NCBI GenBank assembly: GCA_017961575.1
Contig: JAGCXA010000053.1
Span: 26,347 to 90,346 of the forward strand
DNA from: Clostridia bacterium
GTDB taxonomy: Bacteria > Bacillota > Clostridia > Oscillospirales > CAG-272
Reading direction: 5' to 3'
Length of the DNA: 64,000 nt
Below, piece by piece: positions 1 to 64,000 of this stretch (positions are counted from its first letter, which is position 1; every line of letters starts with the position of its first letter). Below the pieces are notes generated by a model. That model made no database searches. It was not told the origin of the DNA and worked only from the letters and a program-made list of their open reading frames with translations. The position numbers and the translations under genes are program-made.

Positions 1-552
1 GCGTTCTGCGCCGGGATCCCGAACTGCATGGTGATCGACAGCGAGGACGAGAAGACGAAAAAGGCGCTGGTCGACGCCTTTTCGGGCGAACTGATCCGCT
101 TCTATTACGGGCAGGACCTCACGGGCAACGAGATCGGCGCCGCCGCGAAGAACGTGATCGGCATCGCCGCCGGATTCCTCGACGGGCTCGGCACCCCGTC
201 GCTCAAAGGCGCGCTGATGTCGCGCGGGACCTGTGAGATCTCCCGGCTGATCGGGGCGGTCGGCGGCAACCCGCAGTCCGCTTACGGGCTCTGCCATCTC
301 GGCGACTACGAGGCGACGCTCTTCTCGCCGTACAGCCACAACCGCGCCTTCGGGGAAGCGTTCGCCCGGGGTGAAACCTTCGGGGATCTTGCCGAGGGTT
401 ATTACACCGTGCGCGCCCTGACCGCGCTCGCCGACAAAACCGGCGTCGACCTCCCGATCTGCCGCGCCGTCGAAGCGGTCCTCTACCGGGGCGTTCCGCT
501 CCCCGACTGCATCAAACAACTCTTCGACAGAAGTCTCAAAAACGAGTTCTGA
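1..552 (+). CDS. gpsA: NAD(P)H-dependent glycerol-3-phosphate dehydrogenase, 5'-truncated by window edge
   Basis: Frame open from base 1; motifs GxEIGAAAKNVIGIAAG, GLxHLGD, S-x-N and AEG typical of the GpsA C-terminal domain. Confidence 0.85.
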   Translation, partial: AFCAGIPNCMVIDSEDEKTKKALVDAFSGELIRFYYGQDLTGNEIGAAAKNVIGIAAGFLDGLGTPSLKGALMSRGTCEISRLIGAVGGNPQSAYGLCHLGDYEATLFSPYSHNRAFGEAFARGETFGDLAEGYYTVRALTALADKTGVDLPICRAVEAVLYRGVPLPDCIKQLFDRSLKNEF

Positions 553-571
553 ATCTCGGAAAGGCGTCTCG

Positions 572-1999
572 ATGGAACAAAAAACCACGGGCGACGTTCC
601 GTCGCCGACCCCGCGCGCGTCCCGACCCCGCGCCCGCGGACTGGATATGGTATCCGGCCCCCTTTTTCCGGGAGTCTTTGCCTTTGCGCTCCCGGTCATT
701 CTGACCGGGCTTCTCTCGCTCTTCTACAACGCCGCCGACCTGATCGTACTCGGTCGCTTCGCCGAGGACGGCGAACACGCGCTGACCGCCGTCGGATGCA
801 CGGGATCGCTCATCAACCTGCTGATCGGTCTGTTCCTCGGGCTTGCCGTCGGTTCGAGCGTCACGATCGCCATCGCGCTCGGCGCGCGCGACGGGGACGA
901 GGCGGCGCGGCTGACGCACACCGCGATCGCCGTGTCGGCGATCCTCGGGGTCGGGGTGGCGGCGGTCGGGATCGTTTTCGCGCCGACCTTCCTTTCGTGG
1001 ATGAACTGTCCCGCGGAACTGCTCGACGACGCCTCCCTCTATCTCCGCGTCTACTTCCTCGGCGCCCCCGCGAACCTAGTCTACAACTTCGGCGCGGCGA
1101 TCCTGCGCACCTGCGGGGACACCCGCCGCCCGCTCTTCATCCTCGGCGCGGCGGGGCTCGTCAACGTCGGGCTGAACCTGCTGTTCGTCGTCGGCTTCTC
1201 GCTCTCGGTCGTGGGGGTCGCCGTCGCCACGATCACGAGCCAATACCTGTCGGCTGTCGCCGCGCTCTTCTTCCTCTCCCGGCTGAACAATCCCTGCCGC
1301 CTGTCCCTCCGTCGGCTCCGCCTGCATAAGAACCAACTGCTCCGCATCCTGCGCCACGGCGTCCCGGCGGGGATCCAATCGAGTCTCTTTTCCTTCTCGA
1401 ACGTGCTGATCCAATCGACGATCAACAGTTTCGGCTCGGTCGTGATGGCGGGCTCGACGGCGGCGGCAAACCTTGAGGGGTTCGGCTGGACGGCGATCAA
1501 CGCCCCCGACTCGGCGTGTATGGCGTTCGTCGGACAGAACTACGGGGCGAAGAACCTGCGGCGCATCCCGCGCGCGATCCTCGTCTGCCTCCTTTACGTC
1601 GTGATCTTCTGGGTCGCCGTCGACGGCGCGATCCTGCTCTTCCGCGAGCCGCTCGTCGGGCTCTACCTGCCGAACTCGCCCGACTCGGCAAACGAAGCTT
1701 TTTCGCGGATGACGCTGGTCGTCGGCACCTACTTCCTCTGCGGGTTTATGGGCGTGCTGTCCAGCGCGATCCGCGGAATGGGCGCCTCGCTGCTTCCGAC
1801 CCTCGTCTCGATCGGCGGGATCTGCGGCATCCGCGTCGTCTGGATCGCCTTTGTCGTGCCGCACTCGCCCACGCTCCGCACGCTGATGACGTCCTACCCC
1901 GTCTCGTGGGTGGCGACGCTCGTCGTCGACCTCGTGATCCTGATCGTCCTGTTCCGCCGCCGGAAACGCGAGATCGAAGCCGCCTCTCCCCCGGCTTGA
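572..1999 (+). CDS. MATE family efflux transporter
   Basis: About 12 hydrophobic segments; FALP..YNAAD, GDTRRP and VGQNYGA MATE motifs. Confidence 0.92.
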   Translation: MEQKTTGDVPSPTPRASRPRARGLDMVSGPLFPGVFAFALPVILTGLLSLFYNAADLIVLGRFAEDGEHALTAVGCTGSLINLLIGLFLGLAVGSSVTIAIALGARDGDEAARLTHTAIAVSAILGVGVAAVGIVFAPTFLSWMNCPAELLDDASLYLRVYFLGAPANLVYNFGAAILRTCGDTRRPLFILGAAGLVNVGLNLLFVVGFSLSVVGVAVATITSQYLSAVAALFFLSRLNNPCRLSLRRLRLHKNQLLRILRHGVPAGIQSSLFSFSNVLIQSTINSFGSVVMAGSTAAANLEGFGWTAINAPDSACMAFVGQNYGAKNLRRIPRAILVCLLYVVIFWVAVDGAILLFREPLVGLYLPNSPDSANEAFSRMTLVVGTYFLCGFMGVLSSAIRGMGASLLPTLVSIGGICGIRVVWIAFVVPHSPTLRTLMTSYPVSWVATLVVDLVILIVLFRRRKREIEAASPPA

Positions 2000-2020
2000 C
2001 CGACCCGTTCAAAGCGAAAC

Positions 2021-2055
2021 AACGCCCGCCCGCGCATTTTGCGCGGGCGGGCGTT
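2021..2055. terminator. Hairpin between convergent genes (probable bidirectional terminator)
   Basis: aacgcccgcccgcgc-atttt-gcgcgggcgggcgtt, 15-bp perfect stem. Confidence 0.7.
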
Positions 2056-2095
2056 CGTATAGGGGGCGGTTGCGAAAATCGCTTGCGGGGTGCGT

Positions 2096-4855
2096 TCAGG
2101 ACGCCTCTTTCTCTCCGTCTGGTTCCGTCGAGACCGACGGGATCACCGCGACGCGATTCTCTTCGTCCCCGTCGGGCGGCGCTTCGCTCTCCCCGGCGGA
2201 CGGTTCTCCCCCGTTTTCCGGCGGTTCGTCTTCCGGCGCCTTTTCGTTTTCGTCGGCGTCCGCCTCGGACAAAAGCCGCTCCCCGCGCCCCCCGAACAGG
2301 GTCTCTGCCGCCTCGACCGTCGCCGCCATTGCCGTCGCCGCCGCGCCGACGGCGGAAAGGGAAGGGGCGACCTCCCCGACGCTTTCCGGGACGTCCGCCG
2401 CGACCGCGGCGGGCGTTTCGGCGGGGGTCGCGTCCTCCGGTATTTCCCCGTCTTCCGCTGGCAGGATCCGGATCAGCGCGACCGACAGATCGTCGGGGTG
2501 TTCCCGCGTGCGGCTCGCCACGGCGACGATCCGCTGCGCCACGTCCCGCAGATCCCCCTCCCAGTTTTCGGACAGCAGTTCGATCAGCCAGGGCGCGTCC
2601 TCGGGCGTCTGGCTCACGCCGTCCGAGAGCATCACGATCACGTCGCCGGGAGAGGCGTCAAAGCGGATCTTCTCGGCGTCCAGGGTCGCCATCATCCCGA
2701 CCGGCACCGTCCTCGACCGGATGCGGAACAGACTGCCGCCCCGCTTGACGTAAGAGGGCGCCGCGCCGCTCTTGATGAAGGTCGCGCACCCCGTCAGAAG
2801 GTCGAATTCGAGCAGATCGACCGTCGCGGCGTTCTCCTCCCCGCAGTTGCGGAGCAGGTTGTTCAGCAGTTTCAGCGTCGTGGTCTTGGAATTCCCGGCG
2901 CCGAGCATCTTTTCGAGAAACAGCGTCGCGACCCCCGACGTCAGCGCCGCCGTCGGTCCGCACCCCATCCCGTCGGAAAGGAGCGCATAGAAGTAGTCCC
3001 GTCCGTTCTCGAAGAAGCCGACGGTGTCCCCCGAACTCCCGCCCGGATCGGCGGAGCGGTAGGCGCGGGCGGTCTCGCATTTGAACCTGCGCGCCGTCTG
3101 CATCTGCAAGGTGACGGTCCCGCCCTTGATCTCGTAGGCGGGCTTGGTCAGTTTCACCCCGACGGTTTCCTCAAAGGCGGCGCGGATCCCGTCCGCCGAC
3201 GCCGACGCGCCCTCCCATCCGACGCCGCCCGCTACGATCCAGCGTCGCCGTTCGCCGAGCGCCGCGACGCTCCCGCTCGTGATCCCGAGTTCGAGCAGGC
3301 GGCGCCGGAGTTCCAGCCCGAGTTTCACGTCCTCGCGGTTTTCCGCCCGGTCGGCTTCCGCCGCCTCGGAGAGCAGTTTCGCGACGAGTTCGTAATCAAG
3401 CCCGATCCCGCCCCCGAGTCGCCCGACGCGGGAGGAACGGAGCAGGGCGGCGCCCGCCTCCCGGATGTCCGACAGGATCGCGTCGAGACATTCGCATTCG
3501 CGGATCTTTCCCTCGGGCAGATCGTCAACCGAGGCGGGACGCTCGGTATAGAGCCGTTCCGAGAGGACGCGGACGGCTTCGTACGCCGAACGGTCGCCCT
3601 TTTCCCAGCACTCGGCGCGCCGGGCGCACCCGGAACAGTATTTACTGCACGCGGCGTCGCACGCCGACAGGTATTCCGCGCGGTCGGGACGCGCCGACCC
3701 GTCTGACAAGGTGTGAAAAACGCGCGAAAGCGACGAGAAAGCGTCCGAGAGTTCGGCGATCCGATCTTCCAACGCCGCGCCGTGTTCTTCGGTCAGGCGG
3801 CGCACCGCCTCACGCCCGATCCGGTCGTCCTCCTCGGCGCGGAGCGCGCGTCCCTCGGACAGAACGCGCGGGATCAGGGGAAGCCCGATCAGCGCCGCGA
3901 CCGTCAGTTCGGGCGCGGTGGAAAGGAAGCCCGAAAGCCCCCCGACGTAGGAACACCAGACCGACGCGGCGGCGACCCCGAGCCCGACGGCGTAGACCGC
4001 GCCGACCTCCCACAGGATCCCGGAAAACAGTCCGAAGAGCGCGAACGCCGGGGAAAAGGTCGGACCGATCCCGAGCGTAACGAGCAGCCCCGCCGCGCAG
4101 CCGCGCAGCGCGCCGTACCGACGCGAAACGAAGAGGGTGAACAGCCCCGCGGCGACCCCCGCAAGCGAGAGCCCGAAGAGCGCGTAGGACGAGAGCGCCC
4201 GCACGAAGAAAAACAGGATCGAGAGCCCGCCGATCTGCCAGAAGAAGGTCGCCGTCCGTGTTCTCGCGGGGCGTTCCCCCCGTCCGGTGAGTTCGCCGAG
4301 CGTGACCCCGCCGTCAAAGAACGCCGAAAAGAGCAGGCAGAGCGTCGTGCAGCCGAGGATCATCGTCAAAGAGAACAAAAGCGCCTCGGTCGACAGCCCG
4401 ATCGCAATCAACTGATAGCCCGAAGACACGAACCCGACGACGCAGGCGAGCGCCGCCCGGATCTGCGACGGCTCGCGGAACAGCCCCGGTGAATCGGGCA
4501 GATGGCGCCGCCCTTTGCCCGGAACGCTGACGAGCATCCGCACCCCCGAAACGAGGAGAAAAAGCGACCCGTACACGATCCCCGTCCGTCCGAGCGGAAT
4601 ACAGCCGAGAAGCGACCCGAAAAGCCCCGCGACAGCCGCCGGACCGGGCAGCGCCGTCAGCCACGCGACCCCGACGGGGCGCGCGGAGAAGAAGGAATCC
4701 GCCCCCGTGAACAGGTATCCGAGAAGCCCCGCCGCCAGCCAGACCGAAAGCGCGACCGCGGGGCTTGTCCCGGCGCCCGCCAGCGCGCGGACGATCCGCC
4801 CCGCGCGCCTTTGTACCGAGCGCTCCTGCGTATGTAATTCGTTTGTCTTGTCCAT
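2096..4855 (-). CDS. spoIIE: Stage II sporulation protein E (membrane-anchored PP2C phosphatase)
   Basis: N-terminal multi-TM region, Cys-rich linker (CxxC..CW), PP2C motifs SGD, LSDGMG, ATVDL, MLSDG, DDLSV; acidic C-terminal tail. Confidence 0.88.
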   Translation of the reverse strand: MDKTNELHTQERSVQRRAGRIVRALAGAGTSPAVALSVWLAAGLLGYLFTGADSFFSARPVGVAWLTALPGPAAVAGLFGSLLGCIPLGRTGIVYGSLFLLVSGVRMLVSVPGKGRRHLPDSPGLFREPSQIRAALACVVGFVSSGYQLIAIGLSTEALLFSLTMILGCTTLCLLFSAFFDGGVTLGELTGRGERPARTRTATFFWQIGGLSILFFFVRALSSYALFGLSLAGVAAGLFTLFVSRRYGALRGCAAGLLVTLGIGPTFSPAFALFGLFSGILWEVGAVYAVGLGVAAASVWCSYVGGLSGFLSTAPELTVAALIGLPLIPRVLSEGRALRAEEDDRIGREAVRRLTEEHGAALEDRIAELSDAFSSLSRVFHTLSDGSARPDRAEYLSACDAACSKYCSGCARRAECWEKGDRSAYEAVRVLSERLYTERPASVDDLPEGKIRECECLDAILSDIREAGAALLRSSRVGRLGGGIGLDYELVAKLLSEAAEADRAENREDVKLGLELRRRLLELGITSGSVAALGERRRWIVAGGVGWEGASASADGIRAAFEETVGVKLTKPAYEIKGGTVTLQMQTARRFKCETARAYRSADPGGSSGDTVGFFENGRDYFYALLSDGMGCGPTAALTSGVATLFLEKMLGAGNSKTTTLKLLNNLLRNCGEENAATVDLLEFDLLTGCATFIKSGAAPSYVKRGGSLFRIRSRTVPVGMMATLDAEKIRFDASPGDVIVMLSDGVSQTPEDAPWLIELLSENWEGDLRDVAQRIVAVASRTREHPDDLSVALIRILPAEDGEIPEDATPAETPAAVAADVPESVGEVAPSLSAVGAAATAMAATVEAAETLFGGRGERLLSEADADENEKAPEDEPPENGGEPSAGESEAPPDGDEENRVAVIPSVSTEPDGEKEAS

Positions 4856-5096
4856 TCTTTTTCCCGTCCTTTCGCCCCGGTTTTTCCCGGGTTCTGCGCC
4901 ATTATAGCACCCGCCGTCGGTCGGTTTCTGCCGTACCGGGGCAGGGGAACGGACGGTTTTTTGCGGGGGTTTCCCCGAAAAAGAGAAAAAGACCGCCCGT
5001 CGGACGGTCTCGTTCGGCGCATTTTGCCCCTTCGGGTCGAACCCGCTTCCTTTTTGCGACGAAAACCCGCCGATCGGTTTTTCGCCTTCTCGACAA

Positions 5097-5132
5097 AGAA
5101 CGAAAAGAACGCCGGATCGCTCCGGCGTTCTT
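5097..5132 (-). terminator. Intrinsic terminator of thrS
   Basis: aagaacgccgga-tcgc-tccggcgttctt stem followed by a T-rich tract on the minus strand. Confidence 0.65.
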
Positions 5133-5156
5133 CGTTTGCTGCGCTTCCGCGCGTTT

Positions 5157-6923
5157 TTACATCTTGCGGGCGGCGATCTCGTCCTTGATCTTCGCGACGA
5201 ACTCGTCGAGCGTCATCGTCACGGTCTCGCCGGTGTCGCGGCTGCGGATCGAAACGGTGCCCTCCTCGGCTTCCTTCTGCCCGACGATCACCATATACGG
5301 CACGCGGTCGACGACCTGCGCTTCGCGGATCATATAGCCGATCTTCTCGTTCCGCTCGTCGATCTCGACGCGGACCTTCGCCGCGCGGAGCGCCTCGTAG
5401 ACTTTGCGCCCGTATTCCGCGCACTTCTCGGAGACCAAAAGGACCTTCGCCTGCGTCGGCGCGAGCCAGACGGGGAACTTCCCGGCGAAATGCTCGGTCA
5501 GGATCCCGATGAAGCGCTCGATCGAGCCGTACACCACGCGGTGGATCATGATCGGGCGCTGCTTTTCGCCCTTCTCGTCGACGTATTCGAGTTCGAAGTT
5601 CAGCGGCATCTGGAAGTCGAGTTGGATCGTTCCGCATTGCCAGGTGCGTCCGAGCGAGTCTTCGAGGTGGAAGTCGATCTTCGGTCCGTAGAAGGCGCCG
5701 TCGCCCTCGTTGACGACATAGGGAAGTCCGAGCGATTCGAGCGCGTTCTTCAACCCGTCGGTCGCCGCCTCCCAGTCCTCGTCGGAACCCATGCTGTTCT
5801 CGGGGCGGGTCGAGAGTTCGATGAAGTATTTGAAACCGAACTTGGTATAGACCTCGTTGATGAGATGCACGACGCCGACGATCTCGTCCCGGATCTGCTC
5901 GCGGCGGATATAGATGTGCGCGTCGTCCTGCGTGAAGCACCGGACGCGGAAGAGCCCGTGGAGCGCCCCGCGCAGCTCGTGCCGATGCACGATCCCCGGT
6001 TCGGCGAGCCGGAGCGGGAGATCCCGGTAACTGTGCGGCTGGCTCCGGTAGACCAGAACGCTGCCCGGGCAGTTCATCGGTTTCACGCAGAAGGTCTCGT
6101 CGTCGATCGTCGTCGAGTACATATTGTCTTTATAATGATCCCAATGCCCGCTCGTCTCCCAGAGCGTCCGGCTCATGATGAGCGGGGTCTGGATCTCGAC
6201 GTAGTTCTCGCGGACGTGCAGTTCGCGCCAGTATTCCATCAGCGCGTTTTTGAGCAGCACGCCCTTCGGGAGGAAGAACGGGAAGCCCGGCGCCTCGTCG
6301 CAGAGCATGAACAGCCCCATTTCGCGCCCGATCCGGCGATGGTCGCGCCGCTCGGCTTCTTCGAGCAGTTTGAGGTAGGCGTCCAGTTCCTCCTGCGTTT
6401 TGAACGCCGTCCCGTTGATCCGGGTCAGCATCTTGTTGTCCTTGTCGTTCTTCCAGTACGCGCCCGACTGCCCCATGATCTTGAACGCTTTGAGCGCCTT
6501 GGTATAGGTCAGGTGGGGACCGACGCACATGTCGACGTAGTCGCCCTGCTGGAAGAAACTGATCTCGGCGTCGGGGGCAAGGTCGCCTATGTGCTCGACC
6601 TTGTAGATCTCTCCCCGGTCGCGCATGAGAGAAATCGCCTCGTCGCGCGGAAGGATATAGGATTTCAGAGGAAGATTCTCTTTCGTGATCTTCTTCATCT
6701 CGCTCTCGATCTTCGCGAGATCTTCGTCGGTCAGCTTGACGTCTCCGAGATCGACGTCGTAGTAGAAGCCCTTTTCGGTCGCGGGGCCGTAGGCGAACTT
6801 CGCCTCGGGCCAGAGCCGCTTGATCGCCTGCGCCATAACGTGCGCGGCGGTATGCCTGAGGATATGCAGTTCCTCCTCGGGCGCGCACTCGCCGACGCTT
6901 CCGTTGCTGTAAATGACTTTCAT
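5157..6923 (-). CDS. thrS: Threonine--tRNA ligase
   Basis: RHTAAH, DMCVGPH, RDHRRIG, WETSGHW, KPMNCP, GAFYGPKID, QCGTIQLD motifs; AAGGAG RBS before ATG at 6923. Confidence 0.97.
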   Translation of the reverse strand: MKVIYSNGSVGECAPEEELHILRHTAAHVMAQAIKRLWPEAKFAYGPATEKGFYYDVDLGDVKLTDEDLAKIESEMKKITKENLPLKSYILPRDEAISLMRDRGEIYKVEHIGDLAPDAEISFFQQGDYVDMCVGPHLTYTKALKAFKIMGQSGAYWKNDKDNKMLTRINGTAFKTQEELDAYLKLLEEAERRDHRRIGREMGLFMLCDEAPGFPFFLPKGVLLKNALMEYWRELHVRENYVEIQTPLIMSRTLWETSGHWDHYKDNMYSTTIDDETFCVKPMNCPGSVLVYRSQPHSYRDLPLRLAEPGIVHRHELRGALHGLFRVRCFTQDDAHIYIRREQIRDEIVGVVHLINEVYTKFGFKYFIELSTRPENSMGSDEDWEAATDGLKNALESLGLPYVVNEGDGAFYGPKIDFHLEDSLGRTWQCGTIQLDFQMPLNFELEYVDEKGEKQRPIMIHRVVYGSIERFIGILTEHFAGKFPVWLAPTQAKVLLVSEKCAEYGRKVYEALRAAKVRVEIDERNEKIGYMIREAQVVDRVPYMVIVGQKEAEEGTVSIRSRDTGETVTMTLDEFVAKIKDEIAARKM

Positions 6924-6974
6924 GTTCGTTCTCCTTTTCGGATTTTTACGGTTTTGGGTCAGGGGTTTTTCCCC

Positions 6975-7222
6975 ATTGAAAACAAAAACCCCTCGGAATC
7001 GGATCTCTCCGTCCAAGGGTGCCTATCGCACGGTTCCACCTTGTCTTTTCACTCTCGCTCGTTCTGTAACGGGAACGCCCGGCGATCCTTACACCCGCCG
7101 ACGCGGTTTCGGGACGCGGCTCGGGAGCGGTTTTCGCCGTCTTGCCCGCGTCGGATCCTTTCAGCCGGGGGATCCTTCTCTTTCCGGGGCGGGGACGGTT
7201 ACTCTTCTCCGTCTTTGCCTTT
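6975..7222 (-). ncRNA. T-box riboswitch leader of thrS
   Basis: Minus strand AAGGTGGAACCGTG T-box (about 7029-7042); stem I with AGAGA and GCTGAA motifs; likely specifier GAAA-ACC (Thr codon, 7129-7131); terminator hairpin plus T-tract before the RBS. Confidence 0.9.
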
Positions 7223-7231
7223 GACAGGATG

Positions 7232-7260
7232 ATTATAGCACGCGAAAACCCGAAAGTCAA
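7232..7260 (-). promoter_or_regulatory. SigA promoter of T-box/thrS
   Basis: TTGACT-17bp-TATAAT with extended TG. Confidence 0.85.
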
Positions 7261-7297
7261 GCGGTTTTTCGTTTTTCTTGCACGCGCGGTTTTTCCC

Positions 7298-7327
7298 GTA
7301 TCGTTTCGCCCCGGACGGGGAACGCTA
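7298..7327 (+). promoter_or_regulatory. Possible forespore (SigF/SigG-type) promoter
   Basis: GTATC-15bp-GGGAACGCTA resembles SigF consensus GYATA-15-GGnnAnAHTR, upstream of a spore gene. Confidence 0.35.
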
Positions 7328-7354
7328 CCCGAAAAGTTCGTTTTGGAGGACGGG

Positions 7355-8809
7355 ATGGAACGGCTGACCGAAGATTACCGCGAGAACGTGCGCGCGATCT
7401 CGCGTCTGCTCGCGACGGACGAGAGTTTCGACCTGATCGAGCGGCGGCTTCCCGTGGGGCGGGACGAGTTGACGCTTTTCTATATCGACGGGTTCGCAAA
7501 GGACGGCGCGTTACAAAAGCTGATGCAGTTCTGCGTCGGACTGCCGGGCACGGGTTCCGGGCGCGACGCGGCGCGGCGCTTCTCCGAGGCGGGGATCCCC
7601 TACGGCAACGTCGAGGTCACAGGCGACGCCGGGCGGATGGTCACGGCGGCGCTCTCGGGCGTCACGCTGATCCTCGGAAGTACGTTCGGGGACGAGGCGA
7701 TCCTCGTCGACGCGCGCGCCTATCCCGCCCGCTCGACCGACGAGCCGCAGAGCGACCGCGTGATGCAGGGCGCGCGGGACGGATTCGTCGAGACGCTGCT
7801 CTTCAACGTCGCCCTGATCCGGCGTCGGATCCGCGACCCCGACCTGCGGGTGAAGCCCCTGAATCTCGGCGGGCGCGCCCGGACCGACTGCGCGATCCTC
7901 TATATCGAGGGGCGCGCCGACCCCGCTTTCCTCGCCCGACTGACGAAGCGGCTTTCCGCCCTCCGTCCCGACTCGCTGACGCTCGGCTACGAGAGTTTGG
8001 CGGAACTGCTCATCCCGCGCCGATGGTTCAATCCGTTCCCGAAGATCCGGACGACCGAGCGCCCCGACTGCGCCGCCGCGCACCTTTGCGAGGGGAGCGT
8101 GATCCTGCTCTGCGATACCTCGCCGCAGGCGATGATCCTGCCGACCGGGATCTTCGATTTCCTCCAAGAATCGCAGGACTTCTATCTCCCGCCCCTGACC
8201 GGGTCGTACCTCCGGTTGGTGCGGCTTCTGACCTTTCTCGTCTCGCTCGTTCTGACGCCGCTCTGGTACCTGTGCGTCCGCTGTCCGTGGCTGCTTCCGG
8301 ATTCGCTTTCGTTTCTCGTCCCGGAGGAAGCGGGGCATTTCCCGATCCTGCTCCAACTCTTCCTCGTGGAGTTCGCCGTGGACGGGTTGAAACTCGCGAG
8401 TATGAATACGCCCGACCTGCTCGCCAACTCGATGAGCGTCATCGGCGGGCTGGTGCTCGGAGACCTCGCCGTCAAGGTCGGCTGGCTCTCGGGCGAGGTG
8501 ATCTTCTATATGGCGATCGTCGCCGTCGCCGGTTTCACCCAGCAGAATCACGAGCTCGGTTACGCGATGAAGTTCCTCCGGCTCGCCGTGATGACCCTGA
8601 CCGCCCTCTTTTCGTGGGTGGGGTTTCTTTTCGGGCTCGCCCTGATCCCCGTCCTGCTCGTCACCAACGCCGCGGTGGACGGGCGGCGCAGTTATCTCTA
8701 TCCCTTGATCCCCTTCAACGGACGCGCCCTCCTATCGCTCTTCTTCCGCCTCCCGAAATCCAAAATGCCGACCGCCCGCGCCCGCCGTCCCCGCGGCAAA
8801 GAAAGGTAA
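7355..8809 (+). CDS. Spore germination protein, GerA/SpoVAF family
   Basis: FYIDGF, GARDGFVETL..NVALIRRRIRD and TERPD motifs, C-terminal TM helices; GGAGG RBS before ATG 7355. Confidence 0.9.
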   Translation: MERLTEDYRENVRAISRLLATDESFDLIERRLPVGRDELTLFYIDGFAKDGALQKLMQFCVGLPGTGSGRDAARRFSEAGIPYGNVEVTGDAGRMVTAALSGVTLILGSTFGDEAILVDARAYPARSTDEPQSDRVMQGARDGFVETLLFNVALIRRRIRDPDLRVKPLNLGGRARTDCAILYIEGRADPAFLARLTKRLSALRPDSLTLGYESLAELLIPRRWFNPFPKIRTTERPDCAAAHLCEGSVILLCDTSPQAMILPTGIFDFLQESQDFYLPPLTGSYLRLVRLLTFLVSLVLTPLWYLCVRCPWLLPDSLSFLVPEEAGHFPILLQLFLVEFAVDGLKLASMNTPDLLANSMSVIGGLVLGDLAVKVGWLSGEVIFYMAIVAVAGFTQQNHELGYAMKFLRLAVMTLTALFSWVGFLFGLALIPVLLVTNAAVDGRRSYLYPLIPFNGRALLSLFFRLPKSKMPTARARRPRGKER

Positions 8810-8864
8810 CTCCCCGCCGCGAGAGAAAAGAGTACGCGCGAGCGTTGACGAGAAAAGGGGTACG

Positions 8865-9335
8865 TCCACTTTCTTGTAAGAAAGTGGAGCAAAGAACTTC
8901 AATAAAGGATTATTGAAGAGCAAAGCGGCGCGCCCCAATGGACTCGCGCCGTTTTGCGGTTTCAAAAACACAGCCGCAGTTGTTTGTCCTCCTCTTGCGA
9001 ATACAAACCGCCGCGCGGCGGGCTTCCGCTTTGTTCTGCTTATGTAAATAATTCTTTACATTTATACCAACGTTCGCCTCGTTCGCGCGCAGCAACGACC
9101 GGAAACATCCAAAAACCTAACCGCGCCAGCAGATGCCGCCTGACAGGCACAGGCAGATGCAGAATTCGCGCTTGCGATCCGAAGGCGTATTGGCATACGC
9201 CGAGAGGTCGCAAACGCGGATAGGAAACGAATTTGAATAAAAAGGAGAAACCCGCTCGCGTTTTGCGAGCGGGTTTCAACCTTAGCTGCGTTTAACAATG
9301 CGAAAAGATTTCACAGAGCGAAGTGCTTTAACAGA
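8865..9335 (+). repeat. Structured mosaic intergenic repeat, long copy 1 (modules A-C-D)
   Basis: Collinear similarity to the reverse complement of 55995-56460; several hairpins with compensatory changes. Confidence 0.8.
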
Positions 9336-9380
9336 TCTTATAGATTCCGTTCGTTTCCGGTCTGCGCTGAAATGTGCCTG

Positions 9381-10739
9381 TCAATTCCTGAGGGAGTGGA
9401 TGGGGGCGGGGATTCTTCCCCCGCGGGATACGAACGAGGCGCAGGATTCGTTCTTCAACGGCATAATCGGCGCGTATCCGAGCAATCCTCCGAAGTTGGC
9501 GGTCTCGCCGACGCCCTTGCCCGCGACGGGGATCAGGCGGACGGCGGTGGTCTTGTTGTTCACGACGCCGATCGAGATCTCGTCGGCGATCACGCCCGCG
9601 ATGGTTTCGGCGGTGGTGTCGCCCGGCACGGCGATCATATCCAGCCCGACCGAGCAGACGGCGGTCATCGCTTCGAGCTTCGAGAGCGAGAGCGTTCCGG
9701 CTTTCACGGCGTCGATCATCCCGCGGTCCTCCGACACCGGGATAAACGCGCCCGACAGACCTCCGACGTGTCCCGACGCCATCACGCCGCCCTTTTTCAC
9801 CGCGTCGTTCAGCAGCGCGAGCGCGGCGGTCGTTCCGTGCGTTCCGCAGCGTTCCAGCCCCATGTTTTCAAGGATCTCCGCCACCGAGTCCCCGGCGGCG
9901 GGGGTCGGCGCGAGCGACAGGTCGACGATCCCGTAGGGAACGCCGAGCCGCTTCGCCGCTTCGGTGGCGACGAGCTGTCCGACGCGCGTGATCTTGAACG
10001 CGATGCGCTTGACCGTTTCGGCAAGCGTCGAGAAGTCGCAGGCACCGGCTTCACGCACGGCGGCGGCGACCACGCCGGGACCGCTGACGCCGACGTTGAT
10101 GACCGAATCGGGCTCGCCGATCCCGTGAACCGCGCCCGCCATAAACGGGTTGTCCTCCGGCATATTGGAAAACACCACGAGTTTCGCGCAGCCGAGCGAA
10201 TCGCGGTCGGCGGTGCGCTCCGACGTCGCCTTCACGATCCTGCCCATCAGGTTCACCGCGTCCATATTGATCCCGGCTTTGGTCGAGGCGACGTTGACCG
10301 ACGAACACACGTTCTCGGTCACGGCAAGCGCCTCCGGGATCGACGCGATCAGCGCCTCGGCGCCCCGGGTCATCCCCTTCTGCACGAACGCCGAGTAGCC
10401 GCCGATGAAGTTCACGCCGAGCGTCGACGCGGCGCGCTGTAAAACGCCCGCGAGCCGCACGAATTCCTCGGGCGACGCCCCCGGAGCGACGAGCGACAGC
10501 GGCGTCACCGAGATCCGCTTGTTCACGATCGGGATCCCGTACTCGCTCTCGATCTCCTCGGCGACCGGCACCAGTTTCGCGGCGGTCTTGGTCAGTTTGT
10601 CGTAGATTTTGCTTTCCAGCCGTTTCGGGTCGTCGCTCACGCAGTCGAAGAGCGAGATCCCCATCGTCACGGTCCGCACGTCCAGGTTTTCCTCCCGGAT
10701 CATACGGACGGTTTCCAGAATGTCCTGTACGTTCAGCAT
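9381..10739 (-). CDS. PFL-like family protein (DUF711/UPF0210)
   Basis: [42 protein letters not shown] and CSVGLDM motifs. Confidence 0.92.
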
Positions 10740-10754
10740 ATTCGTCTCCCCGCG

Positions 10755-11027
10755 TCAGATTCTGTGCATCGAGTTGAAGATGTCCTCGTGCATCACGCGA
10801 ATGTCGACGGCGCTCTCCTCGCCGATCTTTTTCAGGGCGGCGGAGAACTCGTGGAACGAACTTTCCTTCATCCCGCCGAGCTCGACGAGCATGATCATGG
10901 CGAAATAGCCGTCCAGAACCGTCTGGCTGATGTCGACGATATTGACGCCGAAGCCGGAACAGGCGGCGGAAACGGTCGCGATGATCCCGACCTTGTCCCG
11001 TCCGATCACGGTGATAACTGCTTTCAT
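10755..11027 (-). CDS. ACT domain protein (UPF0237)
   Basis: KAVITVIGRDKVGII, NIVDISQT, HEDIFNSMHRI; usual partner of DUF711. Confidence 0.92.
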   Translation of the reverse strand: MKAVITVIGRDKVGIIATVSAACSGFGVNIVDISQTVLDGYFAMIMLVELGGMKESSFHEFSAALKKIGEESAVDIRVMHEDIFNSMHRI

Positions 11028-11086
11028 CTCTTTTTCCTCCCGATCTTTCCGGCGCTCTTCGGACCGACGCCGAACCTTTTTTCTGT

Positions 11087-11115
11087 ATTATACAATATTG
11101 TTTAAAAATTATCAA
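11087..11115 (-). promoter_or_regulatory. SigA promoter of ACT-DUF711 operon
   Basis: TTGATA-17bp-TATAAT on minus strand. Confidence 0.7.
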
Positions 11116-11134
11116 GGTTTTTCGATACGATTTC

Positions 11135-11163
11135 TTGAATCCGTCCGGAAATTATGATATACT
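11135..11163 (+). promoter_or_regulatory. SigA promoter of truB-addA
   Basis: TTGAAT-17bp-TATACT with extended TG. Confidence 0.65.
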
Positions 11164-11252
11164 GATAGCCGGAAGGCGCCGCGCGGCAGCTCCGCGTCGG
11201 CGACGAAAAACGCAAAGAATTGTTTACAGACGCTCCCCGAAAGGACCGCCGT

Positions 11253-12167
11253 ATGGAGAAAAACGGACTGCTCGTCGTCAACAAGCCCGTCGGGATCACC
11301 TCCCACACCGCCGTAGCGAAGATCCGGCGGCTTTTCGGCGTGGAGAAGGCGGGACACACGGGGACGCTCGACCCGATGGCGGCGGGCGTGCTTCCGGTGC
11401 TCGTCGGACGGGCGGTCAAGGCGGCGGAGTTCCTCACCGAATCGGACAAGCGTTACCGCGCGGTCCTGACGCTCGGCGTCACGACCGACACCGAGGACGC
11501 GACCGGAACGGTCCTGTCGCGCTCGGACGCGATCCCCGACGAGGCGGCGGTGCTGTCGGCTATCGCCGGTTTCATCGGCGAGATCGAGCAAACCCCGCCG
11601 ATGTACTCGGCGATCAAGGTCGGCGGGCGGAAACTGCTCGATCTTGCCCGGCGGGGCGAAACGGTCGAGCGGGAGAGCCGGACGGTCACGGTTTATCGGC
11701 TCGACGCCGAGCGGATCGACGAGAGAAACTACGCCCTCGACGCCGTGGTCTCGAAGGGGACCTATATCCGGACGCTTTGCGCCGACGTCGGACGGGCGCT
11801 CGGCTGCGGCGGGATCATGTCGGCGCTCACGCGCACCTCGGCGTGCGGGTTTTCGCTCTCCGACGCCGCGGCCCCCGACGAACTTGAACAAATGACCGAG
11901 GAGGAGCGCGCCGCGCGGATCATCCCGACCGAAAATCTGTTCCCCGACGCGGAAAAACTGTCGCCCGATCCCTTCTTCGTCCGTCTGCTTCGCAACGGGC
12001 TCCGGGTCGAGACCCGGAAGCTCGGGATCGCGGACGCCCCTTTGGGGACGCGCTTCCGGCTCTACGACGGCGACGTTTTCTTCGCCCTCGCCGAGGTGCG
12101 CGAGCCGAACGGGGAGGACGGGGAGACGCGGGCGGCGCTCGCGCCGCTCCGGCAATTCGACGTATAA
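11253..12167 (+). CDS. truB: tRNA pseudouridine(55) synthase
   Basis: NKPVGITSH, GHTGTLDPMAAGVL, PPMYSAIK and SKGTYIRTL motifs. Confidence 0.97.
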   Translation: MEKNGLLVVNKPVGITSHTAVAKIRRLFGVEKAGHTGTLDPMAAGVLPVLVGRAVKAAEFLTESDKRYRAVLTLGVTTDTEDATGTVLSRSDAIPDEAAVLSAIAGFIGEIEQTPPMYSAIKVGGRKLLDLARRGETVERESRTVTVYRLDAERIDERNYALDAVVSKGTYIRTLCADVGRALGCGGIMSALTRTSACGFSLSDAAAPDELEQMTEEERAARIIPTENLFPDAEKLSPDPFFVRLLRNGLRVETRKLGIADAPLGTRFRLYDGDVFFALAEVREPNGEDGETRAALAPLRQFDV

Positions 12168-12207
12168 ACCGAAAAAGCGACGAAATAACAGGGAAGGAGG
12201 GGTCGTG

Positions 12208-15200
12208 ATGGATCTGACCAAAGACCTCGCGCCGGCGAGCGGCGCGGGACGGAAGGAATGGACCGGGGCGCAGCGGGAAGCGATCGAAACGCGCGACAAG
12301 ACCCTGCTCGTCTCGGCGGCGGCGGGGTCGGGCAAAACGACGACGCTGACCGAGCGCGTGATCCGAAGTCTGACCGACCCCTCCGCCCCCTGCGACGTTT
12401 CGCGGCTGGTGATCGTCACCTTCACCGTCGCGGCGGCGAACGACCTGAAATCGAAACTGTCCGCCGCCCTGTCCGACGCGATCCGCGAGCGCCCGGGCGA
12501 CCGCCGTCTCCCCGAGCAACTTCTTCTGCTCCCCGACGCCGACATCGGCACGATCGACAGTTTCTGCCGCCGACTCGTCACCGAATTCTCGGATCGCGCC
12601 GGGCTCTCCCCGAGTTACCGCGTCTCGGATCCCGCGGAGGAAAAACATCTGCTCCGCAGCGTTCTGAACCCCTATATCGACCGTCTTTTCGCGGGAGAAG
12701 AGCCCTCGGTCGCGACGGCGGACGAGTTCTGCGACTTCGTGTCACACCTCGTCGAATCGCGCAACCAGGACGACCTTTCCGAGATCGTTCTGACGGTTCA
12801 CGAACAAGTGGAAAACGTCCCGGAAGGCGCCGACAAACTCGACGTTTTTGCCGGATATATCGAGGATGCTTGCAACCGCCCCCCTGAGGAAACGGTTTTC
12901 GGATCCGTCCTGCTCCGCCGCCTTGCCGAGCGTTGCCGCGACGCCGCCGCGCTTGCCGAAGAATGCCTGTCCGACCTTGCGGGCGAGCCCGACTCGGTGC
13001 GGGAAGAACTCGCGCCCCCGCTCTCGCGCGCCCTCTCCGCCGCGCGGGAACTGTCGACGCCCGGCGTGTCCTACGACGCCGCGCGCGCACTCGTTTTCGA
13101 GCTCGGAAAGAAGGAATCGTCCCCCCTCAACGCGAACTACCGCAAAAAGTTCGTAAAAGAGGCGTCCCCCGACTTCCTCAACCGCGCCAAAACCTTTCTC
13201 GTCTCCCTGCGGGACGATATGGAATCGACCTTTCTCCCGCTTTTTTCCGCGACGTCCGAAGAGTGGCAAGCCGAGGCGCGCGTTCACGCGCCGATCTCGG
13301 CGCTGCTCGCGCGTCTGATCCGGCGGTTCGGGGAACTCGTCGGAGAGGAAAAGAGAAAGCGGAACGTCGCCTCGTTTGCCGACGTGGAGCGCGCGGCGCT
13401 TCGCGTTCTCGTCGCCCCCGACGGCACGAAGACCGATATTGCGCGGGAGGTTTCGTCGCGCTACGACGCCGTGTTCGTCGACGAGTATCAGGACGTCAAC
13501 CCGATCCAGCACGCGATCTTCGAGGCGATCTCGAACGAGCGCAACCGCTTTCTCGTCGGCGACGTCAAGCAGAGCATCTACTCGTTTCGGCGGGCGGACC
13601 CCTCCGTCTTCATTCGTCTGAAACGGGAGTTCCCCGCACTTGACGAAGCGAGCTCGTCCCCCGCCGCCACGATCTTTCTTTCGGACAACTTCCGCTGCGA
13701 CAAGCCGGTGATCGACTTCGTGAACGGCGTTTTCGACGCGCTCTTCGGAGCGGCGGGCGATTCGATCGGCTACATTCCCGCCGACCGTCTCGGCTTCGCC
13801 AAAAAGCCCGCCTCCTGTCTTCCGACGCCGGTCAAGCCCGTCGTGCGGATGTTCAAGAAAGCCGAACCCGACGAGAACGGCACGCTCCCGCCCGACGACG
13901 AGGAATGCGCGTGGGTCGCCGACGAGATCGTCCGGCTGACCAAAACCGGGCTTCGCCCCGACGGTTCGCCGATCAAGCCCGAAGACGTCGCCATCCTGCT
14001 CCGCGTCGCCGACGGGAAAGCCGCCGCGTTCCGCACGGCGCTGGTCCGCCGCGGGATCCCCGCGTCGGTCGAGACCAACGAAAACTTCTTCGATTCCCCC
14101 GAGATCCGCCTGGCGCTCTGCCTTCTCAACGCGGTGGACAACCCCCGCCGCGACGTTCCGCTCGTCGGACTTCTCCGCTCGCCGCTCTACGATTTTTCGC
14201 CCGATCTCTTGGTTCGGATCCGGCGCGAGGGATCAATCCCCGACGAGCCCTTCTACGACGCTCTGACCGAGTTCCGCGAGAATCATCCCGATTTCGCGCC
14301 CGTCGCCCGTTTCCTCGACCAACTCGCGGCGTTCCGGCGCGCGGCGGAGGGGATGCCGGTCGACCGCCTGATCTTAAAACTCTTTACCGAAACCGGGCTG
14401 TTCCCGATCGGCGGGGCGGCGAACCGGGCGGGGCGCGAAAAACTCCTCCTTTTCTATCAATACGCCCGCGCGTTCGAGGCGACCTCGTTCCGGGGGCTCT
14501 ACCGCTTCATCGCCTACCTGAACGACCTTGAAACCGACGGACAGAAACTCAGTTTGCAGCCCCCGGCGAACGCGGCGGGCGTCCGCATTATGACGATCCA
14601 CCACTCGAAGGGGCTGGAATTCCCGGTCGTGTTCGTGTCGCGCGCCCTGAACGGAAAAGGCGGCAGGAACACGCTGACGCAGGACGGCAACGTCTCGTAC
14701 AACCCGCTTTTCGGGCTGACGTCGAAGGTACACGACGAAACCGGGCTCGCGCGGATCGACACCCCCTTCCGCCAGATCGCCGACCGCGAATCGGCGATCC
14801 TCGGGCGCGAGGAAGAGTTGCGCGTGCTCTACGTCGCCCTGACGCGGGCGCGCGAACGGCTCTACGTAACCGGGCTTCTCCCCGGCCGCGCGACGGTGAA
14901 GAACAAACGCGCGCGCTACCGCGACGCGCTGCCGCTCTCGCGCACCGAAGTCCTCGGGGAAAAGACATTCTTCGACTGGATCGTGCGCGCGCTCGGCGAA
15001 GAGACGCCGCTCGCCGAGATCGTCTTCCCGCCCTCCGAGGACGAAGAGTCCGCGTCGCCCGCCCCCGCGGTCGCATCCGTGGCGGAGGAAACCGAACGCG
15101 CCGTCATCCGCGACGAAAACGGTCGCGTCCTCTCGGACGAGGAGGCGGAACGCATCCTGACCGAACGCTTTTCCTTCCGCTACGCCTTCCCGTGGCTCCG

Positions 15201-15894
15201 GACGGTGCCGGGCAAACTCTCGGTCTCGGTCCTCTCTCCCGTCGTGCTCGACGGAGCCGACGACGGCGCGACGGTTTACACCCCGCGCAAAGCCGAGGAA
15301 GACGCCCCGCTTCCGCGCTTCCTTTCGGGCGAAAGCCGCTCCGACGCCCCCGCCCTGCGCGGGACGGCTACGCACGAGTTTTTGCAATTCTGCGACCTCG
15401 CCTCGGTCCGCGAAAACGGCGCGGAGACGGAGTTGAAGCGCCTGATCGAGCGGGGGTTCTTAACAAAAGAAGCCCTCGATCTCGTGAACCTCGCCGAACT
15501 CGACCTGTTCCGCGACTCTTCTCTTGTGGACGAAATGCTTTCCGCGTCTTGGATGCGGCGCGAGCTCCGCTTCAATATGATGCTCCCCGCGTCGACCTTC
15601 ACGACGGACGCCGAACGGGCGGAAAAACTGAAAAACCACCCGATCCTGGTACAGGGCGTGATGGACTGCGTGTATGAAACCGAGGACGGCAAACTCGTCC
15701 TCCTCGACTACAAGACCGACCGGCTTCCGGGCGGCGTCAACGCAAGCGACCGCGCGGTCGCCGCGTTTACCGACCGACACCGCGACCAGCTCCGGTATTA
15801 CTCGATCGCCGTCGAACGCATCTTCGGACGGGCGCCCGACCGGGTCCTGCTCTATCCGCTCTGTCTCGGGCGACCGATCGCGGTCGCGCTTTGA
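12208..15894 (+). CDS. addA: AddA-type helicase/nuclease (UvrD helicase plus C-terminal PD-(D/E)XK nuclease)
   Basis: SAAAGSGKT, DEYQD, VGDVKQSIYSFRRA, MTIHHSKGLEFP, YVALTRA; nuclease QGVMD..LLDYKTD..QLRYY. Confidence 0.9.
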   Translation: MDLTKDLAPASGAGRKEWTGAQREAIETRDKTLLVSAAAGSGKTTTLTERVIRSLTDPSAPCDVSRLVIVTFTVAAANDLKSKLSAALSDAIRERPGDRRLPEQLLLLPDADIGTIDSFCRRLVTEFSDRAGLSPSYRVSDPAEEKHLLRSVLNPYIDRLFAGEEPSVATADEFCDFVSHLVESRNQDDLSEIVLTVHEQVENVPEGADKLDVFAGYIEDACNRPPEETVFGSVLLRRLAERCRDAAALAEECLSDLAGEPDSVREELAPPLSRALSAARELSTPGVSYDAARALVFELGKKESSPLNANYRKKFVKEASPDFLNRAKTFLVSLRDDMESTFLPLFSATSEEWQAEARVHAPISALLARLIRRFGELVGEEKRKRNVASFADVERAALRVLVAPDGTKTDIAREVSSRYDAVFVDEYQDVNPIQHAIFEAISNERNRFLVGDVKQSIYSFRRADPSVFIRLKREFPALDEASSSPAATIFLSDNFRCDKPVIDFVNGVFDALFGAAGDSIGYIPADRLGFAKKPASCLPTPVKPVVRMFKKAEPDENGTLPPDDEECAWVADEIVRLTKTGLRPDGSPIKPEDVAILLRVADGKAAAFRTALVRRGIPASVETNENFFDSPEIRLALCLLNAVDNPRRDVPLVGLLRSPLYDFSPDLLVRIRREGSIPDEPFYDALTEFRENHPDFAPVARFLDQLAAFRRAAEGMPVDRLILKLFTETGLFPIGGAANRAGREKLLLFYQYARAFEATSFRGLYRFIAYLNDLETDGQKLSLQPPANAAGVRIMTIHHSKGLEFPVVFVSRALNGKGGRNTLTQDGNVSYNPLFGLTSKVHDETGLARIDTPFRQIADRESAILGREEELRVLYVALTRARERLYVTGLLPGRATVKNKRARYRDALPLSRTEVLGEKTFFDWIVRALGEETPLAEIVFPPSEDEESASPAPAVASVAEETERAVIRDENGRVLSDEEAERILTERFSFRYAFPWLRTVPGKLSVSVLSPVVLDGADDGATVYTPRKAEEDAPLPRFLSGESRSDAPALRGTATHEFLQFCDLASVRENGAETELKRLIERGFLTKEALDLVNLAELDLFRDSSLVDEMLSASWMRRELRFNMMLPASTFTTDAERAEKLKNHPILVQGVMDCVYETEDGKLVLLDYKTDRLPGGVNASDRAVAAFTDRHRDQLRYYSIAVERIFGRAPDRVLLYPLCLGRPIAVAL

Positions 15895-15959
15895 TCCCCT
15901 CTCTCCTCTCACTCCCCTGTTCAACCCCGCTCCCCGACGGAGCGCGTCCCCGGCGAACG

Positions 15960-15996
15960 GCAAGACGGGCAGATCTGCCCGTCTTGCTCTTTTTTT
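15960..15996 (+). terminator. Intrinsic terminator after addA
   Basis: gcaagacgggcag-at-ctgcccgtcttgc followed by a T run. Confidence 0.8.
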
Positions 15997-16172
15997 GTCC
16001 GCGCCCCGCTTTTGCGGGCGGCGCATCTTTAACGGGGCGCTGTCGCCGCCGCTTTGAAACGGAGCTCCCCGCACGCAACCGCCGCTTTCCGCCGGCGTTT
16101 GGTCGAGTTGCACATATCTGCACTGAAATTTTTGTTTATTGCGCCGTTTTTTAGCCAATTCGATACTATGTG

Positions 16173-16201
16173 TTGCATTTTGGTGTTCAATCGTGTAGAA
16201 T
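16173..16201 (+). promoter_or_regulatory. SigA-like promoter of the surface-protein locus
   Basis: TTGCAT-17bp-TAGAAT. Confidence 0.55.
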
Positions 16202-16286
16202 AGAGACAAGGGAAGAGTGATCCTGACGGCGATGCTCCGCTGCGGATCCGCCCGTTCACACCGCTACAATAAAAAGGAGAAAAGTT

Positions 16287-17636
16287 ATGAAGAGATTGTC
16301 TGTTACCCTCGCGTTTGTCCTGTGTCTCGTCCTTTGCGCTTTCGCGTTCGCGTCCTGCGGACCGAAGAAACCCGCGAGCACCACGGGCGACGCCACCGCT
16401 CCGGCGACCACGGCGGGGGAGACCGCGTGCGAACACGAATGGGGCGAGTTCGTCATCGACGAGGATCCGTCCTGCACGAAGGTCGGCTCGAAGTCCAAGT
16501 ACTGCACCAAGTGCGACGCGCAGGATCCCGCCTCGATCACCGAGATTCCGATGATCGCGCACACTCCGGGGGAGGATTACGAGGTCGACACGCCGGCAAC
16601 CTGCTCCGACGTCGGCTACGAGTCCATTCATTGCACCGTTTGTAAGCAGCCGATCGCCGACACCGTTCGTCAAATAGACATCGACGAAAACGCGCACGTC
16701 GTTGCCGACGACGGGTGGACGATGGATAAGCTCACGCTTCTGAATCAGACCGGCAACAAGACCGGGACCTGCACGGCTTGCGGAGCAAGCGTCGTTCGTC
16801 CGATCGAGTACGAGGGTCTTTCCGTTTGGAACGCCAACGACAAAACGTCCGGCAACAAGGTCGACAAACGTACCTATCAGTCCATCCGCGGCGAGGACCA
16901 TTTCTACCCCGACGAAACGAACAACGGTCTCGGCAACGATCTTCTGATCGAGTTCTCGATCCTTTATAACGAGACTTTGGCGTCCCTGTCCGGCGCGACG
17001 TTCGACATCACGGTCGGCGACGGCTCCGACTTCGTCAATCTCAAATTGGCGGCGAACGCCAACGCTCGGTACGGCACCGTCGTCGGCGGGTTCTCCGCCC
17101 GCGACAGAAACGACGGCAAGGGTGCGGTTCTGTCCACTCCGACCGCCGCCGAGATCGAGGCGGATCCGAACGCGAAATATCCGAGCATCGGCGATTACGG
17201 CTGGCACCGCGTCGGCGTCCGCATCCATCAGGAAGCGGCGATCGTCGAGGACGCCGTGGTCTACGCCTTCACCGGCGAGGTCTACCTTGACGGCGACCTG
17301 ATCCTCGCGTTCGACCTGTCGAAATGGGCGAAGGACAACAAGGGCGCGCTACTCTACACCGCGACGATCGAAAACGACGAGTTGGCGTACTCCGACAACG
17401 ACGCGTCGAACGCCTGGGGCGAGTTCGGCATCTACGGCTTCTACGGTGGAAGCGACGTTTATCTCGGCATCGCCGATGCCTCGATGACCTGCGGCAAAGC
17501 GTTCGTACAGAACGTGGAGTCGGTCGCGACGCCCGACCCGGCAACCTTTACCTTCGACGATAAGGACACCCCGGACGACACGACGGACGACGTCACCTGC
17601 CCCGCGGCGATCTACTACAAGTTCGTCGAGGAATAA
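16287..17636 (+). CDS. Lipoprotein with 3 CxxC repeats and one ConA/LamG-like beta-sandwich domain (domain X)
   Basis: Signal peptide ending in lipobox FAS-C; Thr-rich linker; H..TC..G....CxxC repeats; GWHRVGVRI..EVYLDG motif; AAGGAG RBS. Confidence 0.75.
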   Translation: MKRLSVTLAFVLCLVLCAFAFASCGPKKPASTTGDATAPATTAGETACEHEWGEFVIDEDPSCTKVGSKSKYCTKCDAQDPASITEIPMIAHTPGEDYEVDTPATCSDVGYESIHCTVCKQPIADTVRQIDIDENAHVVADDGWTMDKLTLLNQTGNKTGTCTACGASVVRPIEYEGLSVWNANDKTSGNKVDKRTYQSIRGEDHFYPDETNNGLGNDLLIEFSILYNETLASLSGATFDITVGDGSDFVNLKLAANANARYGTVVGGFSARDRNDGKGAVLSTPTAAEIEADPNAKYPSIGDYGWHRVGVRIHQEAAIVEDAVVYAFTGEVYLDGDLILAFDLSKWAKDNKGALLYTATIENDELAYSDNDASNAWGEFGIYGFYGGSDVYLGIADASMTCGKAFVQNVESVATPDPATFTFDDKDTPDDTTDDVTCPAAIYYKFVEE

Positions 17637-17813
17637 CGTTCCCCACGCCGACCCGCGGTCGGCTGAATCGTGATCCCCCGGGGCTGCCCGATACGGTTTT
17701 CCTCCTACCTTTCCGCGTTCGGCAGCCCCGGAACCCTCTGCAATCATCCGCAACGCCTCCCGGTCCGGTTTCGGTCGAGAGGCGCGTCGGTATCTTAAAA
17801 GGAGAAAAAGAAA

Positions 17814-20462
17814 ATGAAGAACAGAACCAAAGCGCGGGGCTTGTCGCTCCTCCTGATCTTCGCGATGCTGGTCGTCGCACTTGCCGTGCTCCTGCCGACC
17901 GTCGCGTCGGCTGCCCCTGCCGAGATCGACGATTTCGGGGTCCAGACGCTCACGGCGCTTGATCTTCCGGGCGACGCCGACACCGATCTGCGCTTCGTCT
18001 TTACGGTCGGTTCACTCGCCTACGACGAGGTCGGCTTCGTCTTCTCGAAAACGAACGCCGCCCCGACGGTCGGCGGAGACGCCTGCGTCAAGAAAGAAAC
18101 GACCGTCGTTTACAGTTCGATCATGGCGGGCGGAACGCCGCAGTCTGCGGGCGACGGCCGCTACTGGGTCGCGGTCAAACTGACCGAGATCCCGCACGAA
18201 TACTTTGACGGCGCGCTCTACGTCCGTCCCTACGTCGACGACGGGGATGTCCGGTACGGCGCCGCGATGAACACGACCGTCTGCGCCGCCGCGGGACACA
18301 AGCACGCCCCGCAGCTCTTGCCGGGGCATTGTGACGGATGCGGCCTCGACGGCGTGAAGAGCGGGGAACCGTATATTCTGAACTCGAACCTCCCGATGGC
18401 GGGGCAGTACTGCGCCTACGGAGACCGCTTCATTGATTCGCGCCCGTATAAGAACATTTGCGGATCGGAGAAGTACTATCCCGACGAATCGAACGGCTAC
18501 AACGGAAACGATCTTCTGATCGAGTTCTCCATTCTCTATAACGAGAGTTTGGAAAACCTGACGGGCGGAACCTTTGATATTACGGTCGGCGACGTTTCCG
18601 ATTTTGTCAATTTGAAATTGGAAGCGAGTGCCAACGCGCGTTACGGTTCTGTCGTTGGCGGATTCTCTGCGCGTGACAGAGGCGACGGGAAGGGCGCGGT
18701 CCTGTCCACCCCGACCCCTGCCGAGATCGCGGCGGATCCGGACGCGAAATATCCGAGCATCGGCGCCTACGGTTGGCACCGCGTCGGCGTTCGCATCCAC
18801 GAAGAGGCGGACATCGTTAACGCCGCCGTCGCCTACACTTATGAAGGCGAGGTATATCTGGACGGCGAGTTGATTCTTGCGTTCGACCTGTCCAAATGGG
18901 CAAAGGCAACGCCGGCAATTCTGCTCTACACCGCGACAATCGAGAACGACGAACTCGTCTATGCCGCCAATACTTCGAACAACAGCAAGGGTTCGATCTC
19001 CGTCGATGGTTTTTACAACGTTTCGGACACCTATCTCGGAATTGCCGACGTGTTTATGACCTGCGGCACCGATTTCGTCCAGCAGGTTGTTCCGGTTGCC
19101 GATCCCGCCGCCGCGACGATTGAGGTCGAGGAGTCGGTCGAACTTTCCGCAAAGATGTGGTACACCGCGCCGCACGCGCACGTCCCGGCTGCGGAGTACA
19201 CGGTCGACCTCGCGCCGACCTGCACGACCCCCGGTTCCAAGTCCTATCATTGCACGATCTGCGGCGCGATCATCAACGAGACGATCACCGCGGTCGAACC
19301 GACGGGCGACGCCCACACCCCTGCGGCGGAATACACAATCGACACGCCGGCAACCTGCACCGCTCCCGGTTCGCGCTCCAAGCACTGCACGTTGTGCGGC
19401 GCGATCATTCCCGAAACGGTGGAACCGATCGCCATGATTGCCCACACCCCTGCCGACGACTACACGCTCGACGCGGTGCCGACCTGCGTAGCGGTCGGAT
19501 CCGAGTCCAAGCATTGCACCGTTTGCGGCGCTCCCGTCGCCGAAACGGCGCGTGACGTTGCCATCGATCCCGACGCGCATAACGTCGCCTCTTGGACGAC
19601 CACCGTCCAGCCGACGCTGCTCGCCGACGGCACGAAAACCGGCGAATGCACGCTCTGCCACAACCCGGTCGTCGAGGCGGTGGCGTACGGCGGACCGAGC
19701 ATCTACTACTCTAAAAACAAATCATCTGGAAACCAGCTCGACAAACGGCTTTATTCGGCGATCCGCGGCGAGGATCATTTTTACAACGGCAACGATCTTC
19801 TGATCGAGTTCTCAATTCTGTATAACGAGAGTTTGGAGAACCTGACAGGCGGGACCTTCGATATTACCGTCGGGGACGGCAGCGATTTCGTCAATTTGAA
19901 ATTGGAAGCGAGCGCAAACGCGCGTTACGGTTCTGTCGTCGGCGGTTTTTCCGCGCGCGACCGGAACGACGGGCTTGGTGCGATCCATTCCACCCCGACC
20001 CCTGCCGAGATCGCGGCGGATCCGACGGCAAAGTATCCGAGCATCGGCGCATACGGCTGGCATCGCGTCGGTATTCGTATCCACGAAGAGGCGGATATCG
20101 TTAACGACGCCGTCGCCTACACGTTCCAAAGCGAGGTATATCTGGATGGCGAGTTGATTCTTGCGTTTGATCTGTCGGATTGGGCACAGGCAAATCAAGG
20201 CGTTCTGCTCTACACCGCGACGATCGAGAACGATGAACTCGTCTATTCCGACAATGACGCGGCGAATGCTTGGGGCGAGATCGGGATCTACTCTTTCTAC
20301 ACCAAAAAGAAGGATATCTATCTTGTTCTTGCCGACGTGTATATGACCTGCGGTACCGATTTCGTCCAGGATGTCGAGGCGGTCGCCGCGCCTGTCGCTG
20401 CGTCGATCGAACTCGGCGGCAACAACTATCCGGCGGCGATCTACTACCGGTTCGCCGACTGA
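17814..20462 (+). CDS. Secreted modular protein: N-domain, domain X, 4 CxxC repeats, domain X
   Basis: Signal peptide (..VASA); two copies of the domain found in 16287-17636; N-terminal domain shared with 20708-23521; AAGGAG RBS. Confidence 0.8.
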   Translation: MKNRTKARGLSLLLIFAMLVVALAVLLPTVASAAPAEIDDFGVQTLTALDLPGDADTDLRFVFTVGSLAYDEVGFVFSKTNAAPTVGGDACVKKETTVVYSSIMAGGTPQSAGDGRYWVAVKLTEIPHEYFDGALYVRPYVDDGDVRYGAAMNTTVCAAAGHKHAPQLLPGHCDGCGLDGVKSGEPYILNSNLPMAGQYCAYGDRFIDSRPYKNICGSEKYYPDESNGYNGNDLLIEFSILYNESLENLTGGTFDITVGDVSDFVNLKLEASANARYGSVVGGFSARDRGDGKGAVLSTPTPAEIAADPDAKYPSIGAYGWHRVGVRIHEEADIVNAAVAYTYEGEVYLDGELILAFDLSKWAKATPAILLYTATIENDELVYAANTSNNSKGSISVDGFYNVSDTYLGIADVFMTCGTDFVQQVVPVADPAAATIEVEESVELSAKMWYTAPHAHVPAAEYTVDLAPTCTTPGSKSYHCTICGAIINETITAVEPTGDAHTPAAEYTIDTPATCTAPGSRSKHCTLCGAIIPETVEPIAMIAHTPADDYTLDAVPTCVAVGSESKHCTVCGAPVAETARDVAIDPDAHNVASWTTTVQPTLLADGTKTGECTLCHNPVVEAVAYGGPSIYYSKNKSSGNQLDKRLYSAIRGEDHFYNGNDLLIEFSILYNESLENLTGGTFDITVGDGSDFVNLKLEASANARYGSVVGGFSARDRNDGLGAIHSTPTPAEIAADPTAKYPSIGAYGWHRVGIRIHEEADIVNDAVAYTFQSEVYLDGELILAFDLSDWAQANQGVLLYTATIENDELVYSDNDAANAWGEIGIYSFYTKKKDIYLVLADVYMTCGTDFVQDVEAVAAPVAASIELGGNNYPAAIYYRFAD

Positions 20463-20479
20463 TTGAAAGGAGTTCCCAA

Positions 20480-20608
20480 ATGAACGAAAAGAAGGTTTAC
20501 GAACCCGCCGAGATCAAGGTCACGCCGCTCGGTCGGGATCTGCTCATCACCTCGGGCGGCTCGCTCGGGGAGAACGATTGGGACGAGTTCAGCTTCGGCG
20601 ATCTCTGA
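20480..20608 (+). CDS. 42-aa peptide MNEKKVYEPAEIKVTPLGRDLLITSGGSLGENDWDEFSFGDL
   Basis: Strong GAAAGGAG RBS 7 nt before ATG; GC-rich third codon positions; C-terminus similar to the tail of the next protein. Confidence 0.8.
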   Translation: MNEKKVYEPAEIKVTPLGRDLLITSGGSLGENDWDEFSFGDL

Positions 20609-20707
20609 TCCCCTGCGTCTCCCCCCACGCGGGGGAGGCGCGCGTAAAACCGCCGCGGAAACGCCGGGCGTCCGCCCGGCGTTTCTCTTGTAATAAAGGA
20701 GACGATT

Positions 20708-23521
20708 ATGCAGAACGCTGTCGTAAAACGGAGAGCGGCGCTGACCCTCGGGGTTTTCGCCGCGGTCCTCTCGCTTTTCTTCGTCCTGTTTTTCTTTCTG
20801 CGCGGCTCCGCCGAGCCCGCCCCCGCCGAGATCGAGGATTTCGGCTATCAGACCGTCGCGGGGGATTCGCTCGGTTCGGAGAGCACCTCTCTGCGCTTCC
20901 TCTTCACGGTCGGCACCCTCGATTATACCCGCGTCGGCTTCGTCTTCTCGAAGACGAATATCGACCCGACGGTCGGGGGCGACGGCTGTCATATCCATCA
21001 GACGACGACGGTACATACCGACGTTTACGCCAACGGGAACAAGATCACGGCGGACGACGGGCGCTATTGGGTCGCGGTCAAGGTGACCGGCGTCCCGCAG
21101 GCGTCGTTCGACGCGCCGATCTACGTCCGTCCGTTCGTCGAGGACGGCGCTGGCGTCCGCTACGGCGACCCGCACGCCATCTCGGCGGAGGGCGGGTTCT
21201 CGATCCCGACGCTGCAAACGCAGATCGCCTCGTTCACGAACTCGAATTTCGGGGGCGGGAGCGTTACGGCGAACCTCGGGAACGGGACAGGTTACAACGC
21301 CCTCGCGAAGAACCCGACGAGGGGACAGCATCCGCGCGTCCTCTTTACCGAAACCGACCTGCCGGGGATCCGGACGGCGTTCAAAAACGCCCCGCCCCAA
21401 CAATCCCAGAGTTACGACTCGGTTTCGACCAAATACGCGGCGGTCATCGCAAACCCGACCGACGGGAACCTGTCCGGCGGGTTTGATCCCGGCGTGCTGA
21501 ACGACATCCAACTGCTGGCGCTCGACTACCGGATGACGGGCAACCCCTATTCGGGGTATCTCGCGGTCTACGCGATCAAAAACGCCCTCAAAACGACGGG
21601 AAACTGGAAGTCGCAGGACGACTATACCCGGATGTACGGGATGGTGATGTACGACGCCGCCTGCGTCTACGACTGGTGCTACGACCTGTTGACGTCATCC
21701 GATAAACAGCAGATCGTCCTCGGCGTACAGAACAAGTGCTGTTCAAACGGTCGGATGGAGATCGGCTTCCCGCCGTCGGACGAGAACGCCGTCACGGGGC
21801 ACGGCGCGGAATTGCAGCTTCTGCGCGATTACCTCTCCTTCGCCATCGCGATCTACGACGAGTATCCCGGCTGGTGGAACTATATCGCCGACCGCTTTTA
21901 CGACGAGTACGTCCCGGTCAGAAACGAGTTCTACGAGGCGGGAATGTACCCGCAGGGAACCTCGCTCTACGTCCGGCTCCGCTTCGCCTCCGATCTGTAT
22001 TCCGCGTGGCTCGTCAAGACGGCGACCGGGGTTTTCCCCTACGCGAGCGAGGCGAATATGAAGCAGGTGATGCGCACCGTCTACTCCTACGAGCTGACCG
22101 TTTCGGGGCATAAGGGCTTCGCCTCGGGCGACGATCACACCGACGACTGGGATTTCATCGACTACGGGCGCAACGCGCTCCTTTCGTCCTACCTCTTCGA
22201 CGACGCCACGATGCGCGCGCTGCTCGCGCGGCACTATTGGAGCTATTCCTACTTCTACGACTCCTATTATTCCTTCGTCGCGAGCGTCCCCGAATACCTG
22301 ATCTGCTCCTCAACGAATATCACCCCCGCCGCCGACCGGCACGAGGGGATGCCCTTGATCCTCTATAACGGCGGCTGGCTCGGGCAGATCATCGCGCGGA
22401 ACAGTTGGAGCACCTCCGACGCGACGGCGATTCTGATGAAGATCGGGTGCCGCACGTCGGGCAACCACGACCACGCCGACGCGGGACAGTTCCAGATCTG
22501 GTATAAGGACGTGATGCTGGCGGGCGACACCGGTTCCTACGACGATTACGGCGACAGCCACCACCTGCGGTATCATCAGGCGACGGTCGCGCACAACAGC
22601 ATCCTGATCGACGGAGCAGGGCAGAAACAGCCCGGCGAGCCGGGCGGTTACGCGAACTGGCGGAGCGACGCCTACAAGACCGGGGAAGTGACCGGCGTTT
22701 CCTACGGATATAACGGATCGACCCCGACCTATGCCTATATCGCCGGGAACCTTCAACCCGCGTACAGTACGAAAGCCGATACCGTCAACCGTCGGATGCT
22801 GACCGTGTTCGACACCGACGACGAGAACGCGCCGGCGTTCTTCTTCGTGTTCGATCGGATCAAGGCGAAGAGCGGCAGTTACAAAAAGACCTTCCTGCTC
22901 CACGTTCCGACCGAACCGACGATTGAGGGCAACCGCGTCTCGGTCGTCTCGGGAGAGAGAAAACTCGTCCTGCAAAGCGTGCTCGGCGGCGACAGCATCA
23001 CGAAGATCGGCGGAACGGGACACAATTACGAAGTGAACGGCGTGCAGTATAACGCCGGAGACGACGGCTACTGGGGGCGCGTCGAGATCAGCCCGAACAC
23101 CGGGAATCTGACGAACAACCTCCTGAACGTGATGTACGTCTGCGACGGCGACAGCGACCCGAACCTCGCGGCGACGAGATTCTATTCTTCTGAGGTCGAG
23201 GGCGCCGTGATCGGCAATACCGCCGCGGTTTTCGTGAAGTCGTCGGAACGGCAGACGGCGAGTTTCACCTTCACCGCTCCGGGCGAGGGAACGCTGAACT
23301 ACTACGTTTCGGGCGTCGGCGAAGGGGACTGGAAGGTCCTGGTCGGCGGCAATATCGTCGGAAGCGCGCACGCGACGTCCGACGGCGGGTTCGTTTCGTT
23401 CGCGGCGCCCGCGGGCGCCGTCACGCTGATCCCTTATAACGGCGCCGGTCTTACCGCGGAAACACTTCTCGGCGACGGGGGTTGGAGCGAACTCGGCTTC
23501 GGCGAACTGCCGAACCCCTGA
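20708..23521 (+). CDS. Secreted/anchored heparinase II/III-family polysaccharide lyase (PL21-like) with shared N-domain
   Basis: HPRVLF, GHGAELQLLRDYLSFAIAIYDEYP, QGTSLY, NHDHADAGQFQIWYK and TVAHNSIL resemble heparinase II motifs; hydrophobic N-terminus. Confidence 0.8.
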   Translation: MQNAVVKRRAALTLGVFAAVLSLFFVLFFFLRGSAEPAPAEIEDFGYQTVAGDSLGSESTSLRFLFTVGTLDYTRVGFVFSKTNIDPTVGGDGCHIHQTTTVHTDVYANGNKITADDGRYWVAVKVTGVPQASFDAPIYVRPFVEDGAGVRYGDPHAISAEGGFSIPTLQTQIASFTNSNFGGGSVTANLGNGTGYNALAKNPTRGQHPRVLFTETDLPGIRTAFKNAPPQQSQSYDSVSTKYAAVIANPTDGNLSGGFDPGVLNDIQLLALDYRMTGNPYSGYLAVYAIKNALKTTGNWKSQDDYTRMYGMVMYDAACVYDWCYDLLTSSDKQQIVLGVQNKCCSNGRMEIGFPPSDENAVTGHGAELQLLRDYLSFAIAIYDEYPGWWNYIADRFYDEYVPVRNEFYEAGMYPQGTSLYVRLRFASDLYSAWLVKTATGVFPYASEANMKQVMRTVYSYELTVSGHKGFASGDDHTDDWDFIDYGRNALLSSYLFDDATMRALLARHYWSYSYFYDSYYSFVASVPEYLICSSTNITPAADRHEGMPLILYNGGWLGQIIARNSWSTSDATAILMKIGCRTSGNHDHADAGQFQIWYKDVMLAGDTGSYDDYGDSHHLRYHQATVAHNSILIDGAGQKQPGEPGGYANWRSDAYKTGEVTGVSYGYNGSTPTYAYIAGNLQPAYSTKADTVNRRMLTVFDTDDENAPAFFFVFDRIKAKSGSYKKTFLLHVPTEPTIEGNRVSVVSGERKLVLQSVLGGDSITKIGGTGHNYEVNGVQYNAGDDGYWGRVEISPNTGNLTNNLLNVMYVCDGDSDPNLAATRFYSSEVEGAVIGNTAAVFVKSSERQTASFTFTAPGEGTLNYYVSGVGEGDWKVLVGGNIVGSAHATSDGGFVSFAAPAGAVTLIPYNGAGLTAETLLGDGGWSELGFGELPNP

Positions 23522-23563
23522 CCCTTTCCCGGAACGACAAAAAGACAAAAAACGACCGGGGGC

Positions 23564-23592
23564 TTGTCAAAACCTGTCTGATATTGTATAAT
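23564..23592 (+). promoter_or_regulatory. SigA promoter
   Basis: TTGTCA-17bp-TATAAT. Confidence 0.7.
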
Positions 23593-23630
23593 GATTCCGG
23601 TAATGCGAAAAGGAAGTTGGGAAAAACGAC

Positions 23631-25391
23631 ATGAAAAAGTGTTTTCGGAACGGAAAGATCTTCTTTGTCGCGGGAAAAAACAAAGAGGACGTGATCTACG
23701 ACGTTTCGTCAAACGACCTGCACGTCACCTTCGACGGCAAAGGCGGGATCACGAACTATACGGTCGACAACCAGAGCGGAAACTGCGCCAAAAAGATTAT
23801 CTTGAACGTATTTGCCGACGGAAAAAAACTCGACGCCTTCTGCGACAAGCGGGTCGAACTTGCCGGACGAATGCAGAAGATCCTTCTGAAAGACGGCGCG
23901 GTCGGGATCAAGATCTGTCAGTTCGTCGCGCCGAACGAAAATGCGGTTTTCTACGAGATCACGGCAAACAAACCGGGCGACTACGAGTTCGTTCTGGATC
24001 TCACCCGTACCGAGAACGGGTTTCACTACGACACCGATGCAACGAACTGGTTTATTCACGAAAACAACTCGATTTACCTGCGCACGAAAAGAAGCGCGCG
24101 TCTCGTTCTCGTCTACGGCAGCTCGACCAGCTGCGTGAAACTGCTGCCCCGCTTTTCCGCGTTCAAAAAGCAGGTCGTCGACGAGTTCCGAAGCGTGAAG
24201 ATCCCCCCGTCCGCCAAAACCGAGAAAGAGCGGGCGCTCTACGTTTCAAGCGTCTTCTGCGCACTCGAAAACTACAAGGAGATCGGACTTTTCAAGGGCT
24301 TTTCCGCCGGCGCACACGTAGGCGCCCCCGTCCGGACGTATTTCCGGGACTCCTATTGGACGACGCTCTGTATGTATAAGAGCCGCCCCGACCTCATCCG
24401 CAATCAGATCCTCACGCTGTCTCGCGGCGTCAAGGAGACCGGCGATTGCCCCGCCTGCGTTACCTTCGAGTTCGACTCGCCAATGCGCTGTTTTTACGAC
24501 AGTCCGTGTTTCTTTGTGATGATGGTCTACGATTATATCAATCACGCCGGCGACCTTTCGATCCTCGACGAATCCGTGAACGGGAAAACGGTCTACGACT
24601 ACTGCTGTCTGACGCTCGACAAACTGTCGGAATACGAGGACAAGACGGGGCTTGTCGTCAAAGTCGGAAAGTACAACAAGCGCGACTGGGCGGACGAGAT
24701 CAACCGCACCGGCTGCGTCACCTACGTCGAACTGCTTTACGCCCGCGCGCTCTTCTGCCTTTCGCGGATCGCCGGAACGAGGGACAAAGCCCGCGCCCGT
24801 CGGTATCACGAAATGTACCTGCGGACGAAAAACGCGATCAACGCGCTGCTTTGGGACGATGAAAAAGGGTACTATATCAACTATCGGGACGGCGGCTTTG
24901 TCGAAGACAATCTGTCGGTCGATACGATCCTCGCGGTTCTGTTCGGAATCTCGGACAAAAAGCAGACCGAACGCCTGCTCGACAACGTCGCGAATCTGCT
25001 CGAAACGCGGAACAACCAAAGCCAGAAGGGTGGAGATTACGGCGTGATGAGCGTCTATCCCTTCTACCGGGGAGCAGACAAGTGTTTCCATCGCTCCGCG
25101 GAGGATTACGCGTGTCAGAACGGCGCGGCGTGGCCGTACTGGTCCGCGCTCGTCGCCTACGCGCAGATGATGAACGGCAGGGATTACACCTACGCGCTGA
25201 CCTCTTCGTTCGGTTGGAACGTCAAACACGGAAACTATACGCCGGTCGAATACTATTCTCCGCTCGGCGTCGGCTCTTCGTGCCTGCACGCGAGAAGCAG
25301 CGACGCCGCCTGGGTCTACGACTGGCAGGACCGCGATTTCTTCCGCGAAAACGAAACCGTTTGGGAGAAGGCTCCGGTCGCCCGGCGCTGA
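23631..25391 (+). CDS. (alpha/alpha)6 glycoside hydrolase, amylo-alpha-1,6-glucosidase/GDE_C-like
   Basis: YFRDSYW, DWADE, LWDDEKGYY and NGAAWPYW motifs; no signal peptide. Confidence 0.7.
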   Translation: MKKCFRNGKIFFVAGKNKEDVIYDVSSNDLHVTFDGKGGITNYTVDNQSGNCAKKIILNVFADGKKLDAFCDKRVELAGRMQKILLKDGAVGIKICQFVAPNENAVFYEITANKPGDYEFVLDLTRTENGFHYDTDATNWFIHENNSIYLRTKRSARLVLVYGSSTSCVKLLPRFSAFKKQVVDEFRSVKIPPSAKTEKERALYVSSVFCALENYKEIGLFKGFSAGAHVGAPVRTYFRDSYWTTLCMYKSRPDLIRNQILTLSRGVKETGDCPACVTFEFDSPMRCFYDSPCFFVMMVYDYINHAGDLSILDESVNGKTVYDYCCLTLDKLSEYEDKTGLVVKVGKYNKRDWADEINRTGCVTYVELLYARALFCLSRIAGTRDKARARRYHEMYLRTKNAINALLWDDEKGYYINYRDGGFVEDNLSVDTILAVLFGISDKKQTERLLDNVANLLETRNNQSQKGGDYGVMSVYPFYRGADKCFHRSAEDYACQNGAAWPYWSALVAYAQMMNGRDYTYALTSSFGWNVKHGNYTPVEYYSPLGVGSSCLHARSSDAAWVYDWQDRDFFRENETVWEKAPVARR

Positions 25392-25445
25392 CCGCGCCCT
25401 TCCCCGAACGCCCCCCCGACGCGGGGACTGACCGCAAACAACAAG

Positions 25446-25477
25446 AAGCCCGGCGCTCCGTACGGAGCGCCGGGCTT
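25446..25477. terminator. Hairpin between convergent genes
   Basis: aagcccggcgctccg-ta-cggagcgccgggctt perfect inverted repeat. Confidence 0.7.
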
Positions 25478-25500
25478 AATTCGTTTGGTTTTTCGGGCGG

Positions 25501-26574
25501 TCAGAGCGCCGCGATCTTCTCCCCGAAGAAGCAGGTCAGGACGAGATACCCGACGTACAGACCGAGGAGCGCGAAGCCCTGCCATTTCATAAAGCGTTTT
25601 TTGATCAGCGCGGGAACCAGCGCGACGATCGCGGCGATCAGCGCGGCGGGAAGGTCGATCCGCCCGACCTGCGCCGTAACGGGGAGCGCCTTGCCGGAAA
25701 TCAGCCCGCAGATCGGCATGATCAGGGTCATATCCATAATGTTCGCGCCGATGATGTTGCCCGCCGAGAGCGACATCTCGCGCTTCACGACGGCGGTAAC
25801 CGTCGTGACGAGTTCGGGGAGCGAGGTGCCGACGGCGAGGATCGTCACGGCGATGATCCGTTCGGGCACGCCGACCGACTCCGCCACGTATTCCGCGCTA
25901 CTGACCAGGACGTTCGCGCCGACGGCGATCGCCGCCGCGCCGACGAGGAACAGGATCGCGTTCTTCGCCCAGAGCCGTCCGTTCGCCGCGGGCCGCGCGG
26001 CGACGCCGCCCTGCGCACCGTCCGCGGGAAGCGCGTCGGCGTCAAGTCCCCCCGCCTCGCTCTCGCCGGCGCGGACGCGCCTGACCGCTTCGACGACGTT
26101 TTCGGTCATCGCGGCGGCGAAGATCGCGAGCAGAAGCAGGTTCGGAACCAGCCCGATCTTCCCGGTGATCCCGAACGCGGCGATCACGCCCGCCGAGCCG
26201 ATGAACAGGCAGGATTTGAGCAGATAGTCCTTCCGCTTGATCGCGCCCGCCATGAAGATCAGGGCGATCGCGAGGATCATTCCGGTGTTTGCGGTCACGC
26301 TTCCGACGGCGTTGCCGATCGACATATCAATGTAGGCGGCGTCGCCCGTCACCCGCGCGTTGACGGCGGAAAACGCCGACACCAGCATTTCGGGGAGCGT
26401 GGTCGCCAGACTGACGATCGTCGCGCCGACGATCAGTTTCGGGACGCCCGACACCTCCGCCATCCAGGAGGCGGCGGAAACGAACCAGTCCCCGCCCTTG
26501 ACGATGACCGCGATCGACACGGCGAGGCAGATCAGCGCGACGGGCAGATTAACGATAGGAATTAACGACGGTAT
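25501..26574 (-). CDS. Calcium/sodium antiporter (YrbG/CaCA family); start uncertain (ATA 26574 or GTG 26520)
   Basis: Alpha repeats ATTLPE..GNAVGS and GTSLPEL..GNIIGANI; frame open up to a GGAAAGGA RBS. Confidence 0.88.
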   Translation of the reverse strand: MPSLIPIVNLPVALICLAVSIAVIVKGGDWFVSAASWMAEVSGVPKLIVGATIVSLATTLPEMLVSAFSAVNARVTGDAAYIDMSIGNAVGSVTANTGMILAIALIFMAGAIKRKDYLLKSCLFIGSAGVIAAFGITGKIGLVPNLLLLAIFAAAMTENVVEAVRRVRAGESEAGGLDADALPADGAQGGVAARPAANGRLWAKNAILFLVGAAAIAVGANVLVSSAEYVAESVGVPERIIAVTILAVGTSLPELVTTVTAVVKREMSLSAGNIIGANIMDMTLIMPICGLISGKALPVTAQVGRIDLPAALIAAIVALVPALIKKRFMKWQGFALLGLYVGYLVLTCFFGEKIAAL

Positions 26575-26612
26575 TTGAATCAGTCCTTTCCCTTCGACAA
26601 ATTACTTCGTCT

Positions 26613-26641
26613 ATTATAGCACGCCGCGCCCGCGCTGTCAA
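26613..26641 (-). promoter_or_regulatory. Consensus SigA promoter of the antiporter gene
   Basis: TTGACA-17bp-TATAAT with extended TG. Confidence 0.85.
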
Positions 26642-26669
26642 CCGTTTTTGCGCGAGCGTGCCGTCGGAT

Positions 26670-26685
26670 TGTTTCACGTGAAACG
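26670..26685. promoter_or_regulatory. parS site (15/16 match)
   Basis: TGTTTCACGTGAAACG versus consensus TGTTTCACGTGAAACA, just upstream of parA. Confidence 0.85.
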
Positions 26686-26698
26686 TCGCCGTTCGCGG

Positions 26699-26727
26699 TT
26701 GACTTTCGGACGCGTCTGTTATATAAT
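26699..26727 (+). promoter_or_regulatory. SigA promoter of parAB
   Basis: TTGACT-17bp-TATAAT. Confidence 0.8.
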
Positions 26728-26777
26728 AAGAAATGAGAAAAACCGACTTCTTTCAGCGGAAACGTGGGGAGGTTCCG

Positions 26778-27539
26778 ATGGCAAAAATCATTGCGTTTTC
26801 CAACCAGAAGGGCGGCGTGGGAAAAACGACGTCCTGCGTGAACATCGCCGCCGCCGTCGCGAAGCGCGGCAAAAACGTCCTTTTGATCGATATGGATCCG
26901 CAGGGCAACGCGACGACGGGCGTCAACGTCAGCAAGCGGAGCGCGCCGCACAACGTCTACGAGGTGATCGTCGGGCAATGCACGGCGAACGAGGCGCTCG
27001 TGCGGACCAACTACAAGAACCTCTGGATCATCCCCTCGACGCTCGAACTTGCCGGCGCGGATCACGACATCTTCGAGATGGAGTCTCGTGAAAAGGTGCT
27101 CCGCGAGGTGCTCGCCCCGGTGCTTCCGCTCTTCGATTACGTCTTCATCGACTGTCCGCCCTCGCTCGGAATGATTACCGTCACGGCGCTGACCGCCGCC
27201 GACGGCGTGGTGATCCCGATGCAATGCGAGTTCTACTCGATGGAGGGGCTGTCGCAGTTGCTCGTGACCATTCGCCGGGTGCGTCAGCACTCGAACGAAA
27301 AGCTTGAGATCATCGGGATCCTGCTCACGATGTACAACGGGCGGCTCACCCAGACGAAGCAGGTCGTGGACGACCTGAAACGCTATTACGCCGACAAACT
27401 CTTCTCGACGCCGATCACGCGGAGCGTCAAGGTATCGGAGGCGCCGAGTTACGGCACGCCGCTCTGCTATCACGATCCGTACGGGAAGGCGACGCTCGAA
27501 TACGCCGACGTGGCGAAGGAACTGACGCTCCGCATCTGA
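26778..27539 (+). CDS. parA: Chromosome partitioning ATPase ParA/Soj
   Basis: NQKGGVGKTT, DMDPQGNAT, IDCPPSLG, EAPSYG; GGGAGG RBS. Confidence 0.96.
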   Translation: MAKIIAFSNQKGGVGKTTSCVNIAAAVAKRGKNVLLIDMDPQGNATTGVNVSKRSAPHNVYEVIVGQCTANEALVRTNYKNLWIIPSTLELAGADHDIFEMESREKVLREVLAPVLPLFDYVFIDCPPSLGMITVTALTAADGVVIPMQCEFYSMEGLSQLLVTIRRVRQHSNEKLEIIGILLTMYNGRLTQTKQVVDDLKRYYADKLFSTPITRSVKVSEAPSYGTPLCYHDPYGKATLEYADVAKELTLRI

Positions 27540-27556
27540 CGGGGAAAGGAAAAATC

Positions 27557-28438
27557 ATGGCACAGAGAAAAAGCGGGATCGGACGGGGTCTTGACGCCCT
27601 GTTCCTTGAAACCTTTGAAGAAGAAAAGAAGCCGGGCGGCGTCGAGAAGATCAAGACGTCGCTGATCGACCCGAAGAGCGGACAGCCGCGCAAGACCTTC
27701 GACGCCGACGGGCTCGCGAGGCTCGCCGACTCGATCACGGAGCACGGCGTTCTGCAACCGATCCTCGTCCGCGCGTCGGGGAACGGCAGATACCAGATCA
27801 TCGCCGGAGAACGGCGCTGGCGCGCCGCGAAGATGGCGGGGCTCTCCGAGATCCCTGCCGTTCTGCTCGACCGCGACGACCTCGCCGCCGCCGAGATCGC
27901 GTTGGTGGAGAACGTCCAACGCGAGGACCTGAACCCGATCGAGGAAGCCGCCGCCTTCCGCGCGCTCGCGGAGGAGTTCGGGATGACGCAGGAGGATCTG
28001 TCGCGCCGGGTCGGCAAGAGCCGGAGTTATATCGCGAACGCGACCCGCCTGCTCGAACTGCCCGACGACGTGAAGGCGCTGGTTTCGGCGGGCGAACTCT
28101 CGGCGGGACACGCGCGGACGCTGCTCGGACTGCGCGACCGCGCCGAGATCCTGCCCTTCGCCCGGAAGTGCGTCGCGGACGGACTCTCGGTGCGCGAACT
28201 CGAGGCGCTGGTCAAGCGCGCGAACCGCCCGATCCGTGAAACGCCCGAGGAAACGCCCGCGTTCAAGGTGGATTACGTCGCCGAGCTCGAACGCAAAATA
28301 ACCGCCGACCTCGGACGGCGGGTGAAGATCGCCGCGAAGGGAAAGCAGAAGACGCTGACGCTCTTCTTTGAGGATAACGAGGACCTCGACGCCCTGCTCC
28401 GCCGGATCATGGGCGACGAGTTCGTGGGGACGCTGTGA
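27557..28438 (+). CDS. parB: Chromosome partitioning protein ParB/Spo0J
   Basis: GRGLDAL, QPRKTF, IAGERRWRA, ENVQREDL, HTH, GHARTLL. Confidence 0.96.
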   Translation: MAQRKSGIGRGLDALFLETFEEEKKPGGVEKIKTSLIDPKSGQPRKTFDADGLARLADSITEHGVLQPILVRASGNGRYQIIAGERRWRAAKMAGLSEIPAVLLDRDDLAAAEIALVENVQREDLNPIEEAAAFRALAEEFGMTQEDLSRRVGKSRSYIANATRLLELPDDVKALVSAGELSAGHARTLLGLRDRAEILPFARKCVADGLSVRELEALVKRANRPIRETPEETPAFKVDYVAELERKITADLGRRVKIAAKGKQKTLTLFFEDNEDLDALLRRIMGDEFVGTL

Positions 28439-29073
28439 TGGGACTTCTGTCGATCGGTTCGTTCCTCGCCGAACAGTTCTTCGATCAGGAACTCCCGGCG
28501 TTCTCGAAGTTGCCGAATACGCTCCGCGCGTGGGAGTTCACGGTCGGGATCGGGCTGTTTCTGCTTGTTGTGACCCTCGCGGTCGGGTTCCTCGCCTATC
28601 GGCGGAGCGCGCCCGAACGCCTCGTGCGGGAACTCTTTGCCCGCAAGGTCTTCTCGCCCGACGCGGCGCTTTCCTGCGCCGATCTTTCGGTCAAACTCAC
28701 GCTCGCGCTTCGCTTCTCGCTGCACGATCGGTTTTCGGGCTTGCGCCGCTGCCTGCTCGTCGCCGGGGAAGCGCCCGTCGACCTTTCCAAGAAGTCGCGC
28801 GCCGAGCGCAAAGCCGCCAAGGCGGCGTCCGGCGAACCCCGCGTGAAAAATCCGTTCGTCGCGCTGAAACGCCGTCTCTTCCCGGATCTCTCCGAGGCGA
28901 AGTTCTACCTCGACCCCGACCGCGCCGACGAGGTCGAGCGCCGCTACGCCTCCGGCGTCGGCGTCACCCCGAAGGTCTTTGTTTGGACCGTCGCCGTCTC
29001 GGTCGTGCTGTTCTTCGTCCTCTGCCGCCTCACGCCCTCGATCCTGCAACTGATCGACAACCTGCTGAGTTGA
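28435..29073 (+). CDS. Hypothetical membrane protein (TM helix near each end)
   Basis: Overlaps the parB stop (translational coupling); two hydrophobic segments. Confidence 0.7.
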   Translation: MMGLLSIGSFLAEQFFDQELPAFSKLPNTLRAWEFTVGIGLFLLVVTLAVGFLAYRRSAPERLVRELFARKVFSPDAALSCADLSVKLTLALRFSLHDRFSGLRRCLLVAGEAPVDLSKKSRAERKAAKAASGEPRVKNPFVALKRRLFPDLSEAKFYLDPDRADEVERRYASGVGVTPKVFVWTVAVSVVLFFVLCRLTPSILQLIDNLLS

Positions 29074-29074
29074 C

Positions 29075-29090
29075 TGTTTCACGTGAAACA
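29075..29090. promoter_or_regulatory. parS site (perfect)
   Basis: TGTTTCACGTGAAACA. Confidence 0.93.
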
Positions 29091-29138
29091 GGGAAGGGAA
29101 GCGGAAGAAAACGAGGGGAGACGAAGGGGAGACGCTTT

Positions 29139-29235
29139 CCCGCTTTCTTGTAAGAAAGCGGGGCAAAGAACTTCAATAAGGGATTGTTGAAGTTGTGGCT
29201 CGGCTCGTGACTCGCCGAGCCACGGTTCTATAGCC
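29139..29235 (+). repeat. Module A three-hairpin repeat, copy 2
   Basis: cccgctttcttgtaagaaagcggggcaaagaacttcaataagggattgttgaag...cggttctatagcc. Confidence 0.85.
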
Positions 29236-29286
29236 ACCTCTTTGCTCGTTCTCTTTTCTTTTGTCCCCTTCGCTTTTGGTCTGTAA

Positions 29287-29714
29287 TCTCGTCGCGCGGT
29301 CGCGCGACATCTTGAGTTCCGCGCAAGCGGAACATATCGAAATTGCCGCCCCGGGGGGCGGCAATTATATCGAACGGCGCTCCGCACCGTATGTCGACAG
29401 GGCGCACACGCGCCCGCATCCTCTGTCTCTTTCGCGCGGCGTAGGGGTTCAGGGGTCCCCCGCCGCATATCGCGTTTGAGGGCAAACCGCCCGAAAACAT
29501 ATCGCGCGGAGCATATCGCGTGGAGTGCCGCAGGCACGAAACATATCGCGCGACCGCATAGCGGGCGCCTTCCCCCGTTCTCGTCGCGCGGTCGCGCGAC
29601 ATCTTGAGTTCCGCGCAAACGGAACATATCGAAATTGCCGCCCCGGGGGGCGGCAATTATATCGAACGGCGCTCCGCGCCGTATGTCGACAGGGCGCACT
29701 CGCGCCCGCATCCT
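29287..29714 (+). repeat. 136-bp direct repeat pair (29287-29422 and 29579-29714) built of hairpins joined by ATATCG linkers
   Basis: 3 mismatches between copies; the spacer carries four CATATCGCG motifs. Confidence 0.9.
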
Positions 29715-29727
29715 TCCGGTCTATATC

Positions 29728-29803
29728 ATGAAGCCCGCGCCGTTCGGCGCGGGCTTCAATTCATGCAAACGCGGTTTGCAATTCACGACGGCGAGCGTTC
29801 GCG
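29728..29803 (+). repeat. Module B (CAATTCA-linked hairpins), copy 1
   Basis: 75/76 identical to the reverse complement of 43672-43747. Confidence 0.9.
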
Positions 29804-29850
29804 GATCACAAATTTTCCGTTCGTTTTCCGGTCCGTGCCGCCTGTGCGCG

Positions 29851-31860
29851 TCAAAGCGACAAAACGATCGGCAGGATCATCGGGCTCCGCCCGGTCGCTT
29901 CATACAGGAATTTGGAAAGTTTTTCCTTCACGGCGGTCTTCATCGCCGCCCAATCGCACCCGTTTCCGTCAAGCGAGCGGTTGATCGCGTCGTAGGCGAC
30001 CTTCTTCGCCTGATCCATCATTTCCTCGCTGTCGCGGACGTAGACGAATCCGCGCGAGACGATCTCGGGGCCCGAAACGATCTCCCGGATCGCGGGGTCG
30101 ACCGTCGCGACGACGGCGATCAGACCGTCCTCTGCCAGCAGTTTCCGATCGCGGAGCACCACCGATCCGACGTCGCCGACGCCCGACCCGTCGACCAACA
30201 CCTTTCCGGCGGGGACGGGAGAGACGAAGCGCGCGCCCTTCCGGTCGATTTCAAGCACCTGTCCGAGTTCGGTGGCAACGAAGACGTTCGACGCCGGGAT
30301 GCCCATAAACTCGGCAAGCCCCTTGTTGGCGTAGAGGTGGCGTTCCTCGCCGTGCACCGGCATAAAATACTTCGGCTTCACCAGCCCGATCATCAGTTTC
30401 AGTTCCTCGCGGCAGGCGTGCCCCGAAACGTGGACGTCGGCGACCGCGTCGTTCACGACGTTGATCCCCGCCCGGACGAGGGCGTTGATGATCTTGCCGA
30501 CCAGTTTCTCGTTCCCGGGGATCGCCGACGCCGACAGGATCACGAGGTCAGAGGGGGTCAGTTTGATCTGGTTATGTTCCGAAAACGCCATCCGATAGAG
30601 CGCCGACATCGGCTCGCCCTGCGAACCCGTCGTGACGATGGTCAGCTGTTCGGGCTTGTATCGTTTCACGTCGGCGGGGTCGATCAGGACCCCGTCGGGC
30701 ACCGTCATATAGCCGAGGTCGACGGCGGCGCCGATGACGTTCACCATACTGCGCCCGGCGACGGCTACCTTCCGCCCGTATTTGGCGGAAGCGTTGATGA
30801 TCTGCTGAACGCGGTGAACGTTCGAGGAGAAGGTCGCGATGATCAGCCGCTTGTCGCGGTGCTCCATAAAGAGGCGGTCGAGCGAGAGCCCCACCGTCCG
30901 CTCGGACGGCGTGAAGCCGGGACGCTCGGCGTTGGTCGACTCGCAGAGCAGGAGAAGCACGCCCTCCGCCCCGAGTTGCCCGATCCGGACGAGATCGATC
31001 ATCTTGCCGTCGATCGGCGAAACGTCGAGCTTGAAGTCGCCGGTGTGAAGCACGACCCCCGCCGGGGTGTGCAGGGCGATGCAGCAGGAGTCGGCGATCG
31101 AGTGGTTGACGTGGATGAACTCCGCCGTGATCGCGCCGCACTTCACCGTGTCGCCCGCCTCGACGGCGCGCAGGTCGGGCTGATAGGGAAGACTGAACTC
31201 CTCCAGCTTGTTTTTCACGATCCCGACGGTCAGCCGGGTGCCGAAGACCGGAACGCGAAGCTGCTGCAAAACGTAGGGGATCGCGCCGATGTGGTCCTCG
31301 TGTCCGTGGGTGAGCAGGATCCCGCGCACCCGCGCCTGGTTCTTCACAAGGTAGGAAACGTCGGGGATCACCAGATCCACGCCCGGCATATCCTCGTCGG
31401 GGAAGGCAAGTCCGCAGTCGATGACGACCACGTCGTCGCCGTACTCGACGGCGGTCATATTCTTCCCGATCTCGCCGAGCCCGCCGAGCGGAATGATCCG
31501 GAGCGTTCCGTTCCCTTGTCCCGCCGCCGCTTTCCCGTCCCGGCGATTCTCCCGACGGGGGAAGACCGGGGATCCGATCCCGCCTGCGCGCCGTTCGCGG
31601 CGCTCGGGCTGCGCCCCGTTCGTGCCGGGTCCGCCGCGGGTCGCCCTGCCGCGGCGAGGGTTCTTTTCGGGCAAGCCGTTTTCGCTTGCTCCCTTCCGCT
31701 TGTTTCTCGCGCCGTCGCGTTCGGGCGCGTGTTTCATTCGCGGACGCGCGGACGTCTCCGCGCGCTTATCCGCGCGCGAGTCGAACCGCTCCGCTTTCGC
31801 TTGTCCGCGCGAGGGCTTGTTCTGCCCCGCGCGGTTCTGTTTCTGTTTCTTTTCCGTCAT
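29851..31860 (-). CDS. rnj: Ribonuclease J with Arg-rich N-terminal extension
   Basis: PLGGLGEIGKNM, THGHEDHIG, HTGDFK, GSQGEP, HVSGH, PVHGE. Confidence 0.96.
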   Translation of the reverse strand: MTEKKQKQNRAGQNKPSRGQAKAERFDSRADKRAETSARPRMKHAPERDGARNKRKGASENGLPEKNPRRGRATRGGPGTNGAQPERRERRAGGIGSPVFPRRENRRDGKAAAGQGNGTLRIIPLGGLGEIGKNMTAVEYGDDVVVIDCGLAFPDEDMPGVDLVIPDVSYLVKNQARVRGILLTHGHEDHIGAIPYVLQQLRVPVFGTRLTVGIVKNKLEEFSLPYQPDLRAVEAGDTVKCGAITAEFIHVNHSIADSCCIALHTPAGVVLHTGDFKLDVSPIDGKMIDLVRIGQLGAEGVLLLLCESTNAERPGFTPSERTVGLSLDRLFMEHRDKRLIIATFSSNVHRVQQIINASAKYGRKVAVAGRSMVNVIGAAVDLGYMTVPDGVLIDPADVKRYKPEQLTIVTTGSQGEPMSALYRMAFSEHNQIKLTPSDLVILSASAIPGNEKLVGKIINALVRAGINVVNDAVADVHVSGHACREELKLMIGLVKPKYFMPVHGEERHLYANKGLAEFMGIPASNVFVATELGQVLEIDRKGARFVSPVPAGKVLVDGSGVGDVGSVVLRDRKLLAEDGLIAVVATVDPAIREIVSGPEIVSRGFVYVRDSEEMMDQAKKVAYDAINRSLDGNGCDWAAMKTAVKEKLSKFLYEATGRSPMILPIVLSL

Positions 31861-31875
31861 AAATTCCTTTCCGTT

Positions 31876-32151
31876 TCAGACGATCAGTCCGATCACAATC
31901 AGCGTCGCCGCCGTCAGCGCGGCGCCGCACAGTATGCCGAGGAGAAACGCCGCCAAGCGGCGGCGGGGTCGTCGCGTCGCCTCTCCCGCCCTGCATCCGA
32001 GCAGGATCTGGTTCGCCTCCGCTACCATGTCGCGCGCGTCGCACCGCGACGCCTCGCCGGCCGACGCCTTCAAAAAGAAGAACGCCTCCTCGAATAACCC
32101 GCTCTCGGGATTTTTCAGGTGAAGCACCCGCCTTTGCCGTCCTTTGACCAT
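31876..32151 (-). CDS. Small hypothetical protein with C-terminal TM helix
   Basis: GGGGGTG RBS; MVKG..VLHLKNPESGLFEEAFFFLK; hydrophobic C-terminus. Confidence 0.65.
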   Translation of the reverse strand: MVKGRQRRVLHLKNPESGLFEEAFFFLKASAGEASRCDARDMVAEANQILLGCRAGEATRRPRRRLAAFLLGILCGAALTAATLIVIGLIV

Positions 32152-32247
32152 ACGCACCCCCATAACGATATGTAGGGGGGCGGGGGAACAGACCTCGCCG
32201 TTCCAGTTTTTCCCGCCGCTCCGCTTTTTATGCGGAGGGGGCTTCGG

Positions 32248-32751
32248 TTACTTCCTTTTTCTCAGGAACGCGCCGACAAGATCCAGGATTGACCCGCTTT
32301 TCCGCGCGTGCGACGGCTCGACCTTCGCCCGGAGCGGTTCGTGCCGCGGGGTCGTCGGTTCCGGCGCCTTGGGGGCGGGTTTTTCGACCTTTTGCAAGGG
32401 GGTTTTCGCGATTTCGACCGCCGAAGGTGCTTCATACGGGGCGGGCTCGTCCGCTTCTTCGCGTTCCGCGATGGCGGCGACTCCCTCCGTTTCCGCCGCG
32501 CGCGGGGCTTGTTTCCGGGGCTTCGCGAGGGCGGATCCGGCGTCAGGCAGGGAAACCGCGTCGTCGAGCAGATCGTCGATCGATATGCCGAACAGCCGCC
32601 GGAGCGCGAGCAGCGTCTCCGCCTCGGGATAGGACTGCCCCTTTTCCCACATATAGACCGCCTGCCGGGTCACGCCGACCGCCCGGGCGAGCGCCGATTG
32701 GGTCAGGTGATCCCGCGCGCGAAGCGCGATCAGTTTTTCACGGAAGGTCAT
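32248..32751 (-). CDS. XRE-family HTH transcriptional regulator with low-complexity C-terminus
   Basis: LTQSALARAVGVTRQAVYMWEKGQSYP..FGISIDDLL; AAGGAGG RBS. Confidence 0.85.
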   Translation of the reverse strand: MTFREKLIALRARDHLTQSALARAVGVTRQAVYMWEKGQSYPEAETLLALRRLFGISIDDLLDDAVSLPDAGSALAKPRKQAPRAAETEGVAAIAEREEADEPAPYEAPSAVEIAKTPLQKVEKPAPKAPEPTTPRHEPLRAKVEPSHARKSGSILDLVGAFLRKRK

Positions 32752-32778
32752 AGCGTCCTCCTTTCGCGGTCCCGCCGC

Positions 32779-33480
32779 TCAGTTCCCCTCGGCGGGGAAG
32801 ACGACGTTCGGGTAATTGTCGAGAAACCATTCGTCCCCGATCTTGCACAGATCGAGCGTTTTCACCGTTCGTTTGCCCTCCGACGCGCCGATCCCGGAGA
32901 CCGGAACGTCGATCTTCACGCGGTCGCCCGCGTTCTCGGTCACGGTCGCCGCCGGGAAGTCGTAGACCGCCGGATCGGTAGGAAGCCAAGGCAGTTCGTC
33001 GGGGTCGGCGTAGAAGCAGACGAAGACCGTCCGCTTTTCGCCCGTCGAGTAGTCGATCTCCGTGTTTTCGATCAGCGCGGCTTTCCACACGCCTCCGCCG
33101 CCCGAAAACAGCGCCGCGTCCTGCGCCTCGCAGACAGAAGGGGTGAAGATCGACCTTTCGTACTCTTTCAGGTCGGAAAGACGGCGAAAGCCGAGCCGTT
33201 CCATTTCCGCTCCGTCAACTTCGCGGTACAAGCCGTTCTGCCTTCCGCCCTCCAGAAGCGGCATCCCGTCCTCGGTGTAGAACAGGCGGACCCAGACCTC
33301 CGCCTCCCGGATCAGGCGCTCCGCCGCCGCGATCGCCTCGTCCTCGTCGGCGGGCTCGATCTTTTCGCCGCAGGAGAGCAGGGAAAACGCGAACGCGAGG
33401 GCAAGGATCAGGCAGACCGCGACGCGACGGATCCGCCGGGCGCACGCCCGGCGGGTCGTATCAGATCTCTTCGTTTTCAT
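32779..33480 (-). CDS. Putative lipoprotein
   Basis: Basic N-terminus, hydrophobic core, lipobox LLS-C; start overlaps the gyrA end. Confidence 0.7.
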   Translation of the reverse strand: MKTKRSDTTRRACARRIRRVAVCLILALAFAFSLLSCGEKIEPADEDEAIAAAERLIREAEVWVRLFYTEDGMPLLEGGRQNGLYREVDGAEMERLGFRRLSDLKEYERSIFTPSVCEAQDAALFSGGGGVWKAALIENTEIDYSTGEKRTVFVCFYADPDELPWLPTDPAVYDFPAATVTENAGDRVKIDVPVSGIGASEGKRTVKTLDLCKIGDEWFLDNYPNVVFPAEGN

Positions 33481-36064
33481 CGGCGTCCGCCGTCTCTTCG
33501 GCTTCGTCCTCCGCAGGCGCGGCTTCGGCTTTCTCCGCCGTCTCCGCGGGTTCCTCTCCGTCGGAAAGATCGGGGTGCTCGGCGGTCTCGTCGGCGGTGA
33601 TCGCCTCGTCAAGCTCCTCCTGCGGTTCGATCCGCGACAGGTTGACGATCGACGCGCCCTCGGAGAGCCGCATCACGATGACGCCGCCCGCGCCGCGCGA
33701 ATAGATCGGAATGCCCGCGACCGGGATCCGGATGATGGTCCCGTCGTTGGTGATCATCATAATGTCGTCGGATTCGGACACCGCCGCGATCGCCGCGAGG
33801 TTTCCGGTCTTGTCGTTCAGGTTGTGCGCCGTAACGCCCTGCCCGCCGCGGTTTTTCAGAACGCGGAAGTCGTCGAACTCGGTGCGCTTGCCGAACCCGC
33901 GGTCGGTGATTGTAAGCAATTGTTTACCTTCCTCAACCAGCGTCACGCCGATCACGTAATCCTCGCCGGAGAGACGGATGCCGCGCACGCCGCGCGCGCC
34001 GCGTCCCATCGGACGGACGGTCGTTTCGGAGAAGCGGGTCGCCGCGCCGCCGCGGGTCGCGAGGATCAGGTCGTCGTCGCCCTTGGTCTTGCGGACGAAG
34101 AGCAGATCGTCGCCGTCGTCGAGCGAGATCGCGATCTTGCCCGAACGCCGCTGATACTCGAAGTCCTTGGTCGGGGTCTTTTTGATAACGCCCTTTTTCG
34201 TCACCATCGTCAGGTATTCGCCCTCGGTGAAGGCGTCGATCGAAATGATCGCCGTGACGTTCTCGCCCTCGGTCAGGTCGAGGATGTTCACCATGTTCGT
34301 TCCCTTCGCGGTGCGTCCCGCTTCGGGGATCCGATAGGTCTTTTTGGTGTAAACCCGTCCCTTATTGGTAAAGAACATCAGAAGAGCGTGGCTGTTCGCG
34401 ACGATGACGTCGACCACGTCGTCCTCCTCCTTGTGCCCCATCCCGATGATGCCCTTGCCGCCGCGGTGCTGGGCGGAGTAGGTGTCGGCGGGCTGCCGCT
34501 TGATATAGCCGCCGGTCGTGACGGTCAAAACGCAGGTGTGCCGCGGGATCAGGTCCTCGATGTCGATGTCGTCGGTCGCCTCGACCAACTCGGTGCGTCT
34601 GTCGTCGCCGAACTTCTCTTTCATCGAGATCAGTTCGCCCTTCACGATCTCCCGCACTCTGCCGTCGTCCACCAGGATCGCTTGCAGGTCGGCGACCGTC
34701 TCTTCGAGTTTCAGCAACCGATCTTCGACCTTCTGCCGTTCAAGCCCGGACAGTTTGCCGAGCGTCATTTCGACGATCGCCTGCGCCTGCGGATCGGTGA
34801 GCCCGTAGGTTTGCATCAGGTTGGCTTTCGCGTCGGGGATCGAGGAACTCGCCTTGATGATCTTGATGATCTCGTCGATGTGGTCGATCGCGATCTTGTA
34901 TCCCTCGTAGATGTGCATTTCTTTCAGGGCGCGGTCGAGGTCGAACTGCGTCCGACGGACGATGATCCCCTCCTGGTACAGGATGTACTGATCGAGGATC
35001 TCGGGCAGCGACAGGATCTTCGGTTCTCCGTTCACCAGCATCAGCATATTGACGGCGAAGGTGTCCTGCAACTGGCTGTACTTATAGAGTTGGTTCAGAA
35101 TGACCTCGCCGTTCGCGTCGCGGCGGTACTCGATGACGATCCGCATCCCGTCGCGCCCCGACTCGTCGCGCAGGTCGGTGATCCCCTCGATCTTCTTGTC
35201 CTTGACGAGATTGGCGATCGCCTCGACCAGCATGCTCTTGTTGACGGCGTAGGGGATCTCGGTCACGATGATCCGCTTGTTTTCGTCCTCGATCTTCGCG
35301 CGCGCCCGTACGATCACCTTTCCGCGCCCGGTCGAGTAGGCGTCGAGCATCCCGCGCGAGCCGTACACGATCCCGGCGGTCGGGAAGTCCGGACCCTTGA
35401 TATACTCCATCAGTTCGGGGACCGTGCATTCCGGGTTGTCCATCCGGAAAACGATCCCGTCCACCACTTCACGAAGGTTGTGCGGAGGGATGTTGGTCGC
35501 CATACCGACGGCGATCCCGACCGACCCGTTGACGAGCAGGTTGGGGAAGCGGGAGGGCAAAACCTCGGGTTCCTTGCGCGAATTGTCGAAGTTCGGGAGG
35601 AAGTTGACGACGTTCTTTTCTATATCCGCCATCATCTGGTCGGCGAGTTTCGACATTCTCGCCTCGGTATACCGGTAGGCGGCGGCGCCGTCGCCGTCGA
35701 CGTTGCCGAAGTTGCCGTGCCCCTCGATCAGAGGATAGCGGAGCGAGAACGACTGCGCCATACGGACCATCGTCTGATAGACCGCGGCGTCGCCGTGCGG
35801 ATGGTAGCGCCCCAGCACGTTACCGACGGTGGTCGCCGATTTGCGGAAGGGCTTGTCGTAGGTCAGGTGATCCTCGTACATCGCGTAGAGGATCCGGCGC
35901 TGACCCGGCTTCATTCCGTCGCGGACGTCGGGGAGCGCGCGGCTCGTAATGACGCTCATCGAGTACTCGATGAACGCCGTTTTGAGCTCCTTCTCCATGT
36001 TCCGCCCGAGGATCTTCTGCTCGGGGAAGGAAATATCTTCGGTGTTGTTCGGCTTTCTTTCCAT
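33461..36064 (-). CDS. gyrA: DNA gyrase subunit A
   Basis: RALPDVRDG, YHPHGD, AAYRYTE, GyrA-box QHRGGKG, beta-pinwheel repeats. Confidence 0.98.
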   Translation of the reverse strand: MERKPNNTEDISFPEQKILGRNMEKELKTAFIEYSMSVITSRALPDVRDGMKPGQRRILYAMYEDHLTYDKPFRKSATTVGNVLGRYHPHGDAAVYQTMVRMAQSFSLRYPLIEGHGNFGNVDGDGAAAYRYTEARMSKLADQMMADIEKNVVNFLPNFDNSRKEPEVLPSRFPNLLVNGSVGIAVGMATNIPPHNLREVVDGIVFRMDNPECTVPELMEYIKGPDFPTAGIVYGSRGMLDAYSTGRGKVIVRARAKIEDENKRIIVTEIPYAVNKSMLVEAIANLVKDKKIEGITDLRDESGRDGMRIVIEYRRDANGEVILNQLYKYSQLQDTFAVNMLMLVNGEPKILSLPEILDQYILYQEGIIVRRTQFDLDRALKEMHIYEGYKIAIDHIDEIIKIIKASSSIPDAKANLMQTYGLTDPQAQAIVEMTLGKLSGLERQKVEDRLLKLEETVADLQAILVDDGRVREIVKGELISMKEKFGDDRRTELVEATDDIDIEDLIPRHTCVLTVTTGGYIKRQPADTYSAQHRGGKGIIGMGHKEEDDVVDVIVANSHALLMFFTNKGRVYTKKTYRIPEAGRTAKGTNMVNILDLTEGENVTAIISIDAFTEGEYLTMVTKKGVIKKTPTKDFEYQRRSGKIAISLDDGDDLLFVRKTKGDDDLILATRGGAATRFSETTVRPMGRGARGVRGIRLSGEDYVIGVTLVEEGKQLLTITDRGFGKRTEFDDFRVLKNRGGQGVTAHNLNDKTGNLAAIAAVSESDDIMMITNDGTIIRIPVAGIPIYSRGAGGVIVMRLSEGASIVNLSRIEPQEELDEAITADETAEHPDLSDGEEPAETAEKAEAAPAEDEAEETADADENEEI

Positions 36065-36093
36065 TTCTCTTTACCTTCCGTTCGCTTTCTTCA

Positions 36094-38091
<1,998 letters not shown>

Positions 38092-38099
38092 TCACGTTA

Positions 38100-38378
38100 T
38101 CAGTCGTTTTCGTCGCTCGCGAGCCGCGCGCGGAGCGCCGCCGTCGAGAGCAGGGAGAACAGAACGCGGCACGCGCCGCCCTTTTCTTTGCCGTCGGAGA
38201 CAAGAAGCACGCTGCGCGGCAACTCGCCCCCCGTGCAGTCGAAGATCCGTTTTTTCTTCTCCGCGTCCGAGAGGAACCGGCGCGAGATCGACGCCACCGT
38301 CATCGAATCGAAATCGAAGAAGGCGATCAGATCCCGGACGCGGACGGTCACGCCGTTCCCGATGTGCAATACCATCAT
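38100..38378 (-). CDS. remB: DUF370 / RemB-like protein
   Basis: LHIGNGVTV..DLIAFFD..PRSVLL..S.LST.AL; conserved position between recF and gyrB. Confidence 0.8.
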   Translation of the reverse strand: MMVLHIGNGVTVRVRDLIAFFDFDSMTVASISRRFLSDAEKKKRIFDCTGGELPRSVLLVSDGKEKGGACRVLFSLLSTAALRARLASDEND

Positions 38379-39490
38379 GGCAAATCGCCCTCCGTTCGGG
38401 GTTTCTCGGTGAAAACGCCGCCCGATACGCCGATCATATTCACCGCGCGGGGATCAAATCCCCCCGATTCGCAGGCGGTCAGGATCACCTGCCGCTCCCC
38501 CGTTTCCCGCAGAACGTAGCCGCGCCGTGTCTCGTCGAGTTCGCTCATCACGTCGTCGAAGAGAAAAACGGGATATTCGCCGGTCTCGTCCCGACAGACC
38601 TCGCCTTCGGCAAGTTTCAGGGCGAGCACGACCGACCGCTGCTGTCCCTGCGACGCGAAAGCGCGGGCGGAAATATCGTTGATCCGTATTTCCAGATCGT
38701 CGCGATGCACCCCGAAAAGAGAGCAGCCCGCCGCGATCTCGCGGTCGGTTTTTTCGTCGAACAGACGGCGGTAGGACTCCCGGATCTCTTCTTCGTTCGT
38801 TCCTTCCGCCTCGCTCTCGTAGGAAAGCGCCATTTTTTCCCGTCCGTTTGACAGGTCGGCAAGCAGATCCGCGGCGTGCGGCGCGAGTTTTTCAAGATAG
38901 CGGATCCTGTACGCCGCGATCTTCGCCGCCACGTCGGAGAGCCGCTCGGTCCAACTGAACAACTCTTCCCGGTCGTAGTGAAATCCCTTCTGAATCTCTT
39001 TCAGAAGACAGTTCCGATTTTCCAGTATCTTGTTGTATTCGTCGCACAGCCCGAGATAGATCGGGCGGCATTGAGAGATCGCGATATTGAGAAACGCCCG
39101 TCTCTCCTGCGGAGCGCCCTTCACAAGCGAAAGATGTTCGGGACAGAACAGCACCGCGCGGAATTGTCCGATCATCTCGGAGAGCCGCACGGGAGCGCCG
39201 TTTTTCAGCCGCTTCCGCGCCCCTTCGTAGTAACGGTATTCCAGCGTCTGTTCGCTTTTTTCCGTCCGATACGAAATTCCGATACGAAAGCCCTTCTCAC
39301 CGAAGCGAACGAGATTTTCGTCGGTCGCGCCGCGATAGCTCTTTCCGCGGGCGAAAAGATAGATACATTCGAGCGCGTTGGTCTTTCCCTGCGCGTTCTG
39401 TCCGAATAGGAGATTCACGCCGGGGGCAAAGTTCAGACGGGCGGACGCAATATTCCGATAATTCTCCGCCGTCAGGGTCGTCAGATTCAT
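38375..39490 (-). CDS. recF: DNA replication/repair protein RecF
   Basis: GQNAQGKTN, G.HRDD, ASQGQQR, LFDDVMSELD. Confidence 0.96.
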   Translation of the reverse strand: MNLTTLTAENYRNIASARLNFAPGVNLLFGQNAQGKTNALECIYLFARGKSYRGATDENLVRFGEKGFRIGISYRTEKSEQTLEYRYYEGARKRLKNGAPVRLSEMIGQFRAVLFCPEHLSLVKGAPQERRAFLNIAISQCRPIYLGLCDEYNKILENRNCLLKEIQKGFHYDREELFSWTERLSDVAAKIAAYRIRYLEKLAPHAADLLADLSNGREKMALSYESEAEGTNEEEIRESYRRLFDEKTDREIAAGCSLFGVHRDDLEIRINDISARAFASQGQQRSVVLALKLAEGEVCRDETGEYPVFLFDDVMSELDETRRGYVLRETGERQVILTACESGGFDPRAVNMIGVSGGVFTEKPRTEGDLP

Positions 39491-39515
39491 TTTGCCGTCC
39501 CTTTTGATCGGGCGA

Positions 39516-40697
39516 TTATTCTTCTTCCGCCGTCGGCTGTTCGTTCATCCGAACCGGCAGGATCATATAGAAGTAACGGAAACCGTCCTTCTCATCCCAT
39601 TCCTCTTCAACCGGTTCCACCGTGATCGACTGGGTCGGGGATTTCAGGGTCATATAGATCCGTTTTCCTTCTGCGGCGCGGATGCTGTTGATCAAGAACC
39701 GGCAGTTGAATCCGATGGCGATGTCCTCGCCCTCGTGCTCGCATTCCATCTCGTCGTAAACGTAACCGTTGACCGAGTTGGAAGACAAGCTGAAATTATT
39801 GCCTTTGATTTCGATCTTTACGTAGGACTTTCCGTTGCCTTGAATCTTCTCTTCCGCGACGAGGTTCGCTCTTTCCAGCCCTTCCATCAGCCGGGCGCGG
39901 TCGATCTTGACGAAAATGTCCTGCGCCTTCGGAAGAATGCGCTGATAGTCCATATAATCGCTGTCGATCATACGGGTGAAGAAGATCATGTCTTTCAGTT
40001 CCATGATCGCGTGTTTTCTCGAAAGATAGATCTTCGTCTCTTCCTCTTTATCGGGAAGAATACGGATCATCTCGTTCAGAGCGTGTCCCGGAATGATGAA
40101 CGAGAAGTGCGTCGAAGAGATCCGCCCGATGTCCTGGATCTCGCTCTCAACGTGGCATTTGGAGAGCGTATAACCGTCGCAGGACACGATGTCCATCTGT
40201 TTTCCCTCTACGGTGAAGAACGCGCCGCAGAGCATCTGACGGCTGTCCTGTTCGGCGATCGAATGCAAAACTTTTCCGATCATTCTTTTCAGAACCGTTG
40301 CCGGAACCGAAAAACCGGTGTCGCCCGACAGTTCGGGAAGGTTCGGAAAATCGGCGCCGGGGAGCGATTGCAGCGAAAAGGAGGAAGCGCCGGCGGAAAT
40401 CGACGCCTTATGATCGGCGCCAACCTCGAGCGTGATTTCATCCTCGCCCAACAGTTTCACGATTTGCAGAAGCCGCTGTGCGTTGATGATGCAACTTCCT
40501 TCCTCAATAATAGAGATCGCCTCGATCGTCGTCCGCATGCCTTTATTCATATCGTAGGAGGAAAGGCGAACGGAGGTCTCCCCGATCGTTTCGATCAGAA
40601 TGCCCTCGATCGGAGTAATGGTGTTTTTACTGGACACGGTGCTCATCGTCGGGACGAGTCCCTCCAGCAGCGCGGGTTTTGAAAAAATAACCTTCAT
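39516..40697 (-). CDS. dnaN: DNA polymerase III beta clamp
   Basis: Downstream of dnaA; ADFPNLP, IGFNCRFL, ILPVR; AAGGA RBS before ATG 40697. Confidence 0.93.
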   Translation of the reverse strand: MKVIFSKPALLEGLVPTMSTVSSKNTITPIEGILIETIGETSVRLSSYDMNKGMRTTIEAISIIEEGSCIINAQRLLQIVKLLGEDEITLEVGADHKASISAGASSFSLQSLPGADFPNLPELSGDTGFSVPATVLKRMIGKVLHSIAEQDSRQMLCGAFFTVEGKQMDIVSCDGYTLSKCHVESEIQDIGRISSTHFSFIIPGHALNEMIRILPDKEEETKIYLSRKHAIMELKDMIFFTRMIDSDYMDYQRILPKAQDIFVKIDRARLMEGLERANLVAEEKIQGNGKSYVKIEIKGNNFSLSSNSVNGYVYDEMECEHEGEDIAIGFNCRFLINSIRAAEGKRIYMTLKSPTQSITVEPVEEEWDEKDGFRYFYMILPVRMNEQPTAEEE

Positions 40698-40756
40698 GGT
40701 CGTTCCTTTCCGCCGGATTTTCCGGTCATTGGTTTTGATGTATCTTGTTCGCGGTT

Positions 40757-41018
40757 GAAAAACAAAGAAAAAGAAAGAAATAAGGGATATAGAAGAAGGA
40801 GTAGTAGAGGGTACGGAAACTGTGGAAAACAAAAAAAGAAAGACGGGACAAGGCGCAAGAGCCCCTTTTTATCCTCTTCCCCTACGTGAAAAGGAGTGGA
40901 AAACAGAGGGACAAAAGAGGAAAAAACAAGGAGAAAAATCAAGAGCGGTTATCCACCGTTTTTCCCACGGAAAGTTAACCGGAAAACAAACGGCTTTTCC
41001 ACAGGAAAGAGTGGAAAA
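40757..41018. other. oriC unwinding region (dnaA-dnaN intergenic)
   Basis: DnaA boxes TGTGGAAAA 40821-40829, TTTTCCACA 40995-41003, near-matches at 40895, 40949 and 41010; DnaA-trio run TAG AAG AAG GAG TAG TAG 40790-40807; A-rich tract toward dnaN; same order as B. subtilis oriC. Confidence 0.9.
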
Positions 41019-41020
41019 GA

Positions 41021-42433
41021 TCAGTTGCGAATCTCGTCCATCATCCCATTGACGAACGCCGAAAATTCCGGGTCCGTCGCCATGGACGAATCGACCTTGC
41101 GGAACGCCGCCATAATCGTCGCGTGATCGCGGTCGAAGATCTCGCCGAGCGTGTTGAAGGAAACGTCGGTCATCTGACGGATCATGTAAATGCAGATATG
41201 GCGGGCGTTGACGACGTTTGCGGTTCTGCGTTTTGCCCGGATGTCTTCCACCGGGATATTGAGCCGCTTGGAAACGATGGTGATGATCCGATCGACTGTC
41301 ACGTCGACAGGTTCGTTGCCCGACAGAATGTCCGAGATGGCGCGCCGACAGAGATCGGTCGTGATGGGGGACCCGGTCAGAAGACTGATGGCGGCGATCC
41401 GTTTGATGGAACCCTCGATCTGACGGATGTTGTTCTGTAATTTGGTCGCGAGATATTCCACCACGTCGACCGGGATCGAGATTTTGAGGTTTTCCGCTTT
41501 TTTGTTGATGATGGCGGTGCGCAGCTCGAAACTCGGCGGTTGAATATCGGCGAGCAGTCCCCAGATGAAGCGGGTCAGAAGCCGGTCTTCAAGAGTCTTA
41601 ATATCCTTGGGCGGACGGTCGGAGGTCAGAATGATCTGCTTTCCGTTCTCATAGAGCGCCGAGAAAGTGTGGAAGAACTCTTCCTGCGTCGATTCCTTGC
41701 CCGCGATGAACTGCACGTCGTCGATGAGCAGGACGTCGGCGTTCCGGTAATGCTGACGGAACTGTTCCTGCGTCCGTTTTTGCAGACTGGCGATCAGTTC
41801 GTTTGTGAATTCCTCCCCTTTTTTATAAACGATCTTGCAGTTCGGATTGCGTTTTTTGATCTCGTTCGTCACGGCGAAGAGCAGATGCGTTTTTCCGACG
41901 CCGCTCGGACCGTAGATGAAGAGAGGATTGTAGGTGGAAAGATCCATTTCGTTCTTATCGGGGGAACTCGAATAAAGCGCGACGGCGCGGCAGGCGGCAA
42001 GAGCGAAGCGGTTGGACTCCCCTTCGATGAAGTTGTCAAACGTGTATTCGTCCACGATGGAGGGACCCTCAATCGCCGATTCGGGGTCGATCGGCTTTTG
42101 TTCCGGCTCATCGGGAAGAATAGAGGCGGGCTTTTTGATCTCCTCGGGCTTTTCCTCAATTTCCGGGATGTGGAAGCCCTCGCTGCTCTCCCGCGAGACG
42201 ACGACGATCTGCACGTCGAAACCGACCACCTCGCGGAGCGCGTCTTTGATCGACGTCGCGTGCCGCTTGCTGATCAGATCCTGTTTGAAGTTGCTGTCGG
42301 TCGAGAAGACGGCGGTCTCCCCGTCGAGGGAAACCAGCTGCATACTCTTGAACCAGAGTTCGTAGATGGTGGGCGTGAACTTCTGTTTCAGCCGATCGAG
42401 CACCGACAATTCAATATCTTTCAACGTATCCAT
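41021..42433 (-). CDS. dnaA: Chromosomal replication initiator DnaA
   Basis: YTFDNFI.G.SN, YNPLFIYGPSGVGKTHL, LLIDDVQF, SDRPP, RDHAT. Confidence 0.98.
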   Translation of the reverse strand: MDTLKDIELSVLDRLKQKFTPTIYELWFKSMQLVSLDGETAVFSTDSNFKQDLISKRHATSIKDALREVVGFDVQIVVVSRESSEGFHIPEIEEKPEEIKKPASILPDEPEQKPIDPESAIEGPSIVDEYTFDNFIEGESNRFALAACRAVALYSSSPDKNEMDLSTYNPLFIYGPSGVGKTHLLFAVTNEIKKRNPNCKIVYKKGEEFTNELIASLQKRTQEQFRQHYRNADVLLIDDVQFIAGKESTQEEFFHTFSALYENGKQIILTSDRPPKDIKTLEDRLLTRFIWGLLADIQPPSFELRTAIINKKAENLKISIPVDVVEYLATKLQNNIRQIEGSIKRIAAISLLTGSPITTDLCRRAISDILSGNEPVDVTVDRIITIVSKRLNIPVEDIRAKRRTANVVNARHICIYMIRQMTDVSFNTLGEIFDRDHATIMAAFRKVDSSMATDPEFSAFVNGMMDEIRN

Positions 42434-42479
42434 CGGGCGTTCCTTTCCCTTCGGCAAATCTGCCTTCGTGTTCGCGCGT

Positions 42480-42572
42480 ACTATAATTTATACTATATCT
42501 AAAAATGTTTACAGTCTATTATAACACAACATTATATAATTTTCAACAATGTGGATAAAATTTTTTCAACAA
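42480..42572. promoter_or_regulatory. AT-rich dnaA promoter region with DnaA boxes
   Basis: Perfect TGTGGATAA 42550-42558 flanked by TTTTCAACA variants; very AT-rich. Confidence 0.75.
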
Positions 42573-42596
42573 TTCAAAAAGAAGAGTTTACGCGGC

Positions 42597-42625
42597 TTGC
42601 AAAACGGGAAAAAGAATGGTATAAT
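42597..42625 (+). promoter_or_regulatory. SigA promoter of the glycosyltransferase gene
   Basis: TTGCAA-17bp-TATAAT with extended TG. Confidence 0.75.
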
Positions 42626-42645
42626 GAGCGTCGGAGGAAGAAAAC

Positions 42646-43374
42646 GTGAAACTGTCGCTCTGTATTCCGCTCTACAACGAGGAAAAGATCCTTCGCGATA
42701 CCTGCCGGACGGTCAAAACCTATCTGGACGACCGATTCGGCGGAGATTACGAGGTTGTTTTCGTTGACGACGGATCGACCGACGGATCGAAAAAAATCCT
42801 CGACGAACTCTGCGACGGAACCGTCCGTTCGATTTCCTATACCCCCAACCGCGGCAAGGGATACGCCGTCCGGCAGGGAATGCTGGCGGCGGCGGGCGAT
42901 CTGGTCCTCTTCACCGACTGCGACCTCGCCTACGGGACGGACGTGATCGGGGAGACGGTCGCGCTGTTCGACGCCGATCCCTCGGTCGGCGCCGTCGTCG
43001 GCTCAAGGGTGAAACACCCCGAGGGCTACGCGGGATACTCCTTCTTCCGCCGCCTCGCATCAAAAACCTATCTTCGCCTGCTCCGCTTCAAGGGCGGGCT
43101 CTCGCTCTCGGACAGTCAGACGGGGCTGAAAGGGTTCCGGAACGACGCGGCGAAAGCAATCTTTTCGTGCTGCGAGGTCGACCGCTTCGCCTTCGATTAC
43201 GAGGCGATCAAACTCGGGGAACTCCTCGGCGTGAAGTTCGCGGAACTCCCCGTGAAGATCGTGAACAACCGCCCGTCCAAAATCCGGTTTATCCGCGACA
43301 CCCGCCGGATGCTGCGCGACGTTTCCAAGACCAAGAAGCGGCTGAAACAAATGAAAAAGCAAGGGAAAATCTGA
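42646..43374 (+). CDS. Glycosyltransferase family 2 (polyprenyl-phosphate glycosyltransferase-like)
   Basis: IPLYNEE, VDDGSTDGS, NRGKGYAVRQG, TDCDL, DSQTGLKGF, FAFDYE. Confidence 0.9.
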   Translation: MKLSLCIPLYNEEKILRDTCRTVKTYLDDRFGGDYEVVFVDDGSTDGSKKILDELCDGTVRSISYTPNRGKGYAVRQGMLAAAGDLVLFTDCDLAYGTDVIGETVALFDADPSVGAVVGSRVKHPEGYAGYSFFRRLASKTYLRLLRFKGGLSLSDSQTGLKGFRNDAAKAIFSCCEVDRFAFDYEAIKLGELLGVKFAELPVKIVNNRPSKIRFIRDTRRMLRDVSKTKKRLKQMKKQGKI

Positions 43375-43429
43375 TAAAATCAGAACCACCCCCCAAGTGC
43401 GGGTCGCTTGCGCTCCCCGCGTGAAATGA

Positions 43430-43650
43430 ACGGCGACGGATCTCTCCGTCGCCGTTCGCGATATGAGAGCCGACCGTCAAAAAACGGTCGGCTCTCGCGA
43501 TATGCAGGCGTGCCGAAGGCACGGTAAGGTGAACTTATGCGGCGGGGGACCCCTATCCGAGAACCCCCAAAACTCGACAAGCTCGTTTCGGGGAACCCCT
43601 TATCCGGGAACCCCCAAAACTTACTTCGTGCGTTTTTGGAAACCCCTCTT
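43430..43650 (-). repeat. CATATCGCG-linked hairpins plus a 47-bp-period tandem repeat
   Basis: cgcgatatg at 43457 and 43496 between perfect hairpins; tatccgRgaacccccaaaact at 43554 and 43601; ggggtcccccgccgcat shared with about 29452-29468. Confidence 0.75.
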
Positions 43651-43671
43651 GCCCGCGTGAATTGACGTCTT

Positions 43672-43747
43672 CGCGAACGCTCGCCGTCGTGAATTGCAAA
43701 CTGCGTTTGCATGAATTGAAGCCCGCGCCGAACGGCGCGGGCTTCAT
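43672..43747 (-). repeat. Module B, copy 2
   Basis: Reverse complement of 29728-29803 with 1 mismatch. Confidence 0.9.
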
Positions 43748-43826
43748 TATATAGAACGAGGAAACGCGGACAAAAGCAAAGCAAACGGAGAAAGTTGCGT
43801 TTATGGAATTGCGCGAGCTCGTTCCG

Positions 43827-43944
43827 AGCCTTCCCCTTGAGGGGAAGGTGGTGCGGAGCGCCGGATGAGGTGGAGTTTGGCTGCCGATTTGTCCGGCTCC
43901 ACCTCATCTGTCACTTCGTGACGTCTTCTCCTCAAGGAGAAGAC
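43827..43944. repeat. REP/MITE-like palindromic element
   Basis: Terminal hairpins cttccccttgaggggaag and cttctcctcaaggagaag; internal inverted repeat gatgaggtggag/ctccacctcatc. Confidence 0.75.
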
Positions 43945-43993
43945 GTGGTACGAAAGCAACGGAACAAAAAGCAAAGCGAACGGAAAAAGAACC

Positions 43994-44130
43994 GGCTATA
44001 GAACCGCAAAACGGCGAGAGTCGAAAGGGCTCGCCGTTTTGCTTTATTATTCCTTTTAATGAAGTTCTTTGCCCCGCTTTCCTCACCGCGCCCGCCCGTG
44101 GGGTGCGGGCGACGCCGTCAAGAAAGCGGG
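43994..44130 (-). repeat. Module A, copy 3 (hairpin-1 loop expanded)
   Basis: Reverse complement: cccgctttctt-[GC-rich insert]-ggaaagcggggcaaagaacttc...gcaaaacggcgag..gact-ctcgccgttttgcggttctatagcc. Confidence 0.85.
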
Positions 44131-44170
44131 CGTATCCCCTCATCCCCGCCACGGATGACCGCAACGGTCG

Positions 44171-47100
44171 TCACTTATTCGTTTCGGTCAAAATCGGTTT
44201 GGACAGGACGCCTTCGCGCGTCAGCCGATAGGAATCGGTCCACTTATCGTCGCCGGTACGCCAAGCGCCGGGTCCTTCCCACGAATGCTTCTCGTCCGCG
44301 TTATGGAACGGTCCGAACCCGTTCTGCCGTGAAACGTAGAGAGAGAGGGTCAGGGTATGCGCGCCCTTTTCCGGGGCGCCGAGCGAGAGCCGATAGGGCG
44401 GATACACGACCCGCCCGACCCGTCGCCCGTCCAGATCCACGGCGATCAGCGCGCCGCGATAGTGCGGTACCGTGAGCGTCAGTTCTCCTCCGTTTGATTC
44501 AAACGGGATTTCATAGCGGAACACGCCCGAGAAGAACGGGAACCCGATCCGGGTAATATCGTCAAAGCCGACGACCTCCGGCTTTTCGACGAGTTTTGTC
44601 TCCTCCCCGTTGACCGAAACGCCGAACTCTCCGAGCAGATACGTCCGTTCCAGCGAGACGCGCTTCGCGTAGGGGAGCGTTACGGTCAAGCGGTTTTCTC
44701 CGCGTTTCACGCCCGGCAGAGGAATGCATTGTATACACCGATCAACGTAAAACCCCTCCGGATTCCGGTCGACCGTGACGCCGTTCCATTCGACCGTCGC
44801 AACCTCCGCGTCTTCCAAAGCGAGCGAGGCGGCGGGGAGTTCCACGTCCGACAAAACGGTATAACGCAGCGTGACGAGGTGCTTCGGGACCTCGGGGGGA
44901 AGCACCCACGGCTGCGCCGTCGAACCGAGCGCGTCCCAGCGGTTTCCGGACAGCCAACCGAGCTCGCGCTTCAAGAGCGTGTCGATCCGAAGGATCTCGG
45001 TCTTCGGGCGGAAGGGACCCCGGTCGAGGGAATACTCCGCATAATCCAGCACCAGCGCGTTCGGTTCCGAGAGCGAATAGGGAACGCGCGCGGGCAGGGA
45101 GAGCGCGGCGCCGCCCCCCGCTTTTCGCGGAGCGTCGACCGTTTCGGACTCGATCGCGCAGGGCGCCGGCGACAGTTTGACGAGCAGACTGTCGCAGTCG
45201 TAGAACCGGCGGGAAAAGACGGTCTTCCCGCTCTCGTACCGACAGGGAAGAGGAGAGATCTCACCCGTCAGGGTATCGTAGAGTTCGGCGCGGTAACCGC
45301 CGCGCACCGAGACGGTCACGTCGGAAAACGACGAGACGTCTTTGTTGTAGGGATCTCTGCCCTGCGCGAGGAAGAGCCAGCGGTCGTCCCCGTCCTGACG
45401 AAACTGCGAGAGCAGACGGTCAGAGAGCGCGCCGGACGCGTCGCGGATCTCGATCTCGTGCGCGTCGGACAGGGCGGCGAGCAGGTCGCTCTTTTCAAAA
45501 GCGAGCCGTTCGCATTTTTCCCAAAGCGCCCGCCCGCGGGAAGAGGGCAGGGCGTTCTCGTAGAGCGGCGCTTCGCCGAGAAAGATCAGGCGCCCGCCCT
45601 TCGCGGCAAAGGTTTCCAGGCGCTCGAGGGTCGAGGTCCGAAGCGTTTCGCATCCCGGCACGATCACGACGTCGTATCTCATTTCCCCGACGGGGAACGG
45701 CGCGTCGGGCGTCGGGCAGAGCGAGGGAAGAAGCGACTCCGCGATAAAGTCGAAATCAAGCGCGCCGAAGAGCAGCCATTCGGTCAGATTCGAGAAGCGT
45801 TTTTCGAGTTTTTCCCGGACCGCCGCCGTTTGTTCGGCGGGGCCCCAATGGAGCCAGTAGCTCTCGACCGGATGGATCACGCCGACGCGCACGACGGGCT
45901 TCCCGCGTGTCAGCGCGACGTTTACGCGCGCAAAGTGATCCTCGACGTAACGGTATTCGGGATACCACGGAGATTGATAATTGATCGAGGCGGGATAATC
46001 GCGCTTTGCTTCTCCCTTCATCGACACCCAGGCGAGGTGCGGTACACGCACCGTCACGCCGAGCGCCGCCTGCCAGTCTCCGTGCAGTTTATGCCCGCGG
46101 AAATCGTAGTCCCAACCCGTCACGCCGTACAGTTCGCTGATCATTCCTTCGCGTCCGTATTGGTGAACGGCGGACTGCGCCTGCTTCGCCGTCGTGAATT
46201 CGTGCCGGGCGCAGAGCATATCGATCCCCGGCAATTGGAAGGAGCGATACGACCGCATCGCCTCGCCGAGCGCGGCGGTCTGGCTTTTCAGGGTTGGTTC
46301 CTCCATCATATGCCCCGTCAGCATCAGTCCGTTTTTGTCGCACCACGCGCCGATCTGATCGGCGAACGCCGACGCGAACCGTTCGGCGACGTGGTCGTGA
46401 TAGAGGTACCGGATCCGCGAGACCCGCCCGTCGGGCAGTTCCCAGATCAATTCGGGCAGGCGGTCGAGGAGCGATTCGCCGTAGGCGGCGAAAAAGGTCT
46501 CTTCGAGATCGCAGGAGAAGGGGAGGGTCACGTCGCGGTCGCTTTTCGCGAAGGGCAGAACCGTCTTCCTCGTGAATTGCGGCTCGTCGGTGAAAATCGC
46601 CGGAACGGTTTTTCCGAACGACGAAGAGAGACGCCGCTTGTAACTTTCGTGCGTCACCTCGATGAAACGCGCCACCGCCGCCGGATCGAGCGTGTTCAGA
46701 TAGGTCTGATTGTTGAACCAGGGATTTTCGAGCGGCGTTTCGAGATAAGCGTAGCGGATCTCCTCACCCGACGCCGGAGTCTCGACTTCGGCAAGCCGAC
46801 GGTAGGAGGCGAGTTCGCCCCGGGAGTTTAAGCGGATCGCGTAGCGGGCGAGCAGTTTGCCGTTCCCCGCCCGCTTCGCCGCGGCGCTCGAATCGGACAA
46901 CCCTTCGGCTTTTTCACCCTCCCGGTAGGGGGTTTTTGTGAAAAGCAGGGTGCGTTGCCGGTAGCGTTCGTCCTTCGTCACAAGTCCGCCCGCCGCTCCC
47001 GAGGGCCAACGATCTTCGTCGTAAAGCCAGGCGAGTTGACCGTCCTTTTCGGATTTGTCGACGCAGGCGGATACGAGGTCGAAGAACTCGTCGGAGAGAT

Positions 47101-47308
47101 AGGGCGTTTCAAGACCCGTGCGGACGTGCATATGCGCGCCGCCGAAACCCATTTCACGGAGGATATCGAGTTGTCGGAGCAGTTCGTCCTTTTGGAGACG
47201 GCAGTTCCACGCCCAGAAGGGCGCGCCCCGGTATTCGCTCGTCGGCGCGCGAAAAAGCTCCGCCGGGAGCGTCTTTGCTTCATTCTTTTTATAGAGTTTG
47301 CGTGGCAT
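44171..47308 (-). CDS. Large cytoplasmic glycoside hydrolase (GH106 alpha-L-rhamnosidase-like)
   Basis: APFWAWN, MGFGG..MH.R.GL, WLYDEDRWPSGAAGG, IFTDEP, PGIDML, SELYGVTGW, RDYPASI. Confidence 0.75.
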   Translation of the reverse strand: MPRKLYKKNEAKTLPAELFRAPTSEYRGAPFWAWNCRLQKDELLRQLDILREMGFGGAHMHVRTGLETPYLSDEFFDLVSACVDKSEKDGQLAWLYDEDRWPSGAAGGLVTKDERYRQRTLLFTKTPYREGEKAEGLSDSSAAAKRAGNGKLLARYAIRLNSRGELASYRRLAEVETPASGEEIRYAYLETPLENPWFNNQTYLNTLDPAAVARFIEVTHESYKRRLSSSFGKTVPAIFTDEPQFTRKTVLPFAKSDRDVTLPFSCDLEETFFAAYGESLLDRLPELIWELPDGRVSRIRYLYHDHVAERFASAFADQIGAWCDKNGLMLTGHMMEEPTLKSQTAALGEAMRSYRSFQLPGIDMLCARHEFTTAKQAQSAVHQYGREGMISELYGVTGWDYDFRGHKLHGDWQAALGVTVRVPHLAWVSMKGEAKRDYPASINYQSPWYPEYRYVEDHFARVNVALTRGKPVVRVGVIHPVESYWLHWGPAEQTAAVREKLEKRFSNLTEWLLFGALDFDFIAESLLPSLCPTPDAPFPVGEMRYDVVIVPGCETLRTSTLERLETFAAKGGRLIFLGEAPLYENALPSSRGRALWEKCERLAFEKSDLLAALSDAHEIEIRDASGALSDRLLSQFRQDGDDRWLFLAQGRDPYNKDVSSFSDVTVSVRGGYRAELYDTLTGEISPLPCRYESGKTVFSRRFYDCDSLLVKLSPAPCAIESETVDAPRKAGGGAALSLPARVPYSLSEPNALVLDYAEYSLDRGPFRPKTEILRIDTLLKRELGWLSGNRWDALGSTAQPWVLPPEVPKHLVTLRYTVLSDVELPAASLALEDAEVATVEWNGVTVDRNPEGFYVDRCIQCIPLPGVKRGENRLTVTLPYAKRVSLERTYLLGEFGVSVNGEETKLVEKPEVVGFDDITRIGFPFFSGVFRYEIPFESNGGELTLTVPHYRGALIAVDLDGRRVGRVVYPPYRLSLGAPEKGAHTLTLSLYVSRQNGFGPFHNADEKHSWEGPGAWRTGDDKWTDSYRLTREGVLSKPILTETNK

Positions 47309-47334
47309 CGTTACACCCTCTCCCGGTTTCGGCG

Positions 47335-48117
47335 TCACTCGCCGAAAGAGACCCGGCTGACCGCGAGCGTTTTCCCGCTCGTCTCGTCCAGATCGAAGAG
47401 AACGCCCTGCGCGCGGAAGGGACCCTCCGCCTCGGAATAGGAGTAGCGGAGCCGCGTTCTCTGTCGCTCGGTCATCACCTCGGTCTTTACGCCGAGGATC
47501 CCCCCGGTGCGCCCGCAGAAGCCGACGTCGGAGATATATCCGGTTCCGTGCGGCAAAATCGCTTCGTCCGCCGTCGGCACGTGCGTGTGCGTTCCGAAGA
47601 TCGCCGAAACCTTGCCGTCCAGACGGTGCGCGGCGGCGAGTTTTTCCCCGGTCGCCTCGGCGTGCAGGTCGAGGATCGAGACGTCGAACCGCCCCGCCTC
47701 GCGCAGAAGCACCCGCTCGATGTAGGGCACGGGGTCGGGCGTTCCCGCCTCCATAAAGAGACAGCCGAGCGCCGAGAACACGAGGATCCGGCGGTCGCGC
47801 GCGGGCAGGATGGTATAGCCCGCCCCGGGAACGCCGTCGGCAAGATTGATCGGTCGGAGCACGCGATCCGACGAATCGAGCGTCGGATAGATCGACCTCG
47901 ACGCCATCGTGTGGTTGCCCCCGGTGATACAGTCGGCGCCCCCGGAAAGGAGCAGCGCGGCGTCCTTCGATCCGATCCCCGACAAGAACCCGGCGTTCTC
48001 ACCGTTCACGACGGTGAAATCCACCTCCATCTCGCGGCGGTACGACCAGAGACGGCGGGAAAGGAACCCGACCGTCGCCGGCGAGATCACGTCGCCGAGC
48101 GCTAAAATACGAAGCAT
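47335..48117 (-). CDS. ymdB: YmdB-like metallophosphoesterase (TIGR00282)
   Basis: LGDV, NGEN, TGGNH, LHAEATGEK, GTHTHVPTAD, YISDVG; follows rny as in B. subtilis. Confidence 0.9.
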   Translation of the reverse strand: MLRILALGDVISPATVGFLSRRLWSYRREMEVDFTVVNGENAGFLSGIGSKDAALLLSGGADCITGGNHTMASRSIYPTLDSSDRVLRPINLADGVPGAGYTILPARDRRILVFSALGCLFMEAGTPDPVPYIERVLLREAGRFDVSILDLHAEATGEKLAAAHRLDGKVSAIFGTHTHVPTADEAILPHGTGYISDVGFCGRTGGILGVKTEVMTERQRTRLRYSYSEAEGPFRAQGVLFDLDETSGKTLAVSRVSFGE

Positions 48118-48189
48118 AATTTACCTCCAAACAACGAACCGGGAGGGGAACCCCCGCCCGGTTCGCTTTTCCGGGAGACGCCCGGGGAC

Positions 48190-49734
48190 TTATTTCGCGT
48201 AGTCTGTGTACCGGCTTTCCCGGATCACGTTGACCTTGATCTGTCCGGGATATTCGAGTTCGCCCTCGATCTTCTTGGCGATATCGTGCGCCAACAGTTT
48301 CATCTCGTCGTCGCCGATCATTTCGGGCTTGACGATCACGCGCACCTCGCGTCCCGCCTGAATGGCGAAGGATTTTTCGACGCCGTTGAACTCGGAGGAG
48401 ATCTCCTCAAGTTTCTGCAAGCGCTTGATATAGTTCTCGACGTTCTCACGCCGCGCGCCGGGACGCGCCGCCGAGATGGCGTCGGACGCCTGCACGAGCA
48501 GAGCGACGATGGACTTCGCCTCGACGTCGCCGTGGTGCGCCTCGATCGCGTGGATCACGTCCTTGCTCTCGTGGTACTTCTTCGCCACGTCCACGCCGAG
48601 CTGTACGTGCGAGCCCTCGATCTCGGCGGTCAGCGCCTTACCGATGTCGTGGAGGAGCCCCGCGCGCTTCGCCAGGGTGGAGTCGACGCCGAGTTCGTCC
48701 GCCATGATCCCGGAAAGCAGCGACACTTCGATCGAGTGGCGCAGGACGTTCTGCCCGTAACTCGTCCGGTATTTCAGCCGTCCGAGCAGTTTGACCAGTT
48801 CGGGATTCAATCCGTGGACGCCGGTCTCAAACACGGCTTTTTCGCCCGCCTGCTTGATCGACTGCTCGACGTCGCGCCGGGCTTTTTCCACCATTTCCTC
48901 GATGCGGGCGGGGTGGATCCGACCGTCGGTGATGAGTTTTTCGAGCGCGAGCCGTGCAATCTCGCGCCGGACGGGATCGAACCCGGAGATCGTGATGACC
49001 TCGGGGGTGTCGTCGATGATGAGTTCCACGCCGGTCAGGGTCTCGATCGTGCGGATGTTCCGTCCTTCACGGCCGATGATCCGTCCCTTCATATCCTCGT
49101 TCGGGAGCGAAACCACCGAGATGGCGACCTCGCTGACGTGATCGGCGGCGCAGCGCTGGATCGCGAGCGAGAGGATGTCCTTCGCCTTCGCGTCGGCTTC
49201 CTCGCGGAACTGCGCTTCGTATTCGGAGAGTTTCAGGGCGGTTTCGTGCTGGAGTTCGCCCGAGAGCTTGTCGAGCAGTTCGCGCTTGGCTTCGTCGCTC
49301 GTCATCCCGGAGATCTTCTCCAGTTTGACGGTCTCGGTCTCTTTCAGCGCGGTGATCTCGGCGATCTTGTCCTCCGCTTCCTTGTATTTCTGTTGAAGGG
49401 CGACCTCCCTCTTCTCCATTCTTTCGAGTTTGCCGTCCAGATTCTCCTCTTTCTGGGCGAGCCGGTGTTCTTGACGCGAGATCTCGCGTCTGCGGTCCTT
49501 GATCTCGGCGTCCGCGTCGTTTTTCAGCCGGATGCTCTCTTCTTTCGCTTCGAGCAGGGCTTCTTTCTTGCGGGTCTCTGCGGTGCGGATCGCGGTTTCA
49601 AGGATCTGTTTTGCTTCCGCTTCGGCGGAGGCGAGTTTTGCTTTGCCGCTGTTTTTGAGGAACAGGTAGGTGGCGAGTCCGCCGACGGCGAGCGCGGCGA
49701 CAGCCACGATGATGTACCAAACGAAATCGGGCAT
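48190..49734 (-). CDS. rny: Ribonuclease Y
   Basis: N-terminal TM helix, coiled coil, [33 protein letters not shown]. Confidence 0.97.
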
Positions 49735-49973
49735 TTCTTTTCCTTTCTGAATTGTATTTCGCGGGGGTGCGCGAACGTCCGGGCTCCGCTTGGATTCAGC
49801 GGGGCGCGCGTCGCGCCGAGGCGCGGCGTTCGTCGCTCCGGGAAGGCGGGTCTTTGCTCTATTTCCGCGGGCGAGGGGGAACGCCGGAGGTTTTGTGATG
49901 GACCCCGGTTTCGGGGCCGCGGGGCGTTTCGTTCGCCCGTTACACGTCGGGCGTATGAAAAATCCCATTGAAT

Positions 49974-50002
49974 ATTATACTATATATATTCTCCAAAGTC
50001 AA
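49974..50002 (-). promoter_or_regulatory. SigA promoter of rny
   Basis: TTGACT-17bp-TATAAT. Confidence 0.75.
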
Positions 50003-50228
50003 GCGTATAAAGACCGAAAAAGGAGGCGATTTTGTCCCCTCGCCGTCGCCCCCGCGTCCCGCCTCGCCGCCGTCTCCCGGTTGGCGCTCGCCCGCGCCGT
50101 CCGCCGAACCGACGCCGCGCGCCGTTCGCCGCTCCCCCGGTTTCCCCTTTTTCGACCGCACGCGAACGCTTTTTAGCAGTCTCGGCGCACAATTAACAGT
50201 TTGTTCACAAAAATCCGCCCCCGAACCC

Positions 50229-50257
50229 TTGACAAAACGCCGTTCGGGTGGTATCTT
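50229..50257 (+). promoter_or_regulatory. SigA promoter of hrcA operon
   Basis: TTGACA-17bp-TATCTT with extended TG. Confidence 0.8.
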
Positions 50258-50268
50258 ATATCATGAAA

Positions 50269-50295
50269 TTAGCACTCGCCCGCTTTGAGTGCTAA
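50269..50295. promoter_or_regulatory. CIRCE operator
   Basis: Perfect TTAGCACTC-N9-GAGTGCTAA. Confidence 0.97.
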
Positions 50296-50339
50296 GGCAG
50301 AGGGCGGAACGCCCGAAAACGACCGGGAGGGAGGAAACC

Positions 50340-51419
50340 ATGACGGAACTGATGGGGCGGGATGAAGAACTCCTGCTCAGCGATCGGAAAAAGAAGATCC
50401 TGAAAGCGATCATCGACGCGCACGTCGCGTACGGCGAGCCGGTCGGATCGAAATATCTGGCGCAGGACGCAGGGCTGAACTGTTCCTCCGCGACGATCCG
50501 CAACGAGATGGCGGAACTCGAAGCGATGGGGCTGCTCGAACAGCCGCACACGTCGGCGGGGCGCGTCCCCTCCGAACTCGGTTACCGCTACTACGTGAAC
50601 GCCCTGCTCCGGCACTACCGGATGACGACCGACGAGATCGAGCAGATCAACCGCACCCTGCGGCAGAAGGTCAGCGAGATGGACGGCATCCTCGCCGAGG
50701 CGTCGCGGCTGGCGTCAAGGATCACCAACTACACCGGCTTCTCGGTCAAACCGCGCGCCGTCGGGCGCCGCGTCGAGAAGTTCGAGGGCGTCTTCCGCGA
50801 CCCGCGGAACTTCGTGCTCGTGATGCTGCTCGACGACGGAAGCGTCAAGACGCGGAACATCCGGCTTTCCTTCTCCTTCGGGGAGGAGGACACCGAGCGG
50901 CTGATCGCCGCTTTGAACGAGCAGATCGCGGGCGCGACGGTCGAGGAGATCTCGCTGCCCCGGATCCGCGAACTCGAACGCAGGATGGGCAGCGTTTCGG
51001 CGGTGGTGCATCCGATCGTGTCTGCTGTCTACGACACGCTGACCGAGGACGTCGGCGGGGATTTGCAGGTCGAGGGCGTGAACCGCCTGCTTCAATATCC
51101 CGAGTATTCCGACGTCGGGGAACTCCGTTCGGTGATGGATCTGCTCGAAACGAAGGAACCGCTGCTCGACGTCATCAGCGCGGGGCGCGACAGCCGCGAC
51201 GTGAACGTCTATATCGGAAGCGAGAACAACGTCAAGGTGATGTCGAACTCCACTCTTGTCTTCAAGACGGTGCGCCGGGACGGGCGGGTCGTCGGGGCGA
51301 TCGGGATCATCGGACCGCGCCGGATGGACTACGCGAAGGTCATCTCGACCATCGACGAACTGGCGGCGGGCATCGACCATCTGCTGAAAGACGGCGAAGA
51401 GCCGGAGAACGGCAGTTAG
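50340..51419 (+). CDS. hrcA: Heat-inducible transcription repressor HrcA
   Basis: EPVGSK, SSATIRNEMA.LE..G.LEQPHTSAGRVPS..GYRYYV, IGPRRMDY. Confidence 0.97.
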   Translation: MTELMGRDEELLLSDRKKKILKAIIDAHVAYGEPVGSKYLAQDAGLNCSSATIRNEMAELEAMGLLEQPHTSAGRVPSELGYRYYVNALLRHYRMTTDEIEQINRTLRQKVSEMDGILAEASRLASRITNYTGFSVKPRAVGRRVEKFEGVFRDPRNFVLVMLLDDGSVKTRNIRLSFSFGEEDTERLIAALNEQIAGATVEEISLPRIRELERRMGSVSAVVHPIVSAVYDTLTEDVGGDLQVEGVNRLLQYPEYSDVGELRSVMDLLETKEPLLDVISAGRDSRDVNVYIGSENNVKVMSNSTLVFKTVRRDGRVVGAIGIIGPRRMDYAKVISTIDELAAGIDHLLKDGEEPENGS

Positions 51420-51441
51420 ACCGCGAAAGGAAGGATCATCA

Positions 51442-52041
51442 ATGGAAGAGAACAAAACCCCGGTTGAAGAAACCGTGAAAGAGGCACCCCCGGCGGAAAC
51501 CGCGGACGCTCCCGCAGAAGCGAAAGCCGAGGCGGCGACCCCGGAGAGCGAACGCAAACACAAAGCGCGCGAGGAAAAGCGCGAACTCGCGGCGGCAAAG
51601 GAAAAGGCGGCGGAACTCGAAAAGGCGCTCGCCGAGGAGAAGGAAAAGTATCTACGGATGTTCGCCGAGTACGACAACTTCCGCAGGCGCTCGCAGAAGG
51701 AGCGCGACGGGATCTACACCGACGCCGTGTCCGACGTCGTGGGGGCGATCCTGCCGATCGCCGACAACCTTGAACGCGCGGGCCGCTATTCCGACGGCGA
51801 CGGCGAGAAGGTGGCGGAGGGACTCCGGCTGACGATGAACGCGCTGTCCGAGTGCCTTACCAAACTCGGCGTCACGGCGTTCGGGGAGGTCGGCGACAAG
51901 TTCGACCCCAACCTCCACAACGCGATCATGCACGAGGAGGACGAAGCGAAGGGAGAGGGCGAGATCGTCGAGGTCTTCCAGCCCGGCTACCGACGCGGCG
52001 ACAAGATCATCCGCTACGCGATGGTCAAGGTCGCGAACTGA
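51442..52041 (+). CDS. grpE: Nucleotide exchange factor GrpE
   Basis: AEYDNFRRR, FDPNLHNA, GY....IIRYAMVKV. Confidence 0.96.
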   Translation: MEENKTPVEETVKEAPPAETADAPAEAKAEAATPESERKHKAREEKRELAAAKEKAAELEKALAEEKEKYLRMFAEYDNFRRRSQKERDGIYTDAVSDVVGAILPIADNLERAGRYSDGDGEKVAEGLRLTMNALSECLTKLGVTAFGEVGDKFDPNLHNAIMHEEDEAKGEGEIVEVFQPGYRRGDKIIRYAMVKVAN

Positions 52042-52125
52042 AACGAAAAAAACGGCGCGGGGCGCCGGCACAACCGCCCCGACGATCAACAAGTTTAATT
52101 TAAGTTGCGTTTTATACGGAGGTAA

Positions 52126-53958
<1,833 letters not shown>

Positions 53959-54054
53959 CGAAACCCGCCTGTCCCGGGGGAAGGCGCGCCCGCGCGGCGC
54001 CCGCTTTCCCCCGGACGGGTCTTTTTCGGGAAAAAGCAAGAGAGGAAGAAACCG

Positions 54055-54783
54055 ATGATTCTGTTCTACGTTCGCCACGGCGAACCTACCTATCACCCCG
54101 ACGAACTGACCCCCGTCGGACTCCGACAGGCGGAGGCGGTGGGGCGCCGTCTTGCCCGCTACGGACTTAACAAGATCTTCAGTTCCACGGCGAATCGCGC
54201 GCTGCAAACGGCGCAGCCCGCGGCGGAACTGACCCACCGCGAGATCGTGAAACTCGACTGGGCGAACGAGGGGCACGCGTGGACCGAGATGGCGGTCGAG
54301 GACGACCGGAACCCGGGGCACAAGCATTGGTGCTTCTCGATCCCGTCGATCCGCAGAAAACTCTCCTCTCCCGAGGTGCTGTCGCTCGGCGACAGATGGT
54401 ACGAGGCGCCCGGCTTCCCGCCCAACCGGTTCAAGGACGCGGTGGAGCGGGTGAACCGCGAACTCGACGCCTGGATCGAATCGCTCGGGTACAAGCACGA
54501 CCGGGAGAACAAATACTACGTTCCGGTTTCTCCGAACGACGACCGCGTCGCGATCTTCGCGCATCAGGGGTTCGGCAACCTGTTCTTCTCGTCGCTTTTC
54601 GATATTCCGTATCCGCTCTGGGCGACCCGGTTCGATCAGAACTACACGGGGCTCAGCGCGATCTGGTTTGAGGAGAGCGCCGGGGTCGTGATCCCGAAAA
54701 TGATCCAATTCTCGGGCGACGGACACCTCTACGCCTCCGATCTCCCGACCGAATTCAACAAGAAAAGGGATCTGTGTTTCTGA
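54055..54783 (+). CDS. Histidine phosphatase (phosphoglycerate mutase family)
   Basis: YVRHGE, LT..G..QA, SS...RA.QTA, IFAHQG. Confidence 0.88.
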   Translation: MILFYVRHGEPTYHPDELTPVGLRQAEAVGRRLARYGLNKIFSSTANRALQTAQPAAELTHREIVKLDWANEGHAWTEMAVEDDRNPGHKHWCFSIPSIRRKLSSPEVLSLGDRWYEAPGFPPNRFKDAVERVNRELDAWIESLGYKHDRENKYYVPVSPNDDRVAIFAHQGFGNLFFSSLFDIPYPLWATRFDQNYTGLSAIWFEESAGVVIPKMIQFSGDGHLYASDLPTEFNKKRDLCF

Positions 54784-54813
54784 TCCGGTAAGCAAACCGA
54801 GGACTAAGACAGT

Positions 54814-55941
54814 ATGGCAGAAACGAAAAGAGACTATTACGAGGTGCTCGGCGTCGACAAGGGCGCCGACGACGCCGCGATCAAGAGCGCGTACCGCAAA
54901 CTGGCGAAGCAGTATCACCCCGATCTGCATCCCGGCGACAAGGCGGCGGAGGCGAAATTCAAGGAAGTGAACGAGGCGTACTCGGTCCTGTCCGACGCCG
55001 AAAAACGCGCCGCGTACGACCGCTACGGCCACGCCGCGTTCGATCCTTCGATGGGCGGCGGAGGCGGAGGAGCCGGGTTCGGCGGCTTCGGCGGCTTCGA
55101 TATGGGCGACATCTTCTCGTCCTTTTTCGGGGGCGGCGGCGCAAGCCGGCGCAGCGCCCGGATGGACGGCGAGGATGTGGCGCTCCGGGTCTACCTGTCG
55201 TTTGACGAGGCGTACGCCGGCGTCAAGCGCGACGTGAAGTTCGACCGGATCGAAAAGTGCGCCGACTGCGGCGGCACGGGCGCCGAAAAGGGAAGCAAGA
55301 TCGAGACCTGTTCGGTCTGCCACGGGCGCGGCACGGTCGTCACCCAGCGCCAGACCCTGCTCGGAATGATGCAGTCCGAACAGACCTGTCAGGCGTGCCG
55401 CGGGACCGGCAAGTCGATCAAGAATCCCTGCAAGAATTGCCGCGGAAGCGGGTACGTAAAACTGACCAAGACGCTCGAGGTCTCGATCCCCGCCGGGATC
55501 GACGACGGACAGCGGATCGTTCTGCGCGGGCAGGGGAACGCAGGGCGGAACGGCGGCGTCGCCGGCGATCTTCTGATCGAGGTGCGCGTCCGTCCGCACG
55601 ATCTGTTCGAGCGGAGAGGGAGCAACCTCTTCTGCGAGATCCCGATCACCTTTACCGACGCCGCGCTCGGCGCAGAGATCGAGGTGCCGACCATGACCGG
55701 GAAGACCAAGTTCACGATCCCGGAGGGAACGCAGTCGGGCGCCGAGTTCACCGTCAAAGGGCAGGGAATGCCGTCGGTCTCGTCGAAACGGAAAGGCGAC
55801 CTGATCTTCGCCGTCACCGTCGAAGTGCCGAAGGGACTGAACGCCAGCCAGAAGAAACTGCTGAACGAATTCGCAAAGTCCTGCGGAGACGGGAACAACG
55901 CGAAGAGAAGCGGCTTTCTCAAACGGTTTTTGAAGAAATGA
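54814..55941 (+). CDS. dnaJ: Chaperone DnaJ
   Basis: [13 protein letters not shown]-rich region, four CxxCxGxG repeats. Confidence 0.97.
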
Positions 55942-55994
55942 AAGGCGCGCGCATACGGCACAGGACGGAAAACAAAAAGGAAAGAACATAAAAA

Positions 55995-56460
55995 CCGTTG
56001 ATGCTTTTCGCTCTGTAACTGTTCTCTGCATAGCAAAACGCAATAGAGGTTGAAACCCGCTCGCGGTCGCGAACGGGTTTCTTCTTTTTGTTTGTATTTT
56101 TGTTTTCCTCTCGCCGTTTGCGATCCCGTCGCCGTCAAATCCCGTTTGCGCGTCGTTCGTAAACTCGCTCCTTCAAACGGGTTTTTGGGGCGACACCACT
56201 TCACGAAAACGCCCCACCGGGGCGTTTTCGCTCGCTAACCTCTCGCAGTACGTAGATACAGCTTCGGATCGCAAACGACGACCCTGCACTCGCCTGCGCG
56301 CGGCAAGGCGGCATTTGCTGGCGCGGTTAGGTTGAAAGGCGACCGATCAAAGTCGCGGCTATAGAACCGCAAAACGGCGTCAGTCGAAAGGGGACGCCGT
56401 TTTGCTCTTCCATAATCCCTTATGGAAGTTCTTTGCCCCGCTTTCTTTCAAGAAAGCGGG
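55995..56460 (-). repeat. Structured mosaic intergenic repeat, long copy 2 (modules A-C-D)
   Basis: Reverse complement is collinear with 8865-9335; the module D hairpin with T-tract (about 56052-56095, + strand) may terminate dnaJ. Confidence 0.8.
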
Positions 56461-56478
56461 ACGTCTCCCTCTCGTTCC

Positions 56479-56643
56479 TCAATCCTTTTTCTTCTTACAA
56501 TCGTACGGACAAGAGGAGCAGCCGCAGGAACAGGAGCCGCCTTTCTTGCGGGCGCGGATGGTGAAAAAGAGAGCGAGCGCGACCGCGGCGACCAGCACGG
56601 CGACGACGATCACGGTAGCAAAATTCTCTTGCAACCACGCCAT
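56479..56643 (-). CDS. FeoB-associated Cys-rich membrane protein (54 aa)
   Basis: MAWLQENFATVIVVAVLVAAVALALFFTIRARKKGGSCSCGCSSCPYDCKKKKD directly after feoB; below the ORF-track size cutoff. Confidence 0.85.
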   Translation of the reverse strand: MAWLQENFATVIVVAVLVAAVALALFFTIRARKKGGSCSCGCSSCPYDCKKKKD

Positions 56644-56646
56644 TTT

Positions 56647-59010
56647 TTACAACACCCCCCCGACGAGAAGAACGATCAGCCGGACAAGTCCGGCGACGAT
56701 CCAAGCGACCGAGCATTGCAGGGCGACGACGGCGGCTGCCCAGCGCACGCCGAGTTCGCGCCGGATCGAGGCGATCGCGGCGACGCAGGGCGTATAGAGC
56801 AGGCAGAAGACGAGGAAGGGCAGAGCCGACGCGGGCGAGAGCAGCGTCGCGACCGACGCCCCGCCGAGCAGGACGGTGACCGAGGAGACGACGCTCTCCT
56901 TCGCGATGAATCCCGTGATCAGCGCGACCGAGATCTGCCACGACCCGAACCCGAGCGGACGGAAGATCGGCGCGACAAACCCGGCGACGCGCGCGAGGAT
57001 ACTGTCGGCGTTCGCGCCCTCGGCGGCGAGGTAGTTCAGCCGCGGATCAAAGCTTTGCAGGAACCAGATCACCAGCGTCGCGAGGAAGATTACCGTAAAG
57101 GCGCGCCGCAGGAAATCCCCCGCCTTCTCCCGGAGCAGGAGCCACACGTTTTTCCACCCCGGCAGGCGGTAGTTCGGCAACTCCATCACAAAGGGCATCG
57201 CCTCGCCCCGGAAAAGCGCGCGCCGGAAGAGCAGCGCCATCAGGATCCCGACCAGGATCCCGCCGAAATAGAGCCCCGCCATCACGAGCGCCGCCCACCG
57301 CCCGAAAAACGCGGCGGAAAAGAACGCGTAGATCGGCAACTTCGCCGAACAACTCATATACGGGGTCAGGAGGATCGTCATTTTCCGGTCTCGCTCCGAC
57401 GGGAGCGTCCGACTCGCCATCACGCCCGGCACCGTGCAGCCGAACCCGATCAGCATCGGCACGATGCTCCGCCCGGAAAGCCCGATCTTCCGGAACAACT
57501 TGTCGGCGACGAACGCCACGCGCGCCATATACCCCGTGTCTTCAAGCAGGGACAGGAAGAAGAACAAAGTCACGATCGTCGGCAAAAACGACAGCACCGA
57601 CCCCACGCCCGTAAAGATCCCGTCCACGACGAGAGAACGTAAAGAAACATTTACATTCGCCACGACGAGGGCGTCGGACACCACGCCGCCGAGCGCGTCG
57701 ATCCCGAGCGAAAGCGCGTCGGAGAGAAACTTCCCGATCACGTTGAAGGTGAGAAAGAAGACCAGACCCATAATCAGGACGAAGAGAGGGATCGCGGAGA
57801 ACCTGCCGGTCAGGACCCGGTCGATCCTTTCGCTTCTTCTGCGTTCGGGGCTCTCCTTCGTCCGCACGACGGTCTCGCGGCAGACGCGCCGGATGAAGGC
57901 GAAGCGCATATCGGCGATGGCGGCGGCGCGGTCGAGCCCGCGTTCGCTCTCCATCTGCTTCACCATATGTTCCAGCAATTCGCGCTCGTTTTTGTCGAGC
58001 GAGAGCCGTTCAAGGATCTCCTTGTCGCCCTCCGCCAGTTTCGCGGCGGCGAAGCGGACGGGGATGCCCGCTTCACGGGCGTGGTCTTCGGTCAGGTGCA
58101 TGATCCCGTGCAGACAGCGGTGCACCGGCGCGCCGACCCCTTCCGGGTCGCAGAAGTCCTGCCGCCCGGGTCTCTCCTGATACTTGGCGATGTGGACGGC
58201 GTGATCGATCAGTTCGCGGATCCCCTCGCCCTTCGACGCGGAGATCGGCACGACCGGGATCCCCAGCAGCTCTTCCATCCGGTTGACGTCGATCGACCCC
58301 CCGCCCGAACGCACCTCGTCCATCATGTTGAGGGCAAGCACGGTCGGAACTTCCAGTTCGAGCAGCTGCATCGTCAGGTAGAGGTTCCGTTCGATGTTGG
58401 TCGCGTCCACGATGTTGATGATGCAATGCGGCTTTTCGTTCAGGATGTGCGCCCGCGTCACCAGTTCTTCCGAGGAGTAGGGGGAGAGCGAGTAGATGCC
58501 CGGCAGGTCGGTCACGACGGTGTTCTTGTATCCCTTGATCGGACCGTCCTTTTTGTCCACCGTCACCCCGGGAAAGTTCCCGACGTGCTGGTTCGAGCCG
58601 GTCAGTTGGTTGAAGAGGGTGGTTTTTCCGCAGTTCTGGTTTCCCGCGAGCGCGAAGGTCAGCGTCGTTCCGGCGGGCAGGGGATTCTCGTCGGCTTTCA
58701 CGTGATAGTTCTTTCCGCTCTCGCCGAACCCCGGGTGTGTGGCGGCTTTTTTGGGGGGTTCCTCGTCTTCCGCCGTCGGTTCGTCGGTTTGTTCGGCGAC
58801 CTTGATCTTCGCCGCGTCGGCGAGTCGGAGGGTCAGTTCGTAACTGTGGATCCGGATCTCGACCGGGTCGCCGAGCGGCGCGTGTTTGACCATCGAGACG
58901 GAGACGCCCGGCACGATGCCCATATCCAGAAGATGCTGACGCAGGGCGCCGGTTCCGCCCACCTCGACGACCGTCGCCGACCGTCCGATCGGCAGTTCTT
59001 TCAGAGTCAT
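56647..59010 (-). CDS. feoB: Ferrous iron transporter, FeoA-FeoB fusion
   Basis: N-terminal FeoA (LLDMGIVPG..APLGDP); GNQNCGKTT, VGNFPGVTVD, DLPGIYSL, NMMD; GFGCTVP, PYMSCSA, LLYTPC. Confidence 0.95.
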   Translation of the reverse strand: MTLKELPIGRSATVVEVGGTGALRQHLLDMGIVPGVSVSMVKHAPLGDPVEIRIHSYELTLRLADAAKIKVAEQTDEPTAEDEEPPKKAATHPGFGESGKNYHVKADENPLPAGTTLTFALAGNQNCGKTTLFNQLTGSNQHVGNFPGVTVDKKDGPIKGYKNTVVTDLPGIYSLSPYSSEELVTRAHILNEKPHCIINIVDATNIERNLYLTMQLLELEVPTVLALNMMDEVRSGGGSIDVNRMEELLGIPVVPISASKGEGIRELIDHAVHIAKYQERPGRQDFCDPEGVGAPVHRCLHGIMHLTEDHAREAGIPVRFAAAKLAEGDKEILERLSLDKNERELLEHMVKQMESERGLDRAAAIADMRFAFIRRVCRETVVRTKESPERRRSERIDRVLTGRFSAIPLFVLIMGLVFFLTFNVIGKFLSDALSLGIDALGGVVSDALVVANVNVSLRSLVVDGIFTGVGSVLSFLPTIVTLFFFLSLLEDTGYMARVAFVADKLFRKIGLSGRSIVPMLIGFGCTVPGVMASRTLPSERDRKMTILLTPYMSCSAKLPIYAFFSAAFFGRWAALVMAGLYFGGILVGILMALLFRRALFRGEAMPFVMELPNYRLPGWKNVWLLLREKAGDFLRRAFTVIFLATLVIWFLQSFDPRLNYLAAEGANADSILARVAGFVAPIFRPLGFGSWQISVALITGFIAKESVVSSVTVLLGGASVATLLSPASALPFLVFCLLYTPCVAAIASIRRELGVRWAAAVVALQCSVAWIVAGLVRLIVLLVGGVL

Positions 59011-59064
59011 ACTCGTACCTCGTCGCACCGGACGGCGCGACGCCCCTTCCCGTAATTCGTCTCT

Positions 59065-59093
59065 ATTATACTTTCCTCTTTCCGATTTGTCAA
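59065..59093 (-). promoter_or_regulatory. Consensus SigA promoter of feoAB
   Basis: TTGACA-17bp-TATAAT. Confidence 0.85.
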
Positions 59094-59133
59094 CGGGCAC
59101 GCCCGCGCCCGCGAAAAAAGTGCCGAAAAGGGT

Positions 59134-59162
59134 TTGACAATCTTTTGCATATGATGTATAAT
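59134..59162 (+). promoter_or_regulatory. Consensus SigA promoter
   Basis: TTGACA-17bp-TATAAT. Confidence 0.85.
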
Positions 59163-59240
59163 GAAAATTAAGTAAGTATATATTTTCGCGCGGAACGGAC
59201 CATTCGACATCTCTTCACTTTCTACGAAGGAGAGCAAGCC

Positions 59241-61496
59241 ATGTTCAGAAGCAACGAAGTCCTGCAAGCAAAGACCGGACGCGGATTCCGGGCGGCGGAG
59301 GAGCGCGCGCACGTCCATTTTCTCGGGGCGCAAGCCGACGCCGAACTGACCGCCGCTCTTTCCCCGGCGGAACTTGACGCGCTGCTTGACGAGATCCTCG
59401 CCACCAAGGGCGACGACCGCGAGACGTGGAGCGCGGGGATCGAGTACGCCGACGCCTGCATCAAGCGGAAGATCCGTGTCATCGACCGGAACCTCGACGC
59501 GCTTGCCGAAAACGGCTCCGCCGACAGTCCGGCGCTGCGCGAAGCGCTTGCACTGCTGCGCGCGCAGGAGGGGCGCATCTCGGAGCGGCTTGCGTCTTCG
59601 GACGTCGGCGTCCCGAAGGAGGAACTCCGGCGGCTTTCGGGCACGTTGTCCGGATACGTCGACTGCCTTCTCTCGATCACGGCGGAGGCGGGAGCGGGCG
59701 ACCGGGAACTCGAACGCAAAAAACAGGAGAAAAAGACGCGCGACCTTGACGCCGCGTATTCGCTTGCGGGGATCGACGCCGCGGGCGTTTACGCCGAAGC
59801 GATCGCCGCGTACGAAAAGAACGATTCCGACGAGGCGCTTCGCCTCTTCCAGATGATCCCGGACTACCGCCGCGCCGGGCTCTATATCGCCGAGCTCTGC
59901 CGCTTCCACGTCGTCCGTACCGACGACCCGAAGATCGACGTTCTCTGGTTCCGGTGCCGTCCCTACCTCGTCCGCAACGGGGTGGTCTACCCCGAACGGG
60001 CAAAACTGTTCGACGTCGGGGCGCCGATCTCGACCGACACGCGCGGCGCGCACGTCGTCGGCGCGTACGGGGACAGGCTGTACTACGTTCCCGGCGGAGA
60101 GGGACGCGGGATCGCGTTCTTCGCGACCGACCGCGAGGGGCGGCGTTCGCTCGGACGGTACAGCGTCTACGGCGCGATCAGAACGCAGGAGATCCGCTTC
60201 CTCTCCGACGACCGTAGGTCGATCGTCTTCACCGTCGACTACGACCCGAAGAAGGACAAACGGCTGAAAAAGCGGTTCTGCCGCAGTCACGGCATCGCCT
60301 ATCTCAGGTTCCGCGCGAAGAAAAAGGTCGATTTCTCCGAGTGGCGCGACCTCTTCCGCTTCGATCTCGACACCGGGAAACTCACCCTTCTCGCCGAGGG
60401 CGCGACCGACGTCGCGGAGGTCTTAAACGACGTCGTTTACTTCTACGCGCTGCAACCGATCCTGAACAAAAAGGGAAAGAAGATCGTCGGTCTCCGGAAC
60501 GAAAAGGCGCTCCGCTCGCTCGACCTTTCGAGCGGCAAGCAACGCGAGGAACTGTCCGGCAACGGAAGGATCGTGGCGATCACGCCCGACCGCAAGATCG
60601 TTTTCACCCGGATCGACCATCACAGCATCCGCAACAAGACGGTGTACGTCAAGGACGGGCTTTCGGGCGGCGGCGAAAAGGCGCTTGCCCGGAACGTCTA
60701 CGACGTGTTCGACCTCGTGAACGGACGGCTCTTCTACCTCGTCGGCAACGACGGGATCCGCTCGCTCTGCTCGGTGCGGCTCGACGGGACCTCGTTCCGC
60801 GAGGAACTCAAATACACTCGCGACGTCGTGGCGCGCGACAACGACTGGATCTACCTGACCGCCGGACGCGACCAACTCTCGCTCTTCCGTCTCCCCGTCT
60901 CGAACGAGGGCGACGGCGTCAACCGCGTGGCGCTCGGGATCAACCCCGACTTCACCCGCGACGAAAAACTCACCGTTTCGGGCGACTACGTCTATTTCAA
61001 GAACAACAGCGACGTGCTCTGCCGCGTGAAGACCGACGGGTCGGACTACCGGGAGATCGTGGTCGGGATCGCGAAACTCGTCACCGTCACCCCCGAAAAG
61101 GTCCTCTACCTCGCCGTCGACGGCAGGAACGCCGACGGCGACCCCGTCTACTCGCTCTACGGGATGGACTCCGACGGCGCGAACCGCGAAAAACTCATCT
61201 TCTGTATGGCGGACATCGTCAAAGTGAACGACTGGCAATGCCTCTACGTCCGCGACGAAAAACTCGCGTCGAAAAAGGATATTTACGCCGCCGTCACCGA
61301 CCCGAAACTCCGCCGCCAAATCGACAAGAACTACAAGAAGTTCCAAAAGAAAAAGAAGACGCCGTCCTCGGTCGTCGACACGGTGCGGCTCTTCGATCTG
61401 CGGACGAAGGCGAGCGAGACCGCCGCGTATCTCGAACCGTACCCCACCAAGTACTCGCTGAAACGCGAGCGGAAGGAACTGCTCAAAAAGAAGTAA
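59241..61496 (+). CDS. Hypothetical protein: helical/TPR-like N-terminus plus DUF5050-like beta-propeller
   Basis: Repeated blade motifs (RLFYL..LCSVRLDGT, WIYL..LFRL, YVYF..LCRVKTDGS, LYGMDSDGANRE); AAGGAG RBS. Confidence 0.7.
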   Translation: MFRSNEVLQAKTGRGFRAAEERAHVHFLGAQADAELTAALSPAELDALLDEILATKGDDRETWSAGIEYADACIKRKIRVIDRNLDALAENGSADSPALREALALLRAQEGRISERLASSDVGVPKEELRRLSGTLSGYVDCLLSITAEAGAGDRELERKKQEKKTRDLDAAYSLAGIDAAGVYAEAIAAYEKNDSDEALRLFQMIPDYRRAGLYIAELCRFHVVRTDDPKIDVLWFRCRPYLVRNGVVYPERAKLFDVGAPISTDTRGAHVVGAYGDRLYYVPGGEGRGIAFFATDREGRRSLGRYSVYGAIRTQEIRFLSDDRRSIVFTVDYDPKKDKRLKKRFCRSHGIAYLRFRAKKKVDFSEWRDLFRFDLDTGKLTLLAEGATDVAEVLNDVVYFYALQPILNKKGKKIVGLRNEKALRSLDLSSGKQREELSGNGRIVAITPDRKIVFTRIDHHSIRNKTVYVKDGLSGGGEKALARNVYDVFDLVNGRLFYLVGNDGIRSLCSVRLDGTSFREELKYTRDVVARDNDWIYLTAGRDQLSLFRLPVSNEGDGVNRVALGINPDFTRDEKLTVSGDYVYFKNNSDVLCRVKTDGSDYREIVVGIAKLVTVTPEKVLYLAVDGRNADGDPVYSLYGMDSDGANREKLIFCMADIVKVNDWQCLYVRDEKLASKKDIYAAVTDPKLRRQIDKNYKKFQKKKKTPSSVVDTVRLFDLRTKASETAAYLEPYPTKYSLKRERKELLKKK

Positions 61497-61520
61497 AAAC
61501 GGCGCTCGGCGCAAAAAAAG

Positions 61521-61554
61521 AAGCCCGCGAAGGCGAACCCTTCGCGGGCTTTTC
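61521..61554. terminator. Bidirectional intrinsic terminator
   Basis: aagcccgcgaagg-cgaac-ccttcgcgggctt flanked by A and T runs. Confidence 0.8.
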
Positions 61555-61563
61555 GTATGCGGA

Positions 61564-62547
61564 TCAGGCGAGGAGCGCCGCTTCGACGGCTTCGACCGCG
61601 ACGGCGGCGGCGTCGTCCGCCGTCGGCGCCGGGAGCGAACATCCGGCGGCGCGGACGTGCCCGCCCCCGCCGAGGGTCGCCGCGACCTTCGCGACGTCAA
61701 GGCCCGTACTGCGGAGCGAGACTTTATATTTTCCGTCGGGGGACTCCTTCACCGCCATCGCGACCTCGACCCCCTCGAGCGAGCGCACGACGTCGATCGC
61801 CGTCTCGAAATGTTCGTCGAGAAGTCCCAGCTCGTCCCGGATCGCGTCGGTCACGGTCACCCACGCGATCCTGCCGTTCAGCGCCCGGCGAAGATGCGAG
61901 GCGACGTAACCCTCCGCCGCGAGGATCTCCGCCGTTTTGACGTCGAAGAGCAGGCGGTTGATCTCGGCGGCGTCGGCGCCGAGTTCGATCAGCGCCGCCG
62001 CGATCCTATGGGTGCGCGGGGTGACGTTCGAGTATTTGAAACAGCCCGTGTCCGACGAGATCGACGCGAAGATCGCGTTGACGGCGAAGGGCGGGATCGC
62101 GGGCAGAACGCCGCGCGACACGAGCTCAACGGCGAGGTCGTAGACGATCTCCCCGACGGCGGAGGCGTCGGCGCGAAGATACCGCGGGCAGAACGCCGCG
62201 CCGCGTTCGTGGTGGTCGATCATGAACGAGGGGGAAAGCGACCCCGTGAAAACCGACTGCAACTCCCCGAGCTGCTGGGGCGACGCCACGTCGACCGCGA
62301 TCACCGTCGCGTCGGCGGGATAGTCCTTTTTCGGGGCGAACCAGTCGTTGTCCGACAGAAACGCCAGCCGCCGCGGGATCACGTCGGGGGAGACGACCGT
62401 CGCGCGCCGTCCCATCGCGTCGAAGAGCGACGCCAGAGCGGCGCAGGAACCGACCGTGTCGCCGTCGGGGCGCGTATGCGTCAGCAGGATCGGCTTTTCG
62501 GCGCCGATCACCCGCTCGACCAGTTCGGAAAAAGACAGTTCGTTCAT
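61564..62547 (-). CDS. nrnA: DHH/DHHA1 phosphoesterase (NrnA-like)
   Basis: HTRPDGDTVGS, IDHH, SDTGCF, SLRS, GGGGHVRAAG; ATGA overlap with rbfA. Confidence 0.9.
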   Translation of the reverse strand: MNELSFSELVERVIGAEKPILLTHTRPDGDTVGSCAALASLFDAMGRRATVVSPDVIPRRLAFLSDNDWFAPKKDYPADATVIAVDVASPQQLGELQSVFTGSLSPSFMIDHHERGAAFCPRYLRADASAVGEIVYDLAVELVSRGVLPAIPPFAVNAIFASISSDTGCFKYSNVTPRTHRIAAALIELGADAAEINRLLFDVKTAEILAAEGYVASHLRRALNGRIAWVTVTDAIRDELGLLDEHFETAIDVVRSLEGVEVAMAVKESPDGKYKVSLRSTGLDVAKVAATLGGGGHVRAAGCSLPAPTADDAAAVAVEAVEAALLA

Positions 62548-62930
62548 TGTTCGGGCTCCTTGTTTTCTTCGCGCTTCGCTTCGCGCGCGGCGCGTTCGAC
62601 GTCCAGTTGCCGCAGCAGTTCCGAGATCCGCGCCCCGTGCTCGATCGAGCCGTCGGGGATAAAGACCAGTTCGGGCGTGATCCGCAGGTTCAGCGCCGCC
62701 GCGAGGTGACAGCGGAACAGCCCCGCCGCCCCGGTCAGAGCGCGCTTCGCCTCGGTCGGATCCCCCATACAGGAGAAGTACACCTTCGCGATTTTCAGAT
62801 CCTTGGTCACGTCGGCGCGCGTGATCGAGACCATGTTCGACACGATCCGGGGATCCCGGACGTCCCGGAGCGCCAGCGCCATTTCCTGTGCCAGCGCGTC
62901 GTTGATTCTGCCTTGCCGGTACTTTGCCAT
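62544..62930 (-). CDS. rbfA: 30S ribosome-binding factor A
   Basis: R..RIN, RDPR, VTKDLKIAKVY, LRITPELVF..D.SIEHGARI. Confidence 0.93.
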   Translation of the reverse strand: MAKYRQGRINDALAQEMALALRDVRDPRIVSNMVSITRADVTKDLKIAKVYFSCMGDPTEAKRALTGAAGLFRCHLAAALNLRITPELVFIPDGSIEHGARISELLRQLDVERAAREAKREENKEPEQ

Positions 62931-62967
62931 TTTTCAAATTCCTTTTGCTTTTTATCGTAATACGTTT

Positions 62968-63750
62968 TCAACAGAGTTCGCCGACGCACTCCACCGTCGC
63001 CCCGTCCGGGAGCGCGCCCACCCGCTCCGCCGCGCGGCGGAAACGGTCGGGGTTGTCGCTGACGAGGATCCGGACGCTCGCCCGCCCCGTCTCTTTTCGT
63101 CCCGCGGGAGAATCCGCCAGAGCGCGCGCCGCCGCCTCGCCGCAATCGAAGAGCGGCACGCCCGGAAAGAGCGACGCCACCGCGGGGGACAGCAGGCGAA
63201 AATGCGTACAGCCGAGCAGAACGGCGTCGGGGAAGAAGGTCTGCCCCGGGGCGAGCGTCCGCCCGACGAAAGAGAGCAGGGCGGGGTCGTTCCGGGAGGA
63301 AAAACCGTTCTCGACGAGCGAAACGAAGAGTGGACAGCCGAGGGAGAGCGTAACGGTTCCGGGGCTTTCCGCCGCGAGCGCTTCGTCGAAGACACGGGAC
63401 GCCGCCGTCGCTTCGGTCGAGAGGATCAGGACGCGCCGCCGCCCGGCGGCGGCGATCTCGCGCGCGACGGGACGGATCACCCCGGCGACGGGACAGCCCG
63501 CGGCGTCCCCGATCTCGCCGAGCGCCAGCGCCGAGACGGTCCCGCAGGCGACCTGCAGAGAATCGACGCCCCACGCGGCAAATCGCGCGCCCGCCTCGCG
63601 GGCGTAGCGGCGGATCAGGTCGGGAGAACGCACGCCAAAGGGAAGGCGCGCGGTGTCGGCGTAGTAGAGGAAATCGGCGTCCGGCATCGCCGCGCGCAGC
63701 GCCGAGAGGACGAAAAGCCCGCCGATCCCGCTGTCAAAGACCCCGATCAC
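62968..63750 (-). CDS. murI: Glutamate racemase
   Basis: IGVFDSGIGG, Y.ADTARLPFG, VAC(G)T, LGCTHF. Confidence 0.85.
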   Translation of the reverse strand: MIGVFDSGIGGLFVLSALRAAMPDADFLYYADTARLPFGVRSPDLIRRYAREAGARFAAWGVDSLQVACGTVSALALGEIGDAAGCPVAGVIRPVAREIAAAGRRRVLILSTEATAASRVFDEALAAESPGTVTLSLGCPLFVSLVENGFSSRNDPALLSFVGRTLAPGQTFFPDAVLLGCTHFRLLSPAVASLFPGVPLFDCGEAAARALADSPAGRKETGRASVRILVSDNPDRFRRAAERVGALPDGATVECVGELC

Positions 63751-64000
63751 GCCGTCGCCCCCGTCGCGAAGGCGGCAAGGCGGCGCACGAGCGCGGGGAA
63801 GGGAACCCCCATCGCGGCGGCAAGCCGCGGAAACATGCTTTTATCGGTCAACCCGGGCAGGGCGTTCACCTCGTTCAGGATCGGACGTCCGTTTTCGGGC
63901 AGGAAGAAATCGACTCGTGCGTAATGGCGGCAGCCGAGCGCGAGGAACGCCGAGAGAGCCAGTTCCCGCAATTCGTCCGAGAGGGCGGTGGGAAGGAGTG
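63747..64000 (-). CDS. ddl: D-alanine--D-alanine ligase, C-terminal part (window-truncated)
   Basis: LGC..YARVDFF, NEVNALPG.T..SMFP. Confidence 0.85.
   Translation of the reverse strand, partial: LLPTALSDELRELALSAFLALGCRHYARVDFFLPENGRPILNEVNALPGLTDKSMFPRLAAAMGVPFPALVRRLAAFATGATA

Follow-up and report, generated by a model that had tools for sequence, protein, structure and literature searches.

The four structured repeats noticed in the 64,000-nucleotide stretch of DNA analysed here (the window) are copies of a multi-copy, mosaic, structure-preserving non-coding element, which sits mostly behind the stop codons of genes with unrelated functions. We consider it somewhat probable that the element is a mobile 3'-end repeat, modular and interspersed in the way of REP/BIME, BOX and MITE sequences, and as such it is a new family of that kind outside the RAYT system. 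The original prediction had offered two alternatives, a non-autonomous mobile element read by a trans-acting nuclease or an undescribed RNA motif of 3' UTRs. The mobile element fits better because of filled and empty orthologous sites, replaced ORF ends, unrelated hosts and patchy occurrence; the proposed nuclease, in turn, was not found in our search for Y1/RAYT genes. A function at the RNA level is the main rival, kept alive by the link to the stop codon, retention at an orthologous locus and conserved loops.

Copies, parts and covariation of the element

The predicted copies are present at 8865-8976 and 29139-29235 on the forward strand and at 43994-44130 and 56357-56460 on the reverse strand, and they can be aligned with one another; these limits enclose only part of the repeat, as a shared leader and a shared trailer extend beyond them. 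Their parts are as follows.

8850..8864, + strand: copy 1, purine-rich leader ending in ..GGGGTACG, after the stop codon (8807-8809) of a GerA-family gene
8865..8897, + strand: copy 1, hairpin 1 (8865-8888, TCCAC..GTGGA variant) and linker GCAAAGAAC (8889-8897)
8898..8918, + strand: copy 1, hairpin 2, AT-rich
8920..8957, + strand: copy 1, hairpin 3, type a (GCAAAGCGGCGCG..CGCGCCGTTTTGC)
8958..8969, + strand: copy 1, tail of the GGTTTCAAAAAC variant, followed by a weakly conserved trailer to about 9010
29096..29138, + strand: copy 2, long purine-rich leader of degenerate ..GGRNACG units; upstream gene stop at 29071-29073
29139..29171, + strand: copy 2, hairpin 1 (29139-29162) and linker (29163-29171)
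29172..29194, + strand: copy 2, hairpin 2, with one G-T pair
29195..29223, + strand: copy 2, hairpin 3, type b, 10-bp GC stem with loop TCGTGACTC
29224..29300, + strand: copy 2, tail GGTTCTATAGCC (29224-29235) and pyrimidine-rich trailer ..CGCTTTTGGTCTGTAATCTCGTCG
44131..44150, - strand: copy 3, leader; 1055-aa upstream gene with stop at 44171-44173
44064..44130, - strand: copy 3, hairpin 1, its loop holding a nested 34-nt hairpin (44130-44073), and linker (44072-44064)
44043..44063, - strand: copy 3, degenerate hairpin-2 segment, no fold
44006..44042, - strand: copy 3, hairpin 3, type a, long loop CCCTTTCGACT
43945..44005, - strand: copy 3, tail GGTTCTATAGCC (44005-43994) and trailer GGTTCTTTTTCCGTTCGCTTTGCTTTTTG..
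56461..56478, - strand: copy 4, leader, abutting the stop codon (56479-56481) of a 55-aa Cys-rich ORF behind feoB
56428..56460, - strand: copy 4, hairpin 1 (56460-56437) and linker (56436-56428)
56407..56427, - strand: copy 4, hairpin 2, with C-G in place of the A-T of copy 1
56369..56405, - strand: copy 4, hairpin 3, type a, long loop
56330..56368, - strand: copy 4, tail GGTTCTATAGCC (56368-56357) and start of the trailer

The window belongs to a 1.875-Mb assembly of 67 contigs (59.7% GC, rated 94% complete), labelled G000 in our comparisons. A pattern made of the 3' arm of hairpin 1 plus the linker occurs at 38 places in this assembly; after seven coding or chance matches had been dropped by eye, 31 copies at 29 loci remained, two of these loci having a partial copy beside a full one. 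A covariance model (R1) built from 24 standard copies returned 29 full-length hits, 25 of them at 81-133 bits, and what had been described as a four-copy element therefore has at least 31 copies of hairpin 1 with its linker. The copies break the assembly at contig ends: three full copies lie within about 330 nt of an end and three truncated copies at the ends themselves, so that the count is a floor.

Comparison of these copies places the predicted unit (module A) at the core of a mosaic repeat of 150-200 nt, which reads from a purine-rich leader built of degenerate ..GGRNACG units through hairpin 1, GCAAAGAAC, an AT-rich hairpin 2, hairpin 3 and a tail to a pyrimidine-rich trailer (..CTTTGCTTTTGG..). 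Hairpin 1 is a near-perfect DNA palindrome, with a fixed upper stem (CTTTCTT-loop-AAGAAAG) over a freely covarying base, a spacer of GA, GTA, TTCGG or a 34-nt nested hairpin between its arms, and a conserved 3' flank, (G)GCAAAGAAC-TT. Hairpin 3 comes in at least three types in the host genome, type a (GCAAAACGGCG..CGCCGTTTTGC, with a short or a long loop) and types b and c, in which variable GC stems lie beneath the loop TCGTGACTC; the tail is either GGTTCTATAGCC or GGTTTCAAAAAC. Hairpin-1 variants, hairpin-3 types and both tails are found in all combinations, and the copies are thus mosaics. The unit conserved across lineages is hairpin 1 with its 3' flank; the remaining parts (leader, hairpins 2 and 3, tail and trailer) are modules specific to individual lineages. 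As had been noticed in the window, the linker is present in all four copies and the tail CGGTTCTATAGCC in three, the copy at 8865 bearing CGGTTTCAAAAAC instead.

Minimum-free-energy folding yields the three hairpins in nearly all copies. Among the 31 host-genome copies, 96.6% of the hairpin-1 cells are paired (45-67% in slid controls) and three of the eleven pairs have changes on both sides; such both-side changes fill 16 cells, against 4.5 ± 1.6 in shuffled alignments, and none of 500 shuffles came as high. For hairpin 3 of types b and c (14 copies), six of ten pairs changed on both sides, one of them showing four pair types, and 26 cells were counted against 7.6 ± 2.3 (0 of 500 shuffles as high), in an alignment whose three gap-misaligned rows count against structure. 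When 110 distinct hairpin-1 sequences from the host and about 20 other genomes were taken together, compensatory change affected six of ten pairs and 149 cells against 59 ± 13 (again 0 of 500), this alignment being fitted to the model and leaning towards structure. In AT-rich lineages U-A stands in for the C-G pair of the host's hairpin 1 (56 against 51). G-T pairs outnumber A-C mismatches by 28 to 6, which in a model-fitted alignment hints weakly that it is this strand that folds. Altogether, these comparisons support structure-preserving change in hairpins 1 and 3.

The covariation described earlier within the window was borne out in part. Hairpin 1 reads CCAC..GTGG in the copy at 8865 and CCGC..GCGG in the other three, and the hairpin-3 stems differ in all four copies. 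For hairpin 2, the change from CAATAA..TTATTG at 8865 to CCATAA..TTATGG at 56357 is real, but the copy at 44130 is unfolded there and the covariation within the host genome consists of one double change and two single mismatches. The motif GACT does lie in the hairpin-3 loop region of each window copy, but falls within the predicted minimum-free-energy loop in just 14 of the 24 standard copies. The conservation of the hairpin-3 loop TCGTGACTC on variable stems, for its part, runs against a mobile repeat.

Three further candidate features were considered and rejected. The 34-nt nested hairpin was seen only inside hairpin-1 loops (six copies) and in one chance coding match, which disqualifies it as an independent element, and a small ORF starting from TTG in the hairpin-1 loop is abolished by the loop variants TTCGG and GTAA (immediate stop). 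A helix closing the leader onto the trailer was no stronger for cognate than for non-cognate partners, either in duplex energy (-29.0 versus -28.7 kcal/mol) or in the longest complementary run (5.08 versus 4.99; permutation p = 0.35). The resemblance of the trailer to a decayed, inverted hairpin 1 with linker is weak (mean z 1.2; z > 3 in 2 of 24 copies) and clearest in the GGTTCTTTTTCCGTYCGCTTT subfamily.

Gene context and insertion at gene 3' ends

Genes were called with a crude in-house ORF and codon-usage caller (1404 genes, 86.5% coding) and re-examined frame by frame. With the exceptions of C50 and C26, all loci (27 of 29) have a well-scoring coding ORF on the same strand whose stop codon lies shortly before hairpin 1 or inside it (null share 0.446, P = 4.5e-8). 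The gap between stop codon and hairpin 1 ranges from -13 to 66 nt with a median of 19, and at 11 of these 27 loci it is 15 nt or less, a distance taken as within reach of the terminating ribosome; the four window copies, with gaps of 56, 66, 41 and 19 nt, agree with the range of about 20-65 given before. In two cases, C6 (atpC) and C44_206 (rlmL), the ORF terminates at a TGA within the hairpin-1 loop. Such an orientation lock and such closeness to the stop codon are stricter than would be expected from passive tolerance of insertions and in this respect speak against our best explanation.

The loci comprise 14 convergent and 10 tandem junctions, three at contig ends and the two exceptions. Convergent junctions are enriched (14 of 24, expected share 0.32, P = 0.007), but the claim that the element occurs only there does not hold: the copies at 29139 and 56357 already lie between co-directional genes, and by our own gene calls two of the seven convergent junctions of the window carry copies, not four. 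At two convergent junctions of the host genome each gene has its own copy, in its own orientation, the two lying tail to tail about 250-300 nt apart, which argues against a replication-strand bias. The upstream proteins match Pfam families in 24 of the 28 cases scanned and have unrelated functions (among them UxaC, AtpC, UppP, MatE, SpoVAC, LysA, PheT, GerA, FeoB, ComM, NifU, HolA, LysS, RlmL and TopB).

Orthologous loci were compared with those of relatives represented by metagenome-assembled genomes (MAGs) of uneven completeness. The C-terminal residues of LysS are identical in the host and in the four nearest relatives of our first draw from the genus (76-79% protein identity), and in all four lysS is followed by a plain GC hairpin with a T run and no element. 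Two LysS loci from public genomes differ: L163 (96% identical) likewise has no element, and in L164 (94% identical) the leader and the left hairpin-1 arm are present before the contig breaks off. Hairpin 1 with the linker was found at none of 100 further lysS loci, and a metagenome scan with the LysS C-terminus returned no locus closer than 81%. At rlmL, the native end ..YQYFKN[GD]xKK is seen in two relatives (G019 and G156), with a GC hairpin and T run next in G156. The host ORF instead takes in the leader (..EKNEGNARFL) and ends at the TGA of hairpin 1, that of G103 passes hairpin 1 and the linker to end at a TAA in hairpin 2, and in G122 a decayed remnant of the element still provides the stop codon. 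Behind the 1055-aa gene upstream of copy 3, G103 and G122, whose nucleotide identity over this gene is 82% and 77%, carry the element and G156 does not; the sub-modules differ among the species and the remaining spacer cannot be aligned. Retention behind this gene in species at 77-82% nucleotide identity is a further observation that goes against a mobile repeat.

These alignments show that the element arrives as DNA at the extreme 3' end of a gene and in the gene's orientation, sometimes replacing the last codons and the stop; it is both gained and lost at such ends and is able to overwrite the ends of ORFs.

Distribution and the search for a mobilising enzyme

The full-length model R1 gave only weak hits in relatives, because hairpin 1 and the linker are all that is shared, and the wider distribution was therefore followed with a 49-position covariance model of this core (R2). 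In the genus, 34 of 150 sampled genomes had hits and 116 had none, the four nearest relatives of the first draw among the latter; about ten genomes had at least 6-35 hits, at most 40 candidates being scored per genome. In the order, 11 of 150 genomes were positive, spread over 7 of 30 families, and two of these genomes reached 13-15 hits; in the class there were 2 of 150, one of these a 1.2-Mb genome of 28-30% GC with 21 hits. All carriers keep the upper stem CTTTCTT/AAGAAAG (or a T/A-rich form) and CAAAGAAC-TT, and the base of the stem varies with full compensation, as in G253, a member of another family, where it reads CTTCC/GGAAG, CTTAC/GTAAG, CCTAC/GTAGG or GTTTC/GAAAC. An exact-pattern scan found the core on six viral contigs, two of which carry compact symmetric doublets with hairpin 1 and linker at one end and their reverse complement at the other; a blastn search against plasmids and phages gave no match to the element. 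The core is thus spread patchily over several orders and some phage-like contigs. Its position behind a same-strand ORF is looser elsewhere (17 of 29 copies in G014, 7 of 10 in G241, 4 of 8 in G253), and by eye four of the eight copies in G253 (L150, L152, L154 and L156) are antisense just upstream of gene starts.

The original prediction had looked to a trans-acting nuclease or RAYT gene near the copies; among the families searched, none was found there. The Y1/RAYT family (PF01797) gave no hit in the host genome, which is rated 94% complete, and is present in two of the ten other multi-copy genomes tested (G014 and G097), that is, in 2 of 11 counting the host. Hairpin 1 with the linker was not found within about 1.5 kb of the four Y1 genes of those two genomes (best score 9.7 bits). 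TnpB (PF07282) is likewise missing from the host genome, and neither an IS200/IS605-derived element nor a TnpB guide agrees with the lack of TnpA (Y1) and TnpB in the host and of copies near Y1 genes elsewhere. A search for the Y2/IS91 family gave no match, but its control was equally silent. Among the Y1 and TnpB families searched, no parental autonomous IS with matching ends was found in the host genome. That neither terminal inverted repeats in the host copies nor, among Y1 and TnpB, a mobilising enzyme was found weighs against our best explanation. A CRISPR repeat was rejected, since the assembly has no CRISPR-like array, its four short tandem arrays do not include hairpin 1 and the copies are dispersed singly.

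Under the mobile-repeat explanation, hairpin 1 and its flank would be the site that a trans-acting protein reads on this strand, and that protein, presumably other than a Y1/RAYT transposase, would copy or maintain the element. Once inserted, the element would be transcribed within the 3' UTR of its host gene, and its stable hairpins may there shield the mRNA or terminate it; this would explain the persistence of copies in gene orientation, sense copies perhaps being kept as harmless or useful 3'-UTR hairpins. A more specific proposal, which we regard as improbable, is that hairpin 1 and CAAAGAAC form the site of an undescribed enzyme, neither Y1 nor RAYT, that copies hairpin-ended non-coding elements specifically to gene 3' ends. 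If true, it would imply a targeting at or just behind the stop codon and in gene orientation, coupled to the termination of translation or transcription and common to several orders of gut Clostridia and their phages.

In uncultured Clostridia of the ruminant gut, dozens of housekeeping genes have had their 3' ends rewritten by this family, which alters C-termini (rlmL, atpC), displaces plain terminators and fragments MAG assemblies. Its 24-nt core (two 7-nt stem arms, TT and the 8-nt flank CAAAGAAC) persists in genomes of 28% to 60% GC and in different orders; since nine of eleven multi-copy genomes are without RAYT, an unknown protein probably reads it. For finding that reader, the family supplies a defined hairpin together with genomes that carry it and genomes that do not, as well as a natural test of how a structured cassette at a median of 19 nt behind the stop codon affects bacterial mRNAs.

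Competing explanations and known systems

The strongest alternative, which we nevertheless hold to be unlikely, is a functional RNA motif of 3' UTRs in which an RNA-binding protein or RNase would bind hairpin 1, GCAAAGAACUU and the conserved hairpin-3 loop and so control mRNA stability, 3' processing or translation termination of many mRNAs, the multi-copy state then reflecting recruitment by selection and not selfish spread. The same-strand position and short gap to the stop codon, the covarying stems beneath conserved loops, the separate copy for each gene of two convergent pairs, the retention of the element at one orthologous gene of three species and the surplus of G-T pairs relative to A-C mismatches in hairpin 1 all favour it; the last three, together with the conserved hairpin-3 loop, stand against a mobile repeat and would suit selection on an RNA as well. 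Ribosome stalling is moreover known for the REPs of Escherichia coli, nearly half of which are able to stall ribosomes just before the termination codon according to PMC12306157. However, the host genes lack a common function, more than three quarters of the sampled congeners (116 of 150) gave no hit, half of the copies in G253 are, by eye, antisense upstream of gene starts, and the rlmL ORF of G103 is translated through hairpin 1 and the linker, so that the hairpin cannot stay folded on that mRNA. Rfam 15, in which a match had been named as a possible refutation, gave none in the window at the gathering score, and with a permissive E-value seven copies yielded weak matches to unrelated sRNA families (best 30.8 bits against a cut-off of 60). 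In ten metatranscriptome runs 5-12% of the sampled words were present; the contigs of four runs were mostly 90-99% alike and on conserved genes, and thus come from relatives. In X4 and X6 there was depth over the bin 43581-44161, where the third copy lies, uninformative on transcription or 3' ends.

A transcription-terminator cassette, that is, a cluster of hairpins that ends the upstream transcript and is copied between gene ends by recombination, is a distinctly improbable reading. Hairpin clusters acting as terminators are the topic of PMC8355165. In relatives the place of the element is taken by a plain terminator-like hairpin, type-a hairpin 3 has an A tract, a GC stem and TTTTGCGGTT, and the homologous module of G014, a strong GC hairpin followed by TTTTTTGTTT, looks by eye like a canonical terminator. 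Against this, hairpin 3 satisfies a simple intrinsic-terminator rule in none of 24 copies, three of which were flagged only at a small tail hairpin, and in nine a separate terminator-like site follows in the next 230 nt. The portion shared across orders, hairpin 1 with the linker, is without a T run, and the conserved GCAAAGAAC would be left unexplained.

A DNA site recognised as duplex or cruciform by a nucleoid, topoisomerase or recombination factor of the host, a role proposed for BIMEs, would suit the near-perfect palindrome, the intergenic location and the enrichment at convergent junctions, but is very improbable, as a dimeric duplex-binding protein should not tolerate an arm spacer that varies from GA, GTA and TTCGG to a 34-nt nested hairpin, and the strict strand relation with the excess of G-T over A-C indicates that one strand is read.

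A mobile repeat as the best explanation leads to the comparison with described families. Four strings of the element were looked up in full-text papers and gave no microbial paper among them; the five matches were to unrelated mouse, cell-culture or adenovirus studies, with one 12-nt string each. The 5' flank of the element, ..NACG, appears unlike the REP tetranucleotide. The REP/BIME and REPIN-RAYT systems of Enterobacteria and Pseudomonas are treated in PMC3116915, PMC3337134 and PMC12306157. REP/BIME sequences are likewise small palindromes outside genes that number in the tens, frequently follow stop codons closely or occupy convergent junctions, and occur with compensatory stem changes as singlets, inverted doublets and mosaic composites; they also have RNA-level side effects such as ribosome stalling near stops (PMC12306157). 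The 31 extragenic palindromes described here, whose stem is kept by compensatory change, correspond to this picture. Unlike REPs, however, they have a hairpin that is AT-rich in its upper stem and a conserved 3' flank of 8-9 nt. Most host copies are singlets, inverted doublets being seen at two convergent junctions of the host genome and on two of the six viral contigs. A Y1/RAYT gene is missing from 9 of 11 multi-copy genomes, one of them rated 100% complete, and is not next to copies in the other two.

The modules of BOX elements vary in number and order, boxA being followed by a variable number of boxB and by boxC. Like the present family, BOX of Streptococcus pneumoniae, a family treated in PMC3049150, is modular with variable combinations of sub-units, intergenic, endowed with a stable predicted RNA fold, hosted by a Firmicute and without a transposase of its own. 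By analogy, our element has interchangeable sub-modules and folds stably, but its variable parts are alternative hairpin-3 and tail types plus an optional hairpin nested in hairpin 1, and its tie to the stop codon is much tighter; the likeness is one of description. MITEs such as RUP and Correia, treated in PMC3184786 and PMC10969869, are also small, non-autonomous and multi-copy, show filled and empty sites between relatives and can fuse with or truncate the ends of ORFs. In contrast to these, no terminal inverted repeats and, among Y1 and TnpB families, no parental IS were found for the element, and its leader and trailer have no copy-specific complementarity (permutation p = 0.35); the symmetric copies of the viral contigs are the nearest thing to MITE terminal inverted repeats. 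Finally, the families of stem-loop sequences catalogued for bacterial genomes in PMC1590033 and PMC2267715 are likewise repeated, foldable, intergenic and often 3' untranslated, which makes them, by description, close counterparts of the element analysed here.

Repeats accompanying Module A

The ATATCGA-spaced hairpin arrays are a second repeat family, beside Module A. They consist of short GC-rich hairpins whose stems differ, with ATATCGA between neighbours or the spacer variants ..CTCATAAC.. and ..AATTCA.., and the Module A trailer is often found immediately 5' of them. Tandem repeats with a period of 46-47 nt, based on the unit GGGGTTCCCC..GGGGGTTCCCGGATAA, were also observed; in C19_260 and C35 such units are housed in the hairpin 3 loop of a Module A copy, where they are a nested insertion. 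A third intergenic sequence, ..AACCTAACCGCGCCAGCARATGCCGCC..GCAGGCGAGTGCAGGGTCGTCGTTTGCGA.., is shared by the DNA 3' of copy 1, copy 4 and the C42 copy, and in L163, a 96%-identical LysS locus from a relative without Module A, lysS is followed by a stretch similar to it.

Repeats in the window and on contigs of the source genome (C27, the contig of the window in assembly numbering)
Window 29290-29560, 3' of copy 2: ATATCGA hairpin array
C3, C19, C23, C27:1-130, C44:1-100: further ATATCGA hairpin arrays
Window about 43430-43570, minus strand: 46-47 nt tandem repeats
C41:7100-7250, C35:11000-11140, C21:33412: 46-47 nt tandem repeats
Window 9150-9190, window 56270-56345, C42:17490-17560: AACCTAACCGCGCCAGCARATGCCGCC..GCAGGCGAGTGCAGGGTCGTCGTTTGCGA sequence
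Window 43773-43859 (C27:70119-70205), minus strand: weak second model match

Surroundings of copies 3 and 4

Some 135 nt 3' of copy 3, the full-length Module A model gave a weak second match (27.4 bits), which looks like a solo trailer (..CTCCGTTTGCTTTGCTTTTGTCC..). The bin 43581-44161, within which copy 3 lies, had contig depth in two metatranscriptome runs (X4 and X6) while the adjoining bins were empty, the depth being resolved per bin.

Directly behind the fused feoA-feoB gene lies a 55-codon ORF, absent from the output of our own gene caller, whose product looks like a small Cys-rich, FeoB-associated membrane protein.

Window 56479 to about 56646, minus strand: 55-codon ORF ending in ..CGCSSCPYDCKKKKD

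Module A in other lineages

In G253, a genome from another family of the order, four hairpin 1 + linker copies (L150, L152, L154 and L156) lie antisense and immediately 5' of gene starts, and thus the context of the element varies by lineage. The genes beside them have N-termini like those of glutamate 5-kinase and RqcH. In G014, a relative with 47% GC, the element carries an additional module, roughly 150 nt long, on its 5' side, ..GATTTTGAGCAGAAATCG..GTACGAGGGTACGTCGAGAGGGCGAAAACGGCGATAGTAAAC.. (L048, L057, L060, L062, L069 and L070). Units of the GTACGAGGG type are common to this module and to the leader in the source genome, and the leader is therefore part of the element.

What the first reader, a model, noticed from the sequence alone, without database searches (positions are those of the whole stretch)
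20480..23521. 42-aa leader-type peptide whose C-terminal core recurs as the C-terminal tail of the adjacent lyase
Seen: peptide residues 29-42 LGENDWDEFSFGDL (20564-20605) align without gaps to LGDGGWSELGFGEL (23468-23509) at the end of the 937-aa lyase: 7/14 identical plus 3 conservative, with visible DNA similarity. The peptide's N-half (KKVYEPAEIKV...DLLITS-G) resembles YxxP-type leaders with a Thr near a Gly, as recognised by RRE domains in lasso and other RiPP precursors (established), but no RiPP enzyme is in the window. Inference: the same acidic W/F motif is delivered both as a free leader-bearing peptide and as a tag on a secreted enzyme. It could be an undescribed sorting, docking or modification signal, with the peptide as adaptor, competitor or co-substrate.
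Basis: partly seen in the sequence, partly recalled or inferred. Interest (0 to 1): 0.85.

Follow-up and report, generated by a model that had tools for sequence, protein, structure and literature searches.

The report
RiPP-type peptide sharing lyase tail motif
The 42-residue reading frame is a real, multi-copy peptide gene that looks like the precursor of a recently described class of processed, phosphorylated peptides, and its C-terminal motif also ends a group of secreted polysaccharide lyases, which may give a first clue to what these peptides are for.

Summary
A scoring matrix built only from the peptide family's C-terminal halves picks the C-terminal tails of five heparinase II/III-like lyases as the top five hits in the whole proteome. 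The window lyase scores 17.1 bits; the reversed-proteome maximum is 12.5. The tail is present in 42 of 120 lyase homologues.

The peptide is a conserved gene: 8 copies in this genome, 256 database relatives, pN/pS 0.22-0.53 and its own ribosome-binding site.

Its N-terminal half is a leader. [quoted passage not shown] That trio co-occurs with the peptide superfamily in 36 of 39 genomes and sits next to a peptide gene in 9 of them.

This matches the "linear polyphosphorylated peptide" (LPP) gene clusters published in May 2026 (PMC13381572), whose biological role is unknown.

Three things are new here:
- the cluster is reduced to three genes;
- the precursors are scattered beside genes for secreted proteins that carry an Ig-like N-domain;
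- the core motif also occurs as an enzyme tail.

Whether the motif docks to that N-domain is inferred, not tested.

The parts
17814..20462 (+). 882-aa secreted protein with a signal peptide, the Ig-like N-domain, four Cys-rich repeats and a duplicated domain of unknown family. Its stop codon lies 17 nt before the peptide start.
   Evidence: no Pfam family above cut-off; N-domain E 4.8e-38
20466..20472 (+). Ribosome-binding site AAAGGAG, 7 nt before the ATG
   Evidence: A GGAG-type site is present before 7 of 7 copies checked. My start coordinate for the eighth copy (C30) was misplaced.
20480..20608 (+). Peptide gene (42 codons plus stop); LppA-like precursor
20480..20551 (+). Leader, residues 1-24, ending at the invariant Thr24. 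This is the part conserved across the whole superfamily (Y7, I12, L17, L22, T24).
   Evidence: The leader/core boundary is set by analogy with LppA and is inferred.
20552..20605 (+). Core, residues 25-42, containing the motif L-G-E-x-x-W-x-x-F-x-F-x-x-L at 20564-20605
20612..20690 (+). Two G+C-rich hairpins after the peptide stop; the second is followed by UCUCUUGU (terminator-like)
   Evidence: -55.4 kcal/mol, z -3.9, 0 of 200 shuffles fold as well. The consensus terminator scan did not flag it.
20708..23521 (+). 937-aa heparinase II/III-like lyase with an N-terminal hydrophobic helix
   Evidence: Hepar_II_III_C 44.7 bits, HepII_C 32 bits, both above cut-off; HepB 331 bits, below the 600 cut-off; model mean pLDDT 86.9
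20816..21232 (+). Ig-like beta-sandwich N-domain of the lyase (residues 37-175), shared with the upstream 882-aa protein
   Evidence: best Foldseek hit E 6.9e-4, TM 0.39: a generic Ig-like fold only
23438..23518 (+). C-terminal extension of the lyase (residues 911-937) with the core-like motif at 23468-23509. Nine of the 14 lyase paralogue C-termini in this genome lack it.
   Evidence: pLDDT is about 60 in the model, against a mean of 86.9.

Best explanation
The 42-aa ORF is a precursor peptide of an LPP-like RiPP pathway.

How the peptide is made (inferred by analogy):
- Residues 1-24 form a leader. The genome's single discrete PqqD/RRE protein (G000 contig C41:32109-32375) is inferred to bind it.
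- That gene lies between a 237-aa P-loop protein of the HprK-like/ScmC family and a 161-aa archaeal-type signal-peptidase-like protein.
- In the characterised LPP system the kinase phosphorylates a Ser near the start of the core. The peptidase, presented with the leader by the RRE, cuts after the conserved Thr.
- Applied here, this releases an acidic peptide of about 18 residues with a free C-terminus.

How the lyase tail fits (shown as a motif, inferred as a function):
- The core carries a short linear motif, L-G-E-x-x-W-x-x-F-x-F-x-x-L.
- A clade of secreted heparinase II/III-like lyases carries the same motif as a flexible extreme C-terminal tail.
- I read it as one recognition motif supplied in two ways: encoded in cis on enzymes that carry an Ig-like N-domain, and made in trans from precursor genes that sit 17-39 nt downstream of other N-domain protein genes.
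- The partner that reads the motif is not identified. The N-domain is the leading candidate.
For: SHOWN: the peptide is a gene.
- The genome holds 7 close copies plus an eighth, divergent one.
- The database holds 256 relatives with E<=0.01 among 669 candidates; all 120 listed are 41-50 aa.
- There are 57 cluster representatives at E<=0.001.
- pN/pS is 0.22-0.53 in 21 of 21 pairs among 7 copies.
- A GGAG-type ribosome-binding site precedes 7 of 7 copies checked.

SHOWN: leader and core architecture. Distant members keep the N-terminal 25 residues and vary the acidic, Trp-rich C-terminus.

SHOWN: the cassette.
- The genome (94% complete) has one PqqD match (Pfam PqqD 67.3 bits).
- Its best solved relatives are lasso and LPP RREs: TbiB1 1.6e-6, PbaB1 (9x90) 1.1e-5, LppB (9x8z) 3.5e-4.
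- The neighbouring protein matches ScmC (3.4e-9) and HprK_rel_A (1e-3), both below cut-off. The protein atlas places it in ScmC-family clusters at 0.98.
- The peptidase-like protein matches archaeal signal peptidase I at 2.7e-4. Ser28, His67 and Gly-Asp-Asn 81-83 are invariant in 8 of 8 orthologues. This compares with the LppS catalytic residues S29 and H68.

SHOWN: association of peptide and cassette.
- In a 201-genome sample of the order, 36 of 39 genomes with the peptide superfamily have the kinase-like gene, against 33 of 162 without it.
- In 9 genomes a peptide gene lies 0.1-6.2 kb upstream of the kinase-like gene on the same strand.
- All 5 rumen MAGs with window-type peptides have one 80-84% identical kinase-like gene and 5-10 peptide copies.

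WEAK: complex prediction of the RRE with the window peptide.
- Score 0.38; best of 3 controls 0.00.
- That mark was reached by 58 of 80 solved complexes and 2 of 110 mismatched pairs. At 0.60 or under it was reached by only 7 of the 80 and by both mismatches that passed.
- The runs agree in at least 83% of contacts, and the partner's pLDDT is at least 52.
- Like complexes are solved, so the pass may come from the model's memory.

SHOWN: the shared motif. See the matrix result. The tail is present in 42 of 120 lyase homologues and in 10 of 30 lyase ends fetched from the 5 MAGs.

SHOWN: link to the N-domain.
- Among the 120 homologues: 38 have N-domain and tail, 76 have neither, 2 have the N-domain only, 4 have the tail only.
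- Of 15 N-domain proteins in this genome, 4 are tailed lyases and 4 are followed by a peptide gene 18-33 nt downstream. One more is split across contigs C43/C34.
- The N-domain was found in 4 of 201 order genomes, and all 4 have both the peptide and the cassette.

PUBLISHED: LPP chemistry and RRE-assisted cleavage (PMC13381572, sections 6, 7, 11 and 12 read).
Against: - The cassette has three genes. The NTP-transferase and MsbA-like exporter that define LPP clusters in the paper are not beside it. Six ABC_membrane genes exist elsewhere in the genome but none is assigned.
- The kinase-like protein has no hit in the local Pfam copy.
- The peptidase-like family has no Pfam S24/S26 hit in 0 of 8 members, and only E 0.015 against solved signal peptidases.
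- The leader differs from the published LPP logo, and the window copy has Ala where Pro is expected.
- There is no Ser at core position 3; the candidate acceptor is Ser25.
- Three of 39 peptide-positive genomes lack a kinase-like hit (one of them is 75% complete).
- No RNA or protein evidence is available.
- Lyase tails have no leader, so they cannot be ordinary substrates of the cassette. The tie between tail and peptide is sequence and gene placement only.
- The N-domain/tail association may simply mark one clade.
- The full-length model does not place the tail confidently anywhere (pLDDT about 60).
Confidence: 0.6

Rival explanations
1. The similarity is only an evolutionary trace. A lyase 3' end and a precursor core exchanged DNA once, and the tail was then inherited in one lyase clade. 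Tail and free peptide share no partner today.
For: Peptide genes and lyase genes are neighbours. The tail is confined to the closest relatives of the window lyase, which is what a single ancestral event would give. DNA identity is 29 of 42 bases.
Against: The motif positions (L, E, W, F/V/I, F/Y, L) are kept in both families across 42 tails and 119 cores, while the flanks diverge. The motif stays 1-3 residues from the C-terminus. Third-codon positions agree least (8 of 14), so there is no sign of recent transfer.
Confidence: 0.15
2. The peptide is a small cytoplasmic protein that acts on the upstream secreted protein, for example as a translationally coupled export escort or regulator. It is not processed by the RRE cassette.
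For: In 10 of 14 loci the peptide gene lies 17-39 nt after the stop of a large ORF. The junction TGA-(T/C)CGAAAGGAG is conserved. No exporter is assigned. Only one of the eight copies is near the cassette.
Against: There is genome-wide co-occurrence and repeated adjacency of the superfamily with the cassette. The leader resembles RRE-binding leaders. A variable core on a constant leader is the RiPP pattern.
Confidence: 0.1
3. It is a lasso-peptide precursor, or a double-glycine leader peptide exported by a peptidase-ABC transporter (bacteriocin or pheromone).
For: The leader is Y-x-x-P-like with a Thr close to a Gly. A Gly-Gly follows the leader. Asp lies at position 8 counted from the first Gly. 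The RRE is closest to lasso B1 proteins.
Against: No Transglut_core3 (lasso B2) match and no Peptidase_C39 match were found in the 94%-complete genome. Many superfamily members have only 9-10 residues after the leader, too short for a lasso. The Gly-Gly is not conserved outside the close family.
Confidence: 0.04
4. The ORF is not translated, and the match to the lyase tail is chance.
For: It is short, it is not in Pfam or NCBIfam, and no RNA run was available.
Against: as set out above.
Confidence: 0.02

Closest known systems
Linear polyphosphorylated peptides (LPP; lppA-K-B-S-D-N of Paenibacillus alginolyticus; PMC13381572, Nat Commun, May 2026; sections 6, 7, 11 and 12 and find-passages read; supplements not seen)
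   Same: [quoted passage not shown] It has no lasso cyclase. The precursors are 35 aa or longer, with a conserved Y-x-x-P leader ending in Thr and a variable C-terminus. The loci are rich in polysaccharide-related genes.
   Different: - The cassette has three genes, with no NTP-transferase or MsbA-like pump beside it.
- The kinase falls in the ScmC family.
- The leader logo is different and two residues longer between Tyr and Thr.
- Eight precursors are scattered over eight loci, seven of them away from the enzymes.
- The host is a rumen member of the Clostridia. The paper's text does not mention Clostridia (0 occurrences).
- The core motif is shared with tails of secreted enzymes. I did not find this in the sections read.
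Paeninodin-type lasso peptide clusters of Bacillota
   Same: They share an RRE of the same superfamily, a [Y/W]-x-x-P leader and an HprK-like kinase as tailoring enzyme (passages in PMC7533575, and PMC13381572).
   Different: No B2 protease was found. No cyclase lies in the cassette. The cores are too short or variable for a lariat.
SynChlorMet cassette (ScmC/ScmD; NCBIfam TIGR04249, TIGR04248)
   Same: A ScmC-family protein lies next to a PqqD-like protein.
   Different: No radical-SAM genes are in the cassette (gene map). Scores are far below the equivalog cut-offs (36.5 against 125; 13.8 against 100).
Prochlorosin-type RiPP systems with many dispersed precursors (recalled; no call)
   Same: One enzyme set serves many unlinked precursor genes that share a leader.
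   Different: The chemistry and leader family are different. Here the precursors are tied to particular neighbouring genes.
Cohesin-dockerin and other C-terminal docking modules (recalled; no call)
   Same: A C-terminal appendage on secreted polysaccharide-degrading enzymes co-occurs with a beta-sandwich domain.
   Different: The tail is a 14-residue linear motif, not a 60-70-residue calcium-binding fold. No binding has been shown.

Membership tests
LPP RiPP family (PMC13381572) | SpI-like (archaeal-type signal peptidase I) leader peptidase encoded next to a discrete RRE | tested here: met
   The genes are adjacent at L005:18909-19172 and 19168-19650. NCBIfam sigpep_I_arch gives E 2.7e-4, below cut-off. 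Ser28, His67 and GDN are invariant in 8 of 8 orthologues. The homology is weak: Pfam matches 0 of 8 and the best solved structure gives E 0.015.
LPP RiPP family (PMC13381572) | Discrete PqqD-type RRE of the lasso/LPP group | tested here: met
   Pfam PqqD 67.3 bits. The profile hits TbiB1, PbaB1, LppB and TfuB1 at 1.6e-6 to 5.2e-4. It is not closest to LppB.
LPP RiPP family (PMC13381572) | HprK-like kinase | tested here: inconclusive
   There is a P-loop G-T-G-K-S-T. ScmC 3.4e-9 and HprK_rel_A 1e-3 are both below cut-off. The atlas places it in the ScmC family at 0.98. There is no local Pfam hit. Kinase activity was not tested.
LPP RiPP family (PMC13381572) | NTP-transferase and MsbA-like exporter in the cluster | tested here: not met
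   The cassette is three genes, bounded by its own promoter-like site and by tRNA genes. ABC_membrane genes occur only on other contigs. The NTP-transferase was not searched genome-wide.
LPP RiPP family (PMC13381572) | Precursor with a leader motif of the type YxxPxVLxHQxIxFETxxS, cleavage after Thr and a phospho-Ser in the core | tested here: inconclusive
   The superfamily consensus has Y-E-x-P-E-I...D-V-I-T-T-S-G. The window copy has Y-E-P-A and I-T-S-G-G. The Tyr-Thr spacing is 17 against 15. Cleavage and phosphorylation cannot be tested here.
Lasso peptides | B2 transglutaminase-like protease and Asn-synthetase-like cyclase | tested here: not met
   PF13471 was not found in the 94%-complete genome. 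No such gene lies in the cassette. Asn_synthase was not searched genome-wide.
Double-glycine leader peptides (PCAT substrates) | Peptidase_C39 ABC transporter and a conserved GG cleavage site | tested here: not met
   PF03412 was not found. The GG is not conserved in the superfamily.
C-terminal sorting signals (LPXTG, PEP-CTERM and similar; definition recalled) | Signature motif followed by a hydrophobic helix and a basic cluster | tested here: not met
   The 27-residue tail has no hydrophobic stretch and no Lys or Arg. There was no NCBIfam sorting-domain hit on the lyase.
Heparinase II/III-like polysaccharide lyases (for the 937-aa protein) | Hepar_II_III_C and HepII_C domains | tested here: met
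   44.7 bits (cut-off 24) and 32 bits (cut-off 26.1). HepB equivalog scores 331 bits, below 600, so the substrate is unknown.

The most novel reading that the evidence does not exclude
LPP-type peptides are docking tags. After phosphorylation at the N-terminal Ser of the core and removal of the leader, the peptide is exported. It is then fixed by its phosphate end to a cell-surface polysaccharide, leaving the W/F motif with a free C-terminus. The Ig-like N-domain of secreted enzymes binds that motif. Lyases that carry both the N-domain and the tail can then chain head to tail. Together this would form a minimal surface-assembly system, functionally comparable to cohesin-dockerin, and would give LPPs their first function.
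Probability: 0.15. Interest if true: 0.85.

Novelty: new variant of a known kind. Interest (0 to 1): 0.6.

Why it matters
The authors who described LPPs in 2026 state that the biological role of these peptides is unknown (PMC13381572, Discussion). This genome offers a natural experiment. The same core motif is produced through the RiPP route and is also hard-wired onto secreted polysaccharide lyases. The precursor genes are tied to genes for proteins that share one Ig-like domain.

This turns "what do LPPs do?" into a testable binding question: core peptide against N-domain, with and without phosphate. It also extends the family to uncultured rumen Clostridia. There it is multi-copy (5-10 precursors per genome of about 1.5-1.9 Mb) and sits among carbohydrate-active enzyme genes.

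If the motif turns out to be a docking signal, it would be a new way for Gram-positive fibre and glycan degraders to organise enzymes.

Tried and rejected
- HMMER profile of the cores against the proteome. Only one tail (C36, E 7.8e-6) passed, because the profile was too narrow. I replaced it with the ungapped matrix.
- 'Longer' database search with the peptide profile to find tailed proteins. It returned 2 hits, both peptides with mis-called starts, so it says nothing about tails.
- Frameshift or read-through fusion of the peptide to the upstream protein. The peptide is in another frame (20480 against 17814). In 5 of 7 copies the open frame starts only 4-6 codons before the ATG. Rejected.
- Lasso and double-glycine readings: see the rival explanations.
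- Consensus terminator and promoter scan. Nothing was flagged between the peptide and the lyase. The hairpins came from folding.
- N-domain fold search. It gave only generic Ig-like matches (TM about 0.4) and named no family.
- Sequencing runs. No RNA holder was listed, so expression could not be examined.
- First tail-counting script. It failed through an over-strict filter and was redone.
- Literature. There were no papers for 'DVITTS', for 'RiPP recognition element' + 'HPr kinase' + 'signal peptidase', for 'HprK-related kinase' or for 'SynChlorMet'. 'ScmC' returned only unrelated acronyms in the 10 papers listed. The search 'paeninodin' + 'kinase' + 'leader peptide' found the LPP paper.
They may already contain clostridial members or dispersed precursors.
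- Binding of the core or tail to the N-domain was not tested.
Full report
**What is at the coordinates.** The + strand carries four features in order:
- an 882-aa ORF (17814-20462);
- seventeen bases later, a 42-codon ORF (20480-20608) preceded by AAAGGAG;
- two strong hairpins (-55.4 kcal/mol, z -3.9);
- a 937-aa ORF (20708-23521).

The 937-aa protein is a heparinase II/III-like lyase. Pfam Hepar_II_III_C and HepII_C score above their cut-offs. NCBIfam HepB scores 331 bits, below its 600-bit cut-off.

It has 7 of 14 identical residues and 29 of 42 identical bases. That is the best of 924 in-frame windows of the lyase gene.

**Is it more than chance?** Yes. I built a matrix from 69 unique core 14-mers of 119 of the 120 listed peptide relatives, with no lyase sequence in it. 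Scanned over my 1514 called proteins, it puts five lyase C-termini in ranks 1-5 (37.2 to 16.0 bits; the window lyase scores 17.1). Each hit ends 1-3 residues before the stop. The next hit scores 10.6, and the reversed-proteome maximum is 12.5.

The genome has 16 lyase-like ORFs or fragments, and 14 of them have their C-terminus. Five carry a roughly 25-residue extension with the motif. Nine end at ...T-L-T-P-x.

The tail also occurs elsewhere:
- Among the 120 best database homologues of the lyase C-terminal region, 42 have the tail at 12.5 bits or more. A simple regular expression finds 39.
- Among 30 lyase ends fetched from five related rumen MAGs, 10 have it. By genome the counts are 0, 1, 4, 4 and 1 of 6 each, from 55 matches in all.

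**The peptide is a gene.** The evidence is as follows:
- The genome (1.875 Mb, 67 contigs, 94% complete) holds seven copies, six close and one divergent on C41. An eighth, more divergent copy lies on C30.
- The large protein collection holds 256 relatives with E<=0.01 among 669 candidates. All 120 listed are 41-50 aa, and the few that are named are 'hypothetical' from Clostridia MAGs.
- The exhaustive representative search finds 57 clusters at E<=0.001.
- Both halves of the close family are conserved.
- pN/pS is 0.22-0.53 in all 21 pairs among seven copies.
- A GGAG-type ribosome-binding site precedes 7 of 7 copies checked.

No RNA run was available, so this is no evidence either way on expression.

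**Leader and core.** Distant members keep M-x-K-K-x-Y-E-x-P-E-I-E-I-I-x-L-x-x-x-D-V-I-T-T-S-G. After it comes a short, acidic, Trp-containing C-terminus that differs between clades. A constant N-terminus with a variable C-terminus is the pattern of a RiPP precursor.

**The enzymes.** The genome, however, has exactly one PqqD/RRE match, on contig C41. It sits in a three-gene unit with its own promoter-like site, followed by tRNA genes. The unit contains:
- A 237-aa P-loop protein. NCBIfam gives ScmC 3.4e-9 and HprK-related kinase A 1e-3, both below cut-off. The protein atlas places it in ScmC-family clusters at 0.98. It has no local Pfam hit.
- The 88-aa RRE. Pfam PqqD scores 67.3 bits. Its profile hits TbiB1, PbaB1, LppB and TfuB1.
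- A 161-aa protein with weak similarity to archaeal-type signal peptidase I (2.7e-4; solved SPase I 0.015; Pfam 0 of 8 members). Ser28, His67 and G-D-N are invariant in 8 of 8 orthologues.

The divergent C41 peptide gene lies 3.5 kb upstream of this unit.

**Association of peptide and cassette.**
- In a sample of 201 genomes of the order, the peptide superfamily is found in 39 and the kinase-like gene in 69.
- Thirty-six of the 39 have both. The three without are G105 (75% complete), G151 and G165.
- Thirty-three of the 162 peptide-negative genomes have a kinase-like hit. Some of those look like ordinary HPr kinase by length and coverage.
- Related genomes are not independent, so I give no statistic.
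- In nine genomes a peptide gene lies 0.1-6.2 kb upstream of the kinase-like gene on the same strand. These are G000, G038, G043, G050, G063, G106, G160, G171 and G201.
- All five MAGs that hold window-type peptides have one 80-84% identical kinase-like gene and 8, 5, 10, 10 and 5 peptide matches. In four of the five, a peptide gene is on the same contig as the kinase-like gene.
- Cassette composition (kinase-like, RRE, peptidase-like) recurs in the loci I read.

**Complex prediction.** The RRE with the window peptide gave weak support. The score was 0.38 against 0.00 for the best of three controls. That mark was reached by 58 of 80 solved complexes and 2 of 110 mismatched pairs. At 0.60 or under it was reached by only 7 of the 80 and by both mismatches that passed. 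The runs agree in at least 83% of contacts, and the partner's pLDDT is at least 52. RRE-leader complexes are solved, so the pass may reflect likeness only.

**What is known.** A literature search led to PMC13381572 (Nat Commun, 20 May 2026). I read sections 6, 7, 11 and 12 and find-passages.

The paper describes 'linear polyphosphorylated peptides'. [quoted passage not shown] The precursors are 35-200 aa. They have a conserved leader (logo YxxPxVLxHQxIxFETxxS) and highly variable C-termini.

In the paper:
- LppK puts several phosphates on Ser3 of the core.
- LppS (catalytic residues S29, H68, D93) cuts after Thr-1, and only when LppB presents the leader.
- The biological role is stated to be unknown.
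- The clusters often lie in capsular polysaccharide loci of Bacilli.

The cassette here has the same three core activities and the same catalytic Ser/His spacing. It lacks the transferase and the pump as neighbours, although six ABC_membrane genes lie elsewhere. Its kinase is of the ScmC family, and its leader logo is different. I therefore file it as an LPP-like variant, not a proven member.

By analogy (inferred), cleavage follows Thr24 and Ser25 is the likeliest phosphate acceptor. Neither can be tested here.

**Where the peptide genes sit.** In 13 of 14 loci (7 from this genome, 7 from MAGs) the peptide gene follows, on the same strand, a large ORF that starts with a signal- or lipoprotein-like N-terminus. 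The gap is 17-39 nt in 10 loci and 146 nt in 2. The exception follows a 572-aa ORF by 116 nt.

Fifteen proteins of this genome share a roughly 130-residue N-domain:
- Four are tailed lyases.
- Four are followed by a peptide gene 18-33 nt downstream.
- A fifth is split between contigs C43 and C34, and its C-terminal piece is followed by a peptide gene.
- Two have a peptide gene just upstream: the window lyase and a truncated lyase on C30.
- Five have neither a tail nor a peptide gene.

Among the 120 lyase homologues, N-domain and tail go together: 38 have both, 76 neither, 2 the N-domain only, 4 the tail only. The 'tail only' proteins are mostly short or partial. This may be a clade effect.

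The N-domain is rare. It was found in 4 of 201 order genomes, and all four have both the peptide and the cassette. It models as an Ig-like beta-sandwich (pLDDT 80.4) with no specific solved relative.

In the full lyase model (mean pLDDT 86.9) the tail has pLDDT about 60. It is therefore probably a flexible linear motif and not part of a domain.

**How it most likely works.**
- Shown: a conserved, multi-copy leader-core peptide; an LPP-like three-gene cassette genomically tied to the superfamily; one core motif shared with the free C-termini of secreted lyases; and placement of the precursors beside N-domain genes.
- Inferred: the cassette binds, phosphorylates and trims this peptide; the product leaves the cell; and the W/F motif is read by a common partner, with the N-domain as first candidate.
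- Not explained: why a free peptide and an enzyme tail should both carry the motif, how the peptide is exported, and why seven of eight precursors are unlinked from the enzymes.

**Verdict.** The system is a new variant of a kind described in 2026, and the motif it shares with enzyme tails is a feature I did not find in the sections of that paper I read. Interest 0.6.

Noticed in passing
whole genome G000; window 20708-23521 is one copy: A 1.9-Mb genome carries 16 heparinase II/III-like ORFs or fragments (E<=1e-79 to the window lyase). Related MAGs show 8-15 matches each, an unusual expansion for so small a genome.
   Followed up: partly
window 17814-20462: The 882-aa protein has no Pfam family above cut-off. 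It contains four Cys-rich repeats of about 45 residues and two near-identical copies of a domain of about 250 residues. That domain type also ends the other proteins that precede peptide genes (C-termini such as ...A-I-Y-Y-R-F-A-D).
   Followed up: no
window 16287-17636; also L001:6810-8342, L003:17943-19340, L004:6368-7798, L021, L022: A family of 410-510-aa lipoproteins (start M-K-K-L-x-V-x-L-A-L-x-L-C-L, lipobox Cys, then G-P-K-K-P-A-S-T-T) recurs within 1-3 kb of the peptide genes.
   Followed up: no
Two of the three end in D-W-x-P-W-F and the third in Q-F-G-T-M-F. This is another case of an acidic aromatic C-terminus on an exported protein beside the cassette. The same three genomes are the only others in the sample that have the N-domain.
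   Followed up: partly
G000 C30:2095-2223 (-): An eighth, divergent family member has a different core (ending ...G-F-G-E-I-K-F-F). It lies about 360 nt upstream of a truncated N-domain lyase gene, the same order as in the window.
   Followed up: partly
window 20460-20479 and the same place in five other copies: The junction 'stop TGA-(T/C)CGAAAGGAG' between the upstream gene and the peptide start is conserved in 6 of 7 copies (not in the divergent C41 copy). It looks as if the gene end and the peptide gene were duplicated together.
   Followed up: no
proteins P0181, P0182; locus L038: A tail variant without Trp (...D-V-D-D-Y-D-A-I-G-F-D-E-L-P-N-P) occurs in the closest relatives of the window lyase after P0180. 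It scores below the matrix threshold.
   Followed up: no
window 23631-25391; L006:4837-6588 and 14669-16414: A 586-aa protein of the GH94 / MGH1-like glycoside hydrolase type follows the lyase. Look-alike ORFs of 581-583 aa, judged by their printed start and end sequences, lie in the C60 peptide locus.
   Followed up: no
G000 contig ends C43 (15550-16603) and C34 (70289-70675): The two contig ends encode overlapping identical protein sequence, so they probably join. This links an N-domain protein to the C34 peptide gene.
   Followed up: partly
L029:461-1447 (-): In one genome the kinase-like gene is followed by a 328-aa multi-pass membrane protein with E-E-x-x-x-R and H-x-x-x-N motifs. These are reminiscent of CPBP-type intramembrane proteases. 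The label is recalled and was not tested.
   Followed up: no
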